From: a virus
Taxonomy: Duplodnaviria > Caudoviricetes
DNA: 46,957 bases
Direction: 5' to 3' (one strand)
IMG/VR virus record: IMGVR_UViG_3300032272_000025
Location: 1-46,957 of that record
Positions 1 to 46,957 of this stretch are shown here, piece after piece. A program made the translations under genes and the position numbers. Positions within the stretch are counted from its first letter, which is position 1. Every line of letters begins with the position of its first letter. The notes beneath the pieces were generated by a model that did no database searches, had not been told where the DNA came from, and worked only from the letters and a program-made list of their open reading frames with translations.

Positions 1-185
1 ACGGGTCATCAAGGTCAATCAGGTTCACATGCCGTCCAGTGGATCATAGTCTCGTGATGTTGATCTATCACGCAATCCAATCGCTGAGTCGAGCTCACCT
101 CGCGGATTATGCCTTGATGGAACTTGGATAGCAAATGTCACTGCAAGTGCTGATACACGTGGTGGTGAGGTAGTGATGACCATTT
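1..185. repeat. Left copy of 185-bp end overlap (matches 46773-46957, 3 mismatches)
   Basis: Direct comparison: identical except position 65 (c vs t), 168 (a vs t) and 172 (a vs t). Joining the ends restores a terL stop/GNAT start GTGA overlap. Confidence 0.95.
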
Positions 186-2088
186 GATCACGACCATTGT
201 GTTCATGGATCACGCTGACCATCGCCTGCTCCATCTGTGCATCAGACGAGATTGATCCTTCATCAAGCAGCCATCCACGCATCTTCGAGTATGCTTCAGC
301 GTTGGTATCCTTATACTTCAGGTCTTCAATCGGCTTCTCCTGCATCCTGATTCTGATTGCATTGTAGCCGATCTCAATGAGCCTGTTGGTGATCATTCCA
401 CCCATGCCTGATTCAGAGATCAATGAGATATCAGGACGATGGGTGTCGAGCACCTTGGACAACAGCTTCACCATTCTTTCAGGGTTCGAGCTGGCTTCCC
501 ATCCAATGTTGTATACCTTCTCGCTGCAAGCATCCTTGCCACGCCTGAACTGAACCCAGCTCTGCTCTGTTGCATCACGTGCAATGTGTACGCCACATAT
601 CAATGGATCTGTACCGAGATACACACCTGACCCTCGATGCATTGAATCAATGATCACTTCTGAACTTATGAACTGCATATCCACTCCTTGTAACATGTCT
701 TCAATCGCATCCATCGTTGGGTCAATCTGGTCATCATGCTTGCCGTTCGGGAACGATGAGAACTCATGTTTATAGTCACTGACCCACTCTGCGTCTTCAG
801 GGATGCTGACGTACCCTGACTCAATGTATGGTGATGTGTCACAGGCTCGTGTGTGCTTGTCGATGTTTCTCTGAATCGCAACTACCGGGATCTCACCCTC
901 ATCAACCAGATCCTGGATCAACCCGGTGCCAGATGCTTTGTCCTCAATCTTCATTGCTCTCAGTGTTCCCATGCCTGCAACTGCTTTGTGCTTTGCCCAG
1001 AACTCACGAGCTCTCTTCTTCAGCTCAGGTCCGAGCCACTTGCCACGCAGCTGATCAAGCAACACGATGCCCTTGGGTGTCTTACCCCAGCACTGCAGCA
1101 CTGAGTAATCGTTGATCTCTTTGATCTTCTGAGCTGTGTCAGCATAGACGTATCGATACAACGTAGCAGGTGCTACCTTGTGATACTTCCACCATTCGTC
1201 CTTGAAGACTCCTCCACCAAGTGGAGATGGTGACTGCATGTACTGACCGGCGAACGTGTAAGGGTCTGCTCTCCTCATTGCTTCAAGTCTCTCGATGCTG
1301 TGCTTCTCTGGCCAGAGTGGCGTACCATCATCATTGATTGCAGGGATGCAGAGATGCTCCCATTCATCACCAGAGCCACCGTCGAGCAGGAACCCAGACA
1401 GATCGTCATCATGTAATCTCTGCATGATGAGAATGATCGGCGTATCTTCTGAGTTGGTACGTGATGCAATGGTGTTGTTGAATCGTTCGTTGACGGTGTT
1501 ACGCACCGCCTCTGATGAAGCATCACCTGGCTTGAGTGGATCATCTATCAGGATGCAGCCAGGAAACCCATCACATGGGCTGCCAGTACCTTCATACACT
1601 CTCTCAATGGCACCAGCACCGAAACCAGTTACAGATGCACCAGCAGCTGTTGCATACAATCCACCACCTTCTTCAGTGTACCACTTCTGCCGGGAGTCAG
1701 TGTCTGATCGAATGCTGACATTGAAGAGTCTCTGGAACTCATCACATTTGATGATGTCCTTGATTGCTGAACTGTTATCCATCGCCAGCTCACCAGAGTA
1801 GCTCAGATGCATGTTACGAGCTGCAGCGTTGTTGGCCATCGTCCACGCCATGAACATCTTCACAGCCAGCTCAGTCTTACCATATCGTGGTGCAATGTTG
1901 ATGATCAATCGACGACATTCACCACTGACGACACGCACCAGTGCTTCAGCAATCTTCGTGTGATGAGGTGCAACAACGAAGCTCTTGCCGTACATGATCT
2001 TGAAGAAGTATCGCAGAAAGAACATGAAGTCGCTGAGCAACTTCACCCTTAATACTTGATCTCTCTCCGCCTGTGTTGGTTGTGTCAC
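25..2088 (-). CDS. terL: Terminase large subunit with extra C-terminal degenerate nuclease-like domain
   Basis: Walker A APRYGKT, Walker B ILIDD, IMQR coupling motif, RNase H-like nuclease motifs YADTA, IEDK and HDDQID; lies directly after terS. About 217 extra residues follow the nuclease domain. Confidence 0.95.
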   Translation of the reverse strand: MTQPTQAERDQVLRVKLLSDFMFFLRYFFKIMYGKSFVVAPHHTKIAEALVRVVSGECRRLIINIAPRYGKTELAVKMFMAWTMANNAAARNMHLSYSGELAMDNSSAIKDIIKCDEFQRLFNVSIRSDTDSRQKWYTEEGGGLYATAAGASVTGFGAGAIERVYEGTGSPCDGFPGCILIDDPLKPGDASSEAVRNTVNERFNNTIASRTNSEDTPIILIMQRLHDDDLSGFLLDGGSGDEWEHLCIPAINDDGTPLWPEKHSIERLEAMRRADPYTFAGQYMQSPSPLGGGVFKDEWWKYHKVAPATLYRYVYADTAQKIKEINDYSVLQCWGKTPKGIVLLDQLRGKWLGPELKKRAREFWAKHKAVAGMGTLRAMKIEDKASGTGLIQDLVDEGEIPVVAIQRNIDKHTRACDTSPYIESGYVSIPEDAEWVSDYKHEFSSFPNGKHDDQIDPTMDAIEDMLQGVDMQFISSEVIIDSMHRGSGVYLGTDPLICGVHIARDATEQSWVQFRRGKDACSEKVYNIGWEASSNPERMVKLLSKVLDTHRPDISLISESGMGGMITNRLIEIGYNAIRIRMQEKPIEDLKYKDTNAEAYSKMRGWLLDEGSISSDAQMEQAMVSVIHEHNGRDQMVITTSPPRVSALAVTFAIQVPSRHNPRGELDSAIGLRDRSTSRDYDPLDGM

Positions 2089-2582
2089 ATAAAGCTCACT
2101 GGCTTCTCTTCTACGATCACAGCATCAGTGATGCCGTTCAGCTCATCTTCAAGTGCTTGTGAGATCTCTCTGACTCGATCAGCTGACATTGATGTCAGTG
2201 ACTGCAGCTCCTTGCCACCTGACGTGATGTCACGCTTCTCTGATGCAAGTGCATCAACTACCCGGTGCTTGGCAATCAGGTTCAGTGCAGCATTGGATGC
2301 AGCCAGGTTGCCGTGCTGTCGGGCTATGTAGTGATTGTCCACTGCCTGACGCAACAGCCACTCAGCATCAATGTCACTGTTCTTCTGTCGATCAATGACG
2401 ACTCGCTGAATAGCTTCAACGATCTCATCATCCTTCAGCTGATCATAGCCCCAGTCAGGCTGCCTACCACACGCTTCAGCAGCTCGTCGTGCACTGAAGT
2501 CCCTGACGTACTCAACGACAAAGATCGCCTTCCTTAACGGGAGACGACCTATGATCGGATACTCAATGGTTGGTTCAATCAT
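2085..2582 (-). CDS. terS: Terminase small subunit
   Basis: FVVEYVRDFSARRAAEACG N-terminal HTH typical of TerS, ALNLIAKH helix, DITSGGK tail; overlaps the terL start. Confidence 0.9.
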   Translation of the reverse strand: MIEPTIEYPIIGRLPLRKAIFVVEYVRDFSARRAAEACGRQPDWGYDQLKDDEIVEAIQRVVIDRQKNSDIDAEWLLRQAVDNHYIARQHGNLAASNAALNLIAKHRVVDALASEKRDITSGGKELQSLTSMSADRVREISQALEDELNGITDAVIVEEKPVSFM

Positions 2583-2588
2583 GGCGCA

Positions 2589-2617
2589 ATCATACGCCTG
2601 TTACATTATGGGGTCAA
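2589..2617 (-). promoter_or_regulatory. Sigma70-type promoter for terS (probably leaderless mRNA)
   Basis: Minus strand TTGACC-17 nt-TATGAT; ATG begins 7 nt after the -10; no SD. Confidence 0.65.
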
Positions 2618-2619
2618 TG

Positions 2620-2817
2620 TCACTGCTTCACCAGCCAAGTTGCTTCTTCAAGACATGGATCACAGATCGTCGCGTTGTCACCGCTGATGAGCTTCTGATC
2701 TGGTACATCACGCTTCAGCTTCTTGCAGAATGAACACTTGCAGTCGCAGTCACCCTGGATCTTACCACACGTGTTGCATGGCTCCTTTGTGTTATCTACT
2801 ACTATTCTCAGTGTCAT
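2620..2817 (-). CDS. Small protein with ClpX-type C4 zinc finger
   Basis: CSFCKK...KLISGDNATICDPCL resembles the ClpX zinc-binding domain; extra CxxC..CxC; SD GGAGG; ATGA overlap. Confidence 0.75.
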   Translation of the reverse strand: MTLRIVVDNTKEPCNTCGKIQGDCDCKCSFCKKLKRDVPDQKLISGDNATICDPCLEEATWLVKQ

Positions 2818-3137
2818 CTCATCCTCCGATTTCTCATCTGTTTGTTCTGGTATTTCTTATTCTGCTTCAACTCACGATGCAGGTGTCGTTTGTTCCACGG
2901 TGATGCTTCTCGCTTCACACCTGCGAATGGCTCACTGTGGGTGGGCATCACTGGTAACAGGAAGTCACTCGCACTGTAGGATCGCAGGGACATGCTCATG
3001 TGATACAACTCATCATCTGGTTCAAACATAGCGGTCAACTCTGCCAGTGCTTCCACTATACCTGCATCATGGTATCCACCGACGACGATGATGGCGGAGT
3101 GGTTCCCACAGGTGCAGCCGCATTCACAGCAGATCAT
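2814..3137 (-). CDS. Hypothetical protein
   Basis: SD GGAGGTGG upstream; overlaps the next gene; basic C-terminus. Confidence 0.6.
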   Translation of the reverse strand: MICCECGCTCGNHSAIIVVGGYHDAGIVEALAELTAMFEPDDELYHMSMSLRSYSASDFLLPVMPTHSEPFAGVKREASPWNKRHLHRELKQNKKYQNKQMRNRRMR

Positions 3138-3141
3138 ATCT

Positions 3142-3243
3142 TCACCACCTCCACCCTAGCTCTGCCATGATTGCCATCACAGTCACAGCCACGATGATTA
3201 GGCCAGCCAGCGTCGCCAATACATTATCAATAAATTGTTTCAT
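3142..3243 (-). CDS. Small single-TM membrane protein (33 aa, not in ORF track)
   Basis: MKQFIDNVLATLAGLIIVAVTVMAIMAELGWRW; SD GAGGAG; ATGA overlap with the upstream gene. Confidence 0.6.
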   Translation of the reverse strand: MKQFIDNVLATLAGLIIVAVTVMAIMAELGWRW

Positions 3244-3491
3244 GATTCTCTCCTCGCAACTGTCTGCCAGCCGCTTCTCATCTCGATGACTCTCATACGC
3301 TTCACAGGATCACCGAGGTCCCTGATCAGCTGGTTGATGTCTCCATTGCGGAACCCACGCGACGTGATCCACCGTACAAGGCTCTTGCACTCATCACAGC
3401 GCCACACGTACATGCGAGTTGATGACTTAGCATTCTTGAATGCATCAGCTGGCGCATGAGTGCCGCAGATCTTACATGATATCTGTCTCAT
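3240..3491 (-). CDS. Zinc-finger hypothetical protein
   Basis: CKIC...CDEC pairs; ATG at 3491 lies just downstream of a promoter. Confidence 0.6.
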   Translation of the reverse strand: MRQISCKICGTHAPADAFKNAKSSTRMYVWRCDECKSLVRWITSRGFRNGDINQLIRDLGDPVKRMRVIEMRSGWQTVARRES

Positions 3492-3499
3492 AGTTGCCA

Positions 3500-3528
3500 A
3501 GAATAGCACGCCATACACCGTAATGCAA
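3500..3528 (-). promoter_or_regulatory. Leftward sigma70-type promoter with extended -10
   Basis: TTGCAT-17 nt-TATTCT with TGn before the -10; ATG follows after 8 nt. Confidence 0.55.
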
Positions 3529-3675
3529 ATCTTCACTTGTTGCTAGAAATCACATGCCAACAGTAAAATGCCAACAGTAAGCCAAAAACTCGCTCAGTCT
3601 TTTTTTCACACCGTGAATTTTCGCTGTAGCGATTTTCCATTTTTACTAAAATACTGTTGGCAAACCATATATTAT

Positions 3676-3788
3676 CCTTATAAATCAAACTAATAACTCA
3701 CCAACTTCAAGTAAACTTTTACTGTTGGTTTACTGTTGGTACTGTACGCAAAGGGCTAAAACAGCACCTAAGTGCTTGATTTATAAGG
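3676..3788. promoter_or_regulatory. 13-bp inverted repeat pair containing IHF-like sites
   Basis: CCTTATAAATCAA (3676-3688) and TTGATTTATAAGG (3776-3788). The right site reads AATCAAGCACTTA on the - strand, matching the IHF consensus WATCAANNNNTTR. Confidence 0.65.
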
Positions 3789-3846
3789 TTTGACATTCTA
3801 CACAACATTAAAATAACATGAAGAAATGCCCCTTTTTCGTCGATAA

Positions 3847-3904
3847 TTGTGACACTGCGTCACAACATCATGTCGCAGAAAATGTTATGTGACATTGCAT
3901 CACA
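3847..3904. promoter_or_regulatory. Two palindromic operator-like sites TGTGA-N7-TCACA
   Basis: TTGTGACACTGCGTCACAA (3847-3865) and TGTGACATTGCATCACA (3888-3904), 40 bp apart. Confidence 0.6.
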
Positions 3905-3982
3905 GTCACTTTTTACAAATAACCACACTCGCATTGGTATTATTATTTGACCAACAGTAAAACCAACAGTAAACATTTTTGC

Positions 3983-4011
3983 TTGACAGCTGTATTACGA
4001 TGTATTACAGT
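3983..4011 (+). promoter_or_regulatory. Early rightward sigma70 promoter P1
   Basis: TTGACA-17 nt-TACAGT; TGTATTAC direct repeat at 3991 and 4001. Confidence 0.75.
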
Positions 4012-4042
4012 TCGCACATCGCAGCAAAACAAGGAGATCAAC

Positions 4043-4222
4043 GTGAGAGAGATGACTGATCGAGAAGTAAGTGTGTTTGCAGGTGCTGATAAAGGCTGGG
4101 AGTCTGACGACGGTGTGTTCTATGTCCTGTGGAGTGCACGTGATCAGAACTACAAGGTGTTCAAATCCATGCAGCACATCGTCACAGTTTACAGTTTCAG
4201 CGAAGCAAAGAATTATTTATAA
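4043..4222 (+). CDS. Early hypothetical protein
   Basis: SD AAGGAG 6 nt before GTG 4043; first ORF after P1. Confidence 0.6.
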   Translation: MREMTDREVSVFAGADKGWESDDGVFYVLWSARDQNYKVFKSMQHIVTVYSFSEAKNYL

Positions 4223-4235
4223 AGGAGAGAAGACC

Positions 4236-4571
4236 ATGGCTAAGAAAGTCACTATCAACATAGCAACAGTAGAAGGTCTGAGGAAAGCATCAGGTAGCAT
4301 CTGCATCCTGTCAGTTGGTGACCGCAAACACCGCTTCCTGCTGCAGTCATGCGAGCACACAGGTGGTGTTGACGTCCTGACCCACATCGCATCAGGTCAG
4401 ATCGTCTGCAAGGGTCTGAAGGCAGCAGCGATCCGCTTCCATTGTAACGGTGGTGATCGCTGCATCGCCATTCGTGATGCGGCACGTGATGCACTGGTTC
4501 GCCTGATCGACAAGGCCGGTGCTGATCTGGTCAACGAACGTCTGGACAATGCCCCAGTAGTGAACAAGTAA
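4236..4571 (+). CDS. Early hypothetical protein
   Basis: SD AAGGAGAG before ATG 4236; LTHIASG motif. Confidence 0.75.
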   Translation: MAKKVTINIATVEGLRKASGSICILSVGDRKHRFLLQSCEHTGGVDVLTHIASGQIVCKGLKAAAIRFHCNGGDRCIAIRDAARDALVRLIDKAGADLVNERLDNAPVVNK

Positions 4572-4584
4572 GAGGAGAAAAGAG

Positions 4585-4851
4585 ATGGAATTTGAAACAG
4601 ATTTTATAGCAGTGTCAGTGACTAATGAGCACAGAGAGGAGTCAGCTTCTATTGCTTTCTCTAACAATGATGAGGATATCCCTGAGCTCATTGAGATGGC
4701 TAAAACAATCGCAACAGCAAGGTTGAAGTTCGACACCAAGGGCTCTGTCACTGTTCAACAGTTCTTCAAACCCACGTCGATCGGTGATGAGGTCGTCAGA
4801 CCTGTGACAGAGAAGCTGTTCAACTTTGAACTGGGTATGTTTGGATCATGA
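4585..4851 (+). CDS. Hypothetical protein
   Basis: SD AAGGAG; ATGA overlap with the next gene. Confidence 0.75.
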   Translation: MEFETDFIAVSVTNEHREESASIAFSNNDEDIPELIEMAKTIATARLKFDTKGSVTVQQFFKPTSIGDEVVRPVTEKLFNFELGMFGS

Positions 4852-5390
4852 TCCTACCAAAACAACACCAACTCATGATCCGCAAGCAGGGTGAAGACTG
4901 CGGCAAGCTGACCGGTGGCACTGTTGTCAGGGTCAACAAGCTAGTCAGTTACAGTGGTAAGCCTCCGAAGCATGCGATTGTAACTATCGTGACCGGCCCA
5001 CACAAAGGCTGCAGAGTCGGCAGCACGAATGTAAGTCTGTATCACTACGGGCGACATGTGAAAGAAGAAATAATAGCAGCAATGAAAGCTGACAAGGAGA
5101 GTAAAATGAAGAAACAGCATAAACACGCAGAACTGATTAAAGCATGGGCCGATGGCGCAGAGATCCAGGTGATGCCGAAGACAATAGCCAACGTCTGGAT
5201 CGATGCATCAACTCCCACATGGGAAGAAAGCTATGACTACCGCATCAAGCCTAACGACAAGATCCTGTACATGGTTACAGATAACCAAGGTTACCCAACC
5301 GTAGCATCAGCACCCTGGCCTCAAGCACATCAGTATGTCATCACCATTGACACTGAGAACAACTGGATCAAATCAGTGGCGCCGCTATGA
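4848..5390 (+). CDS. Hypothetical protein; C-terminal half resembles a common phage family (HKHAELIKAWADGAEIQ...YRIKP), likely with an internal start at 5106
   Basis: Translational coupling at both ends; in-frame SD AAGGAG plus ATG at 5106. Confidence 0.7.
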   Translation: MILPKQHQLMIRKQGEDCGKLTGGTVVRVNKLVSYSGKPPKHAIVTIVTGPHKGCRVGSTNVSLYHYGRHVKEEIIAAMKADKESKMKKQHKHAELIKAWADGAEIQVMPKTIANVWIDASTPTWEESYDYRIKPNDKILYMVTDNQGYPTVASAPWPQAHQYVITIDTENNWIKSVAPL

Positions 5391-5545
5391 TCAATACCTA
5401 CCTTGCAGTGTGCTACACACTGATCCTGATTTTTGCAGCAGTGCTGTTGCAGAATGACACACCACTGAACATAACACTTGCCAGTGTGTTCGGTTTATCA
5501 ATACTGGCTCTTGTACCAGTAATTATCAGAGGAGAGAAGAAATGA
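5387..5545 (+). CDS. Two-TM small membrane protein (52 aa, not in ORF track)
   Basis: MINTYLAVCYTLILIFAAVLL...LASVFGLSILALVPVIIRGEKK; ATGA overlaps at both ends. Confidence 0.65.
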   Translation: MINTYLAVCYTLILIFAAVLLQNDTPLNITLASVFGLSILALVPVIIRGEKK

Positions 5546-5727
5546 AAATGCAGAAAGTAACAGTAACAGTTAAAACAGAGACTACTGACATCGAGTCGGT
5601 CAGGGCACTGTTGATCGACATGCTCAACCAGCTCGACAGCGGCGAGCAGAAGACAACCGGCTTGCTTTGTGCCAGCGACGGTGACCAGGTTGAATGGAAG
5701 ACAACCTATAAGAACGTGGAGGTGTAA
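5542..5727 (+). CDS. Hypothetical protein
   Basis: SD GAGGAGAG; coupled to the upstream ORF. Confidence 0.7.
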   Translation: MKMQKVTVTVKTETTDIESVRALLIDMLNQLDSGEQKTTGLLCASDGDQVEWKTTYKNVEV

Positions 5728-5729
5728 AA

Positions 5730-5924
5730 ATGAGCAAATCAGGATTATTCACAAGGATCGCAGCAGCAGCGACTGCGTTCTTCGCCGGCAGCAAGCCAGC
5801 ACCAGAACAGCTGCACATGCCAAAGTTCAAACAGTACGGCTACACAGGCACTCGCACATCGCCCGGTAGCCGTGCAAACAAACGTCGTCGCCATGAGCGT
5901 CGGACACGCGGCAACGGCAAATGA
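5730..5924 (+). CDS. Small basic hypothetical protein
   Basis: SD GGAGGT; Arg-rich C-terminus. Confidence 0.65.
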   Translation: MSKSGLFTRIAAAATAFFAGSKPAPEQLHMPKFKQYGYTGTRTSPGSRANKRRRHERRTRGNGK

Positions 5925-5992
5925 AACACGACTGCAAGGTCGCCATCCTTGTAGCAGTGATACTAATCTTAATGGCAATAATCGATAAATAG
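5921..5992 (+). CDS. Tiny hydrophobic peptide (23 aa)
   Basis: MKHDCKVAILVAVILILMAIIDK; ATGA overlap; fills the gap between neighbours. Confidence 0.45.
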   Translation: MKHDCKVAILVAVILILMAIIDK

Positions 5993-6002
5993 GAGTTTGA
6001 AG

Positions 6003-6197
6003 ATGTACGGTGATATCAATAAATTAAATGAAGACCAGACACCACTGCAGGCACTGAAGTCAGAAATCAATGCTCTGAACAGCAGGGTCGAACGTCAGCT
6101 GAAGAACGCTGAGAACGACGACCAAGCTGATGTGTTTGAACAGGTCACAGCCAAGCTCGCTGCGTCGCTGAGCCTGCTTAAAGAGCTGGAAGAGTAA
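6003..6197 (+). CDS. Coiled-coil hypothetical protein
   Basis: SD AGGAG 7 nt before ATG; heptad-like pattern. Confidence 0.7.
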   Translation: MYGDINKLNEDQTPLQALKSEINALNSRVERQLKNAENDDQADVFEQVTAKLAASLSLLKELEE

Positions 6198-6269
6198 GCT
6201 GTTTGACAGTTGCCACTGGTGCGCCGGTGGCTTCTGCCAGATTCGCTGCAAGAGAGAAGGAGAGATAAC

Positions 6270-6527
6270 ATGGGACTCAAAGCATCATTTATAAAAATCA
6301 GACCCAGGGTTGGAGCACGTTGGTCTGCAGAAGAAATGGACGACCTACGCGACATGCTGGATGCAAAGCTGTCACTGGAAGATCTATCCTGCCTACTGGG
6401 CCGAACACCTAAGTCAGTGATCAGGCGCATAGCCCAGAACCGGCTGAATAGACAAGGTGAATACCTGCCAGAGCTTAGAAGGTATCACGAGTTGGCACAG
6501 AAGTTCGCAAGGTTTGGTGGACGATGA
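6270..6527 (+). CDS. HTH (Myb/GcrA-like) DNA-binding protein
   Basis: WSAEEMDDL...LSLEDLSCLLGRTPKSVIRR; SD AAGGAG. Confidence 0.7.
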   Translation: MGLKASFIKIRPRVGARWSAEEMDDLRDMLDAKLSLEDLSCLLGRTPKSVIRRIAQNRLNRQGEYLPELRRYHELAQKFARFGGR

Positions 6528-6667
6528 TATCCCCAACAGTAGAACCCGGCCACTATCGTCGCAGAGTTGAAGCAGCGCGACGAGCTGAAGCAGAAGAGAA
6601 GCAGAAGAAGTTCAGCACTGCGCCAAAGAAGCTGAGCAAATCCGAGAGAAAGAGGAGAAGGAAATGA
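6524..6667 (+). CDS. Small basic protein (47 aa, not in ORF track)
   Basis: MISPTVEPGHYRRR...KSERKRRRK; ATGA overlaps at both ends. Confidence 0.55.
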   Translation: MISPTVEPGHYRRRVEAARRAEAEEKQKKFSTAPKKLSKSERKRRRK

Positions 6668-7191
6668 ACAACGGTAACGAGTCAAACAGTCAGTACGCAG
6701 AACGGATGAAGATCCTGTATAAGAATGACCTGCTGATCCAAGAGCTCTGTGAGAGATCCATCAGTGCCGAGCGCCAGCGTGTCGGACTACTGGAAGCACT
6801 GAAGCAGGACGCAGCTATTCGCAGTCATGATTGTCCGGGCTGCCCGGGTGATGAATGTGGTGCGTCGTCGGCCAGTGAAGAGTTGTGGACAGTAACCATC
6901 CCTGCACTCGTAGCCGGTGACGAAACGATCATAAATGAACTATTCCAGAAGGTGCTGGCTGTGTGCGGCAACCCGGCGACTGACGATGGACTGGTGCAGG
7001 GTGACCTTGGGCCAGAGCTCACTACTAAAGGTGAGCGTGAGGCATATCAGATCGGCCGACGTGACGCTGACGCTGAGGCAGAGCAGTCAAACTTCACCGA
7101 CGAGATTCGCGAAGAAGTACTCGAAGAGCTGGAGAACGAAGGCTTCACTGCTGCAGAGCGTCATTTGAAAGAGCTGTGGGGTTACCAATGA
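6664..7191 (+). CDS. Hypothetical protein
   Basis: SD GAGGAG; 175-aa ORF in operon. Confidence 0.75.
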   Translation: MNNGNESNSQYAERMKILYKNDLLIQELCERSISAERQRVGLLEALKQDAAIRSHDCPGCPGDECGASSASEELWTVTIPALVAGDETIINELFQKVLAVCGNPATDDGLVQGDLGPELTTKGEREAYQIGRRDADAEAEQSNFTDEIREEVLEELENEGFTAAERHLKELWGYQ

Positions 7192-7246
7192 TGAACAACG
7201 CACAGAAACACGCAGCGGTTGAGGCTGCACCAGATGGAGGTGAAAA

Positions 7247-7447
7247 ATGAAACTGAAGTGTAGCGATGGTGTTGTGCGAAGTTTCTCTATAGCCAGTTAC
7301 AACGAATTATTTGGAGACTACACCGAGGCACGGTGCAATTTATGTGGTGAACTGTTCGGGGTGCATGACACCCACATATTGAAACCAAGATTCAAGCAGC
7401 ATCGGTGCAGCAATAAATCCGTTGAAGGTTGCGGAGGTGAAGGATGA
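7247..7447 (+). CDS. Small Cys/His hypothetical protein
   Basis: SD GGAGGTGA; CNLC...HRC. Confidence 0.65.
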   Translation: MKLKCSDGVVRSFSIASYNELFGDYTEARCNLCGELFGVHDTHILKPRFKQHRCSNKSVEGCGGEG

Positions 7448-7719
7448 CTGACCAACAAGAGCGTGAGGCGTTCGGAAAATGGTGTGTTGAGGAAGTAAAG
7501 ACACCTGACTACCCCACATTTAATATATTCAGAGCAGGCCGCGCATCCATGCAGGCAGAGGTTGATGAGCTGAACGTGTTGAAGTCGCATGTCAAAGTGC
7601 TTATGTCTTTATTTGATGAGGGATTTAATAGCGACTCGCATCACGACCTTATTGAGTGGGAGGAGAGGGCCAAGATCGCAATTCGGGCAATCAAGCAGGC
7701 AATGGAGGTGGTGAAATGA
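7444..7719 (+). CDS. Hypothetical protein, partial paralog of the next gene
   Basis: SD GGAGGTGA; shares GRASMQAEVD with 7747-8265. Confidence 0.7.
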   Translation: MTDQQEREAFGKWCVEEVKTPDYPTFNIFRAGRASMQAEVDELNVLKSHVKVLMSLFDEGFNSDSHHDLIEWEERAKIAIRAIKQAMEVVK

Positions 7720-7878
7720 CTGACAAACAAGAGCGTGAGGTGTATAATGGCAACATGTAGTGCTTGCACCAAAATTTATGACGGGCGGCAGTACAGGTCA
7801 TGCCCTCATTGCTTTGAGAAGCGGAAGTATGATAAAGCATACGCCGATGGCCGCGCATCCATGCAGGCAGAGGTTGAT
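7537..7878 (+). repeat. 30-bp exact direct repeat (7537-7566 and 7849-7878)
   Basis: GGCCGCGCATCCATGCAGGCAGAGGTTGAT occurs twice. Confidence 0.9.
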
Positions 7879-8265
7879 AGATTAGAGGCTGCCTTGACTG
7901 AGTGCAGCAATGATCTGGATGGGGAGAGGCTATCTAATCGAGAGTTGAAGGCGCATGTGGAGACACTCAGGAATGGTCTGCTTATGTCAAACTGTGAGAT
8001 AACAGAATGCGACTACTCAGATGATGATGTCGGTATAAAGGAGTTGATTGCTGAGAACCTGCGCTTAGTTGATTCAATCCCTCACCAATCCCTCACCGCC
8101 CTAAAGCGCAAGCATCATCAGGAGTGCCTTGCTATTCTTAGCGAGAAGTTTAAGAAATATGATGCGCTACCAGACTTCGACCCTGACCACCTAGAGTTAT
8201 ATAAGCAGCGTAGTTTCGGAATAGAAGAAGCCATAGAAGCAATCAAGCAGAAGACGGAGGAGTAG
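7747..8265 (+). CDS. Hypothetical protein with N-terminal zinc ribbon and coiled coil
   Basis: CSAC...CPHC; SD GAGGTG. Confidence 0.7.
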   Translation: MATCSACTKIYDGRQYRSCPHCFEKRKYDKAYADGRASMQAEVDRLEAALTECSNDLDGERLSNRELKAHVETLRNGLLMSNCEITECDYSDDDVGIKELIAENLRLVDSIPHQSLTALKRKHHQECLAILSEKFKKYDALPDFDPDHLELYKQRSFGIEEAIEAIKQKTEE

Positions 8266-8266
8266 C

Positions 8267-8749
8267 ATGGCAACATATAAAGAATTGAGAGAAGCTGTTG
8301 ATAAAGTGGCAGCGATTGAGGTTGAGGGGTTCGACAACGACTGGTTGTTGAGAGCGTTCGCTAGAAAGCAGGCGCTAATCAACATTGAAAAGATCAAGCA
8401 ATTTACAGATAAGTACAATCTAATTGTTCGCTACCTTGTGACTGGAGATGAATCTATCCGTAAAGAGGCTAGGGCTGCTGCTTATGCTGCTTATGCTGCT
8501 GTTTATGCTGCTGCTGCTGATGCTCATGCTTCTGCTCATGCTGCTGCTAATGCTCATGACGCTGCTGCTGCTGATGCTCGTGACGCTGCTGCTGCTGATG
8601 CTCGTGATGCTGCTTATGCTGCTGCTGATGCTGCCAGAGACTCGGCAATCAACATACTGAACGATATGGTTGATGAGTACATGAGCAAGCTTGATGTTGT
8701 TAAGCGGTGTGAGTGTTGTGGGAAGATTGTGGAGTCAAGTGATGAGTGA
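8267..8749 (+). CDS. Hypothetical protein with Ala-rich low-complexity tract
   Basis: SD GGAGGAG; GCT-rich tract at about 8474-8635; C-terminal CECCG. Confidence 0.75.
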   Translation: MATYKELREAVDKVAAIEVEGFDNDWLLRAFARKQALINIEKIKQFTDKYNLIVRYLVTGDESIRKEARAAAYAAYAAVYAAAADAHASAHAAANAHDAAAADARDAAAADARDAAYAAADAARDSAINILNDMVDEYMSKLDVVKRCECCGKIVESSDE

Positions 8750-8942
8750 TACAACGATGTCTAAGACATGGCTTGAGCACAAGAATGTTAGACTGTGGAA
8801 TGATAACGCTCGCCTCACAAAGCAGTTGGCTATAGCTGTGGAGGCCATTGACCGGATGAAGGACAACAGTGGGAGGCGCGAATCTAATTTTAAGATAGGT
8901 GTAGAGGCACTTGCCAAGATTAAGAAATGTGAGGTGGAATGA
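8742..8942 (+). CDS. Hypothetical protein
   Basis: SD GGAG; overlaps its neighbours. Confidence 0.6.
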   Translation: MSDTTMSKTWLEHKNVRLWNDNARLTKQLAIAVEAIDRMKDNSGRRESNFKIGVEALAKIKKCEVE

Positions 8943-9127
8943 TGAGTGAAACAACAGATGATTGCTTGATTGAGATCGCCAGCAAAACCCCCACACTGCG
9001 CGACCAGTTCGCCATGACTGCTTTGCAGGGGGTTATTATTGCAGCAGGAGCAAGTGAAAATAGCAGCAATTATGCAGAGGCAGCTTATAGATACGCTGAC
9101 GCAATGATGGAGGCTAGAGAGAAATGA
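8939..9127 (+). CDS. Conserved phage hypothetical protein (TLRDQFAMxALQG...AYRYADAM family)
   Basis: Motif widely seen in small phage proteins; SD GAGGTGG. Confidence 0.8.
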   Translation: MMSETTDDCLIEIASKTPTLRDQFAMTALQGVIIAAGASENSSNYAEAAYRYADAMMEAREK

Positions 9128-9480
9128 AACATTTACTAAAGAACGGGCTCAGCATCAGTGGCCCAGCTGGATCTGGGAAGTCAACACTGGCCAAGACCAT
9201 CGCAGAGTCGCAGGGCGTATATCGCACGATCAGTGCTCATCAGTTTGCCAACGACAGCTTCAATGACTACTATGAGTACTGCAGCACTGTGATCGTTGAA
9301 GGTTGCGATCATCTGACACTGGTTACCATTGAATCGCTCATGATGAACAGCCATGTGCGGATTCATCGGCGCGGAAAGACACCGATCGTTCGCCCGATCC
9401 CGAACATGATCTTCGTCATGGACTGTGGTCACAAGCCGAAGGGCATGCTTAACATCACACTTGAGGAGGTGGCTCGATGA
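9124..9480 (+). CDS. Small P-loop NTPase-like protein
   Basis: Walker A GPAGSGKST, Walker B-like VIVEG; only 118 aa. Confidence 0.7.
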   Translation: MKHLLKNGLSISGPAGSGKSTLAKTIAESQGVYRTISAHQFANDSFNDYYEYCSTVIVEGCDHLTLVTIESLMMNSHVRIHRRGKTPIVRPIPNMIFVMDCGHKPKGMLNITLEEVAR

Positions 9481-9848
9481 GCTACTTAACTGAAACCAGG
9501 ACCGGTCCGTATCTCCACAGCCCACGATGGCACTGTACAAAGACATTCGATAACGGCAGGTGCTTCATCATTCTGATTGCTCAGGCGGTCAGTGAAAACG
9601 GATACATCAAACCCGGTCGCAATGGTGTCACCGTGATCGATCTTGACAACGAAGTGCTGCTGCTCGATGAGCACCTGTGCCAGCCGATCAGTGACATCTC
9701 CTCCCCATCTGAAGAACAGATGACTGAATACTACGCGATGCTGGAGATGGACAGCTACTCTGGGTTCATGTTGTATCTGGAGAATCAGCAGCGGTACATC
9801 GGACCTGCCATCATGAACAGCTTGATACAGAGGGGCATGAGTCTATGA
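9477..9848 (+). CDS. Hypothetical protein
   Basis: SD GAGGAGG; ATGA overlap. Confidence 0.7.
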   Translation: MSYLTETRTGPYLHSPRWHCTKTFDNGRCFIILIAQAVSENGYIKPGRNGVTVIDLDNEVLLLDEHLCQPISDISSPSEEQMTEYYAMLEMDSYSGFMLYLENQQRYIGPAIMNSLIQRGMSL

Positions 9849-9931
9849 AATTTATCATGAAATACTGGTGTGAGATCTTCATCTTCATCGTTGCACTGTT
9901 CGCGCTGGCCTTCAGCAGGTTGCCTGTGTGA
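9845..9931 (+). CDS. Small hydrophobic peptide (28 aa, not in ORF track)
   Basis: MKFIMKYWCEIFIFIVALFALAFSRLPV; ATGA overlap. Confidence 0.5.
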   Translation: MKFIMKYWCEIFIFIVALFALAFSRLPV

Positions 9932-10059
9932 CTCACCAGCTGACGTTACGAACTGGGACCAGGGTTGCACACCGGCCTTGGTAAACATGGCTACACAGCT
10001 GCAGCAGGGGATCTAAGCATCGGCTACGTGCTGGAGACGCTCGACCTATCAATGGTGGC

Positions 10060-10088
10060 TTGACTCCCGCATTACTATTCAATACAGT
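10060..10088 (+). promoter_or_regulatory. Sigma70 promoter P2 (primase)
   Basis: TTGACT-17 nt-TACAGT; same -10 as P1 and GCATTAC in the same spacer register. Confidence 0.7.
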
Positions 10089-10113
10089 ACCGAACCAGAG
10101 AGAAGGAGAGCTT

Positions 10114-12642
10114 GTGATCGGGAATAAAGAATTTCTTGAAGCGTTGTTTGCCGAAGATGCACCATACGCTCATGTTACAGATTTCAGTTACGACCCTGGG
10201 GCTATACCCGCAGATAAGCACCTGATCGCATGGAAGGGTGACTACGCCTGCAGATATCCACTGACTCCGGGCACCAATCAATACTTCACCATCTCCATCT
10301 TTGCACCTGATGAGAAAGGTGTAGCACGTCGCCGCAAGGCATTGTTCCTGCGTACCAGAGTTATCGTGCTTGATGATGTTCGTGAGAAGCTGGACATCGC
10401 TGAAGCGAACAAGCTGCCAAAGCCTGCATGGATTCTTGAATCATCTGCAGGATCTGAGCAGTGGGGCTACATCCTCGATGTGCCATGCGCTGATAGACAC
10501 AAGGTTGAGAACCTGCTGGATGGCTTGGTAGCTAACGGACTGGCGCCGCAGGGTAAAGATCCAGGGATGAAGGGAGTAACGCGTTATGTACGACTACCGG
10601 AAGGATCAAACAACAAGGCAAGCAAGCTTGTCAATGGTGAGCCGTTCAAGTGTCGACTCACTGAGTGGAATCCCGAGAGAAGAGTTACTCTCGCAGATCT
10701 CGCCGCACCCTTCCACGTTGATCTCGAAGCTGTTCGCAGAGAAGGTCGCGTCGACGGGGCTGCTGATCTACCAGATCATCCCCTCCTCCAAATCCCAGAC
10801 CTCATTCACATTAAAGATGTACGATCCGACGGACGTTTTGATATCACCTGTCCGTGGGTGGATGAGCACACCGACAGAGTAGACAATGGCTCAGCAGTCT
10901 TCACCAATGGTGACGGCTCAATAGGGTTCAAGTGTCACCACGGAGCCTGTGAGCAGCGTACAGTGCGCGACCTGATGGGGTTCCTCGACAAAGAGAAGCC
11001 AGGGTTCAGTGAGACAATGGCGATGTTCCGATTGAAGCGTGACTTCGCAGAGATAGTAACAGCTCCTGTGCACACCAACGCCACGCAGGTTACTGTGCAG
11101 AGCCCTGTTAGCTTCATTGACGCCACTGTCGAACCAACAGCGCCTACTGCACGCAGCGTGATGGATGATCTCAGAATGATTGATCGCACGTCAGCTGAGG
11201 CAAGAGCTAAAGCTCAGAGTCTGCTGCAGGTTGTCGACTCACTACCGGCACTGGATCGCATGAGCTGGCACGATGAGATCAGCGACGTGATGCACTGGTC
11301 CAAAACATTCATGAAAGAGATGCTCAAGGAGCTGCGTGCTGACTGGTACAAGGCGAACAAAGAAGGGATTGCACTATATAAGCAGTTCCTGTATATCAAA
11401 GAGCAGGATCGATTCTACGATGTAGCAACCCGGATGTTCCTGACCCCTGCTGCGTTCCAGAACTCTTACTCGCACGAGGACAAAGAGGCCAAGAAGACTG
11501 CGCTTGAAGATGGCAGGGTGGAGAAGGTTGACCGGTTGAACTTCGCGCCAAAGCGCCCGATGGTCTACATTGACCGGGGTATCAAATACGGTAACACGTG
11601 GTCACCGACTCAGGTTGATCAGGGTGTGCCGGGCGACTGCTCACCGTGGCTTAATCATTGGGACGCACTCGGCTGGTCAAGCAACCGCGACCACATGATC
11701 AAGTGGATGGCCTTCACCCTTCGCCACCCCGAGCAGAAGATCAATCACATGCTGCTACTCGGTGGGCTCGAAGGGTCTGGTAAAGACTTTCTACTCTACC
11801 CGCTGTGCAAAGCGATGGGTGAGTACGGCACAGTGATCAATGGTGACGAACTGCTGACCGGCTTCAATGATTACCTACTGAGCACCAAGCACCTGCACAT
11901 CAATGAAGCAGAGCTGGGCGATCATCAGATGGCGACCGTCGTATCCAATAAGATCAAGCCACTCTGCTCTGCTCCACCTGATAGCCTGCGAGTGAACCAG
12001 AAAGGCATTACACCAGTGAAGATCGACAACATTGTCAGTGTCACCATGACCACCAACAACGGCAACCAACCTGTGAAGCTGGCAGGCACCAGTCGCAGGA
12101 TCTACGGCACATGGTCTGACCTGAATGTGCGTGACTCATCGGGCGAGATGAAGCCTCAGTGGAGAAAGTACTGGACTGAGATGTGGAACTGGATGCACTC
12201 AGGTGGGGTCAACTATTGCATCTGGTATCTTATGACCCAGGTTGATCTGACTGACTTCAACCCAGGTGCTGCACCAGTGATGACTGACTTTGTACGCGAC
12301 ATTACCGACGCATCGAAGTCTCCAATGCAGCACACGATTGAGTTCCTCATTAAGAACAAGGTCGGAGCATTCAGGAACGACTTGGTCACCGCTGCTGAGA
12401 TCATGGTTACATTGAAGGCTGCAGCACTGAGCCCAGAGATGAGTGACATGATCATGTGTGACCTGACCAAGCTGTCACCGGTGTGGATTGGTCGCACGAT
12501 GAACGGGATCAATGACATCGCAAGAATCAGAGCAGAGAAACATCGTGAGGCAATCCGGCTATGGGTTGTACGTGACACAGATAAGTATCTGAACATGTCA
12601 TGCTCCGAAGTGTACGACAGTTACATGGAGGCGGTGAAATGA
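10114..12642 (+). CDS. Primase-helicase (RepB-like primase + Zn finger + SF3/DUF5906-like helicase)
   Basis: VIVLDDV, ILESSAGSEQWGY and RYVRLP primase motifs; CPW..EH...CHHGAC; Walker A GLEGSGKD, LHINE, MTTN, SRR. GTG start with SD AAGGAG. Confidence 0.88.
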   Translation: MIGNKEFLEALFAEDAPYAHVTDFSYDPGAIPADKHLIAWKGDYACRYPLTPGTNQYFTISIFAPDEKGVARRRKALFLRTRVIVLDDVREKLDIAEANKLPKPAWILESSAGSEQWGYILDVPCADRHKVENLLDGLVANGLAPQGKDPGMKGVTRYVRLPEGSNNKASKLVNGEPFKCRLTEWNPERRVTLADLAAPFHVDLEAVRREGRVDGAADLPDHPLLQIPDLIHIKDVRSDGRFDITCPWVDEHTDRVDNGSAVFTNGDGSIGFKCHHGACEQRTVRDLMGFLDKEKPGFSETMAMFRLKRDFAEIVTAPVHTNATQVTVQSPVSFIDATVEPTAPTARSVMDDLRMIDRTSAEARAKAQSLLQVVDSLPALDRMSWHDEISDVMHWSKTFMKEMLKELRADWYKANKEGIALYKQFLYIKEQDRFYDVATRMFLTPAAFQNSYSHEDKEAKKTALEDGRVEKVDRLNFAPKRPMVYIDRGIKYGNTWSPTQVDQGVPGDCSPWLNHWDALGWSSNRDHMIKWMAFTLRHPEQKINHMLLLGGLEGSGKDFLLYPLCKAMGEYGTVINGDELLTGFNDYLLSTKHLHINEAELGDHQMATVVSNKIKPLCSAPPDSLRVNQKGITPVKIDNIVSVTMTTNNGNQPVKLAGTSRRIYGTWSDLNVRDSSGEMKPQWRKYWTEMWNWMHSGGVNYCIWYLMTQVDLTDFNPGAAPVMTDFVRDITDASKSPMQHTIEFLIKNKVGAFRNDLVTAAEIMVTLKAAALSPEMSDMIMCDLTKLSPVWIGRTMNGINDIARIRAEKHREAIRLWVVRDTDKYLNMSCSEVYDSYMEAVK

Positions 12643-12656
12643 AGTAATAAAATGTA

Positions 12657-12684
12657 TTGACATGTAGTACTATAACATTATACT
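12657..12684 (+). promoter_or_regulatory. Sigma70 promoter P3
   Basis: TTGACA-16 nt-TATACT in an AT-rich gap. Confidence 0.65.
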
Positions 12685-12694
12685 GGAGCACAAT

Positions 12695-12880
12695 ATGAAC
12701 TTTAACTTTAACTACCAACTCCGCATCTGCAAAAAAGTGATAGATGCATTCAAGTTACGCTGTAAGAAGCTGCAGCGTAATCCCGCTGATATGATGCGGG
12801 AGATTATTACAGCTTTCAATGAAGGACGGTTGACCATCAAGCCAACCGAAGAACAGAAAGAGGAGAGTATATACAAATGA
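12695..12880 (+). CDS. Ribbon-helix-helix-like DNA-binding protein (putative regulator)
   Basis: Beta strand YQLRI, then helices DAFKLRC and PADMMREIITAF; SD GGAG. Confidence 0.65.
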   Translation: MNFNFNYQLRICKKVIDAFKLRCKKLQRNPADMMREIITAFNEGRLTIKPTEEQKEESIYK

Positions 12881-13278
12881 GTATCGAAAATAACCTGAAA
12901 CGAATCGCTGACGCTCTGGAGAAGATTGCCGAGCAACCAGCTCACGCACCGATTGAGATCACAGGTGTTGGTGACTTGCAATTGAAGCCTGACGCCTGCG
13001 CAGCCACTGATAAAGTGGAGACAGCTAAGCCTGCACCTGCACCTGCACCTGCACCTGCACCTGCACCTGCACCGCCGAAGACTGAAGCACCTGTTGTCAC
13101 TGTTGAAGAACTCAACGCCGCGCTGGTTGCAGAGTTCACACGACTCGGTGGTCATGAGGCAGAAGCAATGCCGAAGATCCAAGCAGTGTTGACTGAACTG
13201 GGTGGCAGTGCTTCCATCAACACACTCGCACCTGAGAAGTTCGGTGAAGCACTGGCTCGCATCAAGGCTCTGACATGA
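12877..13278 (+). CDS. Conserved replication-module protein with (PA)7 linker
   Basis: SIENNLKRIADALE N-terminus and small helical C-terminal domain, typical of the gene preceding DUF2800 in APSE-like modules. Confidence 0.8.
   Translation: MSIENNLKRIADALEKIAEQPAHAPIEITGVGDLQLKPDACAATDKVETAKPAPAPAPAPAPAPAPPKTEAPVVTVEELNAALVAEFTRLGGHEAEAMPKIQAVLTELGGSASINTLAPEKFGEALARIKALT
13030..13071 (+). repeat. (CCTGCA)7 tandem repeat
   Basis: Encodes (PA)7. Confidence 0.95.
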
Positions 13279-14516
13279 GTCACGCACGCTTAGGCCCATC
13301 GAATAAGCGATGGCCTCACTGCCCCGGCTCTGTACGAGAAGAGGCAGTGTACCCTAATACATCAAGTGCAGCTGCCATTGATGGCACCGGCAGCCACCTG
13401 CTGCTGGAGCTGTGCTTGATCAACGGGGTACGAGCTGACGCATACGACGGTCAGATCATTGGCGTAAACCATGAAGACAATCTGATGGGGTGGATGGTTC
13501 ACCCTGATCGTATTGCCAGAGTGCAGATCTGCCTTGATTATGTTGAACGTCGTGTCAATGAGCTGAAGGCTCAGTTCCCCGGCTGCGAAGTGCTTGTCAA
13601 ACCTGAAGCGCGGTCAAACCCAGGTGCTGCTGTTGGTCGTGATGACTGGTGGGGCACGTGCGACATCACAATCACAGTGGTGTTGGATGAGGAAGTCATC
13701 TTCATGGAAGTGGCTGACTACAAAGATGGTCGCGGCTATGTTTCTGAGAAGAACAATGGCCAGTTGATTGACTACCTTGGTGGACAGCTTCATGCAGAAC
13801 GAGATGACATTAAAAAAGCCATCCCGGTTCGCATGACCATTGTGCAACCGAAAACTACCACACCGATTCGTTACCAGAACGACGTGTCGGGCTACGTGAT
13901 GAAGATGATCGCTGAACGTGGTAAAGCAGCAGCACTGACTGATGATCCGAACGCACCACTGATCCCCGGTCCACATTGTAACGAGTGGTGCAAACACAAA
14001 GGACACTGCAGCGCTGGAGCAGAGTCGAGCATGGAGGTGCTAGATAAAATGGATATCAAGGTAGCAGACTTTGGTGACTTGAAGTCACTCAGTGATGAAG
14101 CGTTGGCAGATCTTGCTGACACTGAAGAAGCACTGATGGCGCAGTTCGCCAAGGTAAAAGAAGAAGTCCGGTTCAGGGTTGAACAAGGTATCAACGTACC
14201 TGGTTACATCATGGGCAAAGGGCGAGGTAGTAACGGCTGGAACGCATCAGCTGAAGAGATCGAGAAAGCACTGAAGGGTCGCCGCTTGAGGAAGGCTGAC
14301 ATCTACCCTGCGTCATTGATCACACCCGGTGCACTGAAGAAGTCAGACCTGTTGACTGAAGACCAGAAAGAACGTATCTTCAAACAGTTCGTGTCTTATC
14401 AGCCGGGTAAACCCACACTTAAAAAAGTTGAACGTAATCAGGCTGCAGCCGTCGTCGACTTTTCCGCAGAAGCTGCAGCAGAAACACAGGCAGAGCAGCC
14501 TGTATCATTCTTCTGA
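13275..14516 (+). CDS. Cas4-like PD-(D/E)XK exonuclease (DUF2800 family)
   Basis: HARLGPS..RWPHCPGS, GTxxH, GTCD, DYKDG, QLIDY, IVQP, PGPHCNEWC..C. Confidence 0.88.
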   Translation: MSHARLGPSNKRWPHCPGSVREEAVYPNTSSAAAIDGTGSHLLLELCLINGVRADAYDGQIIGVNHEDNLMGWMVHPDRIARVQICLDYVERRVNELKAQFPGCEVLVKPEARSNPGAAVGRDDWWGTCDITITVVLDEEVIFMEVADYKDGRGYVSEKNNGQLIDYLGGQLHAERDDIKKAIPVRMTIVQPKTTTPIRYQNDVSGYVMKMIAERGKAAALTDDPNAPLIPGPHCNEWCKHKGHCSAGAESSMEVLDKMDIKVADFGDLKSLSDEALADLADTEEALMAQFAKVKEEVRFRVEQGINVPGYIMGKGRGSNGWNASAEEIEKALKGRRLRKADIYPASLITPGALKKSDLLTEDQKERIFKQFVSYQPGKPTLKKVERNQAAAVVDFSAEAAAETQAEQPVSFF

Positions 14517-14529
14517 GGAGGAGAGAAAC

Positions 14530-15303
14530 ATGTCAACACAGATCAAAGTAAAAGGTATTCTTTCATACCCACACCTGTTCGTCGCACGTTCGGTGAACCC
14601 CGGTGATGATCCGAAGTTCGGAGCTGTCATCTTGGTTGCCAACAATGACCCACAGGTTGCCATGATTCAGCAGGCAGTCGAAGCTGAAAAAGCAAACGGC
14701 TTCCCTGCTGGGTTCCCGCACAACGGCAAGCTGTGCTTCAAACCAGCTGCTGAAATTTGGCCTGACGCCCCAGCACTCGCAGGCTACATGTCACTGAGTG
14801 CCAACTCATCAGCTGATAAGAAGCCACTGGTCGTCGGTCTGGATCTTCAGCCGGTGATGGACCCGAGTCTGGTGCAGGCCGGTGACATCGTATGGGCGCA
14901 GATCAACATCAACCCATACAACCTACCGGTCAACAAAGGCGTGGGTGCTTACGTCAATGGTGTGATGATCACCGGTGAAGAAGGCCCACTGGGCAAACTG
15001 GGCAACACGCAGACTGCTGCGAGCATGTTCGGTGATGTTGCTACCGGTGGCTTCCCGACTCATGGTGGCCCTGATGCGCAGCAGGCTCCAGCTCCAGCTC
15101 CAGCTCCAGCTCCAGCTCCAGCTCCAGCTCCAGCTCCAGCTCCAGCTCCAGCCCCAGCCCCAGCCCCAGCTCCAGCTCCAGCTCCAGCTGCGAACGTCAT
15201 GACTGCTGCAGCGACTACCAGCTATGAAGAGTATATCAAAGCTGGTTGGACTGATCAGGGTCTGATTGATGGTGGGTTGATGATCAAACCTAGCTTCGCT
15301 TAA
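14530..15303 (+). CDS. ssDNA-binding protein (DUF2815/gp2.5-like) with (AP)17 linker and GWTDQ C-terminal module
   Basis: LSYPHLF...PKF, NKGVGAYVNGV, GPLG; lies between Cas4-like gene and polymerase; SD GAGGAGGAG. Confidence 0.85.
   Translation: MSTQIKVKGILSYPHLFVARSVNPGDDPKFGAVILVANNDPQVAMIQQAVEAEKANGFPAGFPHNGKLCFKPAAEIWPDAPALAGYMSLSANSSADKKPLVVGLDLQPVMDPSLVQAGDIVWAQININPYNLPVNKGVGAYVNGVMITGEEGPLGKLGNTQTAASMFGDVATGGFPTHGGPDAQQAPAPAPAPAPAPAPAPAPAPAPAPAPAPAPAPAPAANVMTAAATTSYEEYIKAGWTDQGLIDGGLMIKPSFA
15085..15186 (+). repeat. (GCTCCA/GCCCCA)17 tandem repeat
   Basis: Encodes (AP)17. Confidence 0.95.
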
Positions 15304-15310
15304 ACAGAGT

Positions 15311-15336
15311 GGCTGCTCTTCGGGGCAGCCTCTCTT
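15311..15336 (+). terminator. Hairpin after SSB (terminator or processing site)
   Basis: GGCTGCTC-TTCG-GGGCAGCC followed by TCTCTT (weak U-tract). Confidence 0.6.
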
Positions 15337-15454
15337 ACACATGGTGGTTGAATAATACACGTGCTTTCCGTTCTACCGTCGGAGCCAGTTGTTGAATAAA
15401 CGGTAGCCACCAGCTGTAAGAGAGAAGCATCGGCACTTATGAACATCTGCCGAT
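15330..15454 (+). ncRNA. Candidate structured RNA leader upstream of DNA polymerase
   Basis: Nested stems 15330-39/15415-24, 15342-47/15407-12 and 15373-79/15400-06; hairpin ATCGGCA/TGCCGAT. Confidence 0.4.
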
Positions 15455-15476
15455 ACAATGAGACAGAGGAGAAGAG

Positions 15477-17456
15477 ATGCAACCTGACTTCATCTACGGG
15501 CTGACACCCGGCGACATCATCTATGATATTGAAACATTCCCGAATGCCTTCACGCTGCGTGCGACTCATGCCGTATCAAAGACGCAGTGGTGCTTCGAGA
15601 TCAGTGATCGAAAGGATGAGTTAAACCAGCTCATTTTATTCATCACGACTGCCAACCAGATGAGATGCCGGATGGTGGGGTTCAACAACCTCGGCTTCGA
15701 TTATCCAGTGCTGCATCAGATCCTGAACCGCATTGCCACCACTGCACCACAGATCTACAAAGTGGCGATGTCAATCATCAACGCACCATTCAATGCACGA
15801 TTCGCTCATGTAATCTGGGACAAGGATCAGCTGATCCCGCAGGTTGATCTGTTCAAGATCCATCACTTCGACAACCCGGCAAAGTCAACCAGCCTCAAGA
15901 TCCTTGAGTGCCACATGAGGATGGACTCGGTCGAAGATCTGCCATTCCCAGTGGGCACTCACCTGACGTCAGAGCAGATCGACACTCTGATCGAATACAA
16001 CGGGCACGATGTTGATGCGACACTGATGTTCTATGAGCGGTCGTCACATGCTATCGCACTGCGTGAGAAGCTGTCCGACAGATTCGGCAGGAACATGACC
16101 AACATGAACGACATCAAGATTGGTGAGACAATCCTGATCTCTGAGATGGAAGCGCACGGCATCAGCTGCTACACCCAGGGTCGACAAAAGAAACAGACCA
16201 TTCATGGATCGCTGGGTCTGTCGACTGTCATCTTCCCTTACGTGCATCTGGAGAACCCAGAGTTCAATCGAATCCATCAATGGCTGGCGGCACAGACGAT
16301 CACCGAGACGAAGGGAGTGTTCACTGATCTCGTAGCAGAGGTGCAAGGTCTTGAGTATAAGATCGGCACCGGCGGTCTGCATGCTTCGATGCATCAATCT
16401 ATCATCGAGTCGAGTGAGACTCATCAGCTAGTGGATGTGGATGTCGCGTCATACTATCCAAACATGGGCATCCACAATGAACTGTTCCCTGCTCACTTGG
16501 GGCGTGAGTTCTGTGACGCCTACCTGAGCATGTATGAGACAAGGAAGACCCATAAGAAAGGATCACCAGAGAACGCAGCATACAAGCTCGGACTGGTCGG
16601 TGCTTACGGTGGATCGAACAACAAGTACAGCCCATTCTTTGATATGGCTTACACCATGAGCATCACAATCAATGGCCAACTGCTGCTGCTGATGCTGGTT
16701 GAACAGATGTTGAAGATCCCCGGACTGACTATGGTTCAGTGCAACACAGATGGCATCACATACTTGTGCCCTCGTGAGTACCTAGGGCACTCCAGAGCGA
16801 TTTGTAAGTGGTGGGAAGGCGTCACTAAGCTTGAGCTTGAAAAGGTCCCCTACAACCGAATGATGATCCGGGACGTGAACAGTTATATTGCTGAGTACGA
16901 GGATGGCAAACTGAAGCGGATCGGTGCGTATGCATACGTCACTGCTGAAGAAGACCCCGGTACTCGTGAGCTTCCGTGGCACAAGGACTGGTCATCACGA
17001 GTGGTAGCCAAAGCTGCTGAGGCGGCACTGGTGCGTGGCGAAGACATCCGTGAGTTCATCACCAGCCACAAGGACATCCACGACTTCATGCTGCGTACCA
17101 AGGTTCCACGCAGCTCGATGCTTGAGCACGGTGGAGTGAAGGTTGGTAACATCATCAGGTATTACATCAGCACCGACGGTGATATCCTGGAGAAGTTCTC
17201 ACCACCAACCGGTATCGAGGGTCACTTCAAGAAAGGCGCCCAGTGTAGCAAGGCAGTGTACGAAGCCAATGACAACAGCGTGTGGAGTGCAGACCTCCAC
17301 ACCAAGAACCAGAGTCGCCATGAAGAACGTCGCACCGGCATCCACACCGGGTACACTGTGCGGATATGCAACAGGATGGATGAGTTTACTGACACCATCA
17401 ACTATGAGTACTATATTAACGAGGCAGAGAAGCTTGTGCTGCCACTGAGGAGTTGA
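15477..17456 (+). CDS. DNA polymerase, family-B-like, with 3'-5' exonuclease
   Basis: ExoI DIET, ExoII GFNNLGFD, ExoIII YNGHD; motif A DVASYYPN, motif B KLGLVGAYG, motif C NTDG. Confidence 0.9.
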   Translation: MQPDFIYGLTPGDIIYDIETFPNAFTLRATHAVSKTQWCFEISDRKDELNQLILFITTANQMRCRMVGFNNLGFDYPVLHQILNRIATTAPQIYKVAMSIINAPFNARFAHVIWDKDQLIPQVDLFKIHHFDNPAKSTSLKILECHMRMDSVEDLPFPVGTHLTSEQIDTLIEYNGHDVDATLMFYERSSHAIALREKLSDRFGRNMTNMNDIKIGETILISEMEAHGISCYTQGRQKKQTIHGSLGLSTVIFPYVHLENPEFNRIHQWLAAQTITETKGVFTDLVAEVQGLEYKIGTGGLHASMHQSIIESSETHQLVDVDVASYYPNMGIHNELFPAHLGREFCDAYLSMYETRKTHKKGSPENAAYKLGLVGAYGGSNNKYSPFFDMAYTMSITINGQLLLLMLVEQMLKIPGLTMVQCNTDGITYLCPREYLGHSRAICKWWEGVTKLELEKVPYNRMMIRDVNSYIAEYEDGKLKRIGAYAYVTAEEDPGTRELPWHKDWSSRVVAKAAEAALVRGEDIREFITSHKDIHDFMLRTKVPRSSMLEHGGVKVGNIIRYYISTDGDILEKFSPPTGIEGHFKKGAQCSKAVYEANDNSVWSADLHTKNQSRHEERRTGIHTGYTVRICNRMDEFTDTINYEYYINEAEKLVLPLRS

Positions 17457-17459
17457 TCA

Positions 17460-17621
17460 ATGACTAGCAAATGCATCACAGCCGCTGAGATCCGACGATT
17501 GAATAACAGATATCAAACTAAGCAACAAGCCGAAACCGAAGCTCGACAGCGCAGAATTGAAGAGGTTTTTTTGAAGCCACTAACTGACAGGGTCATGGAG
17601 TTGATCAATGGGCGTCCGTGA
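17460..17621 (+). CDS. Small hypothetical protein (53 aa) flanked by 14-bp direct repeats
   Basis: MTSKCITAAEIRR...; GGAGTTGATCAATG at 17449 and 17597. Confidence 0.55.
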   Translation: MTSKCITAAEIRRLNNRYQTKQQAETEARQRRIEEVFLKPLTDRVMELINGRP

Positions 17622-17925
17622 AAGCAAAGTAGAAAAGTATCTCGACTCAGAGGTGCAGAAGATCGGCGGCATCACTCGCAAGTGGGTGAGCCCTGGTCGC
17701 GACGGTGTACCGGATCGGATTGTCATTGTGGCAACTATGGTCTGGTTTGTTGAAGTGAAGACTGTCGACGGCGCCCTGTCACCAGCACAGATTCGTGAGC
17801 ACGCTCGACTGAAAGAAGCAGGTGCCAAAGTGTTTACTGTCTACGGCGAGAGAGGTGTCGATGGTTTCGTAGCTGATCTCCACAACTACGATGACTTACC
17901 TATGGTTGGCTGGGAGTACCGCTGA
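17608..17925 (+). CDS. VRR-NUC domain nuclease
   Basis: RESKVE, KWVSPGRDGVPDRI, FVEVK, LSPAQ. Confidence 0.92.
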   Translation: MGVRESKVEKYLDSEVQKIGGITRKWVSPGRDGVPDRIVIVATMVWFVEVKTVDGALSPAQIREHARLKEAGAKVFTVYGERGVDGFVADLHNYDDLPMVGWEYR

Positions 17926-17984
17926 TGCTTGATATTTCCTCTGTCATATATAGGGTATTTCCTTCAACACATATAGGAGGGTGA

Positions 17985-18476
17985 ATGCTCACGCAAGAAG
18001 AACTGAAACGAATTATCCACTATAATCCAGAAACAGGTGTATTCACTAACAGACTATTCAGGAATCCTCGTGCGTTGGAAGGACAGGTGGTTGGGACTGT
18101 CGATGGCAAGGGCTACCTCCACACCATGATCGACAAAAAGATATATCGCCTTCACAGGCTGGCATGCTTGTATATGACAGGAGTGGTCCCAAAGTATGTC
18201 GATCACAAAGACAGGGTCAGGGTGAACAATGCGTGGAATAACCTTCGCTCGGCTACGTGCAGAGACAACTCAGGAAACTCAGGTATACCTTCGCACAACA
18301 CTTCAGGGTTCAGAGGTGTATCTCGCAATAGTAAATCAGGCAAATGGCACGCACAGATTAAAATAAACGGAAAACAAACATACCTCGGTAGGTTCGACAC
18401 ACCCGGGGAAGCTGCTGTTCGATATAATGAAGCAGCAAAGGAGCACTTCGGTGAGTTCGCAACTCTTAACACCTGA
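17985..18476 (+). mobile_element. HNH-AP2 homing endonuclease gene
   Basis: LTQEELK..HYNPETGVF, HRLA, VDHKDR..NNAWNNLR, NTSGFRGV, AP2 YLGRF..EAA..Y; AT-richer than its flanks. Confidence 0.9.
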
Positions 18477-19950
18477 CATGATCCACTTGTATCAGCGAGA
18501 GTGCATCCTGCACCAGCTGGCACACAAGGACTCAATGCTGTGGCTGGATATGGGGATGGGTAAATCGGTGTGCACTCTGACCACAATCGTCGACAGGATG
18601 CGAGCAGGGCAGGTGAAGAAGACTCTGATCTTCGGACCACTGCGAGTCATCCAGTCAGTGTGGACACGTGAGGCCAGGAAGTGGAGCCACACAAAGCACC
18701 TTCGCTTCTCAATCGTGCACGGCACCAAGGACAAGAGAACTCGTGCACTCTTTGCTGACGCTGACATCTTCCTGATCAACTATGAGTCAATGAACTGGCT
18801 GGCAGAAACCCTGGATCACTACTACCTGAAGCAGAATAAACCTCTGCCATTTGAGATGGTTGTCTATGATGAGGTGTCGAAGCTGAAGAACTCAGGCACC
18901 CTGCGAGTGGCCGGTGGTAACCGGGATCGAAAGGATAAGCGAGGCGAGACGTACAAGGTTCATGTCACCGGCTGGCGCAAGATCCTGAAACAGTTCAAGT
19001 ATCGAACAGGGCTCACCGGCACCCCGGCAAGCAACGGGTATCTGGATCTACATGGTCAGTACTTGGCCGTAGATGGTGGCGAAAGACTTGGTGAATATGT
19101 CACCCACTACAAAGACAGCTACTTCGCCAGTGACTATATGGGCTGGGGATTCACACCGACTGAGATCGGCAAGCAGTGGATCGAGCATAAGATCAGCGAC
19201 ATCACTGTGAAGATGGATAGCAAGGATTACCTGGATCTACCTGACGTGAACATCACCAACATGATGGTTGACCTGCCACCGAAAGCACGTGTCGCATATG
19301 ACGAGGTGGAGAAGAACATGTTCACCCAGCTCGACAGCGGTACAGAGATTGAAGTCTTCTCCCGTAGCTCAGTGTCGAATAAGTGCCTGCAGTTCTGCAA
19401 CGGCAGTCCTTACTTGGTGGCAGGTGAGCCAGAGTTCGAGGCAATCCACGATGCCAAGCTGGATGCACTGGAAGACATCCTCGAAGAAGCCGGTGGGTCA
19501 CCGGTGCTGTGCAGCTATACGTTCAAGTCAGACGCTGCTCGGATCATGAAGCGATTCAAGAAGTACAAGCCGGTTAACCTTACAGGGGAGAAGTCATCGA
19601 AGACCGGCGACATCATCGACAAGTGGAACAGAGGTGAGATCCCGCTGCTGCTCGGACACCCGGCTTCAATGGGTCACGGAGTCGATGGGCTGCAGGATAC
19701 GGGGCACATCGTGGTATGGTTCGGATTGAACTGGAGTCTTGAGTTCTACCTGCAGCTGAACAAGCGTATCGACCGACAGGGTCAGAAGTCAGTCGTATCG
19801 ATCATCAGGATACTGTGCAACGACACACTGGATCTCGCCGTGGCTGACGCAATCGAGAGGAAGACTGACGACCAGGAAGGACTGAAGTCAGCCATCCAGA
19901 GATACCGCGATGGCTATACTACGAATGAGTTGACGGTGAACTTCTACTGA
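18451..19950 (+). CDS. SNF2-family helicase
   Basis: LDMGMGKS, INYE, VYDEVS, LTGTP, HPASMGHG, QLNKRIDRQGQ; GTG start with SD AAGGAG inside the HNH gene. Confidence 0.92.
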   Translation: MSSQLLTPDMIHLYQRECILHQLAHKDSMLWLDMGMGKSVCTLTTIVDRMRAGQVKKTLIFGPLRVIQSVWTREARKWSHTKHLRFSIVHGTKDKRTRALFADADIFLINYESMNWLAETLDHYYLKQNKPLPFEMVVYDEVSKLKNSGTLRVAGGNRDRKDKRGETYKVHVTGWRKILKQFKYRTGLTGTPASNGYLDLHGQYLAVDGGERLGEYVTHYKDSYFASDYMGWGFTPTEIGKQWIEHKISDITVKMDSKDYLDLPDVNITNMMVDLPPKARVAYDEVEKNMFTQLDSGTEIEVFSRSSVSNKCLQFCNGSPYLVAGEPEFEAIHDAKLDALEDILEEAGGSPVLCSYTFKSDAARIMKRFKKYKPVNLTGEKSSKTGDIIDKWNRGEIPLLLGHPASMGHGVDGLQDTGHIVVWFGLNWSLEFYLQLNKRIDRQGQKSVVSIIRILCNDTLDLAVADAIERKTDDQEGLKSAIQRYRDGYTTNELTVNFY

Positions 19951-19964
19951 GTAGAGTGCAGAGC

Positions 19965-20020
19965 AGGTTAGGGTGGGGTCTTCTCTCTCTCCGTCTGCTC
20001 CCCCACCCTAATCTTTTATT
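19965..20020 (+). terminator. 14-bp stem with 22-nt pyrimidine loop and T-tract
   Basis: AGGTTAGGGTGGGG (19965-78) pairs with CCCCACCCTAATCT (20001-14), followed by TTTATT. Confidence 0.6.
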
Positions 20021-20048
20021 TGACATCAGCATTACATGACATTATCGT
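20020..20048 (+). promoter_or_regulatory. Sigma70 promoter P4
   Basis: TTGACA-17 nt-TATCGT; GCATTAC in the same register as P1 and P2. Confidence 0.7.
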
Positions 20049-20073
20049 ACACGCAGAGAGCAGAGGAGAACAC

Positions 20074-20268
20074 ATGAGCAAATCAAAACTTGAAGTAGCG
20101 ACTAATGCGCTACTCGCCATCCAGAAGATTGCATATCATCAGAGCGTGATCGACATCGTCGACGCTGCTTTAGCTGAGCTCGACCACTCGACCACACCGG
20201 CGTGCGATGAAACCTGTCGCAACTACCCAGCCGGGTGGCACGCACCGCGCTGCCCAGGCAAGTCGTAA
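20074..20268 (+). CDS. Hypothetical protein
   Basis: SD GAGGAG before ATG 20074; C-terminal C..C..H..C. Confidence 0.65.
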   Translation: MSKSKLEVATNALLAIQKIAYHQSVIDIVDAALAELDHSTTPACDETCRNYPAGWHAPRCPGKS

Positions 20269-20372
20269 TGGGTCTACTCGACTACTATCTGATGGGCGTC
20301 ATGGTTGGTGGTGTGAACGGAATTGTCACCGGTGCAATTCTGACGTTTTACATTTTAAAAAGGAGAAAATAG
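20268..20372 (+). CDS. Small membrane protein (34 aa)
   Basis: MGLLDYYLMGVMVGGVNGIVTGAILTFYILKRRK; TAATG overlap. Confidence 0.6.
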   Translation: MGLLDYYLMGVMVGGVNGIVTGAILTFYILKRRK

Positions 20373-20373
20373 C

Positions 20374-20553
20374 ATGATACTATTCTATATTTATTTGGTG
20401 ATGATTGGTTACGTGTACAGTGAGACACACAACCAGAGTGACGTCGGCACTGCTCCGTTTACCATCTGGACGTACTCAATACTTTGGCCACTGATCGCAC
20501 TGAGCGAGACAGCGGCTTACGTCAATTATAAGTTCTTCATGTGGGGCCGGTGA
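20374..20553 (+). CDS. Small membrane protein (59 aa)
   Basis: MILFYIYLVMIGYVYS...SILWPLIAL; SD AAGGAG. Confidence 0.6.
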   Translation: MILFYIYLVMIGYVYSETHNQSDVGTAPFTIWTYSILWPLIALSETAAYVNYKFFMWGR

Positions 20554-20556
20554 GTC

Positions 20557-20670
20557 ATGCTCGCCGGTGTGATTGAGCCCGTAGCAATGCTGTGGGGGTG
20601 GACTGTACTTGCTAAGCTGTTTGTCATTGCTCTGTACTTCATCCTCAAACGAGAGGGGTGGTTCAAATGA
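20557..20670 (+). CDS. Small membrane protein (37 aa)
   Basis: MLAGVIEPVAMLWGWTVLAKLFVIALYFILKREGWFK; ATGA overlap with the next gene. Confidence 0.55.
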   Translation: MLAGVIEPVAMLWGWTVLAKLFVIALYFILKREGWFK

Positions 20671-22226
20671 GCACCACCTGTCCGAAATGTGAAGGGGGTA
20701 TGGCGAAGTGGGGCAAGACTCCAACAGGAACTCAGCGATACTACTGTAAGCTCTGCAAGTATCGCACCACTCAGCCGACGGTGACTGACTCGCCACTGAT
20801 TGACAAGGACACTGTCAAGGCTCGTGTTGCTGACATCAGAGAGCTGAAGAGATCCACCAAGGTGCAGCGGTATGTGGTCACATCTGCACAGAACAATACC
20901 CCAGTTCATCGCGGGTTCTTTGATGCGTTGCGACAATACTGCAGGCACAACGACGCAGAACTACTGGTCATTCCTGTTCGATACAAAAACCCGACTGGCT
21001 GGGCTGATCGTCACTCTGAGGACGACCTTTGGTATCCGCTTGATGTGAAGCCGTACCTAATTGATCGTGACTTGGTGCTGAACAAGAACATCGCGGTCAT
21101 GGGGTCAATCAAGATCCAAGCAACAGCAGTCGACCCGGTAACCGGATTGGAAACCATATCCGGCACGCGATCAGCAGTCTTTGGGCATGGGCAACTACGG
21201 ATGAAAACTGTCGCCACGCCACAGGATAAGATGCCGAAGATTCTGCACACCACTGGCTCAGTATCGCAGCGTAATTACTCTGAGACAAAGGCCGGTGCCA
21301 AAGGTAAGCATCACCACTCGTTCTCAGCACTGGTCGTTGAAGTAGTCGGTGACGTGTTCCACCTGCGCCAGCTGTCGGCATCATCGGCTGGTTCATTCTA
21401 TGACCTGGATAAGTTCTACACCGCAAGTGGTGTAACAGCTGGAGAGGGTCTGACAGCACTAGTGACCGGTGACGAGCACGCTTTATTCATGGACCCTGTC
21501 GTCCGAGCAGCCACCTACGAGAACAAAGATTCAATAGTCAAAGTGCTGAGCCCGAATACTATTGTGCGTCACGATGTGCTGGACTTCTATCCGCAGAATC
21601 ATCATCACAATAACGACAGGCTGGTCAGGCACATCAATGCAGTGACTGGGCACCATGATGTACGGCAGGAATTGGACACCACGCTGGCTATGATCGACGC
21701 CACGACGCCGAAGGGGGTCGAGAGCCTCATTGTATCATCGAACCACAACGAAGCCCTCATGCGCTGGCTGAACGAATACAAGCCGGATCGTGACCCATTC
21801 AACGCTCTGATCTATCACGAGCTGTGTGCTGCAGTGTACGGCGAAGCAGGTTGGACACCCCAGGGTCCGAAGGCGCCTGATCCATTTGAGCTTTATTCAC
21901 GAGGCCGACTGCAGTGTAATCATCAGTTCCTCAGTGACCGCAAGTCACATCTGATCAAAGGTATCGATGTCGGCCAGCATGGTGACCGAGGCGCGAATGG
22001 AGCGCGTGGAGCTGTCAACAGTTTCGCAATGTCAGAGTATAAGATGATCGTTGGTCACAGTCACTCACCCGCCATTAAGTTCGGTGCTTACCAGACTGGC
22101 ACATCAACATACTTGCAGCTTGGGTATAATCGCGGCCTCAGCTCATGGCTGCAAACCCATTGCGGAATATACCCAAATGGCAAACGAGTACTGATCAGCG
22201 TGATCAACGGAGAGTGGAGAGCATGA
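20667..22226 (+). CDS. T5 A1-like calcineurin-type metallophosphoesterase/DNase with N-terminal zinc ribbon
   Basis: RYVVTSAQNN, HTTG, GDEH, HDVLD, SNH, QHG...GARG, GHSHSP and LGYNRG recall T5 A1; N-terminal CPKC...QRYYCKLC. Confidence 0.8.
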   Translation: MSTTCPKCEGGMAKWGKTPTGTQRYYCKLCKYRTTQPTVTDSPLIDKDTVKARVADIRELKRSTKVQRYVVTSAQNNTPVHRGFFDALRQYCRHNDAELLVIPVRYKNPTGWADRHSEDDLWYPLDVKPYLIDRDLVLNKNIAVMGSIKIQATAVDPVTGLETISGTRSAVFGHGQLRMKTVATPQDKMPKILHTTGSVSQRNYSETKAGAKGKHHHSFSALVVEVVGDVFHLRQLSASSAGSFYDLDKFYTASGVTAGEGLTALVTGDEHALFMDPVVRAATYENKDSIVKVLSPNTIVRHDVLDFYPQNHHHNNDRLVRHINAVTGHHDVRQELDTTLAMIDATTPKGVESLIVSSNHNEALMRWLNEYKPDRDPFNALIYHELCAAVYGEAGWTPQGPKAPDPFELYSRGRLQCNHQFLSDRKSHLIKGIDVGQHGDRGANGARGAVNSFAMSEYKMIVGHSHSPAIKFGAYQTGTSTYLQLGYNRGLSSWLQTHCGIYPNGKRVLISVINGEWRA

Positions 22227-22561
22227 GCAAACTAATATATATAGCGTCACCATACAGTGGCACAGAAGAAGAGATGCAGCAGCGATACGAAGCTGTTCGC
22301 GACTTCACTGCGAAGATCATGATGGATGGGTCAGTTGTTCCGTTCTCACCCATCGTACACTGCCACGATATCGCACAGCACCACGAACTACCACGCACCC
22401 ATGAGTTCTGGTTGCACATCGACGAGACATACCTTCGCCACTGCGACGAGTTGTGGGTGCTGATGATCCCAGGCTGGGAGGATTCTTTCGGTGTAGCCAG
22501 TGAGGTGAAGTTTGCCAATCGACTACACATCCCGGTATACTATAAGTGCGAGGTGAAGTGA
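22223..22561 (+). CDS. DUF1937 / nucleoside 2-deoxyribosyltransferase-like protein
   Basis: IYIASPYS, FSPIVHCH, CDELWVL, GWEDSFGVASE. Confidence 0.88.
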   Translation: MSKLIYIASPYSGTEEEMQQRYEAVRDFTAKIMMDGSVVPFSPIVHCHDIAQHHELPRTHEFWLHIDETYLRHCDELWVLMIPGWEDSFGVASEVKFANRLHIPVYYKCEVK

Positions 22562-22944
22562 TGCCCACAGTGGAAGAAGATAAGATGAAAGCAGGTGGGC
22601 TGAAGACCTACGCTGGCAAGACTGACTGGGATTTGATCCTCGCCCTGCCGCTGGAGGAGGCTGTCAAGTGTCTCGCTGACGGAAACCTGAAATATGAGCG
22701 TGACAACTGGACGGATCAGACCGGCGAAGTGGTTCGTGAATACAAGAACGCAGCAATGCGTCACATCGTCGCTCATCGCAGGGGTGAGAAGTTCATACCA
22801 GATCCAAAGGGTGACGTACAGGTTCGACACCTGGCATCAGCCGCAGTGGATCTGTTGATTGCCCTACATCATGAACTGAAGAATGAAGCTAACGATGTTT
22901 CATGTTCGGAGGTGTCAGAGCTCGATCACCGAACCACCAAGTAG
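22561..22944 (+). CDS. dATP/dGTP diphosphohydrolase-like protein (DUF5664)
   Basis: GLK..GK..WDL, G..KYERDNW, AAMRH, D......HLASAA. Confidence 0.8.
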   Translation: MPTVEEDKMKAGGLKTYAGKTDWDLILALPLEEAVKCLADGNLKYERDNWTDQTGEVVREYKNAAMRHIVAHRRGEKFIPDPKGDVQVRHLASAAVDLLIALHHELKNEANDVSCSEVSELDHRTTK

Positions 22945-23422
22945 TCGCACTCGACGCGGTGAAGAACACTGTATAAACCATATAATGAATCATGTCTGAA
23001 ATGTTCTCAGGCTGAGTAGACAGCCACTCCTGGAACGCAGTGTCGATTATCTTATTGAATACCCACGCGGCCATGACCCACAGTACGACGGTGAGGAACG
23101 GGCGAAAGAGTGCCTTGATGTTTGTCACCCATTGAGAAGATCCACGGCTGCCAGAAGTATCAGCAGTGATTGACTCACTCAGGCCATTCCACGCACCTTG
23201 GCTGGATACGATAGCGATCTCCTGCTCAGTCTCTGCGGCAGCAGCCTGCATCTGCAGCTTGTGCATGTTCTCTTCATGACTCCACTTCTTCTGCTCCCAC
23301 GCTTGACGAGCCTTCTCCTGGTAGTGCTTAGCAACCACACCAACCACTGAGCCGAGGATGCCGAACAAGCCACCACTCGCTACTGACGCACCTACTCCAA
23401 GTAATCCATCTAACCATTCCAT
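22889..23422 (-). CDS. Holin-like membrane protein (3TM holin type)
   Basis: Hydrophobic N-terminus, WVTNIKALFRPFLT, C-terminal WWFGDR; follows the endolysin. Confidence 0.7.
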   Translation of the reverse strand: MEWLDGLLGVGASVASGGLFGILGSVVGVVAKHYQEKARQAWEQKKWSHEENMHKLQMQAAAAETEQEIAIVSSQGAWNGLSESITADTSGSRGSSQWVTNIKALFRPFLTVVLWVMAAWVFNKIIDTAFQEWLSTQPENISDMIHYMVYTVFFTASSATTWWFGDRALTPPNMKHR

Positions 23423-23841
23423 ATCTTCTTACCTCCGTGCCCGTACCACAAACGATTCAATCTGATGTCAGTGTGGATGAACGAATTATATAGCCCAAAC
23501 GTAGAGAAGCCAGCCTTCTTCAAGGCGGCGAGAAGTTCGTGCCTGTCGTGAGATCCGATCTTCACGTCGAACGCTGCCAGCTTGTGCACTGACAAAGGGG
23601 CGCCCCCTACCATTGCGTTGTGATGCCAGCATCGATGTACGCTTGAGAATCCAATAGGGGTGCCGGTATCAGTTCGCACCAGCTGCAGTCGATCAAGACC
23701 TATGTAAAACTCTGGACCCCAGTAGAACTCACCGCAGCATGAGCAGGATAGGTTCGGCTCAGTGATCGGGAAGTTCGGCCACCGCTGATCCCATGAATCA
23801 AGGATCTCTTGAGGGAGGTCTCGAATGCTTTCGTAAATCAA
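23410..23841 (-). CDS. Endolysin, peptidase M15 (Zn D-Ala-D-Ala carboxypeptidase-like)
   Basis: HR..HN..VGG...SVH...AFD, GLYNSFIHTD; start codon uncertain. Confidence 0.85.
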   Translation of the reverse strand: MIYESIRDLPQEILDSWDQRWPNFPITEPNLSCSCCGEFYWGPEFYIGLDRLQLVRTDTGTPIGFSSVHRCWHHNAMVGGAPLSVHKLAAFDVKIGSHDRHELLAALKKAGFSTFGLYNSFIHTDIRLNRLWYGHGGKKIWNG

Positions 23842-24038
23842 TTCCTGCTCTGTTTATACTCACGCACTTTTACAACAGTGTATTCAATGAACCTCACTGT
23901 GTACCAGATCACTGCGCACAGTGCTGCGATCTCTGGCATCCACTCTAAGATTGACAACGCGGTTGCACCGGCTGCTACTGCATCTGCTCCGTGCTTCATT
24001 GTGTCAGTGTTCATTGGTTGACTGATCATTGATTTCAT
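23838..24038 (-). CDS. Small membrane lysis-cassette protein (holin/antiholin-like)
   Basis: Hydrophobic segment EIAALCAVIWYTVR with a basic tail; directly upstream of the endolysin. Confidence 0.65.
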   Translation of the reverse strand: MKSMISQPMNTDTMKHGADAVAAGATALSILEWMPEIAALCAVIWYTVRFIEYTVVKVREYKQSRN

Positions 24039-24089
24039 CCTGACGCGGCATGTTCACGCTTATATTTTCCTGTTCTTAAACCAAGGCAT

Positions 24090-24422
24090 CTACAACTGCG
24101 CCCTCAGCCGCACAATCTCTGCACTAACTGTGTTCACCTTATCCAATGCCCATTGCTCATCAGCAGTAAGCGGCTGACCAGCACTGGTCTTTATGGCAGC
24201 AGATAAGCACTCAATTCGTATGCGTGAGCTATCAATAGACTGTTCGAGAGCTACTATCTGCTCAAGCACTGTAGGCGCTGGGGCTGTATATGGGGTAACC
24301 ACACCGCCACTATCAATCCACTTCTGCAATTTAAGCAAGAACTCTGCATCACCCTTAGGTACGAACGTATTGCCATTGACTTGGTACACATCCTCACGTT
24401 CTACTACTGTATTTATCTTCAT
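24090..24422 (-). CDS. Tail fibre-associated/chaperone protein
   Basis: Starts 1 nt after the fibre stop; WIDSGG..TPY..P motif and C-terminal helix typical of post-fibre genes. Confidence 0.6.
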   Translation of the reverse strand: MKINTVVEREDVYQVNGNTFVPKGDAEFLLKLQKWIDSGGVVTPYTAPAPTVLEQIVALEQSIDSSRIRIECLSAAIKTSAGQPLTADEQWALDKVNTVSAEIVRLRAQL

Positions 24423-24423
24423 G

Positions 24424-26457
24424 TTATAACCTCGCACTGACTGTAATGTTACTAAGGAGCACTCGGCCCTGTCCACCATCACTTACGGCCACGAATTGTA
24501 TCCCATCTACAAACGGTACAGCCGACACGCCACTTCCGAGAGCTGTGGTAAATGTGACAGTTGGTGCAACCCGCATCTCAACAGGTAAAGACCGCTCAAA
24601 AATAACATTTTCGGAGAGTGCCGCACCATTCCTCAGCTTTATCTGGGTAAACTCTTTGTAGTACCGCTGACACCGAGCCAAGTCCTGCTCATAGGTTGCA
24701 GTATCAGGGACTACGGAAGTGCCAAGGTTAAATGTCACATCCTCTAAGGTGAACACATTGCTTATGGTTGCCATGTCGTTCACTTGGTTAGCTGTAGCAT
24801 AGAAGTCACCAGCATTCCAAGCGTCTGCCGTAGTTTGGTATGTAGCTCCGCAAGCATTAGTAAAGCGAATCTCTAGACCCCACGCATTCACAGCACTTGC
24901 TATCACTGGTGTTAGTGGGAAGTTTAGCACTACAGCTTGTGGCGTATTAGCAACAAGAATATCCACTTCCTGAACATAGGTTGAAGTTCCATTATAGATA
25001 GCAATACAGTGAATCCCAATAACAGGCGCAGATACAGTTACACCTACCGTAGAAGCCTCTGCGAGATACTTAACAGCATCATGCCCCTCAATCTTGGTTA
25101 CGCTTGCGTAGTAGTTTCCTGCTGCAATAGCCGCATCTGCCGTAGTAACAGTGACGGCTCTAGCAAGTTTTCCAGTGGTTGACCCTGTCGCCTGTGCAAC
25201 AGTAACAACACCTGTGCCAATATACCTAAATAACCACCCATCAAGATCGTAAGTGTTGGTTACGGGAGCAGGAAAGCTTGTACCTGCCTGAGCCACTCTG
25301 AACTGGCCGTTGATGCTGTCATTAGCGTAATTAGCCCTTGCATCTACATACTGCTTAGACGCCTTCTCAGTATCAAGCTCATTTAGTGCACCCTGCACAT
25401 CAGTCGCTGCAATGTTTCCCGCTGGTGTGTTCGAGACTGTAGAGGCTGATGCAAGGAGGGCGTAGCCACGCGACTGCGTAACTTCGTAATGCCCTGCTAC
25501 ATCATCACATACAATCACTACAGACTGCCCAGGTACAAGAGTGATGCTGTTCACTCCATCAATGACTGCGCCACCGATGGTGTTGGCATCAACATCCATT
25601 GAACCTGTACCAGCATTCTTAATATGGAACTCAAATCCATCACCAAGGGTTGCAGTAGTTGGCAGGGTGAATATATGCCCACCAGTGCCAGTGTACTCAA
25701 TCAGCTTATTTCTATCAGTAGTCAGGACTATATAATTACCAGCCTGCTTGTTGATTGTACGGAAGGCGATGGAGGCTAGAGAGGCTGCCGCGTTGTTCTC
25801 GCTCACCAGAGCCGCTGCCGCTGACGCATCTGACGCCACTTCACTTGCTGCTGCTGCTGTTTCACTTGCTGCTGCTGCTGTTTCACTTGCTGCTGCTGCT
25901 GTTTCACTTGCTGCTGCTGCTGCTGCTAACACAGCCACCGCTGCAGCCTGGATGTCGTAGTCATACACCGATACACCGACACTGCCGTCTGCGTTGAATA
26001 CAAGAGCCTTCAGTGCGCGATCTGACGCCTGTGGTAGCTCCATCGATACACCGGAGGACTCGCTCGCCGCCATCTGAATGGAACGAGCGACTTTGTCTAC
26101 CAGCTGTTGCTGACCAAAGGTGAGCTTATCCATCGCCGCTTCATGAACCTGCGGTAAAAACGCACCCTGAGATCCGAATGAGTTAGCTTGGAGAGAGTTG
26201 TAATTGGATCGAATGTACCATGTTGAGCCGGTTGGGAGTGCGCCTGCCACACGAGTGATCAGACCACCTGCGTCAGCTCCAACACCCGCTACAGTGTAGT
26301 CAATGCCGATCGTGAGCAGCACCGGTGCTGCTACGCCGACCTTCTCATAAACTTGCACCTGGGTGTTATCGTCAATCCTGAACGTGTAAGAAAAATCAGT
26401 AGCAATTCCATTGCCTGCATATGGTCCTGATGTGATTCCACTGGTTCCTACGGTCAT
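24424..26457 (-). CDS. Tail fibre protein
   Basis: Podovirus adaptor N-terminus (YAGNG..TDFSYTF...HEAAMDKLT), ASETAAA coiled-coil repeats, TDVQGALNEL, C-terminal INGQFRVAQ...LARCQRYY domain. Confidence 0.88.
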   Translation of the reverse strand: MTVGTSGITSGPYAGNGIATDFSYTFRIDDNTQVQVYEKVGVAAPVLLTIGIDYTVAGVGADAGGLITRVAGALPTGSTWYIRSNYNSLQANSFGSQGAFLPQVHEAAMDKLTFGQQQLVDKVARSIQMAASESSGVSMELPQASDRALKALVFNADGSVGVSVYDYDIQAAAVAVLAAAAAASETAAAASETAAAASETAAAASEVASDASAAAALVSENNAAASLASIAFRTINKQAGNYIVLTTDRNKLIEYTGTGGHIFTLPTTATLGDGFEFHIKNAGTGSMDVDANTIGGAVIDGVNSITLVPGQSVVIVCDDVAGHYEVTQSRGYALLASASTVSNTPAGNIAATDVQGALNELDTEKASKQYVDARANYANDSINGQFRVAQAGTSFPAPVTNTYDLDGWLFRYIGTGVVTVAQATGSTTGKLARAVTVTTADAAIAAGNYYASVTKIEGHDAVKYLAEASTVGVTVSAPVIGIHCIAIYNGTSTYVQEVDILVANTPQAVVLNFPLTPVIASAVNAWGLEIRFTNACGATYQTTADAWNAGDFYATANQVNDMATISNVFTLEDVTFNLGTSVVPDTATYEQDLARCQRYYKEFTQIKLRNGAALSENVIFERSLPVEMRVAPTVTFTTALGSGVSAVPFVDGIQFVAVSDGGQGRVLLSNITVSARL
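25840..25927 (-). repeat. About 4 x 21-bp tandem repeat (AASETAA) in tail fibre
   Basis: TTCACTTGCTGCTGCTGCTGT units. Confidence 0.9.
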
Positions 26458-26484
26458 GGCGTTACTCCTGAGTGTCGTACAATA

Positions 26485-29400
26485 TCATTTTCGTTTCGTT
26501 CCGTAAATCAATTCTCGCAGCGTCAGCTCTTCACCTTCTTCGATTACATCGTAGATGTGACCACCTGTTGCCCATGCTTGACTGACACCCGGTATTTTCA
26601 ATGCGACGCCGGTTAGCTTGGACGCAGCTTTATACGGGCCAACAGTGACGTCACTGTCATCAAAGAAGTCTGCGGCGATGCCTTTGTACCCCTGAATACC
26701 AGCCTCAAGTGTTGATGCAACCGGGCTGAAGTTGTACGAGTAATCAGTGGCCAACGCACCCAGTGCGTCACGTGCAAATGGAACAGCAGTGACTGGGTAC
26801 AGCGCAAGCTTGATCAAGGTTTCCTGAAGCATCTCTTCTGGCTCCTTGTCCTCATCGTCGAACTCACCACGCAGCAACATCTCAGTCAGAACCGGTAGGA
26901 TGAACAGGAACATCACCTTAGCTGCAGTCACGTGAGCCGGTGCGCTCTTGGCACTTCGCCCGGTGTCACGAGCCAAGTTACCAAGTGAGCTGAAGAAGGT
27001 CATGAACATTGTCAGAGTGGTGTGCAGCTTCGACTGGTTGCGCATTAGCGTTGCCATGTCTTTGGTTGCACCAGATCCCTGCAGGTTCTCAACAGCCCAG
27101 TCAGCATACTTGACAGCTTTGCGCTCATCGCCGTCTTCAGACAGTGACTTGTCATAAGCTGCATGCCAAGTTGGTAGATCCACCATGTAAGTCTGGACCA
27201 TCGCGATATGCCACATTGACGCACTCTGCACCTTGGCAACTTTACCACGTAAGTCGTGCTTATCTTTCTTACCTTTCAGTGTTGTCTCAGCTGCCCTGAT
27301 CTCCCGGTCCATTGTTGATGTACGATGGTTCATAACCTTTGATCGAGTTGATGCAAAGTCCCACGCACTCTGGATGTCATCAGTGCTGCCGAGTACGCGA
27401 CGAACTGATTTGAGATAGCGTGACCGGCCAACAGTGCTGACGATGGCTTTCAGAGTCTTACCGGCGCCAACCTCTGACGCTGTGGTGAACAATCCGAAGA
27501 TCTGCATGATACCGGTTGAAGCTTTGAAGCCCATCGCACCGAGTGTGACACCGAGTCGCAGGTTACCGAACATGGCCTCGATGAACGTCTTCGATGGGGT
27601 GTTGCTACCGTCCTTCGCGATGTCGTTCAACCAAGGTTTCAGTAGCTTGAACTCTTCCTCACCCAGTGCCGCAGTGATTGCATCAGCGACTGCCGGGCTT
27701 GAGATCAGACGATTCACCTGACGAACTGCATCATGGTGCGTGACATAATGAACCACCTCTTCAAAGTGATTCGGAATGGTGTTGAGGTTCAGCTCAATGC
27801 GATCATAAAACCCAGTACGCTCGTTCACAGATCCAGCTGTCACTGAGCTACTAATCATGCCTCCACGTGAGAACATGGAGTCAACCTCAGCCGCTGCTTT
27901 GTCTGCGTTCTTCTCAGCTTTGTGACTGCGAGCTTTGGAATATACAACTGGGTAGTAGCCACCGTTGAATGTACCGAACTCGGTCACCACGGGTGTAGCC
28001 GCAACCTTCATCGGAGCGAGGCCACTGCTGCTCTCATGTACTGCTTTGAGCATTGGGTACAGTTTGTCCATCTGATCCCATACATGCTGAACGAGCACCC
28101 AGTCTTCACGAGTCATGTGTGACAGGATAGCCTGCAGAGTTTCATTCTCGAAGGTGATCTCGTCTTCATTCTCAGGGTTAGCCCAGCCTTCACCGAGTAG
28201 CATCTTCTTCAGGTTACCAACATTACCAGTATTCAGTGCTACAGCGATCACCTGTGTGGCTCGCATGCTCTCACCGATCTCTTCAATGAAGATGTTCCTC
28301 TGCATCCTGGCTGCGTTCTTTTCCATGTGCTCAGTCAGAGCAGTGATGGTTGGTTCAGTGACTTCAGTGTGCAACCTGAACTTGTGATCCAGTGCGTCAG
28401 TGAATCTCTGCATGATCAGATCGTGCGCCATGTCAACAGGTTCGCCATTGTCCAACCAGCGAGTGAGGAACGGGATCTTGGTCATCTGAGCGTTTGCCCA
28501 TCTGAACAGGTTGCGATCTTCAACGTCTGCGCCTATACCGGCTGACATCTTGCTTGGATACTTCTTACCAACCTTCGCCACGTGTGCTACGAAGTTTGCA
28601 ACAACTTCCTGGAAGTCGCGGAGATCTTCACCAATGCTGATCTTATTGGTGTACCTTGCCACATGCTCGATATTCTTCAGTGAGTCGTTGATACCCTGTA
28701 GATCATCATACTTCACGTTCTTCCAGTGCGTGGTGTATGCCTCATCCAGCACAGCGTCAGACAGCACTAGATTGTCACCAGCGGTTTCAATACGCTCAGC
28801 CACCCACGTGGCCAGTGCGACGTTCGCTCTGTCGACCTGCTTCATTGTAGCGGTTTTGTGGAACTCGAATCGACTGATGATCTTGTCAATCTGCTCCAGG
28901 TAACCGGCATCAGCTTTCGCGATATTCTCGCGCACTGACTTCTTACGGTAGCGAGCAACCCGGTCAACGATCTTCATGGTGTTGCTCTTAGCCTCAGTAG
29001 CTGCGATAGCAAGATAATGATTCATTGCCTGACGACTCTTGGCGTCGGCTGCAAGCGGTTTGTTCCCTTCGGCAAGGGCAGTGGCTGACTCCTGTGCTGC
29101 GCGGATCTCAGCGGCTCTGTACTTACCGGGATTGATCTCACGGAATGACATCTGACCGACGCGTTCTTCGGCCAGGAACTTCATTGTGCGACGATCCAAC
29201 GTAGCCTGAGATGTGCCCTTCATCAGAGCCTTCAACTCAATCAGGATCAGGGCACCACGTTCTTCATTCATCACTGCTTCATCTGCCAGCTGCTGAATGC
29301 TGCCGTCAGTCAGGATGTCGCCATGCCTCTCAATCATTCGAGCTTCAGCATTCTGTTCAGCTTTTACGCTGAGCTTCGGAGCATCGATGATCTCTTTAAT

Positions 29401-32400
29401 CATCTGGTCACCAGAGTCGAAGCCGAAGAAAGCAGCCGCGTCATCAGCTGTTACACCTTCGCCGCCCTTGATGGTCAGACCGATCAGAGCCGGTGGGACG
29501 ATTGTTGAAGTGCGACCGCGTTTATCAGTACGCTCGAAACCATAAGCTTCTTTCACAGCAGCGTGATCCAGTTTGAACTCACCACCTCTCAGAGCAGTGA
29601 TTGCGCGATAGACTGGCTCACCTTTCAACGATTCAGTCTCTTCATCGATCAGGTCACTCTTCTCAGACTTCCACCACTTCTGAGTCTGTCGAGTCAGCTG
29701 CTTGATCATCTGATCGCGCAGTGTCTCACGAGCTTTGTCTTCACTTAGACCCTGCTTCTCTTTGTACTCAGCGAACTGTTTGTCAGTCATGCCAGCCATC
29801 GCTGCGTCAGAGAACATCGGCTCAAACTTAGCACGAGCTTCTGCAGCTGCGATCTGTTCCTCAGTAGCGATCAACCGGTCAAACACCTGACGCATCTCGT
29901 CAGTGAGCTTCACGTTCAGATCACCCTTGACAACCTGATACACTTGAACCAGCCATCTGGCGAAGGTGCGGAACACATTACGAAGTTCCATTGATGGCGC
30001 TTTGCCTTCCATCAGGTACGCCTCAAAGCCACGAGCAAACTGCTCATGAATTGCAACTTCGATTGCTGTGTCGAAGTCTGCCAGACCGGTTGTACCGTTG
30101 GCCAGGAACTCACGGATGTTATCAGTTGACACCATGCTGATGCCATCTGTCATGTTGTCAGTTGCTTCTTTTGCTACGTCCTGAATGTTACTGGCAATCC
30201 AGTTCTTGATGGCAGGCAGCTGTGAGCCGTCTGTTTTCTGCTCCATGTCAAGCATGAAATGGGCAAACTCGTGCAGGAATGTAGAAAGATCTGATGACTC
30301 GGTGAGTCGAATCAGAGTGTTACCGGAATCGTATGTACCCCGTGTTACATCGCTGGTTGTTTGCTCTGGCTGGTTGAAAACATCCGAGCCAACAGGGATT
30401 CCTTCAGACTCGTCGAGCTGAATATTTTGTCCCGCTGGTCCACCACGGCTTTCGATGACTCGTGCGGCTGCTTCTTGATAGCTGATATCTGCTGTTTGTT
30501 TGGCACCTAACTCTCCATATAATCGTTTTTCATAGTACCACAAGATAGCCTGAATATCGGCAACAGTCAATTTGTGACCCTTGCGGGATAGTGTCTTTTG
30601 AGCACGGTTGACTGTGTCGAGCATGAACGTGCGATCTGTCGCACTGTATGGTGCATCTTCGATGTTTACGAATGCCTGCTTGTACAAAGAGTTGGCAGCT
30701 TTCTCAACTGGTGTGCCGTCTTTGTAACCCTTATCTGCGTAGGTCTTCGCATGAACCACAGTCTGAGCGAGAGCTTCGTCATCACTGATGTCAGGCTGGC
30801 CGATGAGATCTTTGAACCTGGCCAAGCCGATCTTACGACCTTTCGCATCAGTAGGTTTGTCAGATGTGCCGGATACACTCTGCAGCAATGAACCACGATA
30901 CCGGTTGAATGTACGAGTCCACCACCGGTCCATAGTAAGGTAGCCGTGAGAGCCCATCAGGTTAGCGTAGAACGCTCCGAGTTTAGGTCCGAGTACGATG
31001 GCAGCCATTGGCAGTTTAATGTGCGCTTGGTGGTTCGTAGAGAACTCCACGCCATCTTCTTTCGCCATCTTCTTCAGCTCACTGATTGTTGCCTCTTGCA
31101 TTAGGTTCTCATGAACCTCTGCCGCAGTCATGCGTGAGAACATGTCAGTCAGGATCTGAAGATTAGCGTCGATACTATCCTGGCGCTGGTGACCACGGTC
31201 AGTGGTGAACCCGTTGCCGTCGCGATAGTTGGAGTAGATGTCCACAGCCTGTGCAAAGTTCGGCACAACCTTCTGACCGTCGCTGGTGATCGCAATCAAC
31301 AGAGTCAGGGTGTTGCGAGCATCCTGATCAGTCTGTAGCTCTGGGAACTGTTCGGCAAATGTATCAATGGCTGCTTGGAACTTCTCACTGTACCAACCAA
31401 CACCAGACTCGCCCGGTGAGTCGAGCTCGAACATGACTTCGTCAACCATCCACTTGGCAAGCTTCTTCGACGCCTCTGGGCTCTGATCCTTGCGATCAAC
31501 CATACCATACTTCTGACGGGTGCGAGCTTCAAGAGCTGCAGCAACGTCGCGAGTGAGATGGCGTTTGTTTGGATCAAGGCCGAACCGCTTCAGAGTCTCT
31601 GTGCCGCGACGGAGAGCTGCTGATTGCTTGTAGACCTGCGCCTGTTTGACCTCATCATTCACCGCTTCGATGGTCACGGCGCCTTCATCCCAGATGACGT
31701 AGTTTGAAGTTCCGCTTGATTTTCCGCGACTGGTGGCGTCTGAGTATTTCAACCCCTTAATACCTATGGAGTCAAGAAAGATACTAGCCTTCTTGTCAGA
31801 TCTGTCGTCGTAAATGGAGTAAGGAGGTTGATCCAACTCGTCTTTTAGTATGAAGTAAATGGTTCTGCCTGTGGTAGATCCCATCTCAAAAGACTGAAGC
31901 GATTCCTTGATCTTGGGGGAATCCACCCCTCTAAGAGCCCTTAGTACTTTAGGACTCTGCTCACTCATAGGCTTATCCCAATCAAGGAGCACGTCGTCTT
32001 CAGGGATGTCCACCTGGTAGAGTGTCCCAGATTTCAAGGGATGGTCAGCCTTAGCAAGAGAATCGAAAGCGCTTGAATAATCCTTCATCGTTGCTTCTGA
32101 TAGATTATATGACTCAATGAACTGCTGTTTAGCGCTCACCCATGTCGACCCTGTATGAGCAGATGATAATGCAAAGTCAGCAGCCTCTTTTTCTATTTCA
32201 GAAATGTCCTCATACCATTCAGGATTCTCTCCCTCAGACAGAGTGTCTCTGTAATATTCAGCAATCTCCTTCTTCCCTGCGAAATACAATCCCCATCCGT
32301 AAGCCTGGGCGCCTTCTCCAGAGCCCATAGCAGCAAGGCTGAATTTGTCGAACTTATGAGGTGTGCCGTGGAAAGCAGACTGCTTGAGCACAGGTGCAGT

Positions 32401-35400
32401 GGTGTACTCAGTGCTAGTGTCACCAATGTTACCAACCAACTCCTGCAGAGCCTGGTTGTCGTTTGAAGCAGCGTATCCTTTGAAGTTGCCGGAATCCCAG
32501 TACTGAGTGACGAACTTGAAGTTCTTTCTGAGGATGCTCTCAAGCTCAGCCTGCTCGACCATGTTCTTGTTCATACCTTCAAGCACTTCTGCGCTCTTCT
32601 TGGTCATGTCCTCTTTGCGGAAGTACTGAGACTTATACTCATTCTTCTTGGCTTCGTTCGCATCCCACTGGTCAGTGAACAACTTCTCTTCGATGATAGC
32701 AACGCCACCCTCAGCAACAAGGTCAGCGACTCTACCTATCTGAGCATCACGGTCATTATGGATGAACTGGAACACCATTGACTCATGAACCACGTCGAAC
32801 TTCTGGCTCTTCGGATCGTACCAGTTGGTGCCTTCCCATGCTTCAGTGCCGTCGTCAGCCTGCTCTGTGCCGAATGCTGCATTCACATACTCAGCGCCGG
32901 GTACTGGGGACTTGTTGAACGTGGCCTCCATCGAATCGTTCGGATCAAGCGCCACGCCGGTCATCTCAGATGTCTCAGCAATGGCTTTGACCATCGCACC
33001 CTCAGACGCTCCGATGTCCAGGATCGTGCCAGTCTTGAATGTCTTAGCGATTGCAGCACCAACCAGATCCTGTACCTCACGGTGACCAGGGATGCTGGAT
33101 GCAATGTGCACGTCGAAGTTGCCACGGTGTTTATCAATAGCAGCTTTGAAATCTGGATCAACTGGTGTGTCGATTACAGGGGTGTACTCTTTCTTGAGCG
33201 ATGGCTTTCCTTCCTCGCCTTCAGTCACTCCAGCGAAGAAATCTTTGAAAGCGTCTGCTTCCTGCTTCTTGGTGGCTGCGATCTCACCATCAACTTTACC
33301 CTTATAGAACGAAGCAGCGACAAGCCCGACGGACGGGTCATTTACAATGTAGCCAGCGTAGCCAGCTTCCTTGATGTTCTTCTCATATGTGCTCAGGTCA
33401 AACACACCGAAATCTGTTGACTCGGCTTTCAGGTTGTCTGGGTCGGCATTGAAGTCATACAGTGACGCAGGATCGATGAACACATTATAAGTCTTTGTGC
33501 CAATCTCTTTCTCCTGCTTGTAGTCAGCAGCGGTCCCTTCTTCGATGCCGTAGTAGGCGCGATCAACCCACGCAGCTGGGTTCTCTTTCTTGCGTTTAGT
33601 CTCATCACCTGTGTAACCGGTGCCGTGGAATGACGGGTCAATCTCAGTCAGACCTTCTTTCCTGCTGCGATGAGTGAGTCGAATCTGACCGCTCTCGTTT
33701 GTCGGAATGTCGATGCCAGCTAGTGTCACTGAAGAGTCACGCTTTGTTAAGAACGCACTCGCACCCTCAAGAGAAAGACCTGTGCCACCTGTACCACCTG
33801 TCTTGATGACAGTCTTATTCGCAAGATCATAGATTGAGTCTTGGTTGAGATCCTTGCCAAGCTGCAGAGCCTGCCCCTTATCAGGCGTGACTACGTTAAT
33901 GTCAATGCTCTTATTACCGTCCCCGAAGTCGAACACACCGATGGTCACGTTCGAGCGTGATAACAGCTCTTTGTTCTCTTCCGCAAACGCCAGCAACTCT
34001 GCATCAACGTCAGCTTCGTCAGTGATATTCTTTGAACGCATTGTCGCAACATAGCCAGTGTCAGCCTCAAACACTGACCCATTGGGGTTAAGGGTGATGC
34101 CCCCGTTCTCAGCGACAGCGTCTGCCACCGAAATTGGTTTAAATTCAACAGGCTCGCCTTGCTTCAGCACACCAGCTGCCTGCAGCTCTGCGGCTTTGCC
34201 GGTCATCGGCCCTTCAACCTTCAGGCCGAACTGCTCGTACATCTGAGCAACTGGCAGTTTAAGTTCCTTCGATTTCACGGCAATGTACGCCGGTACGATC
34301 TCCGCAAGTAAACTGGCCTGCTGTGCGTCGACACGACCCGTATCAATCAACTGGTCACGAACCGATGCGAAGATCTCCTGTGATTCTGCGTACTGCGATA
34401 CAGTCTCGTTCGCCTGATCCATCAGTCGATCACGGTATGCCTTCATCGACTCGACAGCTTGCTCATGCCTGAATGGAGTCGGAGTCTCAGGGTCAACAGT
34501 CATGTGCTGACGCAGTTCGTCATAGTGCTCAGTGCCAGCAAGATCAGTGGCAAAGTCGGCAACAGGGATTGAGATTGATGTGTTCAGCTCACCCTCTTCT
34601 GCAAGCTTGTCGCGCAGGATCTGCAGTGCAGGATCTGCGTCAATCTCTTCAGGTGTTTTCTGGTTCAGGTATTCAGCAGCCTGCTCACTGTCAATGTGGA
34701 TCTGTGAGTCTGGGTCAATACCCTTCACGAACTGCCTGAATGTCTCGCCATCAAGCTCACGTGTAGAAGACTTCGATGCGTAATGGTTCAACAAATCAAT
34801 CGTCTGCTGGCCATTCATGTCAACCTGATCTTTCACATTGAATGCAGCAGTTTCAGCCTTCTTGTACTGAGACTCGTAATAATAGCTCATACCCTTCGCA
34901 GCACCAACTTGGATGCCACCACCCACCACTGTCGCAATGGCAGTGCTGACGGCAGCGTCAGGACGCTCAGCGAGGTATTCTGTAAACGGTTTGTCTTTGT
35001 TCTCTGGCAGCATCGCCCAGTCGTTCAGATCCTGCAGTACTGTCGCAGCCTGCTCACTTGGGATCTCACGTGCGAGGAACCCGACCACGTTCTTCATGAA
35101 GCCCGGATCTTTCTCCAGTATCTTCTGCAGTGGCTTGAAGGCCAGCTTCTCAGTGAAGATCTCGATACCTGCCTGGGATGTACCAAGTAGTGCAGCCTTC
35201 TCAGGTGACAGACCTTTCTCCAGACCTTGTGACGCTGACGTGCCGAACGTCGACGCACCCATCAACGGGATCATCAGCTCAGGGTTGCGAGACAGAACAG
35301 CAGCACCGAGTAGTGCGACACCATGAACACCGGACTGCACACCGGACGCAACATCCTGCATAAATGGTGACAGCTTCTTGTTGTCAGCAGTCAGTGATTT

Positions 35401-35943
35401 TGTCAGAGCTCGTGAGCCAGCAGCCTGTTCAGCAAAGTAGTCAGCCAGAGTTGCCGCTGGATCTTTCACGTTCTTGTAGCCGAACACACCCTTGGCCACT
35501 TCGCCCATTGGCTCAGTGAGATACTTGGAGATCAGACGCAGAGGGCTCTCGAAGATACCAGAGGCAGCTTCAGATAGGTTTGGTGCGACTGCTGCTACGT
35601 TTTTACCAGCGAGCATTACACCTTCAAGCGCACTCAGAGTGTCAATATCGTCATGAGACAGTGACGCATTGTTAAAGTCAGTCAGGTATTTTGATGTACC
35701 TGGTGCACGCTTCTCCATGTCAGCAAAGTCGATGCCTTTGTAGATGAGATCTCGTTTGACCTCATCCTCGGCGCCGACCACAGCCTCAGCCGGGATGCCT
35801 GACTCTCTGCTCAGTCGCTGTGTCTCGGCGTGCTGCTTCGGATTTACTTTGAGTGCTTCAGATACTGTGAGTTGTGGGCTCTCAGTCTCAGTCTCAAAGG
35901 TGCTCAGATCTACATTAGACAGCTTACTCTCATTGATTGGCAT
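26485..35943 (-). CDS. Giant internal virion/ejection protein, polyvalent type (3152 aa)
   Basis: Third gene after the nozzle and before the fibre (gp16-like slot). Contains ILDIGASEG MTase, FHGT...GxGLYF ART-like, GPK..AF/DRW glycosylase-like and HEFAH zincin motifs. Confidence 0.85.
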   Translation of the reverse strand: MPINESKLSNVDLSTFETETESPQLTVSEALKVNPKQHAETQRLSRESGIPAEAVVGAEDEVKRDLIYKGIDFADMEKRAPGTSKYLTDFNNASLSHDDIDTLSALEGVMLAGKNVAAVAPNLSEAASGIFESPLRLISKYLTEPMGEVAKGVFGYKNVKDPAATLADYFAEQAAGSRALTKSLTADNKKLSPFMQDVASGVQSGVHGVALLGAAVLSRNPELMIPLMGASTFGTSASQGLEKGLSPEKAALLGTSQAGIEIFTEKLAFKPLQKILEKDPGFMKNVVGFLAREIPSEQAATVLQDLNDWAMLPENKDKPFTEYLAERPDAAVSTAIATVVGGGIQVGAAKGMSYYYESQYKKAETAAFNVKDQVDMNGQQTIDLLNHYASKSSTRELDGETFRQFVKGIDPDSQIHIDSEQAAEYLNQKTPEEIDADPALQILRDKLAEEGELNTSISIPVADFATDLAGTEHYDELRQHMTVDPETPTPFRHEQAVESMKAYRDRLMDQANETVSQYAESQEIFASVRDQLIDTGRVDAQQASLLAEIVPAYIAVKSKELKLPVAQMYEQFGLKVEGPMTGKAAELQAAGVLKQGEPVEFKPISVADAVAENGGITLNPNGSVFEADTGYVATMRSKNITDEADVDAELLAFAEENKELLSRSNVTIGVFDFGDGNKSIDINVVTPDKGQALQLGKDLNQDSIYDLANKTVIKTGGTGGTGLSLEGASAFLTKRDSSVTLAGIDIPTNESGQIRLTHRSRKEGLTEIDPSFHGTGYTGDETKRKKENPAAWVDRAYYGIEEGTAADYKQEKEIGTKTYNVFIDPASLYDFNADPDNLKAESTDFGVFDLSTYEKNIKEAGYAGYIVNDPSVGLVAASFYKGKVDGEIAATKKQEADAFKDFFAGVTEGEEGKPSLKKEYTPVIDTPVDPDFKAAIDKHRGNFDVHIASSIPGHREVQDLVGAAIAKTFKTGTILDIGASEGAMVKAIAETSEMTGVALDPNDSMEATFNKSPVPGAEYVNAAFGTEQADDGTEAWEGTNWYDPKSQKFDVVHESMVFQFIHNDRDAQIGRVADLVAEGGVAIIEEKLFTDQWDANEAKKNEYKSQYFRKEDMTKKSAEVLEGMNKNMVEQAELESILRKNFKFVTQYWDSGNFKGYAASNDNQALQELVGNIGDTSTEYTTAPVLKQSAFHGTPHKFDKFSLAAMGSGEGAQAYGWGLYFAGKKEIAEYYRDTLSEGENPEWYEDISEIEKEAADFALSSAHTGSTWVSAKQQFIESYNLSEATMKDYSSAFDSLAKADHPLKSGTLYQVDIPEDDVLLDWDKPMSEQSPKVLRALRGVDSPKIKESLQSFEMGSTTGRTIYFILKDELDQPPYSIYDDRSDKKASIFLDSIGIKGLKYSDATSRGKSSGTSNYVIWDEGAVTIEAVNDEVKQAQVYKQSAALRRGTETLKRFGLDPNKRHLTRDVAAALEARTRQKYGMVDRKDQSPEASKKLAKWMVDEVMFELDSPGESGVGWYSEKFQAAIDTFAEQFPELQTDQDARNTLTLLIAITSDGQKVVPNFAQAVDIYSNYRDGNGFTTDRGHQRQDSIDANLQILTDMFSRMTAAEVHENLMQEATISELKKMAKEDGVEFSTNHQAHIKLPMAAIVLGPKLGAFYANLMGSHGYLTMDRWWTRTFNRYRGSLLQSVSGTSDKPTDAKGRKIGLARFKDLIGQPDISDDEALAQTVVHAKTYADKGYKDGTPVEKAANSLYKQAFVNIEDAPYSATDRTFMLDTVNRAQKTLSRKGHKLTVADIQAILWYYEKRLYGELGAKQTADISYQEAAARVIESRGGPAGQNIQLDESEGIPVGSDVFNQPEQTTSDVTRGTYDSGNTLIRLTESSDLSTFLHEFAHFMLDMEQKTDGSQLPAIKNWIASNIQDVAKEATDNMTDGISMVSTDNIREFLANGTTGLADFDTAIEVAIHEQFARGFEAYLMEGKAPSMELRNVFRTFARWLVQVYQVVKGDLNVKLTDEMRQVFDRLIATEEQIAAAEARAKFEPMFSDAAMAGMTDKQFAEYKEKQGLSEDKARETLRDQMIKQLTRQTQKWWKSEKSDLIDEETESLKGEPVYRAITALRGGEFKLDHAAVKEAYGFERTDKRGRTSTIVPPALIGLTIKGGEGVTADDAAAFFGFDSGDQMIKEIIDAPKLSVKAEQNAEARMIERHGDILTDGSIQQLADEAVMNEERGALILIELKALMKGTSQATLDRRTMKFLAEERVGQMSFREINPGKYRAAEIRAAQESATALAEGNKPLAADAKSRQAMNHYLAIAATEAKSNTMKIVDRVARYRKKSVRENIAKADAGYLEQIDKIISRFEFHKTATMKQVDRANVALATWVAERIETAGDNLVLSDAVLDEAYTTHWKNVKYDDLQGINDSLKNIEHVARYTNKISIGEDLRDFQEVVANFVAHVAKVGKKYPSKMSAGIGADVEDRNLFRWANAQMTKIPFLTRWLDNGEPVDMAHDLIMQRFTDALDHKFRLHTEVTEPTITALTEHMEKNAARMQRNIFIEEIGESMRATQVIAVALNTGNVGNLKKMLLGEGWANPENEDEITFENETLQAILSHMTREDWVLVQHVWDQMDKLYPMLKAVHESSSGLAPMKVAATPVVTEFGTFNGGYYPVVYSKARSHKAEKNADKAAAEVDSMFSRGGMISSSVTAGSVNERTGFYDRIELNLNTIPNHFEEVVHYVTHHDAVRQVNRLISSPAVADAITAALGEEEFKLLKPWLNDIAKDGSNTPSKTFIEAMFGNLRLGVTLGAMGFKASTGIMQIFGLFTTASEVGAGKTLKAIVSTVGRSRYLKSVRRVLGSTDDIQSAWDFASTRSKVMNHRTSTMDREIRAAETTLKGKKDKHDLRGKVAKVQSASMWHIAMVQTYMVDLPTWHAAYDKSLSEDGDERKAVKYADWAVENLQGSGATKDMATLMRNQSKLHTTLTMFMTFFSSLGNLARDTGRSAKSAPAHVTAAKVMFLFILPVLTEMLLRGEFDDEDKEPEEMLQETLIKLALYPVTAVPFARDALGALATDYSYNFSPVASTLEAGIQGYKGIAADFFDDSDVTVGPYKAASKLTGVALKIPGVSQAWATGGHIYDVIEEGEELTLRELIYGTKRK

Positions 35944-37574
35944 CAGTCCCTCACCTGCTCGTACAAGTTGATCAAGTTCTTGTTAGTGACTGGCAGGTTA
36001 TTTGCTCTGAGGGTGTTAGTCAATATATCAATCTCGTCTTGTGGCAGATCGAGCACCGCATCCTTCAATCTTACTTCAGATTTATAAGAGATACCGAGTA
36101 TGGATTTATCACGTGCAACCTTGCGCGTGAACCCATTGAGAAGGTCAGTGTACTCATCCGAAGTCAGGTCGCGTTTGAGCTGCACCTTGCGTGCGCGAGC
36201 CTCGTCGTCAATGAGCTTGTACACCTTATCCGCTGTGGCTTGTTTCTCTGTGCTCCAGTCCTTCGACTTCTTGCCCAGGATCTGTTCAACAGTCGATTTA
36301 GTCTGTGCTGCGATGGTGCGACCAACCTGATGCTCAGATGATTTCTCACCCTTGCGTGCCGCCTTGTATGCAGTGTAAAACTTATTGCGCTCTTCTTTGG
36401 CGAGGTGTGGTACATATTTGTTCGGGTCGACTTTCGCCAGCTCCACTGGGTCCATGAGCATGAACTCATTGTACTTGTTCCAGTTGGTAGTGACAGGCTT
36501 GCCGGATTCAATGGATCGCCTCTGTGTTACAGTCAGACTGTCCCAAGCTGCCTCATTGGTCGCCATAAACTGAGCAGCAGTGCCGCCTTTGTATATGAAG
36601 TCTTCAGCGAGCTCAAAGTTTTGAACCCTTGCATCAGCGTCAGCGGATCTCTTATTCGCGAATTGCGACTGCAGCTCACGAAGAGCCTTGCCCATCAGCT
36701 CTGGGTCATTCTTGGTCTTCTCGCGCACCGCGTCCTGCATCTCGGATAAGCTCTTGTAACGAGTGAGCACATTATTGGTGATAGACACCGCAGCAATCGC
36801 ATCGTCGCGCTGTTTCTCCTGCCTGCTCTTTGTCTCGATACCGTCTTTGATGATAGCCTTGTCAGCACCTTCCAGACGCTCACCATAAAGATCAAGAGCT
36901 TCCATGCCCTTCTCAGCAGACTCAGCAGTGGCTGCTTTGATAGCAGCCTGTGCAGCTGACGCATCGAAGTTCTGAAGCTGTTCGTTAAGTGCTTCACCAG
37001 AGATACCCTCAAGCTTGGCAGCGTCGCGAATGGCAGCTCTGCCTAATTCAAACTGCAGCGCCACGTTCTCTTTGTTGCCCCAGTCGAGTGCGATATTCTC
37101 GATTGAGTTCTCAACACCTGCTTTGATGGTGGCGACTTCCCACGCCTTGAACCCTTTGAATGCATGCTGCTGAATGTTACTCATGCCCTGTGTAACGTGC
37201 TTCTCAGCAACCCTGTTAAACTTGTCACGTGCGCCGGCACTCAGTGACTCAGAGTAGTTCTTCTTGAGCTTGGTGAGGCTCTCAGTGACCCTACCCTGCA
37301 TGTCATACGCATCTTTACCCTGGGTGTTGAAGTACCCACCATCTGGGTTATGGAAGAGTGCGTTCTTCTCTCGCTCGAACTTGGTGAGAGCTTCCTCAGC
37401 TTCAGTGGTGCTGATGTCGTCAACGATTGCTTCACCGGCTTTCGCCAGTGCAGATATACCTTCACCGAGTCCAGCGCCTGGTGCGGCACCGGCTGGCTGA
37501 TAGTTCGCACGAGGCGTCTTTGCGACCTGTAGGTCGACACGTTGTTCTCCGTATTCAGGGATCTTGATTGGCAT
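35943..37574 (-). CDS. Internal virion/ejection protein (gp15-like slot)
   Basis: MPIKIPEY N-terminus, helical, GYFNTQGKDA; synteny. Confidence 0.75.
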   Translation of the reverse strand: MPIKIPEYGEQRVDLQVAKTPRANYQPAGAAPGAGLGEGISALAKAGEAIVDDISTTEAEEALTKFEREKNALFHNPDGGYFNTQGKDAYDMQGRVTESLTKLKKNYSESLSAGARDKFNRVAEKHVTQGMSNIQQHAFKGFKAWEVATIKAGVENSIENIALDWGNKENVALQFELGRAAIRDAAKLEGISGEALNEQLQNFDASAAQAAIKAATAESAEKGMEALDLYGERLEGADKAIIKDGIETKSRQEKQRDDAIAAVSITNNVLTRYKSLSEMQDAVREKTKNDPELMGKALRELQSQFANKRSADADARVQNFELAEDFIYKGGTAAQFMATNEAAWDSLTVTQRRSIESGKPVTTNWNKYNEFMLMDPVELAKVDPNKYVPHLAKEERNKFYTAYKAARKGEKSSEHQVGRTIAAQTKSTVEQILGKKSKDWSTEKQATADKVYKLIDDEARARKVQLKRDLTSDEYTDLLNGFTRKVARDKSILGISYKSEVRLKDAVLDLPQDEIDILTNTLRANNLPVTNKNLINLYEQVRD

Positions 37575-38047
37575 TATTTTAACGCTCCATATGCGCTCTT
37601 AGCGAACTGAGCACCACCTGTCAACACTGATGTGCGGAATGCATTGCTACCTGCTCTTGCTCTGGCGCGACCATCCATGCGCGTGAGCATTGCGCCCTCT
37701 TCAACAGCAGTGGCTTGATCTTCAACTGACTGCCTGATCCTCATGGCGTCGACTTCACCCATTGTGAATGTATCACGCTGCACAGCAGCAGCAGACCCAG
37801 AGTTTACGACCACACCCGATGCACCGAACGCTGCTCGCTGTCGTGAAGCGAGCCTTGCCACGCTCTGCCTGAGATCGTTCTCTCGCTGCACACCGGCCTT
37901 GCGAATACGCACTGCGTCAATCTCACCCATTCGTGCATTGTATTCGGCAATGTGCTGATCACGCTCACCTGCGGCCTTTGCTGCACCACCTTGTGCAAGT
38001 GTCCCAGCTAGTGATAGTCCTGCCATTGCGAGTAGCTGCCATGCCAT
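37574..38047 (-). CDS. Small internal virion/ejection protein (gp14-like)
   Basis: Gly/Ala-rich, QRAAFGASGV..NSGS motif; synteny. Confidence 0.8.
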   Translation of the reverse strand: MAWQLLAMAGLSLAGTLAQGGAAKAAGERDQHIAEYNARMGEIDAVRIRKAGVQRENDLRQSVARLASRQRAAFGASGVVVNSGSAAAVQRDTFTMGEVDAMRIRQSVEDQATAVEEGAMLTRMDGRARARAGSNAFRTSVLTGGAQFAKSAYGALK

Positions 38048-38094
38048 ATTAGATCCTCCGGTGCGTCGATGATAACGCTAAAGTGCCCATGTTA

Positions 38095-40443
38095 TCAACC
38101 ACCAACAGAAATCTCAGGGATGATCGACAACACTGTCAACGGCAATGGTGATCTCTGCTGCACCCTGATGCCACCACCCAAGTTCCATTCCGGGTTGATG
38201 GTGACCTCCTGTTTATGCGTCTTGAGCCTTACAGCGTCGTAACCATCAGCGACGAACCGTGGTTTGATCTCAAGCATGTCTGACTCTGTGGTATCATCTG
38301 AACTTTCAGGGTCTGCAATCGGCCCGACCCATCCACCACGTGACTGATCGACCTCAACGAATACTCGTGACACTGATACTTCTTTACCCTTCAGAGTCTC
38401 CTTCTCCTTGGTCATATCGATATCAAGTGTATCGAGTGTGCACGTGTAAGGCAGACCAATGTGAACCACTGAAGCAGGTGTCGGCAGAGTAATGGCCCCA
38501 CCTGTAACAACCAATCCCTGCACCTCATTGCCATCAGCCAGCACTGCGGCAGTCTTGCCTTCAATGTGCGCTAGACCTGACATCAGATCCTTAGCGAGCG
38601 ACCACACCAGAGTAGCAGTTGCTTGGAGTGGTACAGGCAGTGCGAAGTTCACTTCACCAGTGACTACAGTTGGTGAGGTGTATCCTGTGATTGTGATCCT
38701 GTATTTCCTGCCGTCAGTGGCGTCAGTAAGCTCAACCACATTGCCAACATCACCTATCAAGAATGCAGCTGCTGATGCAGTGACTGTCAGAGCAGAGCCG
38801 GGTAGATAATCAGTAGCAGTAGTCACTGTCATCGTGGTGGCACCGGCATTCCTGCCGTCGTATGACAACCCGCTGTCTACGCAGAATGATTCTTCAGCTG
38901 TGAGGAACAGACGAGGTTCAATCCTTTCAACATACCGCTTGGTCAGCCCACCAATGGTGCGGTTCACTATTGCGTAGGTTGCGTCTCTGCCGTTTTCACT
39001 GATTGTAGTGACAGACTCAAACAGCCCGTCGGTTACATGTCGATGCCATGCAAACACTTCATGAGCCTTCAGGTAAGTCAGTCCGATCAGCTGTCCGTCG
39101 TCACGCACCACCCAGAGAATTGAGTACGGCTCTTCAGAGTACGTCATGTCCAGGATTTCATTACTCTCGAACATGTGCTCAGCTGTGACTGACAAGTCAC
39201 CGCCCTGATACTTATCAGCTGCGAACTCGTAGCTGACATCTCTGAGTCGGGCTCCTTTCGACTGCACGTACACAATGGAATCACCTACGATCGCAGGAGT
39301 GACCCAGCTGGCACCATGTGCTGATGAACGACGGGCTCCGACTGTTGATGGGGTGAGCACCAGATCCTGCCCTTCTGTGATCCTCCACACGCCACCAGCG
39401 GTGAGCATGACGAGCCCATCGACATCGATGATGTGTCGAATCTCATTGACCTGGTTGCTCGCAATGGTGAACTCAATCGCATCTGCATCACGAGATGGGT
39501 TTGAAGATCTCAGCGACAGGTACTGAGCAGTCTGACTGAGGAATGCAGTCTGTGGTCGGTTCGTAGTGTTCGCGAATACCCTGCGCTGCTGGTAGTAACC
39601 AACTGCGCCCGGTTTGTCACCGACTGCAAGGAACGGCTGATTATCTGCTGGAGGTGCGTCACTGGTCACTGGTGCAAGATTGAAGTCGTCAAACGTAAGA
39701 CCCGGCGTCACAGTGTCACCGATCCAACCATACACTCCTGTATTGGCTGATGGGTCTTTGTAGATGCGGTAGTAAACTGCACCGACGACTGCAACCCACG
39801 TGACCCTCACTCCGTATGTGACACCCAAAGCATTTTGAGTGATCGACGCGACCGGTGATGGCAGTGACTCTTCGCCATTTGCATCAACAGCTGTCACCAC
39901 ATAATAGTAGGTTTTATTCGCTGCGCCTGTTGGAGTACCCACCGCTGCCAAGGTCGGCAGAGCAGGAGTGGCCACGCTCGGTGCGAAACTGTCAACAGTC
40001 AGTGTCCACGTCAGTGCTGCAACGCGAGTGAGTGAGCGAGTGTCGTGGCTTGGATGTACGATGGTCATCACGTCAGCTGACTGAGTGACTTGCAACCTGG
40101 CCAGCTGAGCAGTGGTGTATGGTGTAACCACAGTCAATCGGACACCAGGCGTCACTTCGACATACGCACCGTTCTGAATGATCTGCAGCGACAGGTTCTC
40201 GAACACGAGTGTGTAAGTTTGCTCAGTGTTAAAGCTAAAAGGAATCAGTCGAGCCGCAGCAGCAGACGCTGCAATCTCACCTACGAATCGAGTACCGGGT
40301 CTGGAGTATGCACCACCCTGGGCACGTACAATGAAGTTCTCACACTGTGCCAACCCTGATGTGTACTTGGCCAAGTCAGCCCTTGATCTGAGCGACGGTG
40401 CGAGCTCGCCTGAAGTGAAACTACGCTGAATTGACTGAGCCAT
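38095..40443 (-). CDS. Tail tubular protein B / nozzle
   Basis: QRSFTSGELAP, N...QGGA..RPG, RLIPF, QSADV, QQRRVFA, AWHRH, VDSG, HIGLPY, QRSPLPLTVLS. Confidence 0.9.
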   Translation of the reverse strand: MAQSIQRSFTSGELAPSLRSRADLAKYTSGLAQCENFIVRAQGGAYSRPGTRFVGEIAASAAAARLIPFSFNTEQTYTLVFENLSLQIIQNGAYVEVTPGVRLTVVTPYTTAQLARLQVTQSADVMTIVHPSHDTRSLTRVAALTWTLTVDSFAPSVATPALPTLAAVGTPTGAANKTYYYVVTAVDANGEESLPSPVASITQNALGVTYGVRVTWVAVVGAVYYRIYKDPSANTGVYGWIGDTVTPGLTFDDFNLAPVTSDAPPADNQPFLAVGDKPGAVGYYQQRRVFANTTNRPQTAFLSQTAQYLSLRSSNPSRDADAIEFTIASNQVNEIRHIIDVDGLVMLTAGGVWRITEGQDLVLTPSTVGARRSSAHGASWVTPAIVGDSIVYVQSKGARLRDVSYEFAADKYQGGDLSVTAEHMFESNEILDMTYSEEPYSILWVVRDDGQLIGLTYLKAHEVFAWHRHVTDGLFESVTTISENGRDATYAIVNRTIGGLTKRYVERIEPRLFLTAEESFCVDSGLSYDGRNAGATTMTVTTATDYLPGSALTVTASAAAFLIGDVGNVVELTDATDGRKYRITITGYTSPTVVTGEVNFALPVPLQATATLVWSLAKDLMSGLAHIEGKTAAVLADGNEVQGLVVTGGAITLPTPASVVHIGLPYTCTLDTLDIDMTKEKETLKGKEVSVSRVFVEVDQSRGGWVGPIADPESSDDTTESDMLEIKPRFVADGYDAVRLKTHKQEVTINPEWNLGGGIRVQQRSPLPLTVLSIIPEISVGG

Positions 40444-40445
40444 AT

Positions 40446-41108
40446 TTAACCCTTCCTTACTGTTACAAACTCACTATCAACCGGTTCGGAATACTTCTCG
40501 TTAAGCGATGATGCAATCGCCTCAGCAATCATGGAGAGATACATTGCACGCTCTTTCCTCTCATATGCGAGACCAGTGTCGCCGCCAACCAGTGGCAGCG
40601 CCAACTCAGCAGCGAGGAGATGCGACAGTGCCATGTCAAACTCAATGTCAAACTCAGCCACATTGGTGACCTTTGCGCCGTATTCTATGCGAAGCTCAGG
40701 CTCATTTGCGGCGATCACCTTCTGGCCAGCTACATTGAACACCTCGTACTTCACTTCACGGCTCAGATCTGGATGGTAGACATCCTCCCAGTGACGCGGT
40801 CGATACACAGCACTACCATCACCAGCGGCAAGTGCTGCGTAGTTGAGGATGAGCCGGTTGATGCGAATAGCGTCGACCGGGTACTGATACAGATATGACC
40901 AGCCAAACACTGTATCAGATCTGAGACTGAGTGCTGCGATCCGCTTATTGAACCCCCACGGTGCGGCTTTCAGCACCATGTCTCGTACATTCGGGTACAG
41001 CAGCTTGCACTGTTGAGCCTGCAAGCTCGCTTCAGTCAGACTGAGAATACTACCACCCCTGATGTGTGATAGTGCGAGCTGACAGATCTCAACGTCGGAA
41101 GTTGCCAT
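40446..41108 (-). CDS. Tail tubular protein A / head-tail adaptor
   Basis: SDVEICQLALSHI, PWGF, YQYPVD, F..ALSHLLA. Confidence 0.88.
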   Translation of the reverse strand: MATSDVEICQLALSHIRGGSILSLTEASLQAQQCKLLYPNVRDMVLKAAPWGFNKRIAALSLRSDTVFGWSYLYQYPVDAIRINRLILNYAALAAGDGSAVYRPRHWEDVYHPDLSREVKYEVFNVAGQKVIAANEPELRIEYGAKVTNVAEFDIEFDMALSHLLAAELALPLVGGDTGLAYERKERAMYLSMIAEAIASSLNEKYSEPVDSEFVTVRKG

Positions 41109-41422
41109 TATGATTCACCCTCTGGGTACAGTTCTTTAACAGCAGAGCCTTGAGTCTTTGCGACAGCGATGGACGTGAACTGCAGGCAGACTCGTTGGTC
41201 AACCTCGCCTTCTTTGTCATCACCGTCCACATACTCTTCTTTGCGCTTCAGCAATGCGACTGCGCGAACATTCACAGAGTCACCAGCATTCAGCTTATCG
41301 AGTCCGAGCTTAGTCACGAGCTCATCTTCGAGCTCCAACCGGGTTCCATATGGGTAGTGACCCTCTGACGGAGAAGCATCATATTCGCTCTTCTCCTTCT
41401 CGATCTCGATCATGGCGCTCAT
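41108..41422 (-). CDS. Virion-associated protein
   Basis: YPYGTRLEL...KLGL...LQFT...LY pattern common between capsid and adaptor genes in this layout. Confidence 0.65.
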   Translation of the reverse strand: MSAMIEIEKEKSEYDASPSEGHYPYGTRLELEDELVTKLGLDKLNAGDSVNVRAVALLKRKEEYVDGDDKEGEVDQRVCLQFTSIAVAKTQGSAVKELYPEGES

Positions 41423-41691
41423 GACAGAGTCTCAACTGGTCCTGTTGCGTTCATGTCATCAGCGAATGTCACTTCAGCCATGTCGTTCTTGTCTGCCTCA
41501 GCCTTCTTCTTCGCTGCTGCAGCTTTCTGCTTGGCTTTCTTCGTCTCAGCTGCTTTCTGCTGAGGAGACAGCTCTTTAACTGGTTTCATCCATGAGCACT
41601 CTGGCAGCTCTTCTGGTGAATCAATGAACTCACCCGGCTCGTGAACTTTGGTTCCAAAATATCCTTTTTCTACTACTTCATAACGAGGCAT
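41419..41691 (-). CDS. Hypothetical virion-region protein
   Basis: SD AAGGAGAGG; Lys/Ala-rich. Confidence 0.7.
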   Translation of the reverse strand: MPRYEVVEKGYFGTKVHEPGEFIDSPEELPECSWMKPVKELSPQQKAAETKKAKQKAAAAKKKAEADKNDMAEVTFADDMNATGPVETLS

Positions 41692-41722
41692 ATCCCTCTC
41701 CTTGTATAAAATTGATTAAGAG

Positions 41723-41753
41723 AAAAAAAGGGGCGACACCTGCCGCCCCTTTC
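41723..41753 (-). terminator. Rho-independent terminator after the capsid genes
   Basis: Minus strand GGGGCGGC-AGGT-GTCGCCCC-TTTTTTT. Confidence 0.9.
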
Positions 41754-41763
41754 TCAGTTGTGC

Positions 41764-42207
41764 TTATGCACCAGTCACGTTGGTCTGGTTACCCATTGTG
41801 ATACCAGCCGTGATGTTACCTGCATTGAAGGCGCCGGTGACCGCTTCATAGGATACACCCAGATAGCGTTCGACGATACCGTTCGGCAGGAAGTCCAGGT
41901 TAAACTGTTTACCGGCTACGAGGTCGGCAATCAGAATGGTCTGGGATGCGATGATGGTGTTACATGCTGCAGTAGCACCAGTTTCCAGGTGAATGGTCAG
42001 TGCAGTAGCACCAGCCGCAGTAGTGAACGTGGTGTCGACCTGAACGAGAAGAGGAACCTTCGCGCCCTTACCGATATCATGAACCTGTGCGTTGGCTCCG
42101 TAAGGAGTACCTGGGGCGCCCAAGTCGATGACATTGGTCGACAACGTGTTAGCTACAGTCGTGATCGCCTGTGAGTCAGAGAAGATTTGCTGTGCGGAAA
42201 GAATCAT
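41764..42207 (-). CDS. Capsid cement/decoration protein (Bbp16-like)
   Basis: MIL....FSDSQAIT...STNVIDLG, RYL.V.Y, AG.ITAG; follows the major capsid gene. Confidence 0.85.
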   Translation of the reverse strand: MILSAQQIFSDSQAITTVANTLSTNVIDLGAPGTPYGANAQVHDIGKGAKVPLLVQVDTTFTTAAGATALTIHLETGATAACNTIIASQTILIADLVAGKQFNLDFLPNGIVERYLGVSYEAVTGAFNAGNITAGITMGNQTNVTGA

Positions 42208-42208
42208 A

Positions 42209-43207
42209 TTACACCACCCGTGCTTCAGTATTCAGAAGGGCATCGGTTTCACGAATCGGGATTCCGCGATAAGTGGTAACTTCTTTACCCTCGATTTCCA
42301 TAGTCTTCAAGCGAATGAAGCTATCGGATGCACCTGCATTGGTAGCCAATTTATCAAGTGCTTCAAGTACATCACGGTTGCAGTAGATGGCCATGTTAGC
42401 GCCAGCTACGCGACGGTTCTGCAGTTTGTAGTATGCGCTGCGCATGAAGTCATACAGTGCAACAGAGCCAGCCTGCATCAGTGATACGTCGATGTTTGCG
42501 ATGCGTGAAACATAGCGCCAGTCTTTAACTGCAAGACCTACGTGCCAAGTGAACAGCTCTTCTTTCACATAGTACGCATTGCCAGCACCATCAGTCACAC
42601 GCTGCTCACCTTTATCTTCACGGTTCACACCGGCTGAAGTACCTTTTGGATACAGCAGCTGACACTGATTGTCACCCCAAGTTACGAACCAGATGGAAGT
42701 GTTATCGACGCCGACGCCACCTGCATCAACGATCTGACCACCATTAGGTGCGGCCAAGCTGTTGAAGCGTGGAGAAAGACCCATAAACTGCTCTGGATCG
42801 GTTGCAGAGTTACCGTAGAAGATACGAGCAGCTACTTCCTGGTTCATTGCTTCCAGATAGCTCTGAGCTTCGCCCAGACGTACAGCACCTTCGTTGGTGG
42901 ACAGTTCAAGCAGACGTTTGTCTACAGAGGACAGACCCTCAACGAAGCCAGTGGTGTCAGTTACCTGAGCCTTGCCGGACTTACTCTGAGGAATACCCTG
43001 ATACAGTTTACCCCACGTTACAGTAGGAAGACCTGTACGCACGGTGTGGAGATGCTCAGTACCTTTGTTACACTCGACTGCGATTGCATCGTCAAGTACT
43101 GGGTTCATCTGTGTTAGCATTTCAATGATCTTTACGAAGTTACCGCGACCATCCTGCTGTTTATAGACGTCGATCAGATCGACGAATGTTGCGCCTAAAG
43201 TTGCCAT
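42209..43207 (-). CDS. Major capsid protein (BPP-1 Bbp17-like)
   Basis: IIEML...N..LDD, RTGLP, FYGN...PEQFMGL, TSIW, DWRYVSRIANID, RGIPIR..DALLNTE. Confidence 0.93.
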   Translation of the reverse strand: MATLGATFVDLIDVYKQQDGRGNFVKIIEMLTQMNPVLDDAIAVECNKGTEHLHTVRTGLPTVTWGKLYQGIPQSKSGKAQVTDTTGFVEGLSSVDKRLLELSTNEGAVRLGEAQSYLEAMNQEVAARIFYGNSATDPEQFMGLSPRFNSLAAPNGGQIVDAGGVGVDNTSIWFVTWGDNQCQLLYPKGTSAGVNREDKGEQRVTDGAGNAYYVKEELFTWHVGLAVKDWRYVSRIANIDVSLMQAGSVALYDFMRSAYYKLQNRRVAGANMAIYCNRDVLEALDKLATNAGASDSFIRLKTMEIEGKEVTTYRGIPIRETDALLNTEARVV

Positions 43208-43217
43208 GATTTACCTC

Positions 43218-43901
43218 TCATGTTTTATTGTTGTTGTCATTCGGGTACAGCTCACTGACAATATCCTTCGGAGCCTTTTGATGACCGCCCATGTCTCCAG
43301 GGTTGTCCTCCTTCAGAGTCTTGCCAACTTTCACCATAAACCGGAAGAGGTCAGGATTATTTGCCATCCCTTGTTCATCCAGCATTGTTCTCAGCTCTGG
43401 AGTACCGAACGCATCGATCGCTGCTTTAGCGACGCCCTGATTCTTTGCGAAATCAGCGCCACCAAACTCAGCATCATTTTTGCACTCGTTAGCCCATCCC
43501 TGAATAAGCTGTTCGTATGACGCATCCTGAGATTTCTGACCCTCCTCAGCCTGTGCAAGCATGAAGTCTATGATCTTCTGACTCTGTGCAGGGTTGAGTT
43601 CGGCGTCTGAAATCAGAGCATCGACCACCTCCTTGTTCTCATCAGTAAGTTCAATACCTTCAGGCAGGACGTAGCTGGAGGAATCATCATCACCAGTACC
43701 AGTGTCATCGCCATCAGCGTCGACCTTGGTTTCACCCTCGGTCTGTTTACCGTCTTCAGCGGCAGCATTGGTATCAGCCGCAGCCTGCTCACCTTCGTCG
43801 GTATTTGTATCACCAGTCAGCACTGAACCAGTGTCAGCCGGTGTATCACCGGTCAACACGCCAGCATCTGCTGCTGAAGTATCTACGCTCTCATCGCTCA
43901 T
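43218..43901 (-). CDS. Capsid scaffolding/assembly protein
   Basis: Acidic N-terminus, YVLPEG, D.EFGG, N.P....M.KVGK...ED, LYP; directly upstream of the major capsid gene. Confidence 0.8.
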   Translation of the reverse strand: MSDESVDTSAADAGVLTGDTPADTGSVLTGDTNTDEGEQAAADTNAAAEDGKQTEGETKVDADGDDTGTGDDDSSSYVLPEGIELTDENKEVVDALISDAELNPAQSQKIIDFMLAQAEEGQKSQDASYEQLIQGWANECKNDAEFGGADFAKNQGVAKAAIDAFGTPELRTMLDEQGMANNPDLFRFMVKVGKTLKEDNPGDMGGHQKAPKDIVSELYPNDNNNKT

Positions 43902-44149
43902 TCCTTATTCTCCTGTAGCATTTTTATTACTTGTTCTGGTGCGGCATCATTCATCTCATCCCAAAGCCACACACCTGCGTTGCGCCCACCAGTATTGTAC
44001 GCAAGCTTTATCGCGTCGACGTCGAAAGTACCAGCGAAGAATCCGAACGCATTCAGAAATCTCCACAGCATGTCACGACCCTCTTGAGTCGCCATCACTT
44101 TGGCAATGTTGTCTCGATCCATGTCGAACTCTTTCGCCTTATCGGTCAC
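43898..44149 (-). CDS. Bbp19-like protein
   Basis: VMAT.EGR..LW, AYNTGGRNAG; lies between portal and scaffold. Confidence 0.8.
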   Translation of the reverse strand: MTDKAKEFDMDRDNIAKVMATQEGRDMLWRFLNAFGFFAGTFDVDAIKLAYNTGGRNAGVWLWDEMNDAAPEQVIKMLQENKE

Positions 44150-45819
44150 GATAATCCTTCCTCACGTATCAAATCTGCCAGCGCAGTTCCATCAGAGGTG
44201 CTAGTCTTGGACAATTTTTCCAGGTTGTCAACCTGTTGTGCTTCAGCTGCTGCCTGCTCAGCTGCCTGCTGTGCTTCAGCCTGAGCCTTCATCATCTGAT
44301 CAACCTCGTCATTGCTCTTCAGAATACCGGGGTCAGTGCCGACTGCATCAGCGTAACCATCGATAGCTTCACCGACATTAAACTTAGCAGCAGCCTCTGG
44401 CCAGATCTGTGACAGGTTGCCAATGAAACCAGCTACACGCTCAATGCTGCCTACGTTTACAAGCTGCTGCGCCTGTGCCAATACTGATACATATTCAACT
44501 CGCAGTTCCTGATCTGCCAGTGCTTCAGGTGGTGGAGGCAGTACACCACCACGTAGCAACATGTTGAACGTGCGCTCAATCAACGGGTCAAGAAGCTCAT
44601 TGTGCAGGCGCTCCAGCACTGGGCCGAGCATCAGAAGCTTCTCTTCATGTTTCTCAGCAACCTCAGTTGCAGTGATCTGACGACGATCAGTATTTGCAAG
44701 CATGAGGAACAGATCCTCATAGAATGCACGTTTGACCCGCATCTCTGCTTCACGGTTGATCTCCATGATTGCGCCAAGGTCAGGGCGGAAATCATAGATA
44801 GACTTGAGCCCGTTTGCAGTATCCTGCACCCAGATGATCTCATCAGCCTTGAGACTGGAGCCAACCTTGTTACGCAGCGCAGCTGGACCCTGCAGTGGTG
44901 GATTGACCACCTTATCAACTGCCTGATACTTGCGACGCTCACCAAGTTGCAGTGCCTTTGTGTCACCAATAGCAGTGATACCGGGGCAATCAGTAGCGTA
45001 CACGTCCTCACCTGTTACATCCCAGCGAGGGGTGAGGATAGGGAAATCATCGAAGCCACTCTTACGCAGTAGCTTGTTATTATCTGCCGCTTGGCGCCCG
45101 ACTTCGTAATATACAGATCTGAATGCTTTATCTTCAGCCAGTGGGCTCATTTGATCACGGTCGTCATTCGGCTCAGTGGCGTGCACGAGCTTCACCCATG
45201 CCTCGGTGTTGCCACTATCCCACTGCTTCTTCACGTGATTACTACACGCAGCGTACCCGAACATCTTGACGCACTGGCCCACAGTGTACTCGTATTCGCG
45301 ATAGAACGTGTCGACTTTATCCCTGCCATTCTGTGCCAACAGGTAGCTGCCGACGGTGTACGGCTTACCACGGATCACATCTTCAAAGTCTTCAAAGACT
45401 CCGAGTGCAGCTGTACCAAAGCAACCCAGCTCCATGTAAGTAGTATGCAGTGAGTTGTAGATGTTGGACTTGCTGAAGGTGGCATAGATGATCGTCTGAA
45501 CCTTGTGCATCCACTCAGCAACCTCTGGGTCATCCTTGAGTGCAGGATCTGATACACCGAGCCTGAACCAAGGTCGAGCAGGTGATGTGATACCGGCCAT
45601 CATGCCTGACGCCAGAGTGCGAAGACTTAGTCGACTGGTGTTGTTGATCTGCTTGGTGTTGCGCTTGTGACCTTTGTTGCGGTCAGACGTGAGGAACCTG
45701 CCACGGTGAGCCAGATGATAATCAGATAGCTCCTGCCATAGCGGGATGAATGATGATCTGTCTGACTTCAGCTGCTCAAGCCTCTTGTTGAAGTTCTTAA
45801 CTGTTGGTGTTGTTTTCAT
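44146..45819 (-). CDS. Portal (head-tail connector)
   Basis: LASGMMAGITSPARPWF, FGTA, PRW, TATEV...EEKL..LGPVLERL..ELL.PLIER; ATG 45819 with SD GGAG. Confidence 0.95.
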   Translation of the reverse strand: MKTTPTVKNFNKRLEQLKSDRSSFIPLWQELSDYHLAHRGRFLTSDRNKGHKRNTKQINNTSRLSLRTLASGMMAGITSPARPWFRLGVSDPALKDDPEVAEWMHKVQTIIYATFSKSNIYNSLHTTYMELGCFGTAALGVFEDFEDVIRGKPYTVGSYLLAQNGRDKVDTFYREYEYTVGQCVKMFGYAACSNHVKKQWDSGNTEAWVKLVHATEPNDDRDQMSPLAEDKAFRSVYYEVGRQAADNNKLLRKSGFDDFPILTPRWDVTGEDVYATDCPGITAIGDTKALQLGERRKYQAVDKVVNPPLQGPAALRNKVGSSLKADEIIWVQDTANGLKSIYDFRPDLGAIMEINREAEMRVKRAFYEDLFLMLANTDRRQITATEVAEKHEEKLLMLGPVLERLHNELLDPLIERTFNMLLRGGVLPPPPEALADQELRVEYVSVLAQAQQLVNVGSIERVAGFIGNLSQIWPEAAAKFNVGEAIDGYADAVGTDPGILKSNDEVDQMMKAQAEAQQAAEQAAAEAQQVDNLEKLSKTSTSDGTALADLIREEGLS

Positions 45820-45820
45820 A

Positions 45821-46396
45821 TCAGGCTCCGAACAACTTCTTACCGGCGCCAATGGTAGGTGCGATCCCTCGTGGGCCAGTTACTTTTGTTGCTGACACTC
45901 TGCGGCGCTTGGCTGCGCCAGTCGCTGCGCTGTAGCCCGGTCGCGTAGGTAGCTCTGCAGCTGGGATAGGTTTCTGTGGGACTACAGGCAGCTCGCCACG
46001 GCTGGTCGGCGTACCCTTGGGGTTGATTGACAGTGCTTTCGGCATGTCTCTGAATGTAGATGCTTTGACCAATCCGGCTGTACTGAGTGAGAGGACACTT
46101 GCGGCTGCATTCTTCAGTGCGTTGGCGGGGTTCTTTGCGAAGCTCGCTGGAATGGCTTTGACCTTGTTGGCTTTGGCAATGCCACCTGTACCAGCGGCCA
46201 CGCTAGTTGCTGCAATGTTAGCCGCAGCATTCAGTGGGTCTTTGGTGATGCTCTTGGCGGCACTTGCCGCTTTACTTGCAACACCTGTTGTTGCTTTAGT
46301 AGCTGCCTTCACTGGTGCCGTGATGAGCTTGGCAGGCTGCTTCACAATGTTCTTCGCGACGCTTGCCACATTAGTCGGTGAATAAAACTTAGCCAT
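45821..46396 (-). CDS. Ala/Lys-rich protein upstream of portal
   Basis: C-terminal T...TGPRG...KKLFGA typical of the pre-portal gene; SD AAGGAG. Confidence 0.7.
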   Translation of the reverse strand: MAKFYSPTNVASVAKNIVKQPAKLITAPVKAATKATTGVASKAASAAKSITKDPLNAAANIAATSVAAGTGGIAKANKVKAIPASFAKNPANALKNAAASVLSLSTAGLVKASTFRDMPKALSINPKGTPTSRGELPVVPQKPIPAAELPTRPGYSAATGAAKRRRVSATKVTGPRGIAPTIGAGKKLFGA

Positions 46397-46398
46397 TA

Positions 46399-46800
46399 TT
46401 ACAACTCCTTGATCCAGTAGATGGTTGTTTCATCTTCACTGGTTCGTTCGTATCCTGCGTGTTCATTGAACCTGATGCCCGACTCGTTTGTCTTCAGCGT
46501 GCTTGCAAATACCCAATCATACCCTTCATCACGCATCTTCTGCAGAAAGTCCATCCATGCTGCAAAGATCCTACGAACCAAGAATGTCTTGCCAAGCTCA
46601 CTCATCATCCAACCTGATACGCTGACTGTGTCGTCATCGACTTCTTGATAACCAATAACGACCAGGATCTGACCACGATACTCAATGCCACACCACTTCA
46701 GGTGCACAAGGTTATCAACCTCAGCCGGGTCATCAGTGGTTGCCATGATCTCATGAAGATCGATGTGATCCCACGGGTCATCAAGGTCAATCAGGTTCAC
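46399..46800 (-). CDS. GNAT-fold acetyltransferase-like protein
   Basis: TNESGIRFNEHAGYE matches the GNAT N...F....G[FY] motif; GTG start overlaps the terL stop. Confidence 0.7.
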   Translation of the reverse strand: MNLIDLDDPWDHIDLHEIMATTDDPAEVDNLVHLKWCGIEYRGQILVVIGYQEVDDDTVSVSGWMMSELGKTFLVRRIFAAWMDFLQKMRDEGYDWVFASTLKTNESGIRFNEHAGYERTSEDETTIYWIKEL

Positions 46801-46957
46801 ATGCCGTCCAGTGGATCATAGTCTCGTGATGTTGATTTATCACGCAATCCAATCGCTGAGTCGAGCTCACCTCGCGGATTATGCCTTGATGGAACTTGGA
46901 TAGCAAATGTCACTGCAAGTGCTGATACACGTGGTGGTGTGGTTGTGATGACCATTT
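46773..46957. repeat. Right copy of 185-bp end overlap
   Basis: Matches 1-185 with 3 mismatches. Confidence 0.95.

Follow-up and report, generated by a model that had tools for sequence, protein, structure and literature searches.

The large internal virion protein encoded in this phage sequence carries several unrelated modules separated by a short repeated motif, next to a predicted zincin-type peptidase, and it raises the question of whether the motif marks the points at which modules are exchanged and at which they are cut apart during infection. A first-pass annotation of the window (the whole stretch of DNA that was analysed, 46,957 nucleotides) had read the protein as a delivery system whose cargo enzymes are inserted in an ejection protein and released by autoproteolysis at the motif; overall, this interpretation was partly supported. 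Coordinates are given as window positions, and all the features described are on the minus strand.

Protein family and gene slot

The window phage was a BPP-1/epsilon15-like podophage, and its 3152-aa protein (26485..35943) occupied the T7 gp16 (IVP-D) slot. The proposal that this slot holds a polyvalent protein was borne out by a match to phrog_9880 (E 3e-285), by an LPD22 domain, by the location of the gene among phage virion genes and by direct homology to BPP-1 Bbp10 (29% over the C-terminal part), which is given as an IVP-D homologue (Hardies et al., 2016, PMC4819975). Both gene position and Bbp10 homology placed the protein in IVP-D. The neighbouring genes encoded the gp15-slot internal virion protein (543 aa, 35943..37574; phrog_10475, with phrog_1044 in the N-terminal part) and the gp14-slot internal virion protein (37574..38047; phrog_418). 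The epsilon15 group of the extended T7 IVP-D family has the same slot, between the nozzle/IVP genes and the tail fibre (PMC4819975). Several unrelated enzymatic domains were combined in the single large polypeptide, which is what defines polyvalent proteins; of the marker domains of such proteins, LPD22 scored above cut-off, as did ART-PolyVal and PBECR5 in relatives.

According to the literature, gp16-slot proteins are located in the virion and are ejected, and gp35 of the CP2-like phage Xacm4-11, which is syntenic with the 3152-aa protein, has been proposed as a core protein. The 3152-aa protein is likely to be ejected together with the phage DNA. In one DNA run, possibly the source of the window, the gene was found in one contig, without differences.

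The gp16/gp17 proteins of epsilon15 and BcepC6B differed in having no HExxH motif and no detectable similarity to the scaffold profiles of the window family. The 3152-aa protein was also considered as an equivalent of epsilon15 gp16 and gp17 fused via a zincin, an idea that was given no support by the scaffold profiles, against which epsilon15 gp17 scored no better than control proteins.

Junction tags in the 3152-aa protein

Four V-[LYF]-[KN]-Q motifs had been reported as delimiting the modules, and these were found to be the only matches to the pattern in the protein: tag 1, VLKQ (aa 592-595, 34159..34170), which opens the main cargo site; tag 2, VLKQ (aa 1185-1188, 32380..32391); tag 3, VYKQ (aa 1437-1440, 31624..31635); and tag 4, VFNQ (aa 1855-1858, 30370..30381), which closes the main site just ahead of the zincin strands. 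Only 0.12 matches were expected, and four were reached in 0/10,000 shuffles; the pattern was written after the data were seen, so it is the homologue tests that carry the weight.

Across the family, the conserved core of the motif was [LFY]-x-Q, whereas the V was not fixed, being merely the commonest preceding residue (44/164 junctions). This core occurred 21 times in the 3152-aa protein, 13 times in the cargo region, and thus most matches fall inside modules. That frequency favours the view that the motifs are chance matches selected after the fact. Chance is nevertheless extremely improbable as an explanation, being refuted by the homologues: in viral proteins, the main cargo site opened with a tag in 42/45 and closed with one in 44/45; joints that were called blind to the motif carried a tag in 23/31 cases (5.7 expected); and cargo 3 (aa 1441-1854) was preceded by a tag in 41/41 proteins of the window's scaffold family.

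Module exchange at tagged joints

In homologue alignments, modules had been added, removed or put in another order at tagged joints, at two sites, and the motifs were not buried within domains, in line with the exchange that the first-pass annotation had anticipated. The second site lies within the zincin, in a loop (aa 1927-1939, 30127..30165 in the window, where it is empty and without tag); in relatives it was filled in 20 cases, all of them with a tag at both ends. Cargo-less forms retained a single tag, and proteins with n cassettes had n+1 tags. Cultured phages with the tag included BPP-1, the Cobetia phage Carin-1 (gp32), the Caulobacter phage Jess A and CP2; in Jess A gp039c, a single cassette is flanked by two tags.

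The rule had exceptions. No tag was found at 8/31 joints called blind (about a quarter of cargo-cargo joints), at the two joints inside the first module of the window protein, or at the main-site opening of 14/61 prophage proteins. For the pre-zincin tag of prophage proteins, the automated count was 59/73, in which four rows were wrongly anchored; on visual inspection these do contain the tag. Counting in favour of the proposed role in cutting, an insertion of 155-171 aa at another scaffold position had untagged ends in 6/6 cases.

The tag follows the scaffold and is constrained as protein

When cargo 3 was carried by 24 proteins with other HExxH scaffolds, the tag preceded it in 2 and [FYL]-S-[RLSTK] preceded it in 14. 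These tests support the conclusion, at the level of sequence, that the tag tracks the scaffold and not the cargo. Because one module can be preceded by different tags depending on its carrier protein, [LFY]-x-Q is likely to be where the polypeptide's own predicted zinc peptidase cuts.

A single tag at each joint, and the one tag kept where a site is empty, call a cassette system to mind. The tag could be no more than the imprint that DNA crossover leaves on the protein, with cassettes exchanged by recombination within a short stretch of shared sequence and no function for the peptide itself. In the close viral set, DNA conservation at the tags was indeed in excess, by about 1 bit. This reading was largely refuted by the wider set, and it is very improbable: over 105 diverse tag sites there was no DNA conservation beyond that of the amino acids (16.24 vs 16.49 +/- 0.24 bits), all six Leu codons, the Phe and Tyr codons and both Gln codons were used, and the median longest shared DNA run was 4 nt. 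The constraint, judged from these alignments, acts on the protein and not on the DNA.

A protein-level tag could also be cut by another protease, either a phage head-maturation enzyme or a host protease. A gene labelled 'protease' in PHROGs (phrog_458, 43218..43901) does lie between the portal and capsid genes, but its product was acidic and scaffold-like and matched no peptidase family. The capsid and cement proteins of BPP-1 are reported to be uncleaved, conserved internal tags were absent from the gp15-slot protein (8/42 in the best internal column), and the same tag was present in phages of very different hosts while varying with the scaffold; all of this makes cutting by another protease improbable.

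The scaffold and its zincin-like domain

The conserved scaffold comprised an N-terminal part (aa 1-591, 34171..35943; LPD22 at aa 30-117), a zincin-like peptidase core (aa 1868-2040, 29824..30342) and a helical C-terminal part (aa 2041-3152, 26488..29823). The core contained two strands, the HEFAH helix (30259-30273) and a helix with the predicted third ligand (HEQFARGFE, from 30048). Both motifs on which the zincin had first been proposed were located (HEQFA at 30034-48), and HExxH was conserved in relatives. In 33/33 family members found through their cargo, HExxH was kept, with the general-base Glu and both His; an alignment whose rows were partly chosen by these same motifs also showed conservation of the HExxH helix and of the Glu in the later helix. 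An intact scaffold with a degenerate HExxH was not found in any family member; L133 lacked the HExxH half entirely. The domain is predicted to bind zinc and to be catalytic.

The strands were absent from a first structural model, which had been built on 25 close sequences. In the zincin model, zincin-type elements were present and two strands followed the cargo, before the HExxH helix. The best fold neighbours included the lethal-factor and Pro-Pro endopeptidase zincins, with weak scores (Z 5.3-3.9, rmsd 4.0-5.3, 103-129 aligned); at 10-16% identity the resemblance is one of fold only, and these zincins differ in being stand-alone secreted enzymes or domains that carry no cargo. Zincins headed this VIA structural-neighbour list, with Z < 8. 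Foldseek returned nothing significant for either structural model, and profile matches of the region were weak (SprT, E 0.11; FtsH, E 0.18).

The N-terminal scaffold closed with a helix and a strand (aa 560-580, 34204..34266), and in cargo-less relatives their counterpart directly preceded the tag, which was followed by the zincin strands. We infer that aa 560-580 supply the zincin with its N-terminal helix and its first strand, a reading for which profile and sequence searches gave no confirmation. The main cargo site would then itself be a zincin loop, joining strands one and two, which would place both cargo ends near the active site. In the model, VFN of tag 4 formed a strand beside the zincin sheet (pLDDT about 55-58). 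The VFN strand could be occupying the slot of the absent first strand.

Cleavage or docking

Autoproteolytic release by the zincin-like MPTase hub of polyvalent proteins was already proposed by Iyer et al. (2017, PMC5512222), who cite the processed P1 DdrB. Since then, the processing of such proteins and its position have been a matter of proposal, and the tag supplies exact candidate sites. A literature search found no published junction motif for polyvalent proteins. As far as the accessible text of Iyer et al. (2017) goes, it contains neither 'linker' nor 'boundar', and its account of phage-type polyvalent proteins does not describe a junction motif, a scaffold-specific code or tagged enzyme cargo inside the peptidase.

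In the mechanism that we propose, exchangeable cargo modules, marked at their joints by [LFY]-x-Q, are carried by a fixed scaffold with an HExxH zincin-like domain. The active-site cleft of the zincin would hold the tag as a strand, and the zincin would cut at the tags and free the modules in the infected bacterium. On the sequence evidence, the tag is probably a site recognised and cut by the protein's own zincin. The candidate bond is the one after Q or the one on the N-terminal side of L/F/Y; cargo often begins 1-2 residues after Q, and a cut at that point would have scarcely any space once the cargo is folded, and Pro followed Q in 30/164 junctions. Cutting after delivery is modestly favoured over cutting in the head. 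Cuts at the four tags would yield fragments of 64.5, 64.5, 28.0, 46.6 and 143.8 kDa from 347 kDa, and processing is open to direct testing in the cultured phages, which have small cargo.

The main competitor to cleavage is a docking or folding signal: a short strand that attaches to the zincin or to the scaffold, or that paces unfolding and tail threading, with the cargo staying tethered as in coliphage N4 vRNAP. In the portions of the sources available to us, N4 vRNAP (gp50) is packaged unprocessed (PMC5512222) and modelled as tethered after ejection (PMC13434306), remaining intact despite its HExxH domain. Its layout is shared with the 3152-aa protein (N domain, linker, enzyme cargo, linker, HExxH domain, helical C domain) and it is likewise ejected; it differs in its one fixed cargo, its intact and tethered state and, in the same portions (PMC13434306), the lack of any mention of a junction motif. 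The strand position modelled for the tag, and its scaffold-specific conservation at the protein level, suit a binding tag equally well. Docking would nevertheless leave unexplained the retention of the general-base Glu and both His in 33/33 members, as well as the presence of an own tag at every joint in chains of up to several cassettes, and we consider it unlikely, though a serious alternative.

Returning to cleavage, its most complete form holds that the zincins of phage ejection proteins read short tags specific to their clade, that cargo sits in peptidase loops with a tag at every joint, that the tag is rewritten upon a change of scaffold family and that the peptidase cuts the cargo out on entry. 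We rate this whole scheme as plausible, at a little short of an even chance. If true, the clade-specific tag code would give bacteriophages a counterpart of the viral polyproteins that process themselves, here with exchangeable cassettes.

Cargo modules

The tag splits unannotated giant proteins into modules, and so yields a list of enzymes that are candidates for an early anti-defence role. In the 3152-aa protein the cargo amounted to 1,260 aa. Of the labels first given to the modules, that of methyltransferase held, a second-module ADP-ribosyltransferase (ART) was matched below cut-off, and those of SAM lyase, first-module ART and glycosylase were not confirmed.

Cargo 3 (30382..31623) was a helical domain related to DUF7178; it is widespread and has the invariant motifs GPKLG and LTMDxWW. 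Partial DUF7178 matches were obtained in 29/38 relatives. No PDB match and no HhH Pfam match was found for it as an HhH-GPD DNA glycosylase, and the glycosylase likeness is one of motif only. Cargo 2 (aa 1189-1436, 31636..32379) resembled the ART-PolyVal ADP-ribosyltransferase fold, in its N-terminal part only (24.7 bits vs a cut-off of 31.2, E 4.5e-5).

The first module (593 aa) consisted of three domains without a tag between them, which also move separately in relatives. Cargo 1a (aa 596-740, 33724..34158) had no Pfam match and no close or named relative; its weak resemblance to the SAM lyase (PF23780)/DUF3293 families (hhalign probability 9.9%, 36 columns) is a lead obtained against six DUF3293-like cargo domains that were picked using a query-derived motif. 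Cargo 1b (aa 741-886, 33286..33723) was a mobile domain of no known family with relatives in L046, L103 and L055, and was ART-like by eye only, without any library match. Cargo 1c (aa 887-1184, 32392..33285) was a class I SAM-dependent methyltransferase (PF13489 above cut-off; phrog_4752).

Genomic setting of the polyvalent protein

The window is a complete virus record of 46,957 bases. Its late block lies on the minus strand, in the order portal, scaffold-like gene, epsilon15-type capsid (PF20911), adaptor, nozzle, gp14-slot, gp15-slot, polyvalent ORF (3,152 aa; 26485-35943, minus strand, between the gp15-slot gene and the tail fibre) and tail fibre. The C-terminal 1,294 aa of this ORF had matches in 50 phage records: the top match was Vibrio phage 1.021.A (56%), followed by Carin-1, AF, OANV1, BPP-1 Bbp10 (29%), Caulobacter Jess A and Xanthomonas CP2. 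Bbp10 is listed as a homologue of T7 IVP-D (gp16) by Hardies et al. (PMC4819975); on the grounds of this literature and of gene order, the 3,152-aa protein is presumably located in the virion and ejected.

The gp15-slot protein (35943-37574, minus strand, 543 aa) matched lysozyme-bearing PHROGs over their N-terminal part alone and, in contrast to BPP-1 Bbp11, gave no lysozyme hit. A PHROG 'DNA transfer protein' gene with an N-terminal IS1-type zinc ribbon (20658-22226, plus strand) closes the replication block, outside the virion genes. In the terminase large subunit (25-2088, minus strand), ~210 C-terminal residues extend past the Pfam and PHROG matches. The GC skew changes sign at ~4,000 and ~23,000, where the coding strand switches.

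Module exchange at tagged junctions

Four junction motifs (VLKQ at aa 592 and aa 1185, VYKQ at aa 1437, VFNQ at aa 1855) and two motifs of the zincin, a predicted HExxH peptidase domain (HEFAH and HEQFARGFE), were found exactly where the first-pass annotation had placed them. Four matches were reached in 0 of 10,000 shuffles, with a pattern picked post hoc, and the looser core [LFY]-x-Q (the tag) occurs 21 times in the protein; the tag was therefore tested on relatives.

The main cargo site, V1, was defined as the stretch that separates aa 1-595, the N scaffold, from aa 1855-3152, which comprise the zincin and the C scaffold. Both flanks are conserved in 50 viral loci, and V1 ranges from 127 to 1,302 aa. 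Among 45 proteins (46 with both anchors, minus one near-duplicate; the window's own is counted), 42 have the tag at the opening of V1 and 44 at its close. The zincin holds a further site, V2, between its HExxH and HEQFARGFE helices. Filled V2 sites carry the tag at both ends (20/20), and at one locus (L043) a tag separates two V2 cassettes; the empty loops (n=25) hold one tag in 8, a degenerate x-K-Q in 6 and none in 11, including the loop of the window's protein.

When split at tags, the proteins yielded 107 cassettes, which group into 45 clusters; two clusters are represented at V1 as well as V2. Pfam, run on representatives of 30 clusters, detected ART-PolyVal, PBECR5, GGDEF, GNAT, JAB, zeta-toxin kinase and DUF7178 domains; 19 of the 30 had no Pfam match. 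Of 510 internal alignment ends, 262 lay no more than 10 aa from a tag, where 72 would be expected (pairs are non-independent). Joints called motif-blind carried a tag in 23/31, against 5.7 expected, and 8 were without one. A control insert (155-171 aa, at ~aa 2120) had tag-free ends in 6/6 proteins. The proposal that modules are exchanged at tagged junctions is supported by this V1/V2 comparison, with variable cargo between conserved scaffolds.

The ~aa 2120 insert is a single family (L002, L003, L031, L032, L036, L044), and a domain like it stands at the start of the cargo site in several prophage proteins without an opening tag (L061, L064, L087, L095). A second zincin (HEVQH, HEVLH) occurs as cargo between tags in phage AF gp16 (L054, 3022-9663) and phage CP2 ORF24 (L057, 2248-9684).

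Conservation of the tag

In a wider set of 80 loci from bacterial genome assemblies (30-42% identity), an automated rule placed the tag ahead of the zincin strands in 59 of 73 scorable proteins, and inspection by eye in 63 (background 12%); the tag also follows the N scaffold end in 47/61. Cargo-less proteins (n=10) have a single tag, with an invariant Q, between N scaffold and zincin strands. All 8 cultured phages examined carry it directly before the zincin.

Cargo 3 (aa 1441-1854), used as query, retrieved 80 further loci, from which 13 duplicates and truncated starts were removed. [LFYM]-x-Q immediately precedes the module at all 41 loci of the window-type scaffold family. At the 24 loci with other HExxH scaffolds, the tag rule flagged 4: two inside the module, one after an ART cassette (L171) and one in a protein resembling, by inspection, a distant window-family member (L173). 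[FYL]-S-[RLSTK] precedes cargo 3 in 14 of these 24, versus 4/41 in the window-type family, and L167 (54% identity in cargo 3) repeats one F/Y-S-x motif at three joints. HExxH was not seen at two cargo-3 loci. The tag before cargo 3 goes with the scaffold family. The ART-like cargo 2 (aa 1189-1436) begins within 4 residues of a tag at 11/11 module starts (10 non-duplicate loci); these counts, like those for cargo 3, reflect shared ancestry and so are not independent events.

In scaffold families outside the window type whose HExxH zincin lies upstream (L165, L167, L197, L200, L205-L221), cargo 3 is flanked by recurring [FYL]-S-[RL], for example EEFSR, QYSR and KFSL. In L173 (ORF from 1490), a long insert carries a second HExxH domain; it separates the RG strand from the strand that leads into this protein's own HExxH helix and may be a third cargo site.

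The tag could instead be a DNA crossover signal. At 164 junctions of close relatives, DNA conservation exceeded a pooled-codon control by ~1 bit (15.4 versus 14.4), and codon use covered all six codons for Leu and both for Gln. This reading is disfavoured because the excess disappeared in a more diverse set of 105 sites compared with per-gene controls (16.24 versus 16.49 +/- 0.24). Judged from these sequences, the tag is conserved as protein, not as DNA.

The junction tag is real and conserved. No published junction motif was found in the full-text literature searched, which covers a minority of subscription journals; new here are the test of whether the tag follows the scaffold, the tagged cargo within the peptidase, the negative-control insert and the cultured phages as test subjects.

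Cargo and zincin domains

The cargo labels of the first-pass annotation fared unevenly. Cargo 1c (aa 887-1184) is a methyltransferase, as named; cargo 2 is ART-PolyVal-like with a score below cut-off. Cargo 1a (aa 596-740), called SAM-lyase-like, gave no named relative and is weakly linked to the DUF3293/SAM-lyase cargo of other family members. Cargo 3 is DUF7178-related; a putative resemblance to HhH-GPD glycosylases was unconfirmed by search. Cargo 1b (aa 741-886) is mobile among relatives and had no library match, and no tag separates 1a, 1b and 1c. DUF3293/SAM-lyase-like domains occur as cargo in the window-type family at L153, L157, L164, L166, L181 and L187.

Across 76 aligned sequences, some selected by these same motifs, neither HExxH nor the downstream Glu varies. 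Among 33 members fetched through cargo 3, free of that bias, HExxH is present in all and the third-ligand helix was matched in 22 by pattern search only. A structure model from a deep alignment (pLDDT 85.8, pTM 0.78) has two strands ahead of the HExxH helix, with VFN of the fourth tag modelled, at low confidence, as a third. Foldseek with this model gave no significant match. In a wide VIA search, with Z values that are not decisive alone, lethal-factor-type domains came top (Z 5.3, rmsd 4.4, 129 aligned), the lethal-factor catalytic domain scored Z 5.1 (rmsd 4.0, 103 aligned) and Pro-Pro endopeptidases ranked lower (Z 4.3, 3.9).

The zincin core, as defined by Iyer et al. 2017 (PMC5512222), comprises an N-terminal helix, three strands and two helices. 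We infer that V1 is also a zincin loop, because the cargo is followed by just two strands and, in cargo-less forms, the order is helix, strand, tag, RGxF strand, strand, HExxH; profile searches gave no confirmation of this placement.

Proposed release of cargo

The leading and fairly likely explanation is that the tag is a target of the zincin in the same protein, which would recognise it at the joints and cleave there, releasing the cargo. The general notion of release by autoproteolysis was already put forward by Iyer et al. 2017. Cleavage would probably follow ejection, since delivery would come from fusion to the ejected scaffold. The main rival, a tag for docking or threading without cutting, seems doubtful to us; it draws on N4 vRNAP, which shares the domain layout of the window protein yet is packaged whole and uncut according to Iyer et al. 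2017 (PMC5512222), and is modelled as tethered in PMC13434306. Cutting of the tag by a head protease is unlikely, because the window gene labelled protease is scaffold-like and the capsid proteins of BPP-1 remain uncleaved according to PMC3863775. That gene (PHROG 458 'protease', 43218-43901, minus strand) looks like an acidic scaffolding protein, and its label may be an inherited mis-annotation.
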